A program made the translations under genes and the position numbers. The notes under the pieces are model-generated. The model saw only the letters and a list, made by a program, of their open reading frames with translations, searched no databases and had not been told where the DNA came from. This document shows positions 1-47,560 of a stretch of 47,560 nt of DNA, piece after piece. Source of the stretch: Betaproteobacteria bacterium (GTDB taxonomy: Bacteria > Pseudomonadota > Gammaproteobacteria > Burkholderiales > SG8-39); assembly GCA_022340705.1 (NCBI GenBank), contig JAJDNJ010000169.1, positions 1-47,560 of the forward strand, in the 5' to 3' direction. How positions within the stretch are numbered: the first letter of the stretch is position 1; every line of letters begins with the position of its first letter.

Positions 1-375
1 AAGGGCCGGGAGCGGGTGGACCGGCAGCGCCAGCTGCTCGGCGTGGCTGCGCCACTCCGCCTCGGCAAACAGAAGCTTCGGCGTGCAGTCGGCGAGGATC
101 AGACGGTGCTCGGCAGCCGTCAGGCGCCAGTTGAGCGGCACGAGGATCGCGCCGAGGCGCGCCAGCGCGAGCAGCAGCACCAGGATTTCGGGGCAGTTGT
201 AGGCCAGGATCGCGACACGATCGCCGCGCGCGATACCGAGGGCGTGGAGCACAGCCGTCGCGCGGTCGATCCGGCGCCACAGCTCCGCGTAGCTCAGATC
301 CGCTCCCTCGAAGTGAATCGCGTTCCGGCCGGGTGTCTGATCGGCCCAATGCGCGACGATGCGCGACAGGTTCAT
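1..375 (-). CDS. AMP-binding acyl-CoA synthetase/ligase, 5' part (runs off the window edge)
   Basis: Not in the ORF track; translated by hand from ATG at 375: MNLSRIVAHWADQTPGRNAIHFEGADLSYAELWRRIDRATAVLHALGIARGDRVAILAYNCPE...GAILVPLNWRL. The 'SYAEL', 'GDRVAIL.YN' and 'GAILVPLN.RL' segments are typical of ANL-family N-termini. Abuts the stop of the upstream gene (376). Confidence 0.85.
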   Translation of the reverse strand, partial: MNLSRIVAHWADQTPGRNAIHFEGADLSYAELWRRIDRATAVLHALGIARGDRVAILAYNCPEILVLLLALARLGAILVPLNWRLTAAEHRLILADCTPKLLFAEAEWRSHAEQLALPVHPLPAL

Positions 376-1614
376 TCAGTCGTCTGCCTCGCCCGGCTCG
401 TACAGCGCCTCGCGGCCGATGCGGTCCAGGCACAGCTCGGCGGTCCAGGGCAGCATCAGTGCGCCGCAGCGCGAGTCGCGGTACAGGCGCTCGAGCGGGA
501 GGTTCTTCAGCATCGACTGGCCGCCGCAGGTCCGGATTGCAAGGCGGCAGAGATCGTTGGCGTTTTCCATCACCGTAAATTGCGTCGCGTAGGCCCGCAG
601 GCGCGCGTCCTTCGGCGGGTCGACGCGGGCATCGTCCAGCATGCGCAGGAACAGGGCCCGCGTCTGCTCGAGCTTGACGTGCATCTCGGCCACCGCGATC
701 TGCTTGGTCGGGTACATGCGCCGCTTCACGGCCGGCATGCCCGGGACTTCTCCGCGCAGGTACTGCACGGTGAATGCGTAGGCCGCGATTGCGATCCCCA
801 TGTAGGTCGGCGACAGCGTCGTGAACATGTGCGGCCAGCGCGACGCTGCCTGGTGATACACCCCGCGCGGCATCATGGTCGCGTCGTCGGCGACGAACAC
901 ATCCTTGAAGATCAGATTGCGCGATACCGTCCCGCGCATGCCGAGCGGATCCCAATCGCCGGTGATCTCGAGCCCGGGCGCGTTCGCGGGCACCGCCATG
1001 TATAGCGTGTCGCGCATGGTTCGGTCCGGGCGGTCCTCGGTGCACAGCACGCCGTAGTAGTCCGCCGCGCCCGCAAGCGAGGCAAAGATCTTCTTACCGT
1101 TGATCAGCCAGCCGCCCTCGACCTTGGCCGCCAGGGTGCCGAACGGCGCCTTGCCCGCCGCCGCCGCGCTGCCCTCGGAAAACGGCTGCGCGTAAACCGC
1201 GCCCTGGTTGACCACGCGCCCGAAATGCACGCGCCGGTGCGCCTCGTGCTCGGTCTTCTGCGCCGGCGTCATGTCGAGGTCCTCGGCGAGGATGCCTGGC
1301 CACAAGGTCGAGCAGGCGTGCATGTTGAAGGTCAGGGCGGTCGCGCCGCAGTACTTGCCGATCGTCGCCGATACGAGCGAGTAAGTCTTGAAGTCGGCGC
1401 CACGCCCGCCGAAGCGCTCGGGCACGCACAGCCCCAGCAGGCCGCTCGCGCGCAGGTCGTCGTAGTTTTCGAACGGAAAGCTCGCCTCGCGGTCGTAGCG
1501 CGCCGCGCGCTCCGCGAACTTTGGTCCCAGCGACTCGGCGATCGCGATCAGTTCGCGCTGCGGGTCGCTGAGGGGGTAGTTTTCGCCGCACACGGCGTAG
1601 CGGGAGTCTTGCAC
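376..1614 (-). CDS. Acyl-CoA dehydrogenase-fold flavoprotein (possibly a flavin monooxygenase-like subgroup)
   Basis: FPFENYDDLRASGLLGLCVPERFGG, WLINGKKIFAS, WDPLGMRGTVS, LERLYRDSR motifs. No canonical IYEGT catalytic-Glu motif. Confidence 0.85.
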   Translation of the reverse strand: MQDSRYAVCGENYPLSDPQRELIAIAESLGPKFAERAARYDREASFPFENYDDLRASGLLGLCVPERFGGRGADFKTYSLVSATIGKYCGATALTFNMHACSTLWPGILAEDLDMTPAQKTEHEAHRRVHFGRVVNQGAVYAQPFSEGSAAAAGKAPFGTLAAKVEGGWLINGKKIFASLAGAADYYGVLCTEDRPDRTMRDTLYMAVPANAPGLEITGDWDPLGMRGTVSRNLIFKDVFVADDATMMPRGVYHQAASRWPHMFTTLSPTYMGIAIAAYAFTVQYLRGEVPGMPAVKRRMYPTKQIAVAEMHVKLEQTRALFLRMLDDARVDPPKDARLRAYATQFTVMENANDLCRLAIRTCGGQSMLKNLPLERLYRDSRCGALMLPWTAELCLDRIGREALYEPGEADD

Positions 1615-1627
1615 GGTGCCCTCGGTC

Positions 1628-2371
1628 TCAGAGTGAATGGCGCTGCAGGAAGTCGAGCAGCACGGCGTTGAACGCCTCGGGCTGGTCCATCGGCCCGAGG
1701 TGCCCGCAAGCCTCCAGCACCACGAATTCCGCGCCCGGAATGCGCGCCGCCATGCGCTGCATGACGCTCGCCGGCGCGGTCTTGTCGTCGCTACCCGCGA
1801 TCAGCAGCGTCGGCACGCGGATCTCGGGAAGGAGGGCGCGTCGATCGAAAGTGGTGAGCAGGGCGACCGCCTGGCGGTAGGTCTGCGGCGGAACCGCGGC
1901 CATGAGGCGCTCGGCGCGCGCCAGGCCCTCGGGTTTCGAGCGCGTGCCGCGCATGGTCGGAATCAGTGCCGCGGCGATGTCAGCCATGTTGCGGCCGGCA
2001 TCGAGCGGGCCGATGCGCGCGGCGATGAATTTGCGCGCGAAGTCGCTGCCGCCACCCCCGAATGCCGCAGAGGTAAAGCACAGGACGAGCGCGCGCAGCG
2101 AGTCCGGGTGGCGCGCATAGAGTTCCTGCGCGATAAATCCACCCATGCTGTGGCCAACGACCACCGCCGGCTTGCCCACCTCGCGACGAATCGCCTGTTG
2201 CGCGGCTTCTGCAATCCGTTCGAGATCGTAAGGTGCCACCGCAGGGGTGGCGCCATAACCGGGCTGATCCCAGGCGAATGCGCGGTAGCCGCGCGCCGAG
2301 AAGAACGCGAGCTGGTCGTCCCAGGCACCGTGCCCGCCTCCGACGCCGTGCAGGAAGGCGAGCGGCGTCAC
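1628..2371 (-). CDS. Alpha/beta fold hydrolase
   Basis: FLHGVGG, WDQPGYG, nucleophile elbow GHSMGG, 'GSDDKT' acid and 'CGHL' His. GTGA overlap with the upstream gene. Confidence 0.9.
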   Translation of the reverse strand: MTPLAFLHGVGGGHGAWDDQLAFFSARGYRAFAWDQPGYGATPAVAPYDLERIAEAAQQAIRREVGKPAVVVGHSMGGFIAQELYARHPDSLRALVLCFTSAAFGGGGSDFARKFIAARIGPLDAGRNMADIAAALIPTMRGTRSKPEGLARAERLMAAVPPQTYRQAVALLTTFDRRALLPEIRVPTLLIAGSDDKTAPASVMQRMAARIPGAEFVVLEACGHLGPMDQPEAFNAVLLDFLQRHSL

Positions 2372-3417
2372 GCGAGCGCTTCGCTCAGCAGCCGACCGTC
2401 CTCGACGATGGTGCGATCGTCGAGCCTGAGCGTGCAGTGGCGGAAGGGCAGGTCGAAGTGCCCGAGCGTGTAGCGCCCCGCCACCTCGTTTGCGCCCGTC
2501 GAGTAGAGGAAATTCCCCGCGAAGGCGCGCTGCTCGGTGCCGTTGACGTCGCCTCGGTCGTACATCACCAGCGCATCCCAGCGCGCGCGCGGATTCATGC
2601 CCCAGCCCACATGCGACACCGCATAGGCCTCGCGGTCGCCCCAGGCGGCAAAGTATTCGCGCATCAGCTCGGCGTCGAGGGAGCTTCCATCGATCCGGGT
2701 CACGTAGTCCGCTTCCACGCTAAGGCGCACCGGCGATTCGACGTAGCGCTTGAAGGTCAGATTCAAGTCTCCAGGCGCGAGGACGAGCGTTCCGTTGACG
2801 CTGCCGGCCTGGGGAAAGCACAGGCACAAGCCACCCGGCCAATGCGACAGCGTCCCCGGTTTTTCCGTGTAGCCCCAGACGCCGCCCACGCGGGCGCCCT
2901 CGACGCGAATATCGAGGTCCGTGCCCGCCGGCGATGTGACGGTCATGCGCTGTGCGCCACGCAGCACGCGCATCGCCGCCCTCACCTGCTGCTCATCGGC
3001 GGAGGAGGGGGCGAGGCGCTCCAGCGCCTCGGGATGCTCGTTCGAGATGTACAGAACTCTCGCGCCGCCCTTCAGGATCCGGGGCAGCTCCTGGGCGTGC
3101 ATCAGTCCCTCGACCGTGCAATCGGCGACGAAGGTGCTCGCCGCGAGCGCCTGCAAGGCGGGATCCATGCCGGTGAGCGCGACCGACGCGCCCGTCGAGC
3201 GGATCGGCACCGGCGCGCTCTGGCGCGGGGTCGGAACGATGACGTGGAAGGGCTTCGCCCCGAGGCGGGCGAGCGCAAGTTCGGCAAGCTGGACGTTGAG
3301 CGCGCGCGACTGCGACTCGGACAGCACCGCGCAAACATCGCCCTCAGCGACTTTGCAGCGCGCGAACACCTCGGCAAACAGGTCGATCCACTTCGCTTCG
3401 ATCCGGTCGTTGGTCAT
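2368..3417 (-). CDS. NicX-like (2,5-dihydroxypyridine 5,6-dioxygenase / peptidase M29-fold) protein
   Basis: MTVTSPAGTDL, SHWPGG, SHVGWGMNPRARWD, RAFAGNFLYSTGANE, GHFDLP motifs resemble NicX. Start placed at ATG 3417 (MTNDRIE). Confidence 0.75.
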   Translation of the reverse strand: MTNDRIEAKWIDLFAEVFARCKVAEGDVCAVLSESQSRALNVQLAELALARLGAKPFHVIVPTPRQSAPVPIRSTGASVALTGMDPALQALAASTFVADCTVEGLMHAQELPRILKGGARVLYISNEHPEALERLAPSSADEQQVRAAMRVLRGAQRMTVTSPAGTDLDIRVEGARVGGVWGYTEKPGTLSHWPGGLCLCFPQAGSVNGTLVLAPGDLNLTFKRYVESPVRLSVEADYVTRIDGSSLDAELMREYFAAWGDREAYAVSHVGWGMNPRARWDALVMYDRGDVNGTEQRAFAGNFLYSTGANEVAGRYTLGHFDLPFRHCTLRLDDRTIVEDGRLLSEALA

Positions 3418-3496
3418 GGCCCTCACTCGCAGGGCGTATTCATACCGCAAAAGGTGCGCGGCCGCGTCGAAACCGCGGTCCGCAGGATCGATCGCG

Positions 3497-3502
3497 TAAA
3501 AT
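3497..3502 (+). promoter_or_regulatory. Putative -10 element (TAAAAT) for the DUF1178 gene
   Basis: TAAAAT 9 nt upstream of ATG 3512, in a GC-rich divergent intergenic region. Confidence 0.4.
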
Positions 3503-3511
3503 GGCACCGAA

Positions 3512-3970
3512 ATGATCGTCTACGATCTTCAGTGCGAAAGCGGGCACCGCTTCGAAGGCTGGTTCGGCTCGGCCGATGACTTCGCGACCCAGCGTGATCG
3601 CGGGCTGCTCGAATGTCCCAGCTGCGGGGCCAAGCACGTGGTCCGCGTGCCCTCGGCGGCCAGGATCAACATGGGGGCGATGATGCCGGTGCCGGCGGAA
3701 AAGGCACCCGCGCTGCCCGCACAGAGCGCCGAGGGACGCGATCCGATCGCGATTGCCCAGATGCTCTATTCCCACATGATCGACACGCTGCTCAGCAAGA
3801 GCGAGGACGTCGGCAAGGAGTTTGCGACGGAGGCGCGCCGGATCCACAACGACGAGGCCCCCAAACGCGCCATCCGAGGCCAGGCGACTCAGGAAGAGCA
3901 TGACGCGCTGCTCGAGGAAGGGGTCCCGGTCATGCGCCTGCCGATTCCGCCCGACGGGCACTGGAATTGA
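3512..3970 (+). CDS. DUF1178 family protein (Zn-ribbon)
   Basis: MIVYDLQCESGHRFEGWF...CPSCG and 'DVGKEFATEARRIH...IRGQAT..E..ALLEEGV' are hallmark segments. Confidence 0.9.
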   Translation: MIVYDLQCESGHRFEGWFGSADDFATQRDRGLLECPSCGAKHVVRVPSAARINMGAMMPVPAEKAPALPAQSAEGRDPIAIAQMLYSHMIDTLLSKSEDVGKEFATEARRIHNDEAPKRAIRGQATQEEHDALLEEGVPVMRLPIPPDGHWN

Positions 3971-3977
3971 CTAAGAT

Positions 3978-4005
3978 AAGTTCCACAATGTGTATTATGT
4001 TAAAT
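3978..4005 (+). other. dif: dif-like XerC/XerD chromosome dimer resolution site
   Basis: AAGTTCCACAA-TGTGTA-TTATGTTAAAT. The 11-bp XerD arm is identical to E. coli dif (TTATGTTAAAT), the 6-bp spacer differs from TGTATA by one base, and the XerC arm is divergent. Intergenic between convergent genes. Confidence 0.85.
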
Positions 4006-4043
4006 ATCTACCAAGCTGTCTAAAACTCCGCGGGGAAACAGCC

Positions 4044-4697
4044 TTACTTGACCGCCCCTGCCTGGCGCAGCAATTCCTCCACCTCCTTGCGGTCGCGCTT
4101 GCGCGCCACACTGAGCGCAGTCTCCCCGGTCACAGACCGAAAATTGACGTCCGGATCCGCGTAAAGCAGCGCTTTCGTGGCGTCGACCTTGCCGTTTCGC
4201 GCCGCCAGCATCAGTGCCGAGTAGCCGTTTGGCGCAACCGCATCCTTCTTCGCGCCGCGCTCCAGCAGCAACCTGACCGCCTCGGCATTTCCCGCATAAG
4301 CGGCGTAATGCAGCGGCGTCCATCCTTTAGCCGGATTGAGGTCACCGCCCGCATCCAGCAGGCTGCTGATCACTTTGCTATTTCCGTTGAGGGCGGCCAT
4401 CAACAACGCCGTGTCGCCCGCCGGGCTGCGCTGGCCGACATTCGCGCGGCGCTGGATCAGCAGTGCCACGATCCGCTCGTCACCTTTACGCGCCGCGATC
4501 ATCAGCACCGACATGCCCTTGGGATCGGTCGTATTTGGATCAATTCCCCGATCCAGGAGCAGCTTGGCCTCGCTGTATTCACCGTCCTCGACCGCCCGGA
4601 TCATCTTCTCGTACGACGAGAGCGCGATGGCTTCGTGAACAACGAATAACGACGCTATTACAAATAGATATGGTTTGTACTTAATGTTACGCATCAC
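4044..4697 (-). CDS. Ankyrin repeat protein with N-terminal signal/TM segment
   Basis: Repeats GMSVLMIAA, GDTALLMAA, GWTPLHYAA, GYSALMLAA, GETALSVA. N-terminus is basic then hydrophobic, ending A-I-A. Confidence 0.9.
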   Translation of the reverse strand: MMRNIKYKPYLFVIASLFVVHEAIALSSYEKMIRAVEDGEYSEAKLLLDRGIDPNTTDPKGMSVLMIAARKGDERIVALLIQRRANVGQRSPAGDTALLMAALNGNSKVISSLLDAGGDLNPAKGWTPLHYAAYAGNAEAVRLLLERGAKKDAVAPNGYSALMLAARNGKVDATKALLYADPDVNFRSVTGETALSVARKRDRKEVEELLRQAGAVK

Positions 4698-4767
4698 TTA
4701 CTGTTATCTATAATTTTCAATGTGCTACATGGTTTTCAATGAAGATAGATACGATAACTTCAGCATC

Positions 4768-5781
4768 TTATTGATTATCATAAATCTCTATAAGTTTATA
4801 CTTCATTTCGGCGGCGAAAAGTCTGGCATTCACGGGATGTCTCGAAAGTGCCCGGGCGCGCCCCATCTCGCGCGCAAACGACGCCCAGCGCAATGCGCCC
4901 GCCTGCTGCCCGGTTGACCGCTGCGCGCCCTCGGTCCCGTAGATCGTCCTTCCCGCGAGTGCAACCGTGAGGCGGTCGATTGCATGCTTTTGAAGGGCCT
5001 CAGCCATTGCTTCGAGTCCCTCCCGGTCGGACGCTTCCGGCAGGTCGCCGGGCTCGCCCTGAGTAAGGGCGGACAAGTAAGGCACCAACGCAGCCCCCCT
5101 CTCCCCCCTCGCATATTGCGCAGCGATCCGTGGCGCGCCGCCGGCGAATTTGAGCCAACGTGCCGCCTCGGCCGCAGGCACCACAGTCTTGAGCCATTTG
5201 AGGGCTTCCGCGGCATCCGGCCGCGGGACTGACAGCGAAACGCAACGGCTGCGGATCGTTGGCAGCAGCCTCGCCGGGTGGTGCGAAACCAGGAGGAAAA
5301 ATGCGCCCGCGGGCGGTTCTTCCAGGCCCTTGAGCAGCGCGTTCGCCGCATGGACGTTCATGGTTTCAGCGGGGTGCACGATCGCGACCCGGCGCCGGCC
5401 GCGATGCGACCCCAGGTAAAGGAAATCGGCCAGCTCACGGACCTGATCTACCCTGATCTCCATGCTCGGTTTTGCACGGCGCGAGGCGCGCCCTCCTGCA
5501 TCGGCTTCGGTTTCCTCACCGGACGCTCCCGCCTGCGACAGGGCATCTGGCTCAATCCGCCGGAGGTCCGGATGACTGCCAGCGGCCACCCAGCGACAGC
5601 CCGCGCAGCGTCCGCAGGCTTCCGAGTCCTGCGTCGGCGATTCGCACAGAAGTCGGGCCGCAAGGCCCTCGGCAAGCGCCAGCTTGCCGACCCCTTCAGG
5701 CCCCTGGATCAGAACCGCATGCGGCAACCGCGGGACCTGATTTCGAACTGATTCCCAGATTTCTTTGTTAAATGAAATCAT
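4768..5781 (-). CDS. holB: DNA polymerase III subunit delta'
   Basis: LPHAVLIQGPEGVGK, Zn motif C..CGRCAGC, HPDL, AANALLKGLEEPP, LLPTIRSRC; follows tmk. Confidence 0.95.
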   Translation of the reverse strand: MISFNKEIWESVRNQVPRLPHAVLIQGPEGVGKLALAEGLAARLLCESPTQDSEACGRCAGCRWVAAGSHPDLRRIEPDALSQAGASGEETEADAGGRASRRAKPSMEIRVDQVRELADFLYLGSHRGRRRVAIVHPAETMNVHAANALLKGLEEPPAGAFFLLVSHHPARLLPTIRSRCVSLSVPRPDAAEALKWLKTVVPAAEAARWLKFAGGAPRIAAQYARGERGAALVPYLSALTQGEPGDLPEASDREGLEAMAEALQKHAIDRLTVALAGRTIYGTEGAQRSTGQQAGALRWASFAREMGRARALSRHPVNARLFAAEMKYKLIEIYDNQ

Positions 5782-5787
5782 TATTAA

Positions 5788-6402
5788 TCAAAACATAGAG
5801 ACATTTTCTTCTATTGATTTCTTAACTTCATCAAGGGTCTTCGAGGCATCGATCACCCGGATCCTCGCGGACGCCGCTGCCGCCGCATCCAGGTACGCGC
5901 TGCGCACCCTTTCAAAGAACGCGCGTCCCTCGCGCTCGAAGCGGTCCATGGTTTTTCCCGTGCTTGCCAGCCGCGCGCTCGCAACCTCGAAGGGGCAGTC
6001 GAACAGAAGCGTGAGGTCCGGCCAGAGGTCCCCGTGGGTCGCATTCGCCAGGTCCCGGATAAGCGCCGCCGGAACGCCTTTGCCGCCCCCCTGGTATGCC
6101 ATGGTCGCATCGGTAAAGCGATCGCACACGACCCAGGTTCCGGCCTCCAGCGCAGGCCGGATCATCTGGCGTACATGGTCGGCCCGCGCGGCAAACATGA
6201 GCAGGGCCTCGCAAACGCCGTCCATCGGGCTTTCCAGCACGACCTGACGCAGCGCTTCGGCGAGTGGCGTCCCGCCGGGCTCGCGTGTTCTCAGCACCCG
6301 ATGGCCCGCGCGCTGCAGCAATGCTTCTACGTAGCCGCTATGGGTGGACTTGCCCGAGCCGTCGACGCCCTCGAGCGTGACGAACTTTCCCCGTCCGCTC
6401 AT
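5788..6402 (-). CDS. tmk: Thymidylate kinase
   Basis: FVTLEGVDGSGKST, TREPGGT, VVCDRFTDATMAYQG. Confidence 0.97.
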   Translation of the reverse strand: MSGRGKFVTLEGVDGSGKSTHSGYVEALLQRAGHRVLRTREPGGTPLAEALRQVVLESPMDGVCEALLMFAARADHVRQMIRPALEAGTWVVCDRFTDATMAYQGGGKGVPAALIRDLANATHGDLWPDLTLLFDCPFEVASARLASTGKTMDRFEREGRAFFERVRSAYLDAAAAASARIRVIDASKTLDEVKKSIEENVSMF

Positions 6403-7415
6403 GGCGTGGCTTTTCGTCCTGGGGGCTGGCGCTGGAACCGGTTCACCGCCCGATTGTGCTCCTCCAAGGTGCGGGAAAACTTGCTGCTCCCGTCACCGCG
6501 CGCCACGTAGTAAAGCGCGTCTGTCTGCGCGGGCCGAAGCGCGGCGCGCAATGAGGCCAGCCCTGGCAGGGCGATTGGCGTCGGCGGAAGACCGGCTCGC
6601 GTGTAGGTGTTATACGGCCCATCGGTCTGCAAATGGATCTTCTTCAGGTTTCCGTTGAAGGCTTCGCCGAGGCCGTAGATCACGGTCGGATCGGCCTGCA
6701 GACGCATTCCGATTCGCAGCCGGTTGACGAGTGCGCCTGCGATCATGTCACGCTCTGCGCTTTTTCCGGTCTCCTTCTCGACGATCGAGGCCATGATCAC
6801 GGCTTCGTAGGGGCTCTGATACGGCACGCGCGGATCGCGCGCCGCCCACTCCGCCGCAAGATGACGCTTCATCGCCCGATAGGCGCGCTTGAGGACCGCG
6901 ATGTCGCTCGAGCCCTTGGCGAACAGATAGGTGTCGGGAAACAGCAGCCCCTCGAGGCGCGCTTCGTCGGCACCAATCGCCGCGCGCAGCGCCTCGTCGT
7001 CCATGCCCACCGAGTCGTGACGCAGATCGGCGCTGGCGTCGAGCGCCTGACGCAGCTGGCGCAGGGTCCAGCCTTCGACGACGCGCAGCTCGGCCTGGCG
7101 CACGTCGCCGCGGGTGAGCTTGTCGAGTAGCTCGAGCGGCGTGAGTGCGCGCGTGAATTCGTAGCTGCCGGCCTTGATCGCGTGCGCACGGCCTAGGGCA
7201 CGCGCGAGACCTTCGAACTGCAGACCGCCCGTATCAATGCCGGCGCGCTCGAGAATCGCTACCGCGTCCCGGAAGTGCGTGCCTTTCGGAATCTCCACTT
7301 CGACCGGCAGCGTTCGGGTCGGCAGCGGCGTCGATGCGTACCAAGCCACGTATAGCCATAGCGCGGCGACCGCCAAGACCATGACGACGACGCTGCGAAG
7401 GAGGAAGGAAAACAA
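6399..7415 (-). CDS. mltG: Endolytic transglycosylase MltG (YceG)
   Basis: N-terminal TM, LEGLLFPDTY, ASIVEKET, LQADPTVIY, YNTY..AGLPPTPI; mltG-tmk-holB synteny. TTG start is uncertain. Confidence 0.95.
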   Translation of the reverse strand: MFSFLLRSVVVMVLAVAALWLYVAWYASTPLPTRTLPVEVEIPKGTHFRDAVAILERAGIDTGGLQFEGLARALGRAHAIKAGSYEFTRALTPLELLDKLTRGDVRQAELRVVEGWTLRQLRQALDASADLRHDSVGMDDEALRAAIGADEARLEGLLFPDTYLFAKGSSDIAVLKRAYRAMKRHLAAEWAARDPRVPYQSPYEAVIMASIVEKETGKSAERDMIAGALVNRLRIGMRLQADPTVIYGLGEAFNGNLKKIHLQTDGPYNTYTRAGLPPTPIALPGLASLRAALRPAQTDALYYVARGDGSSKFSRTLEEHNRAVNRFQRQPPGRKATP

Positions 7416-7446
7416 AGCGCGGGCGCGTTCGACGCGGGAAGGACGC

Positions 7447-7461
7447 TAGAATTTGATTCTA
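7447..7461. promoter_or_regulatory. Inverted pair of TAGAAT -10 elements (bidirectional promoter for mltG/ygfZ)
   Basis: TAGAAT-TTG-ATTCTA in the 48-bp divergent gap. Confidence 0.5.
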
Positions 7462-7463
7462 CG

Positions 7464-8405
7464 ATGAATGCGTACACCGACCGCATGCCAGAGGTCGTCA
7501 TTTCCCAATTGACGCAAGATGGCGTGATTCGCGTCTCCGGCGCCGACGCGCGTGCGTTTTTGCACGGCCAGCTCACCAACGACATCGAGCACCTTGCCCC
7601 GGACTATGTCCGACGCGCCGGCTGGTGCACGGCGAAAGGTCGCCTGCTCGCGACAATGTTGGTTCTGAGGGACAGCGACGATTTTCTGTTGCTGCTTGCG
7701 AGCGACATCGTGTCTGCAGTGATCAAGCGGCTGCGGATGTTCGTCCTGCGATCGAAAGTAACGATTGACGATGAAAGCGCGCGCTGGGCACATTACGGGC
7801 TGATCGGTCGCGGTGCAGACCAGGTGCTTGCAGCAAACAATACTGCGGTTCCCGGGATGGGCGTCCATTCGCTGATACGTGCGGACGATGCCTGGGTGAT
7901 GCGCCTCGAGGGCGGGCGTCTGCGCCTGCTGCTCGACAGGGATTCGAATGCGCTGCGCGTAGATCGCCTCGCGCTGCCGTTGGTCGACGCCTCGCGCTGG
8001 ACGTTGGAAGACATCCGCGCGGGCGTGCCGCAGGTGGTCGCTGCGACGCAGGATTTGTTCGTGCCGCAAATGGTGAACTTCGAGATCATCGCCGGCCTCG
8101 ACTTCAAGAAAGGCTGCTATCCCGGTCAGGAAGTCGTCGCGCGCGCCCAGTACCGGGGTCAGGTCAAGCGCCACCTGTGTCGCGCGCGCATTGCAGGCGA
8201 CAGCGCACTCGCCGCGGGTCAGGCGCTGGTCTGCGACGATCAGCCCGGCGAGGCCTGCGGAACGATCGTCGCCACGGCGCCGGCCGACGGGGGCAGCGAG
8301 CTGCTTGCCGTGGTACCGGATGCGGTGCGCGAAGCGCAGGTCACGGTACGCGCGACGCCTGACGGTGCGCCGCTCGAATGGCTTCCCCTGCCCGACGCAG
8401 CGTGA
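7464..8405 (+). CDS. ygfZ: Folate-binding Fe-S/tRNA-modification protein YgfZ
   Basis: GADARAFLHGQLTND, signature FKKGCYPGQEVVAR. Confidence 0.95.
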   Translation: MNAYTDRMPEVVISQLTQDGVIRVSGADARAFLHGQLTNDIEHLAPDYVRRAGWCTAKGRLLATMLVLRDSDDFLLLLASDIVSAVIKRLRMFVLRSKVTIDDESARWAHYGLIGRGADQVLAANNTAVPGMGVHSLIRADDAWVMRLEGGRLRLLLDRDSNALRVDRLALPLVDASRWTLEDIRAGVPQVVAATQDLFVPQMVNFEIIAGLDFKKGCYPGQEVVARAQYRGQVKRHLCRARIAGDSALAAGQALVCDDQPGEACGTIVATAPADGGSELLAVVPDAVREAQVTVRATPDGAPLEWLPLPDAA

Positions 8406-8692
8406 CGCGCGGCTGCCTGTACAGCTACTACCGGGCGGATCCTGCGCATCGGGAGGCCCTGCGCGGCGTGGTCGAAGCACTCTTTCGGAGCGTCTCGCAA
8501 ATCTTCGGCGTCGAGGGACGCTGGATGCAGCGCAAGGACGATCCGGACACGTTCATGGAAATCTACGCCGGCGCCGCCGACGTCGATGCACTCGCTCAGT
8601 TCGTCCGTGAGCAGTGCGAACGATCGGGATTTCGACGCCTGCTCGCCGATTCGGGTGTGCGTCACGACGAACTGTTCGTCGAAGCGGGCTGA
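8402..8692 (+). CDS. DUF4936-like small protein
   Basis: LYSYYR...TFMEIY...RHDELF pattern; GTGA overlap with ygfZ; matches the ygfZ-DUF4936-NRDE order I recall from Betaproteobacteria. Confidence 0.7.
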   Translation: MTRGCLYSYYRADPAHREALRGVVEALFRSVSQIFGVEGRWMQRKDDPDTFMEIYAGAADVDALAQFVREQCERSGFRRLLADSGVRHDELFVEAG

Positions 8693-8695
8693 GCC

Positions 8696-9463
8696 ATGTG
8701 CCTGATTCTGCTCGCCTGGCGGGTGCATCCACGCTACCCGCTCGTGCTCGCCGCCAATCGCGACGAGTTTCATGCGCGCGCGAGCGCGGCCGCGGAATAC
8801 TGGCGCGACCGGCCGGACCTGCTCGGCGGGCGCGACCTGGAGTCGATGGGGACCTGGCTCGGTGTGACCCGCAGCGGGCGGATCGCCGCGGTGACCAACG
8901 TGCGGGACACGGCCGCGAGGGCGCCGACGCAGGCGCCCTCGCGCGGCACGCTGGCGCGCGATTTCCTGTGCAGCGACGCGCCGGCGGCTCGTTATGTCGA
9001 AGCCGTCGCGGCACAGGCCGCGGCCTATCGCGGATTCAATCTGCTGGTGGGCGATCACGACACGCTGTGGTGGATGTCGAACCGCGGAGATGGCGCGCGC
9101 CGGCTCGCGCCCGGTGTCTACGGTGTCGCGAACGATCTGCTTGATACGCCGTGGCCGAAAGTCACGGTCGGCAAACGCGCGTTGGAGCGCGCGCTGCGCC
9201 TCGGCCCGAGTCTCGGCAATCTCCTTGCATTGCTCGACGACACGCGCGCCTTTGCAGACGCCGAGCTCCCGGATACCGGTGTCGGAATCGAGCGCGAGCG
9301 CATGCTGGCGCCGCTGCGCATCGTCGCGCCGCAATACGGCACGCGCTGCTCGAGCGCGCTGCTGATCGATGCGACGGGCGACACGCAGTTCGCCGAGCGC
9401 AGCTTCGATCCGCAAGGCCGCGAGCGCGCGTCCGTCTACTACGCCTTTCCACTCGCTGCCTAG
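8696..9463 (+). CDS. NRDE family (TANGO2-like) protein
   Basis: MCLILL..., AANRDEF, GGRDL..MGTWLG, YGTRCS. Confidence 0.93.
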   Translation: MCLILLAWRVHPRYPLVLAANRDEFHARASAAAEYWRDRPDLLGGRDLESMGTWLGVTRSGRIAAVTNVRDTAARAPTQAPSRGTLARDFLCSDAPAARYVEAVAAQAAAYRGFNLLVGDHDTLWWMSNRGDGARRLAPGVYGVANDLLDTPWPKVTVGKRALERALRLGPSLGNLLALLDDTRAFADAELPDTGVGIERERMLAPLRIVAPQYGTRCSSALLIDATGDTQFAERSFDPQGRERASVYYAFPLAA

Positions 9464-9906
9464 GCGCGCAGCGCGCGGCGCATCCTGCGGTGCGCGATTC
9501 CCGCTTCGAGAAACACCTCGCCCTCCTCCGCGAACCCGTGCCGGCGGTAGAAGTCGAGTGCATGTAGCTGCGCGGCAAGCACCACTTCGGCGTCGCCGCG
9601 CGCCTGCGCCGCGTCCACCAGAGCGCGCAGGATGGCGCTGCCCGCGCCGCGACCGCGCCAGGGGCGCAGCACCGCCATCCGCCCGACGTGCGCGACGCGC
9701 CGTCCGGCATGGCATTCGGATGGCAACAGGCGTCCGGTGCCGACGATGTCCCGGTCTGCCCAGGCGAGCGCATGCACACTCGTCGGGTCGTACGCGTCGA
9801 GCTCGATGTCTTGGGGTACGCGCTGCTCCTCGACGAATACCGCGAACCGGATCGGTGTGGCACGGCCGCGCGCCGAAGCCCAGCAGCACAGCTCGATGCG
9901 GAACAT
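9460..9906 (-). CDS. GNAT N-acetyltransferase (ElaA/YjcF-like)
   Basis: IRFAVFVEEQ.VP..ELD..D, VGRMAVL..WRGRGAG, AQ..A..FY...GF...G..F.EAGI.H. Start at MFRIEL (9906). Confidence 0.9.
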   Translation of the reverse strand: MFRIELCCWASARGRATPIRFAVFVEEQRVPQDIELDAYDPTSVHALAWADRDIVGTGRLLPSECHAGRRVAHVGRMAVLRPWRGRGAGSAILRALVDAAQARGDAEVVLAAQLHALDFYRRHGFAEEGEVFLEAGIAHRRMRRALRA

Positions 9907-9912
9907 GCGCGA

Positions 9913-9922
9913 AGTATAGAAT
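9913..9922. promoter_or_regulatory. Overlapping divergent -10 elements (TATACT on minus, TAGAAT on plus)
   Basis: AGTATAGAAT in the 43-bp gap between the GNAT and aldolase genes. Confidence 0.45.
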
Positions 9923-9949
9923 TTCACGCTCTCCCAGAGTGCCGCTTGA

Positions 9950-11920
9950 ATGAAGAGTCTTTGGAACGACGCCGAGGCTGCACAGTTCACCGGGCCCCTC
10001 GGGCCGCGGGTCTACAGCTCGCGCCTGCTGGGGCGCGAGAAGGCGCTCGTATTGCACGGTGGCGGCAACACCTCGGTGAAGCGGCGCGAAAAGGATCTGT
10101 TCGGTGCCGAACGCGACGTGCTGTACGTCAAGGGCAGCGGCTGGGACCTCGAGTCGATCGAGGCTGCGGGATTCACGCCGGTCGATCTGGAATACGTTCG
10201 GCGCCTCGCGGGCCTGCCAGCGCTGAGCGATCCGCAGATGGTGAACGAGTTGAACACCCACATGCTGCGTGCCGGCGCGCCGGCGCCATCCGTGGAAACC
10301 CTGCTGCACGCCGTGTTGCCGCACGCCTATGTCGATCACACGCACGCGGATGCCGTGCTTTCGATCTCCAACGCACCGCGCGGCGAAGAGCGGATCCGCG
10401 AGATCTACGGCGAGCGTGTCGTGGTCGTGCCCTACGTCATGCCCGGATTCGATCTCGCGGCCTACTGCGCGCGCGCGTTCCGTGAGCAGGCGGGCCCACG
10501 CACCGTCGGCATGGTCCTGCTATCGCATGGCATGTTTTCCTTCGGCGCCGACGCACGCGAGTCCTATGAGCGCATGATTGCGCTCGTCTCGCTCGCCGAA
10601 GAGTATCTCGCGCAGCACGATGCCTGGGCCGTACGGCTGCCCGAGCCACGCCGCGTACGGGTAGCGCGCGAAGCCCTGGCCGATCTGCGTCAGACGGTGT
10701 CCCGGGCGACGGGCAGACCGATGATCCTGCGCCATAGCGACAACCCCAAGTTCCTGGCGTTTGCGCAGCATCCTGAGGTCGCGCGGCTGTCGCAGCAGGG
10801 ACCCGCGACCCCCGATCACGTCATCCGCACCAAGCCGCTGCCGATGCTGGGAACCGACGTGCCGGCTTTCGGTCGGCAGTACGCGGCCTATTTCGAACGT
10901 CATGCGCCCCAGGCAAAAGAGCCCAAAACGATGCTCGATGGCGCGCCGCGCATGCTGCTGGACGCCGAGCTCGGATTCGTCGCCATCGGACGTAGTGCGC
11001 AGGACGCAGCCATCGTGGAAGATCTCTACGACCACACGATCGACGTCATTCTGCGCGCCGAAGCGCTGGGCGGCTGGCGTGCGGTCAGCGAGCGCGATTT
11101 GTTCGACATCGAATACTGGGACCTCGAGCAGGCCAAACTGCGCAGAGCCGGCGAGGCGCCACCGTTCCTCGGTGAAGTCGTGCTCATTACGGGCGCCGCG
11201 TCAGGTATCGGCCGGGCCTGCGTCGACGCGTTCCTGCGCCGCGGCGCCGCGGTCGTCGCGCTCGATCGCAGCGCGGCCGTCGCCGAAGCACGCGCGCGAG
11301 CCGAGCTGCTCGCCCTGCAATGCGACGTGACGCAACCACAGGCTGTGCAGCAGGCGCTCGAGGCGGGCGTCGCCCGGTTCGGGGGCATCGACATGCTGGT
11401 CCTAAACGCGGGTGTCTTCCCGCCGACGCAGCCGGTCACCGAGGTTTCGGAGGACGCCTGGCATCGCGCAATGGCGGTCAATGTCGAGGCGAATCTGCGC
11501 CTGCTGCAAGGCGCGTATCCGCTGCTCAAGCGCGCGCCGCGCCACGGTCGCGTGGTCATCGTCGGTTCGCGCAACGTCCCGGCGCCCGGTCCGGGTGCGG
11601 CCGCCTACTCGGCCTCCAAGGCGGCTCTGAACCAACTTGCACGCGTCACCGCGCTGGAGTGGGCGCGCGATGGCATTCGGATCAATTCCCTGCATCCGGA
11701 CGCGGTTTACGACACGGGGTTGTGGACCGAAGAGCTGCTCGCCTCGCGCGCGAATGCCTATGGAATGAGCGTCGAGCAGTATCGGCGCAGAAACCTGCTT
11801 GCGACCGAAGTGAGCTCGGGCGACGTTGCCGAGCTTGCCGCCGAAATGTGCGGCCGCCTGTTTGCGAAGACCACCGCCGCACAGCTGCCGGTCGACGGCG
11901 GCAACGAGCGCGTCGTGTGA
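9950..11920 (+). CDS. Bifunctional class II aldolase / short-chain dehydrogenase (RhaD-SDR/YuxG-like)
   Basis: N-domain: LVLHGGGNTSVK, VKGSGWDL, PSVETLLH, DHTHAD, SHG. C-domain: TGAASGIG, NAG, YSASK, GIRINSLHP, VDGG. Confidence 0.92.
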   Translation: MKSLWNDAEAAQFTGPLGPRVYSSRLLGREKALVLHGGGNTSVKRREKDLFGAERDVLYVKGSGWDLESIEAAGFTPVDLEYVRRLAGLPALSDPQMVNELNTHMLRAGAPAPSVETLLHAVLPHAYVDHTHADAVLSISNAPRGEERIREIYGERVVVVPYVMPGFDLAAYCARAFREQAGPRTVGMVLLSHGMFSFGADARESYERMIALVSLAEEYLAQHDAWAVRLPEPRRVRVAREALADLRQTVSRATGRPMILRHSDNPKFLAFAQHPEVARLSQQGPATPDHVIRTKPLPMLGTDVPAFGRQYAAYFERHAPQAKEPKTMLDGAPRMLLDAELGFVAIGRSAQDAAIVEDLYDHTIDVILRAEALGGWRAVSERDLFDIEYWDLEQAKLRRAGEAPPFLGEVVLITGAASGIGRACVDAFLRRGAAVVALDRSAAVAEARARAELLALQCDVTQPQAVQQALEAGVARFGGIDMLVLNAGVFPPTQPVTEVSEDAWHRAMAVNVEANLRLLQGAYPLLKRAPRHGRVVIVGSRNVPAPGPGAAAYSASKAALNQLARVTALEWARDGIRINSLHPDAVYDTGLWTEELLASRANAYGMSVEQYRRRNLLATEVSSGDVAELAAEMCGRLFAKTTAAQLPVDGGNERVV

Positions 11921-12924
11921 TGCCGCGGTCCGCGCCACCCCCCGCCGCGGTCCAGACCATGCGCTGGACGGGCGCGCATCTCGAATTGCTTGATCAGCGG
12001 CGCCTGCCAGACGAGATCGTCTATCTCGCGTGCCACAACGCCGAGGAGGTTGCCGGCGCGATCCGTGAGATGGTTGTGCGTGGCGCGCCGGCAATCGGCT
12101 GCGCCGCGGCTTTCGGGTACGCCTTGGCGGCGCGCGCGGGCGACGACCTCGAGCGCGCGGCGGCGCTGCTCGCCGCGTCTCGCCCGACTGCGGTCAACCT
12201 GTTCTGGGCGATCGCACGAATGCGCGCGACGCGCGGCGACGAGGCTGCGCAAGCCGAGGCGCTGGCGATTTACGCGGAGGACATCGCGGCGAACAAGGCG
12301 CTCGGCGCGCACGGTACCGCGCTCATACCGGAGGGCGCACGCATCATGACGCATTGCAACGCCGGCGCGCTGGCCACCGCCGGTCACGGTACGGCGCTCG
12401 GCATCGTGCGTTCCGCGCACGCGGCGGGCAAGCGGGTCGCGGTAATCGCCAACGAAACCCGGCCCTACCTGCAGGGCGCGCGCCTGACCGCGTGGGAGAT
12501 GCTTCAGGAAGGCATCCCGGTCACGCTCGAGGCGGACGTCGCTGCAGGCCATCTCATGAGCCATGGCGAAGTCGATCTGGTTCTCGTGGGCGCGGACCGG
12601 ATCGCGGCCAACGGCGACGTGGCAAACAAGATCGGTACCTACACGCTGGCCGTTCTGGCGCGGCGCCACGGTCTGCCGTTCTACGTCGCCGCACCGTGCT
12701 CGACCTTCGATCTGGCGCTTGCCGACGGGCGCGCGATCCCGATCGAGGAGCGTCCGGCCGACGAGGTGACCGGTTTTCGCAGCGAGCGCTGGGCCCCGCG
12801 CGGCGTAGCCGTGCGCAACCCGGCATTCGACGTCACGCCGGCTGAGCTGGTTAGCGCGATCGTGTGCGAGCGCGGCGTCATCGAGCGCCCCGACCGCGCG
12901 CGCATTGGCGCCCTGCTGGGCTGA
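11920..12924 (+). CDS. mtnA: S-methyl-5-thioribose-1-phosphate isomerase
   Basis: LLDQRRLP, MVVRGAPAIG, SRPTAVNL, THCNAGALAT, ETRPYLQGARLTAWE, GADRIAANGDVANKIGTY, NPAFDVTP. TGATG overlap with the upstream gene. Confidence 0.96.
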   Translation: MPRSAPPPAAVQTMRWTGAHLELLDQRRLPDEIVYLACHNAEEVAGAIREMVVRGAPAIGCAAAFGYALAARAGDDLERAAALLAASRPTAVNLFWAIARMRATRGDEAAQAEALAIYAEDIAANKALGAHGTALIPEGARIMTHCNAGALATAGHGTALGIVRSAHAAGKRVAVIANETRPYLQGARLTAWEMLQEGIPVTLEADVAAGHLMSHGEVDLVLVGADRIAANGDVANKIGTYTLAVLARRHGLPFYVAAPCSTFDLALADGRAIPIEERPADEVTGFRSERWAPRGVAVRNPAFDVTPAELVSAIVCERGVIERPDRARIGALLG

Positions 12925-12940
12925 ACGGCGGCGCACGCGA

Positions 12941-14566
12941 GTGGCACGCGCCTTTCTGCGCTGGGTGGACCGCAATGTGCTCGAGCTCGGGCGCGAGCTG
13001 CGGCTCGACTACCTGCCGCCGCTCATGGTCTACGTGGCCGCCGGGATTTCCGGTCTGACGGGAATCGTCGGCACCTTCTTTATCAAGGAATACCTCGGGC
13101 TGTCGGCCGAGTTCCTAGCGGCACTCGGATTCTGGGCGGGGATTCCCTGGGCGCTCAAGATGCCGATCGGCCACCTCGTCGATCTGATCTGGCGCTGGAA
13201 GAACCTCCTCGTCTACCTCGGTGCCGGGCTCATCGGCCTGAGCCTTTTCATCATGTACGCGCTCATCGCGCACACCGCGGAGATGCGCGCCCTGCTCCCC
13301 GCCGGCCACTGGTTCGTGATCTCGTCCCTGCTCGCCCCGGTCGGCTACGTCGTGCAGGACGTGGTTGCGGACGCGATGACCGTCGAGGCTGTGCCGCGCG
13401 TCGACATGCGCGGGCGGGAATTCGACCCGGAGACCCGCAAGCTGATGCACACCACGATGCAAACCCTCGGCCGCGTCGCGATCATCGGCGGATCCGTGCT
13501 CGTGGCGCTGGCCAATGTCTGGCTGTTCCGCAACGTCGAATCGATGTCGACGCAGGACAAGGCCGATACCTACGCGCTGGTCTACCTGCTGGCGATGGGC
13601 ATCCCGATCTGCTCGGTGCTCGGCACCGTGCTCGCGACGCTACTGCACTGGCGTCGCCGGCGCCGGCTGGCGAACGAGGGGTTCACCGCCGCTCAGATCC
13701 ACGCAATGCTCAGGGTGCGCACCGCGGCCACGCATCCGAACTGGTGGATCCTCGGCGGCAGCCTTCTGTTCGTCGTGGTGACGCTTTCGGTCGGGCTGGC
13801 GGACCTGCAGTACAGTCAGGAAATTGTGTTTGCCGGCTCGATGGCCGTGGTGCTCTTTCTCATGTGGCGGCTGCTTTTGACGCTCAGCCCCGAGGCACGC
13901 CAGACATTGGTCGGTACCGCGGTGGTGATCTTCATATTTCGCGCGATACCCGGGCCGGGCGCAGGCTCGACCTGGTGGATGATCGACGCGCTCGGATTCG
14001 ACCAGTCGTTTCTCGCGAAGCTTTCCCTGATCGCAAGCGTCTTGACGCTCGCGGGCATGTTCGTCTTCCGGCGTTTCATGGCCGAGCGCTCGATCGCCTA
14101 TGTCGTCGGCTTCCTGACAATCGCGGGCACCCTGCTCGCGCTGCCGATCATCGGCATGTACTACGGACTGCACGTCTGGACCGCCCGCCTGACCGGCGGC
14201 CTGATCAACGCGCACACCATCGCGCTCATCGACACCGCGCTCGAATCGCCGCTCGGTCAGATCGCGATGATCCCGATGCTCGCTTGGATCGCGAACTCGG
14301 CCCCGGCCGAGCTCAAGGCGACCTTCTTTGCCGTCATGGCGTCGTTTACGAACTTGGCGCTGTCCGCGTCGCAGCTCGGAACGAAGTACCTGAACCAGCT
14401 GTTTCTCGTCACGCGCGAGGTGCGTGACGCGAGTACCCACGCGGTGACCGTTCCTGCCGACTACAGTCAGCTCGGCTGGCTGCTGATCGCCTCGACCACC
14501 ATCGGTTTCGTGCTCCCGATGCTTGCGATCCTGGCCGCGCGCGCGTTTCGCTGGCGCACGGCCTAG
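12941..14566 (+). CDS. MFS transporter, BT1/folate-biopterin-like
   Basis: About 12 hydrophobic helices; PWALKMPIG, QDVVADAMTVE, 'A..AP..LKATFFAVMASFTNL' resemble the FBT/BT1 family. GTG start at 12941 inferred. Confidence 0.75.
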   Translation: MARAFLRWVDRNVLELGRELRLDYLPPLMVYVAAGISGLTGIVGTFFIKEYLGLSAEFLAALGFWAGIPWALKMPIGHLVDLIWRWKNLLVYLGAGLIGLSLFIMYALIAHTAEMRALLPAGHWFVISSLLAPVGYVVQDVVADAMTVEAVPRVDMRGREFDPETRKLMHTTMQTLGRVAIIGGSVLVALANVWLFRNVESMSTQDKADTYALVYLLAMGIPICSVLGTVLATLLHWRRRRRLANEGFTAAQIHAMLRVRTAATHPNWWILGGSLLFVVVTLSVGLADLQYSQEIVFAGSMAVVLFLMWRLLLTLSPEARQTLVGTAVVIFIFRAIPGPGAGSTWWMIDALGFDQSFLAKLSLIASVLTLAGMFVFRRFMAERSIAYVVGFLTIAGTLLALPIIGMYYGLHVWTARLTGGLINAHTIALIDTALESPLGQIAMIPMLAWIANSAPAELKATFFAVMASFTNLALSASQLGTKYLNQLFLVTREVRDASTHAVTVPADYSQLGWLLIASTTIGFVLPMLAILAARAFRWRTA

Positions 14567-14640
14567 GGTGCCGAATTGGAACGGCGTCCCCGGCGCGAGG
14601 GACATTCCGGGGGGTGGCGCGGTTTGCCCGCCTGCGGCCC

Positions 14641-14695
14641 TGTGCTAAGGTTCCAGCCTCGCGATATCGGATGCGCGACAGTCACTAGGAGGAGG
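14641..14695 (+). promoter_or_regulatory. Putative extended -10 promoter and strong SD for the ABC operon
   Basis: TGTGCTAAGGT at 14641-14651; AGGAGGAGG at about 14687-14695, ahead of ATG 14703. Confidence 0.45.
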
Positions 14696-14702
14696 ATCAA
14701 TC

Positions 14703-15947
14703 ATGAAGCACAGGTTGCAATTCAAGCGCGTTGGTTGCGTTGCAGCATCGGCCGTGGCGCTCGCTTTTGCGACGATGGCACAGGCCAAGGTCGAGGGCGA
14801 CACGATCATCCTGGGCTCGGCGATTTCAATCACCGGCAAGTACTCGCAAGAGGGCAAGAACGCGAGCGACGGCTACAACTTCGCGGTCGACGCGATCAAC
14901 GCGAAGGGCGGCGTGAAGGTTGGGGGCAAGAGCTACAAGCTGAAGGTCCAGTACTACGACGACGAATCGACCCCGGCGCGCACCGCGCAGCTGCTCGAGC
15001 GGATCATCAACCAGGACGGGATCAAGTTCACGCTCGGACCCTATGCCTCGGGTCCAACCAAGGCGGCGCTGCCGGTCATTGAGAAATACAAGATCCCGAT
15101 GGTCGAGGCCGAGGGTGCGTCGCGCTCGCTGTTCACCCAAGGCTACAAGTACGTCTTCGCCGTGCTGTCGACCTCTGACCAGTACCTTGCCCCGGCGGTC
15201 GACCTGGCCGCCGAGCTCGCAGCCAAGAACGGCAAGAAGGCGAGCGACCTGAAGGTGGCGCTGTCATTCGAGAACGACCCCTTCTCGCTCGACGTTCGCG
15301 CGGGGGCAGTCGACAAGATCAAAGAACACGGCATGAAGATCGTCGTCGACGATAAGATGCCGCGCGACCTCTCGGACATCTCGGCGACGATGACGAAGAT
15401 CAAGGCGCTCAAGCCCGACGTCATTCTCGTCTCGGGCCACACCAAGGGCGCAACCACCGCGGTGCGGCAGGCGAAGGAGATGGGCGTGAACGCGCCGATC
15501 GTGGCGATGACGCATTGCGAATCGGCCAAATTCACGACCAAGTTCGCCGGCGCTTCGGAGGGCATTTTGTGTCCGACGCAATGGGCCGAAACGCTGACCT
15601 ACAAGGACAGCTTGTTCGGGACCGCGAAGGACTACTACAACGCCTTCCTCAAGGCGCATCCCGAGTACAAGATCGTCCCCTACCAGACGGCGCAGGCGAG
15701 TGCTGCGGTGCAGGTCTGGGCCGACGCCTTCGAGCGCGCGCAGAGCTTCGACACGGAGAAGTTGCGCGATGCGCTTGCCAAAACCCAGATGCAGACGTTC
15801 TACGGCAACATCAAGTTCAGCCCGGCGGGCAATAACGTCGAGAAGCCGATGGTGTTGCGCCAGATCCAGGGCGATAAGTACGTGGTGGTTGCGCCGACCA
15901 AGTACGCCTCGGATCCGGTGGTGTATCCGCGCAAAGCACCCAAGTAA
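14703..15947 (+). CDS. LivJ/LivK-like ABC substrate-binding protein
   Basis: Signal peptide (..AQA/KVE), GSAISITGKYS, AVDAINAKGG, YYDDES, LGPYASG, TFYGNIKF. Confidence 0.92.
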   Translation: MKHRLQFKRVGCVAASAVALAFATMAQAKVEGDTIILGSAISITGKYSQEGKNASDGYNFAVDAINAKGGVKVGGKSYKLKVQYYDDESTPARTAQLLERIINQDGIKFTLGPYASGPTKAALPVIEKYKIPMVEAEGASRSLFTQGYKYVFAVLSTSDQYLAPAVDLAAELAAKNGKKASDLKVALSFENDPFSLDVRAGAVDKIKEHGMKIVVDDKMPRDLSDISATMTKIKALKPDVILVSGHTKGATTAVRQAKEMGVNAPIVAMTHCESAKFTTKFAGASEGILCPTQWAETLTYKDSLFGTAKDYYNAFLKAHPEYKIVPYQTAQASAAVQVWADAFERAQSFDTEKLRDALAKTQMQTFYGNIKFSPAGNNVEKPMVLRQIQGDKYVVVAPTKYASDPVVYPRKAPK

Positions 15948-15968
15948 CGGTCTATCTTCTGAAGGAGG

Positions 15969-15998
15969 GCCGCGCCGGGCCTGAGCGCCCGGCGCGGC
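15969..15998 (+). repeat. Perfect 12-bp stem hairpin between the SBP and permease genes
   Basis: GCCGCGCCGGGC-CTGAGC-GCCCGGCGCGGC; no U-tract follows. Confidence 0.85.
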
Positions 15999-16005
15999 AG
16001 TCAGC

Positions 16006-16908
16006 ATGTGGGATAACCTGCAGATCCTCGGCGTCGCTCCGATCTTCAACGTCCAGTTGATCCTGAATGGCGTCACGGTCGCGGCCGTGTTCTGCCTGGT
16101 GGCCTACGGCCTGGCGCTGGTCTGGGGGGTCACCAGCGTCAAGAATCTTTCGCAGGGCGATCTGGTCATGATGGGCGGCTACGGCGCATGGGAGCTCGCC
16201 CGGCATGGCGTGCACCCGATCCTGGCGTTAATCCCGGTTTCAGCGATCATGTTCGCCTTCGGCTGGATCATCTACAAGCTGATCATCCGCCGTGTCATCC
16301 AGCTCGACCTCTTCACCTCCCTGCTCGCGACCTTCGGGCTGGCAATCACCATTCAACAGTCGCTCAATCTGGCCTTCGGGCCCGACGTGCGCACAGTCGA
16401 GTCCGGTTTCGGCCAAATCAAGCTGTTCGGCGGCATGATCGAGATCACGCAGATCAAAGTGATCGCGTTCGGGCTGTGCGTGCTTCTGGCCATCGCCATG
16501 GTTCTGTTCCTGAAGAAAAGCCGCATGGGACAGGCAATCCGCGCGACGGCGCAGGATCCTCGCGCGGCACGCGTGCTGGGCGTCGACACCGACCTCGTGT
16601 ACGCCATGACGTTTTCGATCAATGCGGCGATCTGCGGCGCAGCGGGCGTGCTAATCGCCATGATTTGGGTGATCCAGCCGTTCTATGGCATCGCCTACTC
16701 GGTGCGCGCCTTCGTCATCGTCACCGCCGCCGGGCTGGGCAATCTGCCGGGTGTCATCGTCACCGCGCTCGGCCTCGGGGTGCTCGAGCAGTACAGCGGC
16801 TTCGTGATTGGAGCCCAGTTCCAGCAGGCCACCATTGTCGGCCTCCTCCTCGCCATTCTCATCTGGCGGCAGATGACGCTGCTTCGCCAGCGCAAGTCGC
16901 TGCAATGA
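16006..16908 (+). CDS. LivH-like ABC permease
   Basis: LVAYGLALVWG...NLSQGD.VM.GGY, LLATFGL, MGQAIRATAQD.RAA..LGVD. Confidence 0.92.
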   Translation: MWDNLQILGVAPIFNVQLILNGVTVAAVFCLVAYGLALVWGVTSVKNLSQGDLVMMGGYGAWELARHGVHPILALIPVSAIMFAFGWIIYKLIIRRVIQLDLFTSLLATFGLAITIQQSLNLAFGPDVRTVESGFGQIKLFGGMIEITQIKVIAFGLCVLLAIAMVLFLKKSRMGQAIRATAQDPRAARVLGVDTDLVYAMTFSINAAICGAAGVLIAMIWVIQPFYGIAYSVRAFVIVTAAGLGNLPGVIVTALGLGVLEQYSGFVIGAQFQQATIVGLLLAILIWRQMTLLRQRKSLQ

Positions 16909-17975
16909 GCCTGCGCCTCGGCCTGACGCCGCGCACGCTCGCCGGACACCTGCTGCTGCTGGCCGCGGGCATCGCGGCGCCGTTCCTGTTTCCCGGCCAC
17001 ACAATCCAGTTCGCCGTGTTCTGGGTGTTCGTGCTGTTCGCGCTCACCTGGGACATCATGGGCGGGCAGATGGGGTATAACTCGCTCGGCAATATCCTGT
17101 TTTTTGGCCTCGGCATGTATGTCTGCGCGGTCGCGCAGATCGCAATTGTGTACGACGTCGCTCAGTACACCGCGGCAAACGGCGCGATCAGGGTGGACTT
17201 CTCGCGCAACGAGTATTTCCAGGGGCTGGCGCTGGGCGTGGTGCTTTCCGCACTGATCCCGGTCGTGGTTGCGGCGGTATTGAGCTGGATCTTATTCGGA
17301 CTGCGCGGACCTTACTATGCGATCGGCACGCTCGGCGTGGCGATCGCCGCCGCCGAGCTGACCAATTCATGGAATTACGTTGGCGGCGGCATGGGCATCG
17401 CCATGCCGGTATTCCCTGGCGGACCCGGTATGCGCGAGCGCTTCTTCTATGCTGCCTGCATGGTTGCGACCGTTCTGTGCTACCTGTTTCTGCGCTGGCT
17501 GTACAGAACACGCTTCAGTCTCGCCATCAACGCCATCCGCGACGACGAGGACAAAGCCGAGGCGCTCGGCCTGCATACCGCACGTTACAAGATGGTTGCC
17601 TGGTGTGTGTCGGCATTTTTCCTTGGAATTGCAGGCGCGCTGTTTGGCAACATGACCGGGTTCATCGAGCCGATGGAAACGGCATTCCCGACGTTGACGT
17701 TCGGAATCTTCATGGTCGCCATGACGCTGCTCGGCGGCAAGGGCACGCTCTGGGGCCCGGTCATCGGCTCGACGCTGTTCTACGCCTTGCGTGAGGTGAC
17801 GTGGACCTACCTGCTCGGCTGGCAGTACATCGCGCTGGGCGTTCTGATCATCGTCAACGTGGTGTATTTCCAGCAGGGAATCGTGGGCTGGCTGCGCCAG
17901 CGCCGGCCACAGTGGTTCGCCGCACCGATCGAGGCGTCCAAAGACGAGACGCTCGGCGCCGACGGCAAGGCATGA
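16905..17975 (+). CDS. LivM-like ABC permease
   Basis: WDIMGGQMGYNSLG, LRGPYYAIGTL, AIRDDEDKAEALG, LLGGKGTLWGPVIG; ATGA overlap at 16905. Confidence 0.92.
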   Translation: MSLRLGLTPRTLAGHLLLLAAGIAAPFLFPGHTIQFAVFWVFVLFALTWDIMGGQMGYNSLGNILFFGLGMYVCAVAQIAIVYDVAQYTAANGAIRVDFSRNEYFQGLALGVVLSALIPVVVAAVLSWILFGLRGPYYAIGTLGVAIAAAELTNSWNYVGGGMGIAMPVFPGGPGMRERFFYAACMVATVLCYLFLRWLYRTRFSLAINAIRDDEDKAEALGLHTARYKMVAWCVSAFFLGIAGALFGNMTGFIEPMETAFPTLTFGIFMVAMTLLGGKGTLWGPVIGSTLFYALREVTWTYLLGWQYIALGVLIIVNVVYFQQGIVGWLRQRRPQWFAAPIEASKDETLGADGKA

Positions 17976-18718
17976 GTACCCCGATCATCGAGGTCCGCGA
18001 CGTCACCAAGGCTTTCGGCGGGGTCGTCGCTAACCGTGCGGTCAGCCTCAAGGTGGCCGAAGGCAGCATCACGGGCCTGATCGGGCCAAACGGCTCGGGC
18101 AAGACGACACTGTTCAATTCCATCGTCGGCCATCATCCCATCGACTCGGGCTCGATCCGTTTCGCCGGTCAAGAGATCTCGCGCCTGAACGTGCAGAAGA
18201 TCGCGCGACTCGGAATGCTGCGCACGTTCCAGCAGACACGGGTGTTCTCGAAAATGGACTGCGTGCGCAATCTCCTCATTTCGCTTCCGCATCGCGACAG
18301 CGAGTGGCGGGACATGTTCCGGCCCTACCCCGCCGAGCTCATCGAACGCGCGCATCAGCTGCTGGAATTCGTCGGCCTGTATTCGAAGCGCATGCTGGTC
18401 GCCGGATCGCTGTCCTTCGGCCAGCAGAAGCTGCTTGAATTTGCGATGGCGCTGATGAACCAACCCAGGGTGCTGCTCCTGGACGAGCCGACCGCAGGCA
18501 TCAATCCGACGCTGATCAACGGCCTAATCGATCGACTGAAGCACGCCAATGCGGACTTCGGTATCACGCTCTTCGTCATCGAGCACAACATGCGGGTTAT
18601 CATGAATCTTGCCTCGCACATCTATTGCATGTCGCGCGGCGAGGTGCTCGCTGAGGGCAGCCCGGAACAGATCCAGGACGACCAGCGCGTCGTCGACGCC
18701 TATCTCGGGACGCAGTGA
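17972..18718 (+). CDS. LivG-like ABC ATPase
   Basis: GPNGSGKTT, RTFQ, LSFGQQK, LLLDEP, IEHNM, AYLG; ATGA overlap. Confidence 0.93.
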   Translation: MSTPIIEVRDVTKAFGGVVANRAVSLKVAEGSITGLIGPNGSGKTTLFNSIVGHHPIDSGSIRFAGQEISRLNVQKIARLGMLRTFQQTRVFSKMDCVRNLLISLPHRDSEWRDMFRPYPAELIERAHQLLEFVGLYSKRMLVAGSLSFGQQKLLEFAMALMNQPRVLLLDEPTAGINPTLINGLIDRLKHANADFGITLFVIEHNMRVIMNLASHIYCMSRGEVLAEGSPEQIQDDQRVVDAYLGTQ

Positions 18719-19587
18719 TGGCAGACGCGCCGCAGCGTACGGTTGGCTACCACATCGGCAGCGTCGACACGGTCATTTCGGTCGACGACGTCGCGCGCCA
18801 GGCCGAGGAGCTGCGCGACGAGATCCCCGAGGAGCGTTTGCTGGAGCTCGCCGGCGGAGAGCCGTTCCTGTCGATCCGCGATCTGCGCGCCGGCTACGGC
18901 AACATGGAAATCCTGCACGATCTGACTCTGCACGTGGGCCGTGCCCAGTCGCTGTGCCTCATCGGCCCGAATGGCGCCGGCAAGTCCACCGTGTTGCACT
19001 CGATCTATGGCTTCACGAACATCAAGGCGGGCGAGATTTCGGTCGGCGTGGGTGCCAGCCGGCGGAATATCACGCGGCTTGGTCCGGAGAGCAAGCTCAA
19101 GAATGCGCGCATTGCCTACATCCTGCAGGACAAATCAGTATTTCCCGACATGACCGTCGAGGAAAACCTGCTGATGGGCGGCTATCTGCTGAACTCGCAC
19201 GCGGCGGCGCGGGCTGCGGCCGAGCGCGTATTCGCCAAGTACGATCGCCTCGCAGCGCGCCGCAATCACCCCGCGCGCGTGCTCTCGGGCGGCGAGCGTC
19301 GGTTGCTCGAGATTTCCCGTGCGCTGGTGATGGAGCCGGATGTGTTGCTGGTCGATGAGCCCTCGATCGGTCTCGAGCCGCGCTTCATCGACATGGTGTT
19401 CGAGATCCTGCGTGACCTGCAGCAACGCGACGGCAAGACGATTCTGATGGTCGAGCAAAACGCGAAAAAAGGCCTGGAGTTCGCCGATCTCGGCTATGTC
19501 CTGGTTTCGGGACAGGTTGCCCTCGCCGGCAAGGGCGACGAGCTGCTGCAGAATCCAGAGGTCGCGCGCCTGTTCCTCGGCGGCTGA
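18715..19587 (+). CDS. LivF-like ABC ATPase with N-terminal extension
   Basis: GPNGAGKST, LSGGERR, VDEPSIGL, VEQN, FLGG. Confidence 0.93.
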   Translation: MMADAPQRTVGYHIGSVDTVISVDDVARQAEELRDEIPEERLLELAGGEPFLSIRDLRAGYGNMEILHDLTLHVGRAQSLCLIGPNGAGKSTVLHSIYGFTNIKAGEISVGVGASRRNITRLGPESKLKNARIAYILQDKSVFPDMTVEENLLMGGYLLNSHAAARAAAERVFAKYDRLAARRNHPARVLSGGERRLLEISRALVMEPDVLLVDEPSIGLEPRFIDMVFEILRDLQQRDGKTILMVEQNAKKGLEFADLGYVLVSGQVALAGKGDELLQNPEVARLFLGG

Positions 19588-20313
19588 TCAGCCGGCCAGG
19601 CGCAGGCGATTCACAACGCGCTCGATCCCGAATACATACCAGGTATCGAGCTCCGCCTGACGCCGTCCCGCCTCGGTGCGCACCTGGCCCTCTAGGGTCA
19701 CTACCGCGTCGCGGCACTGTACGCTGATGCTCTCCGCTTTGAGCATCGGGTCCATTTCCAGCGTCAAGCGCACCGCATCGACGATTTCGTCGTCGGAGTC
19801 CTGTTCCTCCGGTTCGACGGCGATGCCATTGACCACGTCGCGGCAGCCCGGCGTCCACCAGGCCAGGACACCGAGCATCCGCTTGTGCGTCAGGCTCAGG
19901 ACTTGCCCGTTGAGCGTGATCACGCCCGCGCTGATCTCCGCCTCGATTTCGCCGAATCCCTCCGGCCCGGCGTCATGGACCGTATCGACACGGCCTTGGA
20001 GGCGCACGCGCAGCGTGCAGTTTGAAAGCTCGGTTTCCTTTTCGATGAACTTCACCAGCGAATCCCGGATTTCTCCGTCACCGCGCGGCGTCGCAGCGGC
20101 AATGTACAGCCGGTCGATGATGCCGCGGACGCCCGGGACACCGGCCGCAACGGACAGCGCGCTCTTGCGCGCCGCCACATCCGAAAGCTCTCCCTCGAGT
20201 ACGACCGCGCCATCGGCGGTCGCCTCGATGTGAAGCGGGTAGCGCCCTAGATTGACGCGAACATCGGCTTCCAGCGCAGCACGCACGGACTGTGCGAGTT
20301 CAATCCCTGTCAT
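19588..20313 (-). CDS. BON-domain protein (three BON-like repeats)
   Basis: GAVVLEGEL...VPGVRGIIDRL; GVITLNGQV...PGCRDVVNGI; VVTLEGQV...GIERVVNRL. Start is 20313 (ATG) or 20334 (GTG). Confidence 0.85.
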   Translation of the reverse strand: MTGIELAQSVRAALEADVRVNLGRYPLHIEATADGAVVLEGELSDVAARKSALSVAAGVPGVRGIIDRLYIAAATPRGDGEIRDSLVKFIEKETELSNCTLRVRLQGRVDTVHDAGPEGFGEIEAEISAGVITLNGQVLSLTHKRMLGVLAWWTPGCRDVVNGIAVEPEEQDSDDEIVDAVRLTLEMDPMLKAESISVQCRDAVVTLEGQVRTEAGRRQAELDTWYVFGIERVVNRLRLAG

Positions 20314-20330
20314 CTCCCTGTCTCCCCCCG

Positions 20331-22830
<2,500 letters not shown>

Positions 22831-22848
22831 CGCTGCGGCCCGGATCCG

Positions 22849-24952
<2,104 letters not shown>

Positions 24953-24960
24953 GGCGCTAG

Positions 24961-25248
24961 CTAGCGCCCGCGGCCGCGGATCGCCTTGGCGCGCGCGCGG
25001 CGCGCGACACGCGGGTCGACGCGCAAGGGCCGGTAGATCTCGATCCGGTCGCCGTCTGCGAGCTGCCGCTCCGGGCTTACGCGGCGGCCGAAGATTCCGA
25101 ACTGAGGCGCTGGCGACGGCGAAAGTCCCCGCAGGACTCCGGAGGCCGCCACTGCGTCGCGCACCGTGGCCCCGGGGCGCACCAAAACCTGCACCACGGT
25201 CTGCGCCTCGGAGAGCGCGTAGACCACGTCAACCCGCAGCCCGCCCAT
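24961..25248 (-). CDS. ratB: RnfH/RatB (PasI) ubiquitin-like protein
   Basis: VDVVYA, GIFG, DGDRIEIYRPL.VDP..ARR.RA. Confidence 0.92.
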   Translation of the reverse strand: MGGLRVDVVYALSEAQTVVQVLVRPGATVRDAVAASGVLRGLSPSPAPQFGIFGRRVSPERQLADGDRIEIYRPLRVDPRVARRARAKAIRGRGR

Positions 25249-25672
25249 AGAGGGCCTCCGCGCGGCGCACGAAGGCGTCGACCATCGTGTCCGCGATTTG
25301 ACCGAATAGGGGCTCGAGGACCTTCGCCAGCACGCGGCTTGAGAACTCGTATTCCATCGCGAATTCGACCCGTGCCGCGTGCGCGCCGAGCGCGGTCAGG
25401 CGCCAGTCGGCCGAAAAGCGCCGGAACGGCCCCTTGACCAGCCGCATGTGAATCGCCTTGCCGCGCTCGCTGCGGTTTTCGGTCGTGAAGGACTGGCGCA
25501 CGCCGCGCAGGCCGACACTGAGGGTCGCGATCGTCTTCTCCGCGTCGCGCGCATGCACCTTCGCCTCACGGCACCAGGGCAGGAACGCCGGGTAGGATTC
25601 GATGTCCTCGATGAGCGCGTAGAGCGAATCAGCCGAATGCTCTACGATCGCGGAGCGTGCGACACGCTTCAC
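25229..25672 (-). CDS. ratA: RatA/PasT (Coq10-like START domain)
   Basis: DIESYPAFLPWC, FTTEN, GPFRRF, MVDAFVRRAE; divergent from smpB. GTG start at 25672. Confidence 0.93.
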   Translation of the reverse strand: MKRVARSAIVEHSADSLYALIEDIESYPAFLPWCREAKVHARDAEKTIATLSVGLRGVRQSFTTENRSERGKAIHMRLVKGPFRRFSADWRLTALGAHAARVEFAMEYEFSSRVLAKVLEPLFGQIADTMVDAFVRRAEALYGRAAG

Positions 25673-25689
25673 GCCCGCCTCTTCCACGC

Positions 25690-25698
25690 TGCTAGAAT
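25690..25698 (+). promoter_or_regulatory. Extended -10 (TGCTAGAAT) for smpB
   Basis: TGn-TAGAAT, 24 nt upstream of ATG 25723. Confidence 0.55.
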
Positions 25699-25722
25699 CG
25701 GTCGCGCCGGATTGCGAGGCAC

Positions 25723-26166
25723 ATGTCGATCGTTCAGAACCGCAGGGCGTTCCACGACTATTTCATTGAGGAGCGCTACGAAGCGGGCCTTACCCTGGAG
25801 GGCTGGGAGGTCAAGTCGATCCGCGCCGGGCGCGCGCAGATCAACGAGTCCTACGTACTGCTCCACAATGACGAGCTTTGGCTCGTCGGCGCCCATATCA
25901 GCCCGCTGACCGCCGCCTCCACCCACATCACGCCCGATCCCACGCGCAGCCGCAAGCTGCTTATGCACGCGGAGGAGATCCGCCGTCTGATCGGGAAAGT
26001 CGAGCAGCGCGGCTATACGCTCATTCCGCTCGATCTGCACTACCGCAAGGGAAGAATCAAGCTCGAGTTCGGGCTGGCGCGCGGCAAGCTCAAGCACGAC
26101 AAGCGCGCCAGCGAGCGCGACCGCGAATGGCAGCGCGAGAAGCAGCGCCTGTTGCGTTCGCGCTAG
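25723..26166 (+). CDS. smpB: SsrA-binding protein
   Basis: [34 protein letters not shown]. Confidence 0.98.
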
Positions 26167-26183
26167 GTCGCGCGCGCGCCGCA

Positions 26184-28538
26184 CTAACGGGCAAGCGATA
26201 GCCAGGTCGACACCACGGTGTCGGGATTGAGCGAGAGACTCTCGATGCCCTGATCCATCAGCCAGCGGGCGAGATCCGGGTGATCCGAGGGTCCCTGCCC
26301 GCAGATCCCGACGTATTTGCCCTGACGGCGACAGGCCGAGATGGCCATTTCGAGGAGCGTCTTGACCGCCTCGTCACGCTCATCGAAGGTCTCTGCAACG
26401 AGCTCCGAGTCCCGATCGAGGCCGAGGGTCAGCTGGGTCAGATCGTTCGAGCCGATCGAGAAGCCATCGAAAAGGCTAAGGAACTGGTCCGCGAGCAGCG
26501 CGTTGGACGGCAGTTCGCACATCATCACCACGCGCAGCCCGTTTTCCCCCCGCCTCAGACCGTTCGCCTCGAGCAAGCCGACGACCGCCTGGGCCTCTCC
26601 TACGGTGCGCACAAATGGCACCATGAGCTCGACGTTCGTCAGGCCGAGCCCGTCTCGCACACGCTTCATCGCGGCGCACTCGAGCTCGAAGCATTCTCGG
26701 AAGCTCGCCGACACATAGCGTGACGCGCCGCGGAAACCGAGCATCGGGTTTTCCTCTTCCGGTTCGTAGCGCGCGCCGCCGACCAGCTTACGGTACTCAT
26801 TCGACTTGAAATCCGACAGGCGCACGATCACCGGACGCGGCCAGAACGCGGCCGCGATCGTGGCCACCCCTTCGATCAGCTTTTCCCGGAAGAAGCTGCG
26901 GGGATCGGCGTAACCGCGCGCAGCCTGCTCCACCTTCGCCTTGAGTTCCGCCGGGAGCTTGGGATACTCGAGGCAGGCGCGAGGATGCACCCCGATTTCA
27001 TTGTTGATGATGAATTCGAGCCTGGCCAGACCGACACCAGCGTTCGGAATCTGCGCGAAATCGAAGGCCAGCTGTGGATTGCCGACGTTCATCGTGATTT
27101 TGACGGGCAGCTCGGGCATCTTGCCGAGCTCGGTGCTCGAGACCTCGAACGGGAGCTCGCCTTCGTAGACGGTGCCGGTGTCCCCCTCGGCGCAGGACAC
27201 CGTGACGGCCTGCCCGTCCTTGAGGTTTGCCGTGGCATTTCCGCAGCCCACGACGGCCGGAATCCCGAGTTCGCGCGCAATAATCGCCGCGTGGCAGGTG
27301 CGACCGCCCCGATTGGTGACGATCGCCGCTGCACGTTTCATCACCGGCTCCCAGTTCGGGTCGGTCATGTCGGTCACCAGCACGTCGCCATCCTGGACGA
27401 CCGACATCTGGCTGGCGTCCTTGACGACGCGCACGACACCCGCGCCAATCTTGTGGCCGATCGCACGCCCAGTGATCAGCGCTTTGGAGTGGCGTTTGAG
27501 CGCGTAGCGCTCCTGGCCCTCGCGCTTGCGCGACCTCACGGTCTCGGGCCTGGCCTGCAGGACATAGAGCATGCCGTCGGCGCCGTCCAGCGCCCACTCG
27601 ATGTCCATCGGGCGCTCGTAATGCTGTTCGATTGCGACCGCGTAGCGCGCCAGCTCGAGCACCTGCGCGTCCGAGAGCGAAAAGCGGTCGGCATCGGCCG
27701 CCTCGACATCGACCACGCGCGTCGAGCGACCCGCTTCCGCAGCCGCCCCAAAGACCATCTTCTGCATCTTGGAGCCGAGCGAACGCCGTATGACCGCCGG
27801 CCGTCCGGCAGCGAGCATCGGCTTGTGCACGTAAAACTCGTCCGGATTGACCGCGCCCTGCACGACCATCTCGCCGAGCCCGTAGGACGCTGTAATGAAC
27901 ACGACGTCCCGAAAACCGGACTCGGTGTCCAGGGTGAACATCACTCCGCTCGCGCCCAGATCGCTGCGCACCATCTGCTGCACCGCCGCGGACAGCGCCA
28001 CCTGACTGTGCTCGAAGCCGTGATGGACCCGGTAGGAAATGGCGCGATCGTTGTACAGCGACGCGAACACCTGGCGGATCGCCTCGAGCACGTTGTCCAC
28101 GCTCTGGATGTTGAGAAAGGTCTCCTGCTGCCCGGCAAAAGACGCGTCGGGCAGGTCCTCGGCGGTGGCCGAGGATCGGACTGCATATGATATTTTACTT
28201 GAGGAATGTTTATCAAGTTCTTGAAAATAAGATCTTATCGTATTTTCAACTTCCTTTGGAAACGGTGCCTGCTCGATCCAGGCGCGAATCTCGGCACCGC
28301 ATTTCGCGAGCGCCTCGACGTCGCGCGGATCGAGCTTCACGAGGCGATCGCGGATGCGCGCGTCCAGCCCGTTGGCGGCGAGAAAGGCACGGTAAGCCTC
28401 GGCCGTGGTCGCGAACCCGCCCGGGACCCGAATCCCCGCGGCGCTCAAGCCCCCGATCATTTCTCCCAGGGACGCGTTCTTGCCACCCACCTTGTCCAGG
28501 TCGGTCATGCGGAGGTCCTTGAGCCACGCGGCGTACAT
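26184..28538 (-). CDS. ppsA: Phosphoenolpyruvate synthase
   Basis: [69 protein letters not shown]. Start is ATG 28538 or GTG 28547. Confidence 0.98.
28211..28223 (+). promoter_or_regulatory. IHF-consensus site inside ppsA
   Basis: TATCAAGTTCTTG matches WATCAANNNNTTR exactly, with AT-rich sequence upstream (TATTTTACTT at 28191-28200). Confidence 0.5.
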
Positions 28539-28639
28539 AGCGCTCACCCTGTTGGTTGCCGGATGCGGGAGAAACTCCTATTTTATCGGCTCGATCGACC
28601 GTTGGTGCGCAGCACAATCCCCTCCCTCGACCTGTCCGA

Positions 28640-29464
28640 ATGAACCCGCGCCGCACCGTCTTCTTCGTCTCTGACGGCACCGGAATCACGGCGGAAATGC
28701 TGGGGCACAGCCTGTTGACCCAGTTCGAGGGCGTGCAGTTCGACCAGATTACGCTCCCGTTCGTCGACAGCCTGGCGCGCGCCGAGGAATGCCGCGAGCG
28801 CATCGCGGCCGAAGCCGTGCGCGTCGGTGCAGCGCCGATCGTGTTTTCGACGCTTGTCGACCGTGCCTACCGCGAGGTGGTGTGGCGCGCCCCGGCGTTG
28901 TGCTTCGACTTCTTCGAAACCTTCATTGCGCCGCTCGAGGAGGGGCTGGGAATACGCTCGACGCACCATGTCGGGCGCTCGCACAGCGCGCTCGACATGC
29001 AGGAATACCAGCGCCGTATCGAAGCGGTGAACTATTCGATGGCGCATGACGATGGTGCATCGAACGTCGACCTCGACCAGGCCGAGGTCATCTTGGTCGG
29101 CGTATCGCGCTCCGGCAAGACCCCCACCTGCCTGTACCTGGCCCTCCAGTTCGGCGTCAGCGCTGCGAATTATCCGCTGACCCCCGAGGATTTCGATCGC
29201 GACCTATTTCCACGCGCGCTGCGCCGCTACCGGACAAAGCTGTTCGGTCTGTCGATCGCGCCCGATCGCCTGAGCGAGATTCGGCAGGCGCGTCGGCCGA
29301 ACAGCCGGTATGCATCACTTGAGAATTGCCGCTACGAAGTCGACGCGGCGGAGCGCATGATGCGTGACGAATCGATCCGCTGGCTCGACTCGACCAAGCG
29401 ATCGATCGAGGAAATCGCCACCACGATTCTGCGCGAGATGCGGATCGACCGGCATGTCTACTAA
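28640..29464 (+). CDS. ppsR: PEP synthase regulatory kinase/pyrophosphorylase
   Basis: FFVSDGTGITAE, HDDG, GVSRSGKTPT, AANYPL, SIEEIA; divergent from ppsA. Confidence 0.96.
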   Translation: MNPRRTVFFVSDGTGITAEMLGHSLLTQFEGVQFDQITLPFVDSLARAEECRERIAAEAVRVGAAPIVFSTLVDRAYREVVWRAPALCFDFFETFIAPLEEGLGIRSTHHVGRSHSALDMQEYQRRIEAVNYSMAHDDGASNVDLDQAEVILVGVSRSGKTPTCLYLALQFGVSAANYPLTPEDFDRDLFPRALRRYRTKLFGLSIAPDRLSEIRQARRPNSRYASLENCRYEVDAAERMMRDESIRWLDSTKRSIEEIATTILREMRIDRHVY

Positions 29465-30249
29465 CGTCCCTGCGGCACGCGCCGCTGGCGTGCGGCCTCG
29501 TACAAGCAGATCGACGCCGCGACCGCCACATTGAGCGACTCGGTCGCGCCGCCAATGGGAATCCACGCCCGCAAGGTCGCCGCACGCGCAGTGGCCTCCC
29601 CCACCCCGCGCGCCTCTCCCCCGAACGCCCAGGCGTGGCGGCCACGCAGGTCGATTTCATGCAGCGGCGTGCCGTCGCGCGGCACGGTGCAGATGCGCTC
29701 TCCGGCGAATGCTGCAAAGCGCTGGGCGAGCGCATCGGTTTCGCGCAGCCGCAGAGAAAAATGCGCGCCCATCGCGGCGCGCAGGACCTTTGGTGACCAG
29801 GGATCCGCGCAACCTGCGCCGAGCACGACCTCGGGCACTTCGAATGCAGCCGCACTGCGCAGAATCGCGCCCAGATTGCCGGGGTCTTGCACCCCGTCCA
29901 GAAAAATACGGGGCTCGGCGCTGTCGGCTTCCAGCGGCGGGGACGGGATCTCGATTTCTGCGGCAATGCCCTGCGGCGTCTCGGTACCGGCCAGGCTCTT
30001 GAACACTGCTGTCGCGAGCACCACGGGCGCGACCCCGGCGCGCGCGACGAGCTCGCCGACCTCGCGGGCTTCGCTGGCCTGGGCACTGACGATCAGGGCG
30101 ATTGGCGCGCCCTGCGCCTGCAAATACGCACCGACCAAGCGTGTGCCTTCGATCCAGGCGCGCCCCGCGCGGCGCCGCGTCTGGCGATCGGCGATCAGTC
30201 TGCGCCAGCGGCGCACGCGCGGATTGTCCCTCGAGCGCAGGATGGTCAT
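29461..30249 (-). CDS. TrmH/SpoU family RNA methyltransferase
   Basis: SRDNP, LDGVQDPGNLGAILRSA, PKVLRAAMGA, GGEARGV, ESLNVAVA. Confidence 0.93.
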   Translation of the reverse strand: MTILRSRDNPRVRRWRRLIADRQTRRRAGRAWIEGTRLVGAYLQAQGAPIALIVSAQASEAREVGELVARAGVAPVVLATAVFKSLAGTETPQGIAAEIEIPSPPLEADSAEPRIFLDGVQDPGNLGAILRSAAAFEVPEVVLGAGCADPWSPKVLRAAMGAHFSLRLRETDALAQRFAAFAGERICTVPRDGTPLHEIDLRGRHAWAFGGEARGVGEATARAATLRAWIPIGGATESLNVAVAASICLYEAARQRRVPQGR

Positions 30250-30351
30250 TGTGAAGCGAAATCCGGTGCCCTCGTCCGGACCAAGCCCGGTTCGATCACC
30301 TGCGCGACGAACGCCGCGCAACTGCCGCGTCGATCTGCGCCACGCTCGGCC

Positions 30352-31512
30352 TCAGGCAGGCGCATGTTCGAGCATGCTGAGCACGGCATCGCAGGCTTTC
30401 TGCGCATTGTTCTGGCGCAGCCTCTCGTGGAGCTCGTAAAAATGCGCGAGCTGCTGCTCCCGCGCCGCAGCGTCGCGCAGAATGCCGATGAGCGCCGCCG
30501 CCAGATCCCAGGGCGTCACTTTCTGCTGGACAAATTCCGGCACTACGGGCGCCGCGGCGAGCAGGTTCGGGAGACCGACCGCGATCCGCGCAGAGCGCGG
30601 CCGCCCAAACCACCAGTCTAATCGGCTCGTGCGGTGCGCAATGACCATCGGGGTCTTGAACAGCGCCGCTTCGAGCGAGCTCATGCCGCTCGATACCAGT
30701 GCGACCTCGGCCGCGGCGAGCGCCTCGTGAGCGTGGCCGAACAGCACGGTCAGCGGAAAATCGCCGTCCGCATGCAGACGCACCGTCGTCTCGATCAGCT
30801 CGCGATGTTCGCGCGAGGAGGCAGGCATGACGAAGTGTGCCTCCCCGATCTCGTTATGCAAGCGGCGCGCGGCCTTCACGAAAATTTCCGCCAGCGTCGC
30901 GAACCCGGCACCGCGCTCCCCCGGCAACAAGGCGACAATGCGTCTGCCATGTGGCAGGCGCAGCTGTGTGCGCGCAGCAGCCTTGTCGATCTTGAGTGGC
31001 AGGCTGTCGGCCAGGGGATGGCCGACGAACGACGCGCAAACGCCGGCGTGTTCGTAAATTGCCGTCTCGAACGGAAACAGGGTAAGTACGCGGTCAACGC
31101 AATGCGCAATGCGCTTCACCTGCCAGCGTCGCCAGGACCAGACTTCCGGCCCCGCATACTGCAAGGTCGGGATTCCGGCCGCCTTCAGCCGCCGCCCGAT
31201 GGGCAAGCTGAATTCGGGCGAACCGATGCCGACGAATAATGCCGGAGGCTCAGCGAGCCACCGCTGGATCAGGCGTGCACGGATGCGCGCCAGCTCGCGA
31301 CGTTTCGAGCCGCCCCGCGTGCCGCCACGTTCCGCGAGCTTTTCGAGTGCGATGTCGGCGACCGCGCCCTGCGCCTGCATGCGCCGGCCTGCGATCCCGG
31401 CCGCCACCAGCTCGGGGCACCGCTCGTGCAGGGCTGCGAGTAGCTCGGCCCCGAGGGCATCGCCAGACGCGTCACCAACCGCGACACCGACGCGGATCCC
31501 ACCGCCCGCCAC
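30352..31512 (-). CDS. lpxB: Lipid-A-disaccharide synthase homolog, strongly degenerate motifs
   Basis: GDASGD, P.VWSWR, LFPFE, FVGHPLAD, LLPG.R, LPNLLA..PVVPEFVQ; position after lpxA. Several invariant residues are changed (see findings). Confidence 0.85.
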   Translation of the reverse strand: MAGGGIRVGVAVGDASGDALGAELLAALHERCPELVAAGIAGRRMQAQGAVADIALEKLAERGGTRGGSKRRELARIRARLIQRWLAEPPALFVGIGSPEFSLPIGRRLKAAGIPTLQYAGPEVWSWRRWQVKRIAHCVDRVLTLFPFETAIYEHAGVCASFVGHPLADSLPLKIDKAAARTQLRLPHGRRIVALLPGERGAGFATLAEIFVKAARRLHNEIGEAHFVMPASSREHRELIETTVRLHADGDFPLTVLFGHAHEALAAAEVALVSSGMSSLEAALFKTPMVIAHRTSRLDWWFGRPRSARIAVGLPNLLAAAPVVPEFVQQKVTPWDLAAALIGILRDAAAREQQLAHFYELHERLRQNNAQKACDAVLSMLEHAPA

Positions 31513-31520
31513 AATCCGAC

Positions 31521-32291
31521 CTATCGCACGATGCCGCGTTTAGCGCGCCCGAGAAAGTCGGCCATCACGCGAACCTCGTCGTGCGCTTGCGCCTGCGTCT
31601 CCAGCTCGCGTAGCGCCTCTTCGAAACTGAGTCCCGAGCGATAAAGCGTACGGTAGGCGCGCTTGATCGTCTGAATCGACTCCGACGAAAAGCCGCGCCG
31701 GCGCAAGCCTTCGGCATTGATCCCGAATGGGCGCGGGGGCGAGCCCGAGATCGTCACGTAAGGCGGCACATCGTTGGCAAGAGCGGATTGCATCCCGAGA
31801 AAGCTGTGCGCCCCAACGTGAACGAACTGATGCACCAGCACCCCTCCTCCTAGATACGCCCAATCGTCGAGCACCACGTGGCCAGCGAGCTGGACGAGAT
31901 TGGCAAGTACGATGTGGCTGCCAATCTGGCAATCATGCGCGATGTGCACGTACGCCATGATCCAGTTGTCGTCGCCCAATCGGGTGACCCCGGCATCCTG
32001 CACCGTGCCGGTATTGATGGTGACGTACTCGCGAATGGTGTTTCCATCGCCGATCTCAAGCGCAGTCTCCTCGCCGCCGTACTTCTTGTCCTGTGGCGGA
32101 CCTCCGATGCACGCGTGGTGATGGATGTTGTTGCCACGACCGATTCGCGTGCGGCCGTCGATGACTGCATGCGCACCGACCCGGGTGCCCTCTCCGATCT
32201 CAACATTCGGCCCGACGATGCTGAACGGACCGATCGAAACGTCGTACGCGATCCTGGCGTCCGGATGGACGATCGCGCGCGAATCGATCAT
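31521..32291 (-). CDS. lpxA: UDP-N-acetylglucosamine O-acyltransferase
   Basis: Hexapeptide repeats, PQDKKY, IREYVTIN.GT, MAYVHIAHDC, HQF, DVPPY, N.EGLRRRG. Confidence 0.97.
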   Translation of the reverse strand: MIDSRAIVHPDARIAYDVSIGPFSIVGPNVEIGEGTRVGAHAVIDGRTRIGRGNNIHHHACIGGPPQDKKYGGEETALEIGDGNTIREYVTINTGTVQDAGVTRLGDDNWIMAYVHIAHDCQIGSHIVLANLVQLAGHVVLDDWAYLGGGVLVHQFVHVGAHSFLGMQSALANDVPPYVTISGSPPRPFGINAEGLRRRGFSSESIQTIKRAYRTLYRSGLSFEEALRELETQAQAHDEVRVMADFLGRAKRGIVR

Positions 32292-32293
32292 CG

Positions 32294-32749
32294 TCAGGGA
32301 CGCGCCGCAACGGGCCGCAGTGCGCAAAGCAGAACTGCCTCAGTCACCAGCGCCCCTCCGACTCGCGCCTTGCACTCGTACTTTCCGATCCCGCGTCGGC
32401 TCGCAACCAGCTCCACGTCGAGCTCAAGCTGATCACCCGGCAAAACGGGCTTCTTGAAGCGCGCATTGTCGATTCCGGCAAAGTAGTACATCTCCTCCTT
32501 GTCCGGCATCCGTTGCATGGTCCGGAAGCCGAGAATCGCAGCAGCCTGTGCCATCGCCTCGAGAATGAGAACGCCCGGCATGATGGGCCAGTTCGGAAAA
32601 TGCCCGGCAAAATGCGGTTCGTTTGCCGTGACATTCTTGATTGCCACGAGACGCTTTCCCGGTTCGCAGGAGAGAACCCGATCGATCAGCAGGAACGGAA
32701 AGCGGTGCGGCAAGTAGCGCAGCACCTCTTGAATGTCCATCTCAGTCAC
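32294..32749 (-). CDS. fabZ: 3-hydroxyacyl-ACP dehydratase
   Basis: [41 protein letters not shown]. Confidence 0.98.
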
Positions 32750-33779
32750 TGTTTGATTCCTTTCCGAGAAGCCCTTTCTCGAGTCTGCGCACCCGTTCGA
32801 TCAGCGATGACAGATGGCGCAGGGCCGCTGCGTTCCGAAGCCAGGACCCATGGTCATCGAAGGGAAACAGCCCGGTATACGTGCCGGCGCGCAGCGAGCG
32901 CGTGATCGCGGTTCCGGGCGAAATACGCGTACCGTCCGCGATCTCGATATGGCCCCGGATCATAGCGGCGCCGCCGATCTCGCAGTTTCTGCCAATCACC
33001 GCACTGCCCGCAACGCCAGTGCACGCCGCGATCGCCGTGTTCGCTCCGATGCGCACGTTGTGTGCAATGTGGATCTGATCGTCGAGTTTCACTCCGTCCC
33101 CGATCACCGTGTCGTCGATCGTGCCCCGATCGACGGTCGTGTTGGCACCTATCTCGACGTCGTCGCCGAGCACCACGCGGCCAAGTTGAGGGATCGAGTT
33201 CCAGCGATCCCCATCACGCGCATAGCCGAAGCCGTCGGCGCCGATCACGACGCCGGCATGCAAGATACTGCGTGCGCCGATGACGCATCCGTCATAGACG
33301 ACTGCAGTCGGGTACAGGCGGCAGTCGTCACCCAGCCGCACGCCCGCGCCCACGAACGATCCCGCGCCGATCCAGGCGCGCTCGCCAATGCGCGCCTCGG
33401 CATCAACAACGGCGCCAGCCTCGATCCGGGCGCTCGGCGCAACTGCGGCACGCGGATGCACCCGTGCCGCAGGATCGATTCCTGCCTCGCAGACGGGAAG
33501 CGGATTGAGCAGCCGCGCCAGACGAGAGAAATACAGATAGGGCTCATCGGTCACGATGCGCGGCAGCACGGTTGACGCCTCGAACTCTGGAGATATGACG
33601 ACCGCGCCTGCGCGCGTGCGCGCGAGTTCTCCGAGATAGCGCCGATCGGCGACGAATACGACGTGCTCGGCACCCGCACGCGCGAGCGTGCTCACCTGGA
33701 CAATCTTGCAATCCGGATCCCCGACGATTCGGCCGCCGAGTTGCGCGGCAATCTCGGACAAGCTCAACGGCCCACGCAT
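32742..33779 (-). CDS. lpxD: UDP-3-O-acylglucosamine N-acyltransferase
   Basis: [34 protein letters not shown]. Confidence 0.96.
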
Positions 33780-33790
33780 GTTCGCGCGAG

Positions 33791-34297
33791 CTAGTTTTCG
33801 TCCAGCGCCTTGATCACCTTGTCGGTGATATCGATGCGCGGATTGGCATACACCGCATCCTGTATCACGATGTCGAGCTTTTCCTCGCTCGCGATCTGGC
33901 GGATAACGCGGTTCGCTTTCTCGACCACCGCAGCGAGTTCCTCGTTGCGCCGTTGATTGAGGTCTTCGCGAAATTCGCGCTGCTTGCGCTGAAACTCCCG
34001 GCTCATCTCACCGAATTCCCGTTCCTTCGTGCGGCGCTGGCTGTCCGACATGGTCACGGCGGTGCGTTCCATCTCGTCCTGCGTCCTTTTCAGCTGCTCG
34101 GCCATGCGGCCGAGCTCCTGATCGCGTTTCTGGAACTCAGCTTCGATCTTCTTCTGCGCACGCTGCGCCGGCGTCGAATCGCGCAGAATGCGCTCGGTGT
34201 TCACGAAGCCGATCTTGCCCTGCGCATGGGCAACCCAGGGCAGGAGTAGCGCGATCCCGAATACAACACAGCGCAGCATGGAGCGAGCAATCATCAC
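33791..34297 (-). CDS. skp: Periplasmic chaperone Skp/OmpH
   Basis: Signal peptide, KIGFVN..RIL, coiled coil, DITDKVIK. Confidence 0.95.
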   Translation of the reverse strand: MMIARSMLRCVVFGIALLLPWVAHAQGKIGFVNTERILRDSTPAQRAQKKIEAEFQKRDQELGRMAEQLKRTQDEMERTAVTMSDSQRRTKEREFGEMSREFQRKQREFREDLNQRRNEELAAVVEKANRVIRQIASEEKLDIVIQDAVYANPRIDITDKVIKALDEN

Positions 34298-34312
34298 AAA
34301 GGTACTTTCGCC

Positions 34313-36595
34313 TCAAAAACCGGTTCCAAATTGAAATTGTAACCGCTGAATCTGATCTCCCGGCTTGTTGTTCAGCGGCTGGGCTGCGGAAAGCTTCAAG
34401 GGACCGAACGGCGAATTCCACGCGATCGAGATGCCCGTCGAGTATCGAAGATCGGAAAAGCTCAGATCCTGACCTTGTCCCCAGACCTGACCGGCATCGA
34501 CAAAGGCGCCGAGGCGCAGCGACTTGTCGTTCTCCGCGCCGGGCATTGGGAACAGAACCTCGACGTTGCCCACGATCTTACGGTTCCCACCGATCGGATC
34601 ACCATTGATGTCCTGGGGTCCCAGCGTGAACGGCTTGTAGCCGCGCACCGAGCCTGGTCCACCCGCGTATAGATTCTTGAAGAACGGGAGCGGCAAGCCG
34701 CCGTAGCCTTCGCCGTAGCCCACCTCACCGTTCAGGAAAAGGGTGAAGGTACGCGACAGCGGATAGAGCCACTGCTGCTGAAAGTTCAGCTTGTAGTACT
34801 TCAGGTCTCCGGCGCCGACTTCGACGCTGGCGCGCGACAGCATGCCCTCGCGCGGAATGATCAGGCTGTCGCGCGTATCCCGGGCCCAGCCCGCGGTGCC
34901 GAAGCCATAGGTGTAATGGTCGCCGAACGTCTGGATGAATTGCTGGTAGGAAGGCGAGCTGTTTCCGTAGACCGTAGTGTTGACGTCCTCCGCCCCGATC
35001 CCGAAGCTAACCGACGAAACTTCGGACAGCGGATATCCGAACTTGAACCCGCCGCCCCAGGTATCGGTCTTGTACGGCGAAACCGAGGCGTTGGTCGCAT
35101 CGATCTTGCGCTTGTAGACATCGAAGCCCGCGCTCACGCCGTCGACCGTAAAGTAGGGGTTTAGGTACGAGAGCGAGTAGACCTGATTGATCTTGCCCGA
35201 GCTCACGTTCACCGACAGAAATTTTCCGCTGCCAAACACGTTCTGCTGGCTGACCGACCCGGAAATCACGAAGCCTTCCGTGCTCGAAATCCCTGCGCCG
35301 AGCATGATCGAGCCAGTCTGCTTCTCCTTGACCGTGAAATTGACGTCGACCTGGTCTTGCGTGCCTTCGACCGGCTTCGTTTCTACCGTAACCTCGCTGA
35401 AGTACTGGGTCCGGTCGATGCGACGCCGCGAGAGCTGGATCTTGGAGGTATCGTAGAACGCGCCTTCGAGCTGACGCATTTCGCGCCGGACCACCTCGTC
35501 GCGCGTTTTCGTGTTGCCCGAGATGTTGATGCGCCGCACGTACACGCGGCGACCCGGGTCGACGAGGATATTGAACGCCACCGAACGCTTTTCCTTGTCG
35601 ACGTTCGGAACCGCGTTGGCGTTTGCGAACGCGTAGCCTTCGTTTCCCAGACGATCGGTGATCGCCTTGGTCGATTGATTGAGACGTGCTCGCGAAAACA
35701 CATCGCCCGGCTTGACGCGAATCAGCCGCTCGAGCTCTTCTTTCGGCACCACGAAGGTCCCGGAGAGTTCGACACTGCTCACGGTGTATTTATCACCCTC
35801 GCGGACGTTGATCGTGATGTAGATGTCCTTCTTGTCTGGGGTAATCGACACCTGCGTCGATTCGATTGCAAAGTCGAGGTAGCCGCGATTCAGGTAGTAC
35901 GAGCGCAGCGTCTCCAGGTCGCCCGCCAGTCGCTGACGCGAGTACTGGTCGTGCTTTGTGTACCAGGTCAGCCAGCCCGGCGTGCGCAGCACGAACAGAT
36001 CGACGAGCGTTTTCTCGGGGAATGCATGGGCGCCGACGATGTTGATCGAACGGATCTTAGCGATGTCCCCCTCGGTGACCGCAAAGTTAATCGCGACCCG
36101 GTTGCGCTCGAGCGGCGTGACCGTGGTCTCCACCTGTGCTCCGTATCGACCCTTGGCCAGGTATTGACGCTTCAGTTCCTGCTCGGCGGTTTCCAGCAGC
36201 GCACGGTCGAAAATTCGCCCATCGGCCAGACCTTGTTCGCGCAGGACGCGGCGCAGCGTCTCTTCATCGAACTCTTTGACGCCCGAGAAGGTGATCTGCG
36301 CGATCGCAGGGCGCTCCTCTACATAGACGATCAGGACGTCCCCCTGCACTTCGAGCCTGACGTCCTTGAAGAATCCCGTTGCGTACAGCGCGCGAATCGC
36401 CTCCTGCGCCTTCTCGGTCGTGAGCCGCTCGCCCACCTTTACCGGGAGGTAGCTGAACACGGTTCCCGCCTCGGTCCGTTGCAGACCTTCTACCCGGATG
36501 TCTTTTACGACGAAGGGCGCGAACGACTGGCCGAACGCGCCGATGCAAAGGGCAAGCAATGCGCAGCCAACAATCGCAACGACACGAGCCCGCAT
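34313..36595 (-). CDS. bamA: Outer membrane protein assembly factor BamA
   Basis: DIRVEGLQR, POTRA repeats, GNTKTRDEVVRRE, SVRGY, SPFGPL, C-terminal QFQFGTGF. Confidence 0.98.
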   Translation of the reverse strand: MRARVVAIVGCALLALCIGAFGQSFAPFVVKDIRVEGLQRTEAGTVFSYLPVKVGERLTTEKAQEAIRALYATGFFKDVRLEVQGDVLIVYVEERPAIAQITFSGVKEFDEETLRRVLREQGLADGRIFDRALLETAEQELKRQYLAKGRYGAQVETTVTPLERNRVAINFAVTEGDIAKIRSINIVGAHAFPEKTLVDLFVLRTPGWLTWYTKHDQYSRQRLAGDLETLRSYYLNRGYLDFAIESTQVSITPDKKDIYITINVREGDKYTVSSVELSGTFVVPKEELERLIRVKPGDVFSRARLNQSTKAITDRLGNEGYAFANANAVPNVDKEKRSVAFNILVDPGRRVYVRRINISGNTKTRDEVVRREMRQLEGAFYDTSKIQLSRRRIDRTQYFSEVTVETKPVEGTQDQVDVNFTVKEKQTGSIMLGAGISSTEGFVISGSVSQQNVFGSGKFLSVNVSSGKINQVYSLSYLNPYFTVDGVSAGFDVYKRKIDATNASVSPYKTDTWGGGFKFGYPLSEVSSVSFGIGAEDVNTTVYGNSSPSYQQFIQTFGDHYTYGFGTAGWARDTRDSLIIPREGMLSRASVEVGAGDLKYYKLNFQQQWLYPLSRTFTLFLNGEVGYGEGYGGLPLPFFKNLYAGGPGSVRGYKPFTLGPQDINGDPIGGNRKIVGNVEVLFPMPGAENDKSLRLGAFVDAGQVWGQGQDLSFSDLRYSTGISIAWNSPFGPLKLSAAQPLNNKPGDQIQRLQFQFGTGF

Positions 36596-36598
36596 CGG

Positions 36599-37960
36599 TC
36601 AGCCGGAAAAAAGGCGATTGATATCGTTGTAGAACGCGAAGGCCATCATGATCAGCAGCAGCGTGAGGCCTACGCGCTGACCCAGCTCCATCACCCGGTC
36701 GGAAACCGGACTCCCCTTGATGACCTCGAGGGCATAGTACATCAAATGCCCACCGTCCAGCAGCGGGATCGGGAGCAGGTTCAGTACACCGAGACTGATG
36801 CTGATCAATGCGAGGAACGTCAGATATGAGATCCACCCAGCCTGCGCCGACTGGCCCGCGTAATCCGCAATCGTGACCGGTCCGGAGAGGTGCTTCCACG
36901 AGACTTCGCCCAGCAGCATCTTGCCCAGCATGCGCAGGCTGAACACGGCGATGTCGAGGGTCTTGTCTGCTGCCAGCCCGACCGCCTCGACGACGGAATA
37001 TTGGGTGCGCACCAGAATGCGCTCGGCGTGCGTGGGCGGCACGTAGGGCGCCGCACCGATACGACCGATGCGCTGCCCATCGATTTCACGCGCTTCCGGC
37101 GTAACGCTGAGTTGCTGCTCGTGCCCGTCGCGCAAAATCGTGAAGCGCAGTGCCCGTTCGGGGCCCGCGCGCACCGCGGCTACCAGTTCGCTCCAGTAAT
37201 CGATCGTACGGCCGTCGATCCGCAGGATGCGGTCGCCGGAACGTAAACCGCCATGTTCCGCCGGGCTGTCCGCCTCGACCTGGCCCAGAACCGGATCGAG
37301 CGGCGGCCGGTAGAGCTGCAGGCCGATCGCCGCCATCAGATCGCGCTCTGCGTCTGTGCCAGCGAAACGACGCAGGTCGAGCACGACATCCGACAGATGG
37401 CGTTGCGCGCTAACCCGTTCGAGTCGAAGCTGCTCGCCCTGCAGGGCGCCTTTCAGCACGCGCCAACGCAGCTGCTGCCAGGTGGCGATGGCCTCGCCGT
37501 TCACCGCCACGATCGTATCGCCCGCACGCAGGCCGGCATCCGCGGCCGCGCTCGCAGCCGGAGGTGAACCGATCACCGGTCGGGCTTCCGGCAATCCGTA
37601 CATGAACAGACCCGCGTAAACCGCGATCGCGAACAGGAAGTTGGCCACGGGACCCGCTGCGACGATCGCGGTGCGTCGCCACACGCTCTTTCGATTGAAC
37701 GCACGCGGCAGATCCTGCGCGGCAACCGGCGCCTCGCGCTCGTCGAGCATCTTGACGTAACCGCCAAAGGGCACGGCGGCAATGACCCAATCCGTGCCGT
37801 CTCGACCGCGCCGCGTGAGCAGCGGGCGCCCGAATCCCACCGAGAACCGAAGAACCTTCACGCCGCACAGACGCGCGATCAGGTAGTGACCGTACTCGTG
37901 GACGACGATCAGCACGCCCAGCGCCACAATGAACGCTAGCGTGGTCAGCAACAGATTCAT
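36599..37960 (-). CDS. rseP: RIP metalloprotease RseP
   Basis: HEYGH, GGYVKM, AGPVANF, two PDZ domains, [11 protein letters not shown]. Confidence 0.97.
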
Positions 37961-39159
37961 GCGGCGCGCGCCTCGCTGCGCGCGATCGCCGCGCGCGCCA
38001 CGCGGCGCGCATGGGCATCGGCCGCGATCAGTGCTTCCAGATCCGTAATGGCCTCGGCCGGTATCTGGCCGAGGACTTCCTCGATCACCGCGGAGATCGC
38101 GGTGAACCGCAGGCGCCCTGCAAGAAACGCCTCGACGGCGAGCTCGTTGGCCGCATTCAGCAGCGTCGGGGCCGTGCCGCCCGCGTCCAGCGCGCCATAG
38201 GCGAGCTGCAGGCAGGGAAAGCGTCGCGTGTCGGGAGGCTCGAAGGAGAGCTGGCCAAAACGTTGCAGATCCAGCGGTGCGACGCCCGACTCGATCCGCT
38301 CGGGGTATGCCAGCGCATGCGCGATCGGAACGCGCATGTCCGGATTAGACAGCTGCGCGAGCACGGAACCGTCGATGTACTCCACGAGAGAATGAACGAC
38401 GCTTTGCGGATGGATGACTACTTCAATGCGTTCCGCGCGAATGTCGAACAGCCAGCGAGCCTCGATCACCTCGAGACCCTTGTTCATCATGGTGGCCGAG
38501 TCAACCGAGATCTTGCGCCCCATCACCCAGTTGGGGTGAGCACAGGCCTCGTCGGGCGTGACCTGCTCCAATCGATCGACCGGAAGGGTACGAAACGGAC
38601 CGCCCGAAGCAGTCAGCAGCACGCGGCGCACCGCGCGCAGGGACGGTGTTCCCGCTTCCCCCGGCGGCAGGCACTGAAACACCGCGTTATGCTCGCTGTC
38701 GATTGGAAGAAGCACGGTACCCGCGGCGCGCACAGCATGCATCAGCAAAGGGCCTGCCATGACAAGCGCTTCCTTGTTCGCGAGCAGCACGCGCTTGCCC
38801 TGGCGCGCCGCAGCGAGCGTCGACGCCAGTCCTGCGGCTCCGACAATCGCACACATCACGGTCGCGACATCCTCGCAACGGGCGAGTTCCTCGAGCGCCT
38901 GCGGCCCAAAGCGGAGCTCGCCCCGGAAGCCGCTCTCGGCAAACCGTTTTCGAACATGCGCGTCCTCCGCGACGCCGGAGAGCACCGCGTGACGCGGCTG
39001 GTGGCGCATGCAGAGCGCGATCAGGGCATCGACCGAACGATGCGCACTCAACGCGACCGCCGCGTATCGCTCGGGGTGGCGCGCGATCAGGTCCAGCGTA
39101 CTTGCACCGATCGAACCTGTGGCCCCGAGGACTGCGACGCCGATGGCTGTGGAGGGCAT
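37957..39159 (-). CDS. dxr: 1-deoxy-D-xylulose-5-phosphate reductoisomerase
   Basis: [49 protein letters not shown]. Confidence 0.98.
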
Positions 39160-39174
39160 CTGGGCTCCGAACGC

Positions 39175-39996
39175 TCAGGAGGCCGGGACAAGGCCCGCGA
39201 GGAACGCGGCGACCGGCAGGGCGGCGAGCGCGCTGTCGATCCGGTCCAGGACGCCGCCGTGACCCGGGAGAAGCTTCCCGCTGTCCTTGACCGATGCCTG
39301 GCGCTTCACTGCGGATTCGAAAAGGTCACCGATGACGCTCATGACGAATAGAACGGCACCCGCGCCGAGGTACAGCAACCACTGTCCGCCCCCCTCCAGG
39401 TACGGATCGAGCATCGGGACCGTGAACGCGCAGATGATAACGTAGACTTGCACGCCCAACAGCCCGCCGACCACGCCCTCCCAGGTCTTGCCCGGACTGA
39501 TTTGGGGTGCGAGTTTGCGCTTGCCCAGCGCGCGTCCCGCGAAGTACGCAGCAGAGTCGGCGACCCAGACCAGCGCCAGCACCGCCAGAACCAGGCTCGG
39601 CGGAAGCACGACCAGCGCCAGCCCCGCCGGCAGCAGCACAGCGGGCCCCGCCAGGGCGAGCAGGCGCTTTGCGAAAGGCCCGAATCCGCGCGCCATCCAG
39701 AGCGGCGCGATGACGATCCAGAACAGGCTCGCGGCGCCAAACAGGTAGCCGAGCCAGGCCTGCATCGATCCTGCGCCGAACCAAGCCAGGCCAAATAGCA
39801 GACCGAATCCGCAGACCAGCGTGCCGGCATAGGCACGCCCGATCCCTGACGCCATTCCGCACAGGCGGCCCCATTCCAGGGCCGCAAGTCCGATGAAGAC
39901 CGCGGCGACGACGGCGAATGCCGGTCGCGGCAGCCAGAACAACGCGCCGAGAAAGGCCGCGAGCAGTACGACGGCGGTCAGGACGCGCTGAGCCAA
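39175..39996 (-). CDS. cdsA: Phosphatidate cytidylyltransferase
   Basis: DSAAYFAG, ISPGKTWEG, GDLFES.VKR...KDSG.LLPGHGGVLDRID. TTG start at 39996 (LAQRVLTA) inferred. Confidence 0.95.
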   Translation of the reverse strand: MAQRVLTAVVLLAAFLGALFWLPRPAFAVVAAVFIGLAALEWGRLCGMASGIGRAYAGTLVCGFGLLFGLAWFGAGSMQAWLGYLFGAASLFWIVIAPLWMARGFGPFAKRLLALAGPAVLLPAGLALVVLPPSLVLAVLALVWVADSAAYFAGRALGKRKLAPQISPGKTWEGVVGGLLGVQVYVIICAFTVPMLDPYLEGGGQWLLYLGAGAVLFVMSVIGDLFESAVKRQASVKDSGKLLPGHGGVLDRIDSALAALPVAAFLAGLVPAS

Positions 39997-40003
39997 TGCG
40001 CGC

Positions 40004-40810
40004 TCAGGCCGTTTTGTGCGTTTCGCTGGCTCCACGCGTGGCCCGTGCCTGCGCGCGTTCCGCCTGTTCGACCTGCTCGCTGGTACGGCCAAAACGCCGC
40101 TCGCGTTGCCGGTACGATTCGATCGCGCCATCAAGCGCGGCGGCATCAAAATCGGGCCAGAGCGTGTCGGTGAAAAGCAGCTCCGAATACGCCAGCTGCC
40201 AGAGCAGAAAATTGCTCAACCGCTGTTCGCCCCCGGTACGGATGAACAGATCCGGTTCGGGGGCATAGTGCATCGACAGATAAGGCGCCAGCGCTTCCTC
40301 GGGGATTTCGCCGCGCACGGCTTCCGGGTGCGCCCGCGCGAGTCGCGCTAGCGCCTGCAAAATGTCCCAACGTCCTCCGTAGTTCGCCGCGATAGTCAGC
40401 GTCAGGCGCTGATTGTGCGCCGTGCGGCGCTCGCCCTCGTCGATCAGTTGACGAATGCGCGGATCGAAGCGCGACAGATCGCCGACGACGCGAAGCCGAA
40501 TGCCGTTGCGATTGAGCTTGGAAACTTCGTTCGTCAGCGCCCCGCTGAACAGCTGCATCAGCAGGCTGACCTCCTCGGGCGGTCGGCGCCAATTCTCCGA
40601 GCTAAACGCGAACAGGGTGAGGAATTGAATCCCGCGCTCGGCACAGGCCTTGACCACCGCGCGCACCGCTTCGACGCCGCGCTTGTGTCCGGCAAAGCGC
40701 GGCAAGCGACGCCGCCGCGCCCAGCGTCCGTTGCCGTCCATGATGATCGCGACGTGCACGGGCACTTTGCCGTGCGGCGGTATTTCCCGTGTCGAGCTGA
40801 CGTGATCCAC
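40004..40810 (-). CDS. uppS: Undecaprenyl diphosphate synthase
   Basis: [50 protein letters not shown]. Confidence 0.98.
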
Positions 40811-40822
40811 GATCGCGGTCCC

Positions 40823-41380
40823 CTAGACGGCCATCAGCTCGGATTCCTTCTGCTCCAGCAGTCGATCGATTTCGGCCACCGAGCGGTCGGTCAGCTTCTG
40901 CACGTCATCCTGCGCACGACGCTCCTCGTTCTCGGACACCTCTTTCTTCTTGAGCGCCTCCTTCAGACCATGGATTGCATCGCGCCTCAGATTGCGCACC
41001 GCGACACGCGCGTTCTCGGCTTCGTGACGCACGACCTTGATCAGTTCCTTGCGCCTCTCCTCCGTCAGTGGCGGCATCGGCACACGCAGGGTCTCGCCAC
41101 TGGCTGCAGGATTGAGCCCAAGGTCCGATTCACGAATCGCCTTCTCCACGGCCTGGACCATCTTCTTCTCGAATGGCGTGACCCCGATGGTGCGCGAATC
41201 GACCAAGGTCACTTTTGCGACCTGATTGATCGGCGTCGGCGTTCCGTAATAATCGACCATGATGTGATCCAACAGGCCGGTGTGGGCACGGCCCGTGCGC
41301 ACTTTGGCGAGATCCGCTTTGAATGCCTCGATGCTCTTGCCCATCTTCTGCTCGGTGCTCTTCTTCAGCTGCGCAATCAT
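40823..41380 (-). CDS. frr: Ribosome recycling factor
   Basis: [34 protein letters not shown]. Confidence 0.98.
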
Positions 41381-41391
41381 GGTCATTTCCC

Positions 41392-42126
41392 TCAAACGTG
41401 AACCAGCGTGCCTTCATCCTCCCCTAGGACGACACGCTGCAATGCGTTCGGCTTGAATATACTGAACACCGTCACTGGCAGACGCTGGTCGCGGCACAGC
41501 GTCAGCGCGGTCGCATCCATCACTCGCAGGTTACGCGCAATTGCTTCGTCGAAGCTGAGGGCACGGAAGCGACGGGCGTTCGGATCGGTTTGCGGGTCGG
41601 CCGTATAGACACCGTCGACCTTGGTCGCCTTGAGCACGATTTCCGCGCCAATCTCGCTGCCACGCAGCGCGGCTGCCGTATCCGTGGTGAAAAACGGATT
41701 GCCCGTGCCGGCCGCGAAAATCACGATTTTGCCTTCCTCCAGGTATCGGATCGCCTTGCCCCGAATATACGGTTCGACGATGCGTTCGATATTGAGCGCG
41801 GACTGCACGCGGCTCGCGGTTCCCGCGCTACGCAGCGCATCCTGCAGCGCGAGCGCGTTCATCACCGTCGCGAGCATTCCCATGTAGTCGGCCGTCGCGC
41901 GGTCCATTCCTGCCGCACCGGGCGCCACGCCGCGAAAGATGTTGCCACCGCCGATCACCGCGCCGATCTCGACCCCCATGCGCGCAACCGCCGCCATTTC
42001 CGCAGCGATCTCCTGAATCGTCTGCCGATTGATGCCGAACGGGTCCTCGCCCATCAGCGCCTCGCCCGACAGTTTGAGCAAGATGCGCCGGTATTTCGGC
42101 GAATCGGCGACCTGCGGCATTGTCAT
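41392..42126 (-). CDS. pyrH: UMP kinase
   Basis: [43 protein letters not shown]. Confidence 0.98.
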
Positions 42127-42131
42127 CGGTG

Positions 42132-43010
42132 TCAGCGCGCGATTCCCGCCTGGGCCATGACTTCGGCCGCAAAGTCCGTCGAGCGCTTCTCCAGTCCCTC
42201 TCCGACCACGAGAAAGGCAAACCCGTTCAGCGACGCCTTGCGTGCAGCCAGCATCTTCTCGATCGTCTGCTTGTCGTCTTTGACGAACGCCTGACCCAGC
42301 AGGGTGATTTCGCCAAGGTACTTGTTGATCCCCCCCTCGACCATCTTCGCGACGATCTCGGCTGGCTTGCCCGACTCCTTGGCGCGCGCGGCAAGAATCT
42401 GCCGTTCCCGTTCGACCACGTCCGCAGGCACGTCCGCTTTGCGCAAATGCTGCGGTTTGGCGAACGCGACGTGCATCGCCACGTCCTTGCCAACGTCCTC
42501 GGGTCCCTCAAAATCGACCAGCACTCCGATCCGGTTGTTGTGCACGTAGAGTGCGAGCCGGGCCGCCGTTTCCATGCGCCGAAAGCGTCGAACCGCGATG
42601 TTCTCACCGATCTTCTGCACCAGGGCCTGGCGGCGTGCCTCGACCGTGGTGCCTTCGATGGTCAGCGCCGACAGCGCCTCGACGTCAGCCGGGGACTCGA
42701 GCGCCACGCGCTCCGCCAGCGCCCTCGCGAACGCCAGAAAATCCTCGTTCTTGGCCACGAAGTCGGTTTCGCAGTTGATCTCCACAAGGGCCCCACGCTT
42801 GCCGTCGCCGGCCACAAACGCGCCAATGACGCCCTCGGCCGCGACGCGGCCCGCGGCCTTGCTCGCTTTCGCGCCACTGCGGATGCGCAGCAACTCCTCG
42901 GCCTTCTCGAGATTTCCGCCCGTTTCGCTGAGGGCTTTCTTGCACTCCATCATTCCCAGGCCGGTGAGCTCGCGCAATTCCTTCACCAGACCGGCGCTGA
43001 TTTCCGCCAT
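42132..43010 (-). CDS. tsf: Elongation factor Ts
   Basis: [33 protein letters not shown]. Confidence 0.98.
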
Positions 43011-43069
43011 CTTCCTGCGACTCCTTTCACGGGACCCTCTGCGGTCCGTCTTCCTCAAACCAAGGATTC

Positions 43070-43092
43070 AAAAAAGGGGGCACGTGGCCCCC
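43070..43092 (-). terminator. Intrinsic terminator/attenuator between rpsB and tsf
   Basis: Minus strand GGGGGC-CACGT-GCCCCC-TTTTTT. Confidence 0.8.
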
Positions 43093-43117
43093 CGTCATCA
43101 CGGCGCGCCGGCACGCC

Positions 43118-43864
43118 TCAGGCACCCTCCTCGGCCTCCACTTCGACGAACTCGTCACGTGTCGCGGAGACGACTTCCTCGACGGAATGCTCACGTCCTT
43201 CGAGCACCGCATCCGCCGCGCCGCGCACGTAGAGGCGGATCGCGCGGCCCGAATCGTCGTTGCCGGGAATCACGTAGTCGATTGCTTCGGGCGAATGGTT
43301 GGTGTCGACCACACCGATCAGCGGGATGCCAAGCTTGGCTGCCTCGGCGACTGCGCCACGCTGATAGCCCACGTCGATCACGAACAGCGCGTCGGGCAGG
43401 CTAACCATGTCCTTGATACCACCGAGAGAACGCTCGAGCTTGTTCATCTCGCGCTGCAGGCCGAGCGCCTCCTTCTTCGACATTCGCTCAAAGGCGCCGT
43501 CGGTCTTCGCCTGCTCCATCTCCTTCAGGCGCTTGATCGACTGCTTCACCGTCTTGAAATTGGTCAGCATCCCGCCGAGCCAGCGATGATCGACGTAGGG
43601 CATGCCGCAACGCATGGCCTCTTCGCGCACGACCTCACGGGCCTGCCGCTTGGTGCCGACGAACAGCACCGTGCCCTTATTCGCGGCGAGCTGGCGCATG
43701 AACCGCAACGCCTCCTGGTACAGCGCGAGCGTCTTTTCCAGGTTGATAATGTGAATCTTGTTGCGATGGCCGAAGATGTACGGGGCCATCCGCGGGTTCC
43801 AGTACCGGGTCTGATGACCAAAATGGACGCCCGCCTCCAGCATTTCACGCATGGTGACCGACAT
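43118..43864 (-). CDS. rpsB: 30S ribosomal protein S2
   Basis: [38 protein letters not shown]; GAGGAG RBS. Confidence 0.99.
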
Positions 43865-43874
43865 GTAGACTCCT

Positions 43875-43980
43875 CGGGACACGGCGCAGGCGCCGCGGCC
43901 CTGTTTCAGGGTTATCGACTACCGCTCGATCGGATCGACGACTCACGCAGCGCGCGCACCCTGAACCGTCGAGCGGGGAA
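43875..43980 (-). promoter_or_regulatory. rpsB 5' leader (S2 autoregulatory / t44-like structured RNA) with pseudoknot
   Basis: Minus strand CCGCTCGA..TTCAGGGT..TCGAGCGG..ACCCTGAA: two interleaved perfect 8-bp pairings including the GGGU motif, then a GC hairpin just before the SD. Confidence 0.75.
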
Positions 43981-44032
43981 TTTCGGCCCGCACCGCCCGG
44001 AATTTGACTGGGCCGGAACGAGTCGACCCGAA

Positions 44033-44041
44033 ATGTTAGCA
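44033..44041 (-). promoter_or_regulatory. Putative extended -10 for rpsB (TGCTAACAT)
   Basis: Minus strand TTATGCTAACATTT, upstream of the structured leader. Confidence 0.45.
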
Positions 44042-44143
44042 TAATCAGGCACAAAGGGCGAAGACCGCAGAACCCCCGGCCGGGTCGGGGCAGCGGTTTG
44101 CGACCCCCTCAATCCATTTGCTTATCCTGCGCGCTTTTTTGCT

Positions 44144-44950
44144 ATGCCCGTAGTCGTCAAGACGCCCGACGAGATCGAGCGCATGCGCATCGCGGGCCGC
44201 CTCGCGGCCGAGGTGCTTGATTTCATCACCCCTTGGGTCGTCGCGGGCGTGTCGACGGAGGAACTCGATGCGCGCTGCCACGACTACATGACGCGCGTGC
44301 AGGGGACCGTGCCGGCGCCGCTGAACTACGCGCCACCCGGCTACAAGCCGTTCCCCAAGTCGATTTGCACGTCGGTCAATCATGTCGTCTGCCACGGCAT
44401 TCCGCGGCAGGACAAGCGCCTCAAGGCGGGCGATATCCTGAACATCGACGTGACCGTGATCAAGGATGGTTTCCACGGCGACTCCAGCCGCATGTTCTTT
44501 GTCGGCGAACCGCGCATTCAGGCGCGCCGCCTGGTGGAAGTGACTTACGCCTGCATGTGGCACGGCATTCGCCAGGTGCGACCCGGCGCACGCCTCGGAG
44601 ATATCGGCGCGGCGATTCAGGCGCATGCCGAATCGCAGGGCTACAGCGTGGTGCGCGAATTCTGCGGCCATGGAATCGGTCGCCGGTTCCATGAGGAACC
44701 GCAGGTGCTGCATTACGGCAAGCCAGGCACCGGTTTGGTTCTCGAGACGGGCATGACGTTCACCATCGAGCCGATGATCAACGCCGGCAAGGCGGGAATC
44801 CGCGAACTGTCCGACGGCTGGACCATCGTCACGAAGGACCACAGCCTGTCCGCGCAATGGGAGCACACGGTTCTGGTCACGGACCAGGGATTCGAGGTGC
44901 TCACGCAATCGGCGGGCACGCCTGCGCCGCCTGCCGAGGTCCTCGGCTAG
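44144..44950 (+). CDS. map: Methionine aminopeptidase type I
   Basis: SICTSVN.VVCHGIP, NIDVT, GDSSRMF, GHGIG..FHEEP, FTIEPM, SAQWEHT. Confidence 0.98.
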   Translation: MPVVVKTPDEIERMRIAGRLAAEVLDFITPWVVAGVSTEELDARCHDYMTRVQGTVPAPLNYAPPGYKPFPKSICTSVNHVVCHGIPRQDKRLKAGDILNIDVTVIKDGFHGDSSRMFFVGEPRIQARRLVEVTYACMWHGIRQVRPGARLGDIGAAIQAHAESQGYSVVREFCGHGIGRRFHEEPQVLHYGKPGTGLVLETGMTFTIEPMINAGKAGIRELSDGWTIVTKDHSLSAQWEHTVLVTDQGFEVLTQSAGTPAPPAEVLG

Positions 44951-44953
44951 GAC

Positions 44954-47542
44954 ATGGCCGCTGCCCTGCTCGAAGCCGGCGTTGCGGAGCACTGGAATCG
45001 GCATCTCCAGGCCGGACGCGAGCGACTACGGGCTGAGTACCTGCGCCGGCCCGCTCCGCGCCAACTGCTGCACGCGCATGCCCGGCTCGTCGACGGCGTG
45101 CTGCGCGGGCTATGGACGCAGCTCAACCCGGCGCGCGGTGCGGCGCTGGTGGCAACTGGTGGATACGGGCGCGGAGAGCTGTTTCCGTACTCGGACGTCG
45201 ACGTCCTGATCCTGCTCGAGCGCCCGCCGGACATCGAGGAACGGGAAAGACTGGAGCGTCTCGTCAGCCTGTTCTGGGACGTCGGTCTCGAGATTGGCCA
45301 CGGCGTACGCACGCTGGAGGAATGTCTGGCCGCGGCCGAGGAGGACATTACAGTGCGCACCACCTTGCTCGAGGCGCGGCTGCTGGCCGGTAGCCGCAAG
45401 CGCTTCGCCGAGCTGAGCAGCACAGTGGCGAGCACGACCGATCCGACATCCTACTTCGAGGCGAAACGCCTGGAGCAGGAGCAGCGCCACGCGCGCCACC
45501 AGGACACGGCCTACGCACTGGAACCCAATCTCAAGGAGGCACCGGGCGGACTGCGCGACCTGCACGTGATTCAGTGGGTCGGTCGTGCCAGCGGCATCGG
45601 CGCGCGCTGGAGCGACCTCGCGCACAGCGGCCTGGTCGATCACGTCGAGGAGGGTCAGCTGACGCGCCTGGAGGCACGCCTCCAGAACCTGCGCATCCGC
45701 CTGCACTACTTGGCGCAGCGGCGCGAGGACCGCCTGATCTTCGATCTCCAATCCGCTCTCGCCGCGCAGCTCGGACTGAAGGACAGCGCGACCCGCCGCG
45801 CGAGCGAGCTCATGATGCAGGGGTACTACCGTACCGCAAAGTCCGTCACCCAGCTCAATACCCTGCTGCTGCGGACCTTCGAAGCCCGGCTGGCACCTGC
45901 GCCGGACACGCGCGCGCACCCGCTCAACGAGCGATTTAGCGTACGCGGCGAGCTGCTCGAGGCCGCTCGTGAAAACCTTTTCGAGCAGGAGCCGCGCGCC
46001 ATTCTCGAAGCCTTTCTGCTGATGCAGCAGCATCAGGAAATTCGCGGCATGACACCCATGACCCAGCGTGCGCTGTGGCGCGCGCGGACGCACATCGACG
46101 CGAAGTTCCGGCGCGATACGCTGGCCCGCCTGCTGTTTATCCTACTGCTCCAGCAGCCGCGCGGAATCGTGCACGAGCTGCGCCGCATGAATCAGTATGG
46201 CGTGCTCGGCCGTTACCTTCCGGAATTCGGGCGCATCGTGGGTCAGATGCAGCACGACCTGTTTCACGTCTACACCGTGGACCAGCACATTCTGATGGTC
46301 GTGCGCAACCTGCGCCGCTTCACGATGCCCGAGCTGGCGCACGAATTTCCTCTGTGCACGCGTCTGATGACGAACTTCAGCCGGCGCTGGCTGCTTTTCA
46401 TTGCGGCGCTGTATCACGATATCGCCAAGGGCCGCGGTGGCGATCATTCCGAGCTAGGCGCGCGCGATGCACGGCGCTTTTGCAGGCGGCACGGCCTTTC
46501 GGCCGAGGACAGCGCGCTGGTGGAATTCCTGGTGGAGTGCCACCTTGTGATGTCGTCGGTGGCGCAAAAGCAGGACGTCTCCGATCCCGACGTGGTCCAG
46601 GCCTTTGCCGAGCGCGTCGGCACGGAACGACGCCTGATCGCGCTCTACTTGCTGACCGTGGCCGACGTTCGCGGCACGAGTCCAAAGGTATGGAACGCCT
46701 GGAAGGCCAAGCTGCTCGAGGACCTGTTTCGCGCCGCGCGCCGCGCGCTCACGGGCGATGCGGTTCCCGTGGACGCCGTCCTGTCGGCCAAGCAGGACGA
46801 GGCGCTGCGCCTGCTGCGCCTCTATGCATTGCCGGAAAGCGCAAAGGACCGCCTCTGGGGCCAGCTCGATACGCCGTACTTCCTGCGCCACGACGCGCAG
46901 GAGATCGCCTGGCAGACCCGTCAGCTCTACGCGCGCGTCGATGCCGGCCGCGCGGTGGTCAGGGCGCGATTGGCGCCCATTGGCGAGGGGCTCCAGGTCA
47001 TGGTCTATGCGCCCGACCGCGATGGCCTGTTCGCGCACATCTGCGGGTACTTCGGGCGTGCCGGCTACAACATCGCAGAAGCGAAAGTTCACACCACGCG
47101 GCATCGCTACGCGCTCGACACCTTTCTCGTCCTCGGCCGCGGCCCGGGCGTGCATTACCGCGACATGATCCGGATCCTGGAGAAAGAACTCACCGACGAG
47201 CTGGAGTCGAACGCGCCGCTGCCCGCGCCGCGCAGCGGACGGCTTTCGCGGCGCGTGCGCCATTTTCCCGTCTCCCCGGTGGTCGACCTGCGACCGGATG
47301 AGCGCGGCACCTATCAGGTGCTGTCGATCGTCGGCAACGACCGTCCGGGGCTGCTCGACGCGATCGCGCGCGTGCTGGCCGAACACAAGGTCAGCGTGCA
47401 CACCGCGAAGATCAACACCCTTGGTGACCGGGCAGAGGACGTCTTTCTGGTCTCGGGCGAGGTGCTCAACCGCCCGAAGGCCGTGCTGCGCCTCGAGCAG
47501 GAGCTGTTCCGCACGCTGCAGGTCGACGACCGACGCGACTGA
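44954..47542 (+). CDS. glnD: [Protein-PII] uridylyltransferase / uridylyl-removing enzyme
   Basis: GGYGRGEL.PYSDVD, EPNLKEAPGGLRD, HVYTVDQH, HDIAKGRG, two C-terminal ACT domains; follows map. Confidence 0.98.
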   Translation: MAAALLEAGVAEHWNRHLQAGRERLRAEYLRRPAPRQLLHAHARLVDGVLRGLWTQLNPARGAALVATGGYGRGELFPYSDVDVLILLERPPDIEERERLERLVSLFWDVGLEIGHGVRTLEECLAAAEEDITVRTTLLEARLLAGSRKRFAELSSTVASTTDPTSYFEAKRLEQEQRHARHQDTAYALEPNLKEAPGGLRDLHVIQWVGRASGIGARWSDLAHSGLVDHVEEGQLTRLEARLQNLRIRLHYLAQRREDRLIFDLQSALAAQLGLKDSATRRASELMMQGYYRTAKSVTQLNTLLLRTFEARLAPAPDTRAHPLNERFSVRGELLEAARENLFEQEPRAILEAFLLMQQHQEIRGMTPMTQRALWRARTHIDAKFRRDTLARLLFILLLQQPRGIVHELRRMNQYGVLGRYLPEFGRIVGQMQHDLFHVYTVDQHILMVVRNLRRFTMPELAHEFPLCTRLMTNFSRRWLLFIAALYHDIAKGRGGDHSELGARDARRFCRRHGLSAEDSALVEFLVECHLVMSSVAQKQDVSDPDVVQAFAERVGTERRLIALYLLTVADVRGTSPKVWNAWKAKLLEDLFRAARRALTGDAVPVDAVLSAKQDEALRLLRLYALPESAKDRLWGQLDTPYFLRHDAQEIAWQTRQLYARVDAGRAVVRARLAPIGEGLQVMVYAPDRDGLFAHICGYFGRAGYNIAEAKVHTTRHRYALDTFLVLGRGPGVHYRDMIRILEKELTDELESNAPLPAPRSGRLSRRVRHFPVSPVVDLRPDERGTYQVLSIVGNDRPGLLDAIARVLAEHKVSVHTAKINTLGDRAEDVFLVSGEVLNRPKAVLRLEQELFRTLQVDDRRD

Positions 47543-47560
47543 CTCAGGCCTCCGGCGGCA

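Follow-up and report, generated by a model that had tools for sequence, protein, structure and literature searches.

The window analyzed here is the whole 47,560-nucleotide stretch at the start of contig JAJDNJ010000169.1 (assembly GCA_022340705.1, Betaproteobacteria bacterium), and it carries an intact 386-codon gene of the GT19/LpxB family, hereafter lpxB_in, in a bamA-skp-lpxD-fabZ-lpxA-lpxB cluster (Table 1). The first-pass annotation, made from the letters of the DNA, had placed an uninterrupted reading frame of this length in the lpxB slot and had quoted six motifs from it; the gene was recovered at exactly the coordinates of Table 1, with the motifs at residues 12, 59, 95, 118, 195, and 274. 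The protein scored 245.5 bits against Pfam PF02684 (cut-off 22.6) and 280.7 bits against NCBIfam TIGR00215 (cut-off 190.25), covering positions 11-381 of the 382 in the latter profile, and the E. coli LpxB chains 5w8s and 5w8n matched it over its full length (E value 7.6e-75, residues 8-380 on 9-380). A GT-B fold of two Rossmann domains was predicted by AlphaFold2 (pLDDT 88.6, pTM 0.86), with a low-confidence loop at residues 62-66, and the top three Foldseek hits of this model were the E. coli LpxB structures 5w8n, 5w8x, and 5w8s (E values 4.5e-30 to 8.2e-30, TM-scores 0.70-0.74). Retention of the LpxB fold is thereby predicted with confidence.

The neighboring lpxA (lpxA_in) has its stop codon 8 nt upstream of the start of lpxB_in. 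Both lpxA_in and lpxD, which had been described as looking intact, are so, each matching the two family profiles of Table 1 at 334.2-402.2 bits. The conserved cluster continues upstream with the skp and bamA genes (33791..36595). We take the name fabZ to be correct from synteny and general knowledge of the family, and those of skp and bamA presumably hold given their sequences and gene order. In the compared genome G001, an rnhB gene sits between the downstream methyltransferase gene and lpxB; it is absent there in the window, and a gap of similar size is found at the same site in G002, G003, and G004. The window genome has its own rnhB on contig C95, the gene having been cleanly removed from the operon while lpxB_in stayed.

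Table 1 Features of the lpxB_in locus, in window positions.
Feature	Positions	Strand	Basis
SpoU/TrmH-type RNA methyltransferase, directly downstream of lpxB_in	29461..30252	-	Weak RlmB/TrmH family matches; synteny
lpxB_in (386 aa, GTG start)	30352..31512	-	ORF list; PF02684 and TIGR00215; E. coli LpxB alignment; AlphaFold2; Foldseek
Codon 277, Met, at the T277 position	30682..30684	-	Alignment; PMC5785501
Codons 199-200, Glu-Arg (S200 to E199; R201 kept as R200)	30913..30918	-	Alignment; PMC5785501
D98 to G97 (predicted catalytic base)	31222..31224	-	Alignment; role of D98 from PMC5785501
Codons 61-76, ERGGTRGGSKRRELAR, Gly/Arg-rich, in place of the membrane/lipid patch	31285..31332	-	Alignment
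lpxA_in, intact	31521..32291	-	NF003657, 365.5 bits; TIGR01852, 334.2 bits
fabZ	32294..32749	-	ORF; 77-79% identity to the syntenic gene in G001-G003
lpxD, intact	32742..33779	-	NF002060, 402.2 bits; TIGR01853, 340.4 bits
skp	33791..34297	-	ORF; synteny; 75-86% identity in G001-G003
bamA	34313..36595	-	ORF; synteny; 81-83% identity in G001-G003

Residues lost and kept in lpxB_in

E. coli LpxB, a C-terminally swapped dimer, was the reference for the comparison. Its structures (5W8S, 5W8N, and 5W8X) share with lpxB_in the full-length match, the GT-B fold, and the operon position after lpxA. Residues were mapped with the E. coli active-site list in Bohl et al. 2018 (PMC5785501), where D98 is the predicted catalytic base, S200 and T277 bind UDP at its alpha- and beta-phosphates, respectively, and E281 contacts the ribose. 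Unlike the E. coli enzyme, lpxB_in carries a Gly for D98, a Glu for S200, a Met for T277, and an Asp for E15 (D14 in its own numbering), and five of the six residues of the hydrophobic membrane/lipid patch are replaced (V66/V68/L69/L72/L75/L76 became T/G/G/R/L/A), leaving one hydrophobic position out of six. Kept are S17 (as S16), P198, G199, and N316, together with R201 and E281 among the UDP/ribose contacts. The motif QYAGPEVWSWR, presented at first pass as deviant, is a weaker sign than was implied: the acyl-groove residues V125, W126, and W128 are all preserved in it, and the Ser-to-Gly change at its start is common to the canonical protein of G001.

Canonical relatives in the same alignment possess all nine active-site residues in 86 of 86 cases and a mean of 5.07 hydrophobic patch positions out of six, so that the losses in lpxB_in are far from chance. 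The entropy of the patch columns was 2.13 in a clade of relatives with the same erosion (see below) versus 0.78 in the canonical relatives. The claim that the catalytic Asp and the membrane-binding hydrophobic patch are gone therefore held in a proper alignment: lpxB_in scores above both profile cut-offs, yet the D98 equivalent and the patch are lost. Because the predicted base and the patch are both missing, the label "pseudo-enzyme-like" fits this protein.

The nearest engineered counterpart is the soluble E. coli LpxB6S/7S design, in which, according to PMC5785501, the same six patch positions were made polar and the proteins did not complement; the six-Ser mutant had activity below detection. 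lpxB_in resembles this design but goes further, as LpxB6S/7S keep the whole active site, whereas lpxB_in is also missing the base along with two phosphate binders, and its form is evolved and clade-wide.

A second lpxA-lpxB pair and the ancestry of the two copies

A second lpxB, which had been predicted to exist elsewhere in the genome if lipid A synthesis was not unusual in this organism, was found on contig C185 (lpxB_x, G000:C185:12772-13920; 340.5-340.6 bits against TIGR00215). Like lpxB_in, its product belongs to the TIGR00215 family, has the same length, and is encoded after an lpxA (317.6 bits); unlike lpxB_in, to which it is ~35% identical, it retains all nine active-site residues, invariant in its alignment, and an intact patch with five of six positions hydrophobic, and its gene lies outside the bamA-lpxD-fabZ cluster. 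A genome search for the other pathway genes, proposed at first pass for lpxH, lpxK, and waaA, recovered these three and lpxC; nothing unusual need therefore be assumed for lipid A synthesis here. In the window organism, production of the lipid A disaccharide most likely falls to the C185 pair.

Proteins of the extra type (E value at most 1e-130) were detected in four of the five genomes of the genus, the fifth being 79% complete, and in none of the 312 genomes of the family's other 33 genera by the same protein search. A TIGR00215 family scan returned two to three matches in 18 genomes outside the genus, none of them of the extra type by protein search. Genomes with two or more lpxB genes are already known, as with lpxB1/lpxB2 of Leptospira and the paralogues of Legionella; we are aware of no report of a paralogue that had lost catalytic residues.

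In a phylogenetic tree, the in-cluster LpxB copies grouped inside the canonical LpxBs of the Burkholderiales, as a clade with support 100, and the extra copies formed a separate clade (support 100) among sequences labeled gammaproteobacterial by their sources. Of the two, lpxB_in is the native orthologue, in its syntenic place, and the C185 copy is the newcomer. The first-pass proposal of a "decaying duplicate" is not supported by this ancestry, lpxB_in being the resident gene of a conserved cluster.

The best 80 loci for the extra pair comprised 78 with gammaproteobacterial titles, one betaproteobacterial MAG (78% identity), and one "uncultured proteobacterium". For LpxB_x, gamma loci gave a slightly better match (median 42.9% identity, 292 bits) than beta loci did (41.3%, 254 bits), and LpxA_x was equidistant from both. 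Naming a donor was dropped, given the small identity advantage of LpxB_x and the equidistance of LpxA_x. The lower dS of the extra pair was likewise abandoned as a sign of recent transfer, given its GC3 (0.84-0.92 for lpxB_x versus 0.75-0.85 for lpxB_in) and a tree with the same branching order as that of the neighbor genes.

That the odd residues stem from assembly error, or the two lpxB copies from two organisms binned together, is extremely improbable. The genome is a 300-contig bin, and the GC content of the window contig (0.649) departs from the mean contig GC (0.676, SD 0.016), both of which would fit such an artefact. However, lpxB_in recurs, without indels and with no more than four differences per contig, in contigs from four runs of as many studies; an independent metagenome contig matches it at 99% identity, and of the words sampled from it, 76% or more are present in 20 runs from 17 studies. 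Moreover, both lpxB copies occur in four separate genomes of the genus, the neighbor-gene and extra-copy trees agree, and the estimated contamination is 0.96%. The residue changes of lpxB_in, for which read mapping had been suggested as a check, are no assembly error.

Erosion across relatives and selection on lpxB_in

The same erosion is shared by ~28 related lineages, which keep two to seven of the nine active-site residues versus nine of nine in the 86 canonical relatives. They fall into sub-clade A (n = 14; 2-7 residues kept, mean 4.8) and sub-clade B (n = 14; 3-6 kept, mean 4.1). R201 is kept in 4 of 14 proteins of sub-clade A and 11 of 14 of sub-clade B, and D98 survives in one protein of sub-clade A and in none of sub-clade B. 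At 135 sites, conservation in canonical proteins reaches 90% or more; in the eroded clade, 77 of them were kept, 3 switched, and 55 relaxed, the relaxed ones clustering in known LpxB motifs. The evolution of lpxB_in is accelerated, with 52-58% identity to its genus orthologues versus 68-89% for eight neighboring genes.

The two eroded sub-clades were joined in a quick tree of LpxB_in (SH-aLRT 97), while the neighbor-gene tree placed the still-canonical G001 between them (support 100/98). An AU test, which took in one constraint (the group of G001 with sub-clade B), did not reject the species-like topology (delta lnL 13.3, p-AU 0.135), and parsimony on position 98, by our own count, gave a tie between one and two origins. 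Taken together, these results favor, short of demonstrating, a heavy erosion that arose in parallel in two sub-lineages.

Purifying selection acts on lpxB_in after the residue loss, and the gene is no dead pseudogene. The dN/dS analysis suggested at first pass gave maximum-likelihood omega values of 0.137 (four taxa) and 0.146 (three eroded taxa) for lpxB_in, with 0.034-0.107 for the other genes and a ratio of 1.3-1.8 to those of trmH, LpxD, and the extra LpxB; these estimates come from the DNA of four genomes, as a metagenome scan for close-relative DNA yielded one close locus (L045, 99%), and dS is near saturation (NG86 dS 0.8-1.3). In conserved amino-acid stretches of lpxB_in, the third codon positions vary. 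The alignment of the 28 eroded sequences, with a tree length of ~5 substitutions per site, has 73 invariant columns out of 386, and rates are strongly heterogeneous (gamma alpha 0.97, a uniform-rate model being worse by 311 lnL). Population variants were found at seven sites in four runs, five synonymous and two non-synonymous, with no indels. The decay implied by "decaying duplicate" is thus not neutral, by omega, invariant columns, and population variants alike. As read from these sequences, lpxB_in combines two marks of a pseudoenzyme, homology with loss of catalytic residues and maintenance by purifying selection.

Purifying selection on an expressed but useless protein can, however, reflect misfolding cost or polarity on downstream genes, and does not by itself establish a new role. 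A redundant relic in slow decay, in which the native lpxB became useless after the second pair arrived and the constraint stems from misfolding or toxicity costs or from polarity on trmH/rnhB, is an unlikely explanation. It would account for the range of residues at position 201 (R/H/L/Q/D/A) and position 277 (T/M/I/P/A/E/V) across the eroded clade, for an omega above those of the other nine genes tested, and for an N-terminal domain omega of 0.169 versus 0.046 in the extra copy; apart from D98G, moreover, the newly conserved residues of the eroded clade lie at none of the known functional sites. The invariant columns with their rate heterogeneity and the mostly synonymous population variants speak against it, as does a reading frame that is intact in four of four good genomes and in ~33 database lineages, across dS > 1, although the databases searched (protein lengths 212-676 aa) are biased to intact genes and broken copies could be missed. 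The neighboring rnhB was deleted from the same operon, which indicates that deletion is possible there, yet lpxB_in was kept.

The sole broken copy is that of G004, and its reading as a pseudogenisation was rejected: ppsA and bamA are also broken in the same 16-kb stretch, near-identical intact proteins of the same sequence type exist (P0018 and P0019), and G004 is 79% complete.

What the native copy may be kept for

On balance, lpxB_in is probably an LpxB relic with little or no catalytic activity, retained for a putative non-enzymatic role after its replacement by the acquired pair. The genus ancestor would have gained the divergent lpxA-lpxB pair now on C185, with its complete active site and membrane patch. 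The native LpxB would have lost its hydrophobic membrane/lipid-capture patch first, and its catalytic and UDP-phosphate-binding residues, freed from constraint, would have eroded next, probably in parallel in the two sub-lineages, the lipid A disaccharide step having presumably passed to the C185 enzyme. The native protein would still be translated and kept folded through purifying selection, which would make a non-enzymatic purpose probable. No RNA run figures among the 24 runs listed for the gene. The conserved core of the protein, together with the acyl groove, E281, and N316, points to binding of a lipid A precursor or a protein partner. Of the two options given at first pass, "repurposed soluble GT19 protein" is the better, with the reservation that the new function is putative.

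A more specific version, which we regard as possible but doubtful, is that a sediment/marsh Burkholderiales clade keeps a catalytically dead, patch-less, soluble LpxB as a true GT19 pseudoenzyme that senses, buffers, or scaffolds flux through the Raetz pathway. The acyl groove and the ribose-binding Glu would then recognize lipid A precursors, the chemistry being left to the foreign pair, and Gly98 and acidic residue 200, gained in parallel by two sub-lineages, would represent an adaptive locking of the empty nucleotide pocket rather than drift.

Conversely, lpxB_in may have residual or altered activity, as R201, E281, S17, P198, G199, and the acyl groove survive. That it is still an enzyme, using another base or a changed donor or acceptor, for example on LpxA_in products of a different acyl length, so that the two pairs make two lipid A species, is nevertheless improbable. 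N316 and V125/W126/W128 add to the preserved residues, the fold is confidently predicted, and both LpxA copies are strongly conserved (omega 0.051 for lpxA_in and 0.084 for the extra lpxA), which suggests that two acyltransferase specificities are used. However, D98 is a Gly without a conserved acidic replacement nearby; position 101, E or D in sub-clade A, is lost in the motifs of sub-clade B (GIGAPAL, DVGASAF). T277 is lost, and an acidic side chain at position 200 would be expected to push away the UDP alpha-phosphate. Sister lineages lack R201 and S17 as well, so the clade-wide selected property does not need them. The patch is gone as well, and its loss abolishes complementation in E. coli, as reported in PMC5785501. 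Preservation for a non-enzymatic role remains our preferred reading.

LpxB usually counts as an essential step of lipid A synthesis, invariant and encoded by a single copy, and as a target for antibiotics; in the present case the operon copy appears to have been functionally replaced by an acquired pair, yet the old gene persists, constrained, without base or patch. A full-text literature search combining LpxB and pseudoenzyme found no paper, and, should a non-catalytic role be confirmed, lpxB_in would be the first member of the GT19 family to be described as a pseudoenzyme. The eroded clade offers a natural series of LpxB proteins at successive stages of active-site erosion, usable to separate folding residues from catalytic ones. 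Profile-based annotation would name the wrong gene as lipid-A-disaccharide synthase in these genomes, as lpxB_in passes the equivalog cut-off.

The in-cluster LpxB homologue

The window carries the genes bamA, skp, lpxD, fabZ, lpxA, lpxB and a trmH-like gene in this order, then ppsR and ppsA, and the in-cluster lpxB (lpxB_in) starts 8 nt after the lpxA stop. Its product matches Pfam PF02684 at 245.5 bits and the NCBIfam equivalog TIGR00215 at 280.7 bits (cut-off 190.25), and aligns over residues 8-380 with the E. coli LpxB chains 5w8s and 5w8n (E 7.6e-75). An AlphaFold2 model built from a 62-row alignment was confident (pLDDT 88.6, pTM 0.86), with low-confidence spots at residues 62-66 and 306-308, and its top Foldseek matches were three E. 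coli LpxB entries. Sequence, fold and synteny all place the protein in GT19. Foldseek ranks 4-6 were Tetrahymena respiratory complex I or supercomplex chains (8b6f_A0, 8gym_T1 and 7tgh_T1; E 1e-18 to 1.7e-16), which may be GT-B-like accessory subunits; a literature search for a link between Tetrahymena complex I and LpxB returned nothing relevant.

Coordinates of the lpx genes and neighbouring features
Feature	Location	Strand	Remark
lpxB_in	window 30352-31512	-	open frame, 386 codons, GTG start
Intergenic, lpxB / trmH-like gene	window 30253-30351		rnhB missing
lpxA_x	L044 (C185 locus) 11999-12772
lpxB_x	C185:12772-13920
Small globin-like gene	L044 11449-11853	-	weak match, globin part of flavohaemoprotein, 32.5 bits
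rnhB after lpxB in G001	L036 about 7880-8457
rnhB, only RNase HII match of the window's genome	C95:21979-22506

Bohl et al. 2018 (PMC5785501) place E15, S17, D98, P198, G199, S200, R201, T277 and E281 in the active site of E. coli LpxB, with D98 as the predicted base, and give N316 a structural role and V125, W126 and W128 a place in the acyl groove. They also describe a hydrophobic patch (V66, V68, L69, L72, L75, L76); with all six residues replaced by Ser, activity was below detection and complementation absent. Compared with this enzyme, the lpxB_in protein has Asp for E15, Gly for D98, Glu for S200 and Met for T277, and its six patch positions read T, G, G, R, L and A; two defining functional features of LpxB, the base and the patch, are missing. 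S17, P198, G199, R201, E281, N316, V125, W126 and W128 are retained. That the product is still an enzyme, perhaps of changed specificity, is an improbable reading.

In the same alignment, all 86 canonical relatives possess the nine active-site residues, and their patch is hydrophobic at a mean of 5.07 of six positions; F298 varies even among them. The first-pass annotation had described the motifs as departing from those of typical LpxB, which both E. coli LpxB and the canonical relatives (86/86) bear out. Its observation was correct, with a minor amendment for the SPSVWAWR-like motif, whose functional residues are kept.

A second lpxA-lpxB pair and its ancestry

The same annotation expected either another lpxB elsewhere in the genome or an unusual lipid A synthesis. 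Within this genome (G000, a bin of 300 contigs, completeness 97.9%, contamination 0.96%), contig C185 indeed gave a second TIGR00215 match (340.6 bits), directly preceded by a second lpxA (the extra pair, lpxA_x and lpxB_x). LpxB_x has all nine active-site residues, invariant over its 48-row alignment, and is hydrophobic at 5/6 patch positions. The genes lpxH, lpxK and waaA, which the annotation had also named, were found in one copy each, as was lpxC. By gene content, the lipid A pathway is complete, and its disaccharide step has a canonical enzyme.

At least 76% of the sampled lpxB_in words were present in 20 runs from 17 studies; contigs from four runs of four studies match the gene with at most four differences each and no indels, and a further, independent metagenome contig shares 99% identity with it. 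It is highly improbable that the oddity of the gene, or the two-copy state, is an artefact. The window contig has a GC content of 0.649, and the 300 contigs average 0.676 (SD 0.016); mis-binning is unlikely, as the four further genus members share the conserved synteny.

The in-cluster lpxB is present in 5/5 genus genomes, and the other four (G001 to G004) share the gene order of the window. A protein search with LpxB_x (E ≤ 1e-130) of 317 family genomes, a tally including three unpublished ones (G127, G160 and G134), found the extra type in four, all in its own genus; it was found in 0 of the 312 genomes of the other 33 genera, nor was it found in G004, the fifth genus member (79% complete). 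A TIGR00215 scan of the family gave two to three matches in 18 genomes outside the genus. In a quick-search LpxB tree of 88 rows (LG+G4), the in-cluster genus copies and database relatives form a 37-row clade (support 100) inside the canonical Burkholderiales LpxBs, and the extra copies a separate 13-row clade (support 100) amid sequences labelled at source as Gammaproteobacteria, Chromatiales, Thiocapsa and others. The two products are ~35% identical. Together, synteny, the separate clades and this low identity mark lpxB_in as the resident orthologue, with the C185 pair as the newcomer.

With regard to a donor of the extra pair, the nearest outside relative is 56% identical. The median identity of LpxB_x is 42.9% to gammaproteobacterial loci versus 41.3% to betaproteobacterial ones, a small advantage, and LpxA_x lies at equal distance from the two groups. 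Of the 80 best loci listed in a pattern-restricted genome scan, 78 bear gammaproteobacterial titles. The GC3 of the extra pair (L044 11852-13920; same genes in L035, L038, L040) is 0.84-0.92 versus 0.68-0.85 in the native cluster, and its NG86 dS between genus members is about half that of the native cluster, which could reflect codon bias or a different history. The globin-like gene lies head-to-head with the extra lpxA, a position conserved in G002 and G003 (L038, L040). A partial third LpxB type, ~33% identical to both copies, sits on a 1353-bp contig (L042, G019:C212) of a genome from another genus (G019, 73% complete); contamination or a further paralogue could explain it.

Constraint and erosion of the resident copy

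Evolution of lpxB_in is rapid: identity between its product and the genus orthologues is 52-58% versus 68-89% for eight neighbours, and its NG86 dN is 0.25-0.39 versus 0.05-0.24 for other genes. Maximum-likelihood omega (GY+F3X4, four genomes) was 0.137 for the whole gene (0.169, 0.090 and 0.132 for residues 1-165, 166-300 and 301-383) and 0.146 with the three eroded genomes only; the other values were 0.034 (ppsA), 0.040 (fabZ), 0.044 (skp), 0.048 (bamA), 0.051 (in-cluster lpxA), 0.079 (lpxD), 0.080 (lpxB_x), 0.084 (lpxA_x) and 0.106 (trmH). The evolution of lpxB_in is far from neutral. Third positions vary within its conserved peptide stretches, e.g. DKAAARTQLRLPHG, so the constraint is on the protein, not the DNA. 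Both lpxA copies are strongly constrained and pass the LpxA equivalog cut-offs (365.5 bits in the window, 317.6 bits on C185); two UDP-GlcNAc acyltransferases, perhaps of different acyl preference, seem to be maintained in this organism.

Across 28 eroded sequences (relatives with damaged motifs), 73/386 columns are invariant at a tree length of 5.0-5.6 substitutions per site, where our own arithmetic for a uniform rate predicts about three; gamma alpha was 0.97, and the uniform-rate model was worse by 311 lnL. In the window population, 5/7 variant sites are synonymous versus 26% expected by chance (binomial P 0.016; 0.054 for transitions alone), and the independent metagenome contig adds one further synonymous difference. 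The first-pass idea of a decaying duplicate is supported on neither count: the gene is the resident orthologue by synteny and tree, and its omega, invariant columns and mostly synonymous variants speak against neutral decay.

The sole broken copy, in G004, was discounted as a pseudogene, since that stretch also has disruptions in ppsA and bamA, and its sequence type is represented by intact proteins. There (L041, G004:C3:147000-163000), all three genes align in several frames, and the breaks look like assembly indel errors.

The 120 best database relatives divide into a canonical set and a set of about 33 whose motifs are damaged. Rows dropped before counting were P0001 (near-identical to the window), P0073 (truncated), P0059 (long branch) and P0015, P0026 and P0028 (identical to G001, G002 and G003).

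Active-site and patch residues in relatives of the in-cluster LpxB
Group	n	Active site	D98	R201	Hydrophobic patch
Canonical	86	9/9 in all	D 86	R 86	mean 5.07/6
Intermediate (incl. G001)	5	6-9/9	D 5	R 4	2-3/6
Sub-clade A (with window)	14	2-7/9, mean 4.8	G 11, E 2, D 1	R 4	mean 1.36/6
Sub-clade B (with G002, G003)	14	3-6/9, mean 4.1	G 14	R 11	mean 1.36/6

Patch loss in all three non-canonical groups, with differing catalytic losses, suggests that the patch was lost before the catalytic residues. Of 135 positions with conservation of at least 90% in the canonical set, 77 are kept in the eroded set, 3 are switched and 55 are relaxed; these 55 concentrate in the patch (entropy 2.13 versus 0.78 in canonical relatives) and in the known motifs.

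A neighbour-gene tree (four proteins, 1477 columns, rooted on G019) gave (G000,(G001,(G002,G003))) with support 100/98, and the extra-copy clade has the same branching order. On the neighbour-gene tree, the still-canonical G001 falls between both eroded lineages, which implies parallel erosion. A quick LpxB_in tree unites the two eroded sub-clades (SH-aLRT 97), and the AU test did not reject the species-like arrangement (p-AU 0.135). Parallel rather than single loss is the favoured reading of these trees.

Proposed displacement and retention

Four steps make up the most economical account. The genus ancestor would have gained a foreign lpxA-lpxB pair, which assumed the disaccharide step; the native LpxB would then have lost its membrane and lipid-capture patch; its catalytic residues, freed of constraint, would have eroded; and the native protein would still be produced and kept folded. 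We lean towards a product that is non-catalytic or nearly so and whose retention serves some use other than an enzymatic one. A role in binding a partner or a precursor of lipid A would be compatible with the conserved acyl groove, E281, N316 and the basic Gly/Arg-rich loop in place of the patch.

Leptospira likewise has multiple lpxB genes per genome (lpxB1/lpxB2), and Legionella has lpxB paralogues. A full-text search, with most subscription journals outside its scope, found no publication joining LpxB with 'pseudoenzyme'. The gene would exemplify, in nature, the displacement of an essential-pathway gene whose remnant is kept, and it calls for caution in automatic annotation, as the eroded copy still passes the TIGR00215 equivalog cut-off.

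A useless relic, kept only through misfolding cost or operon polarity, is a rather unlikely alternative to retention for use. Deletion in this operon does occur: in G000, rnhB was cleanly removed between lpxB and trmH and lpxB_in was spared. G001 still has rnhB there, and G002, G003 and G004 show a ~600-bp gap at its position.
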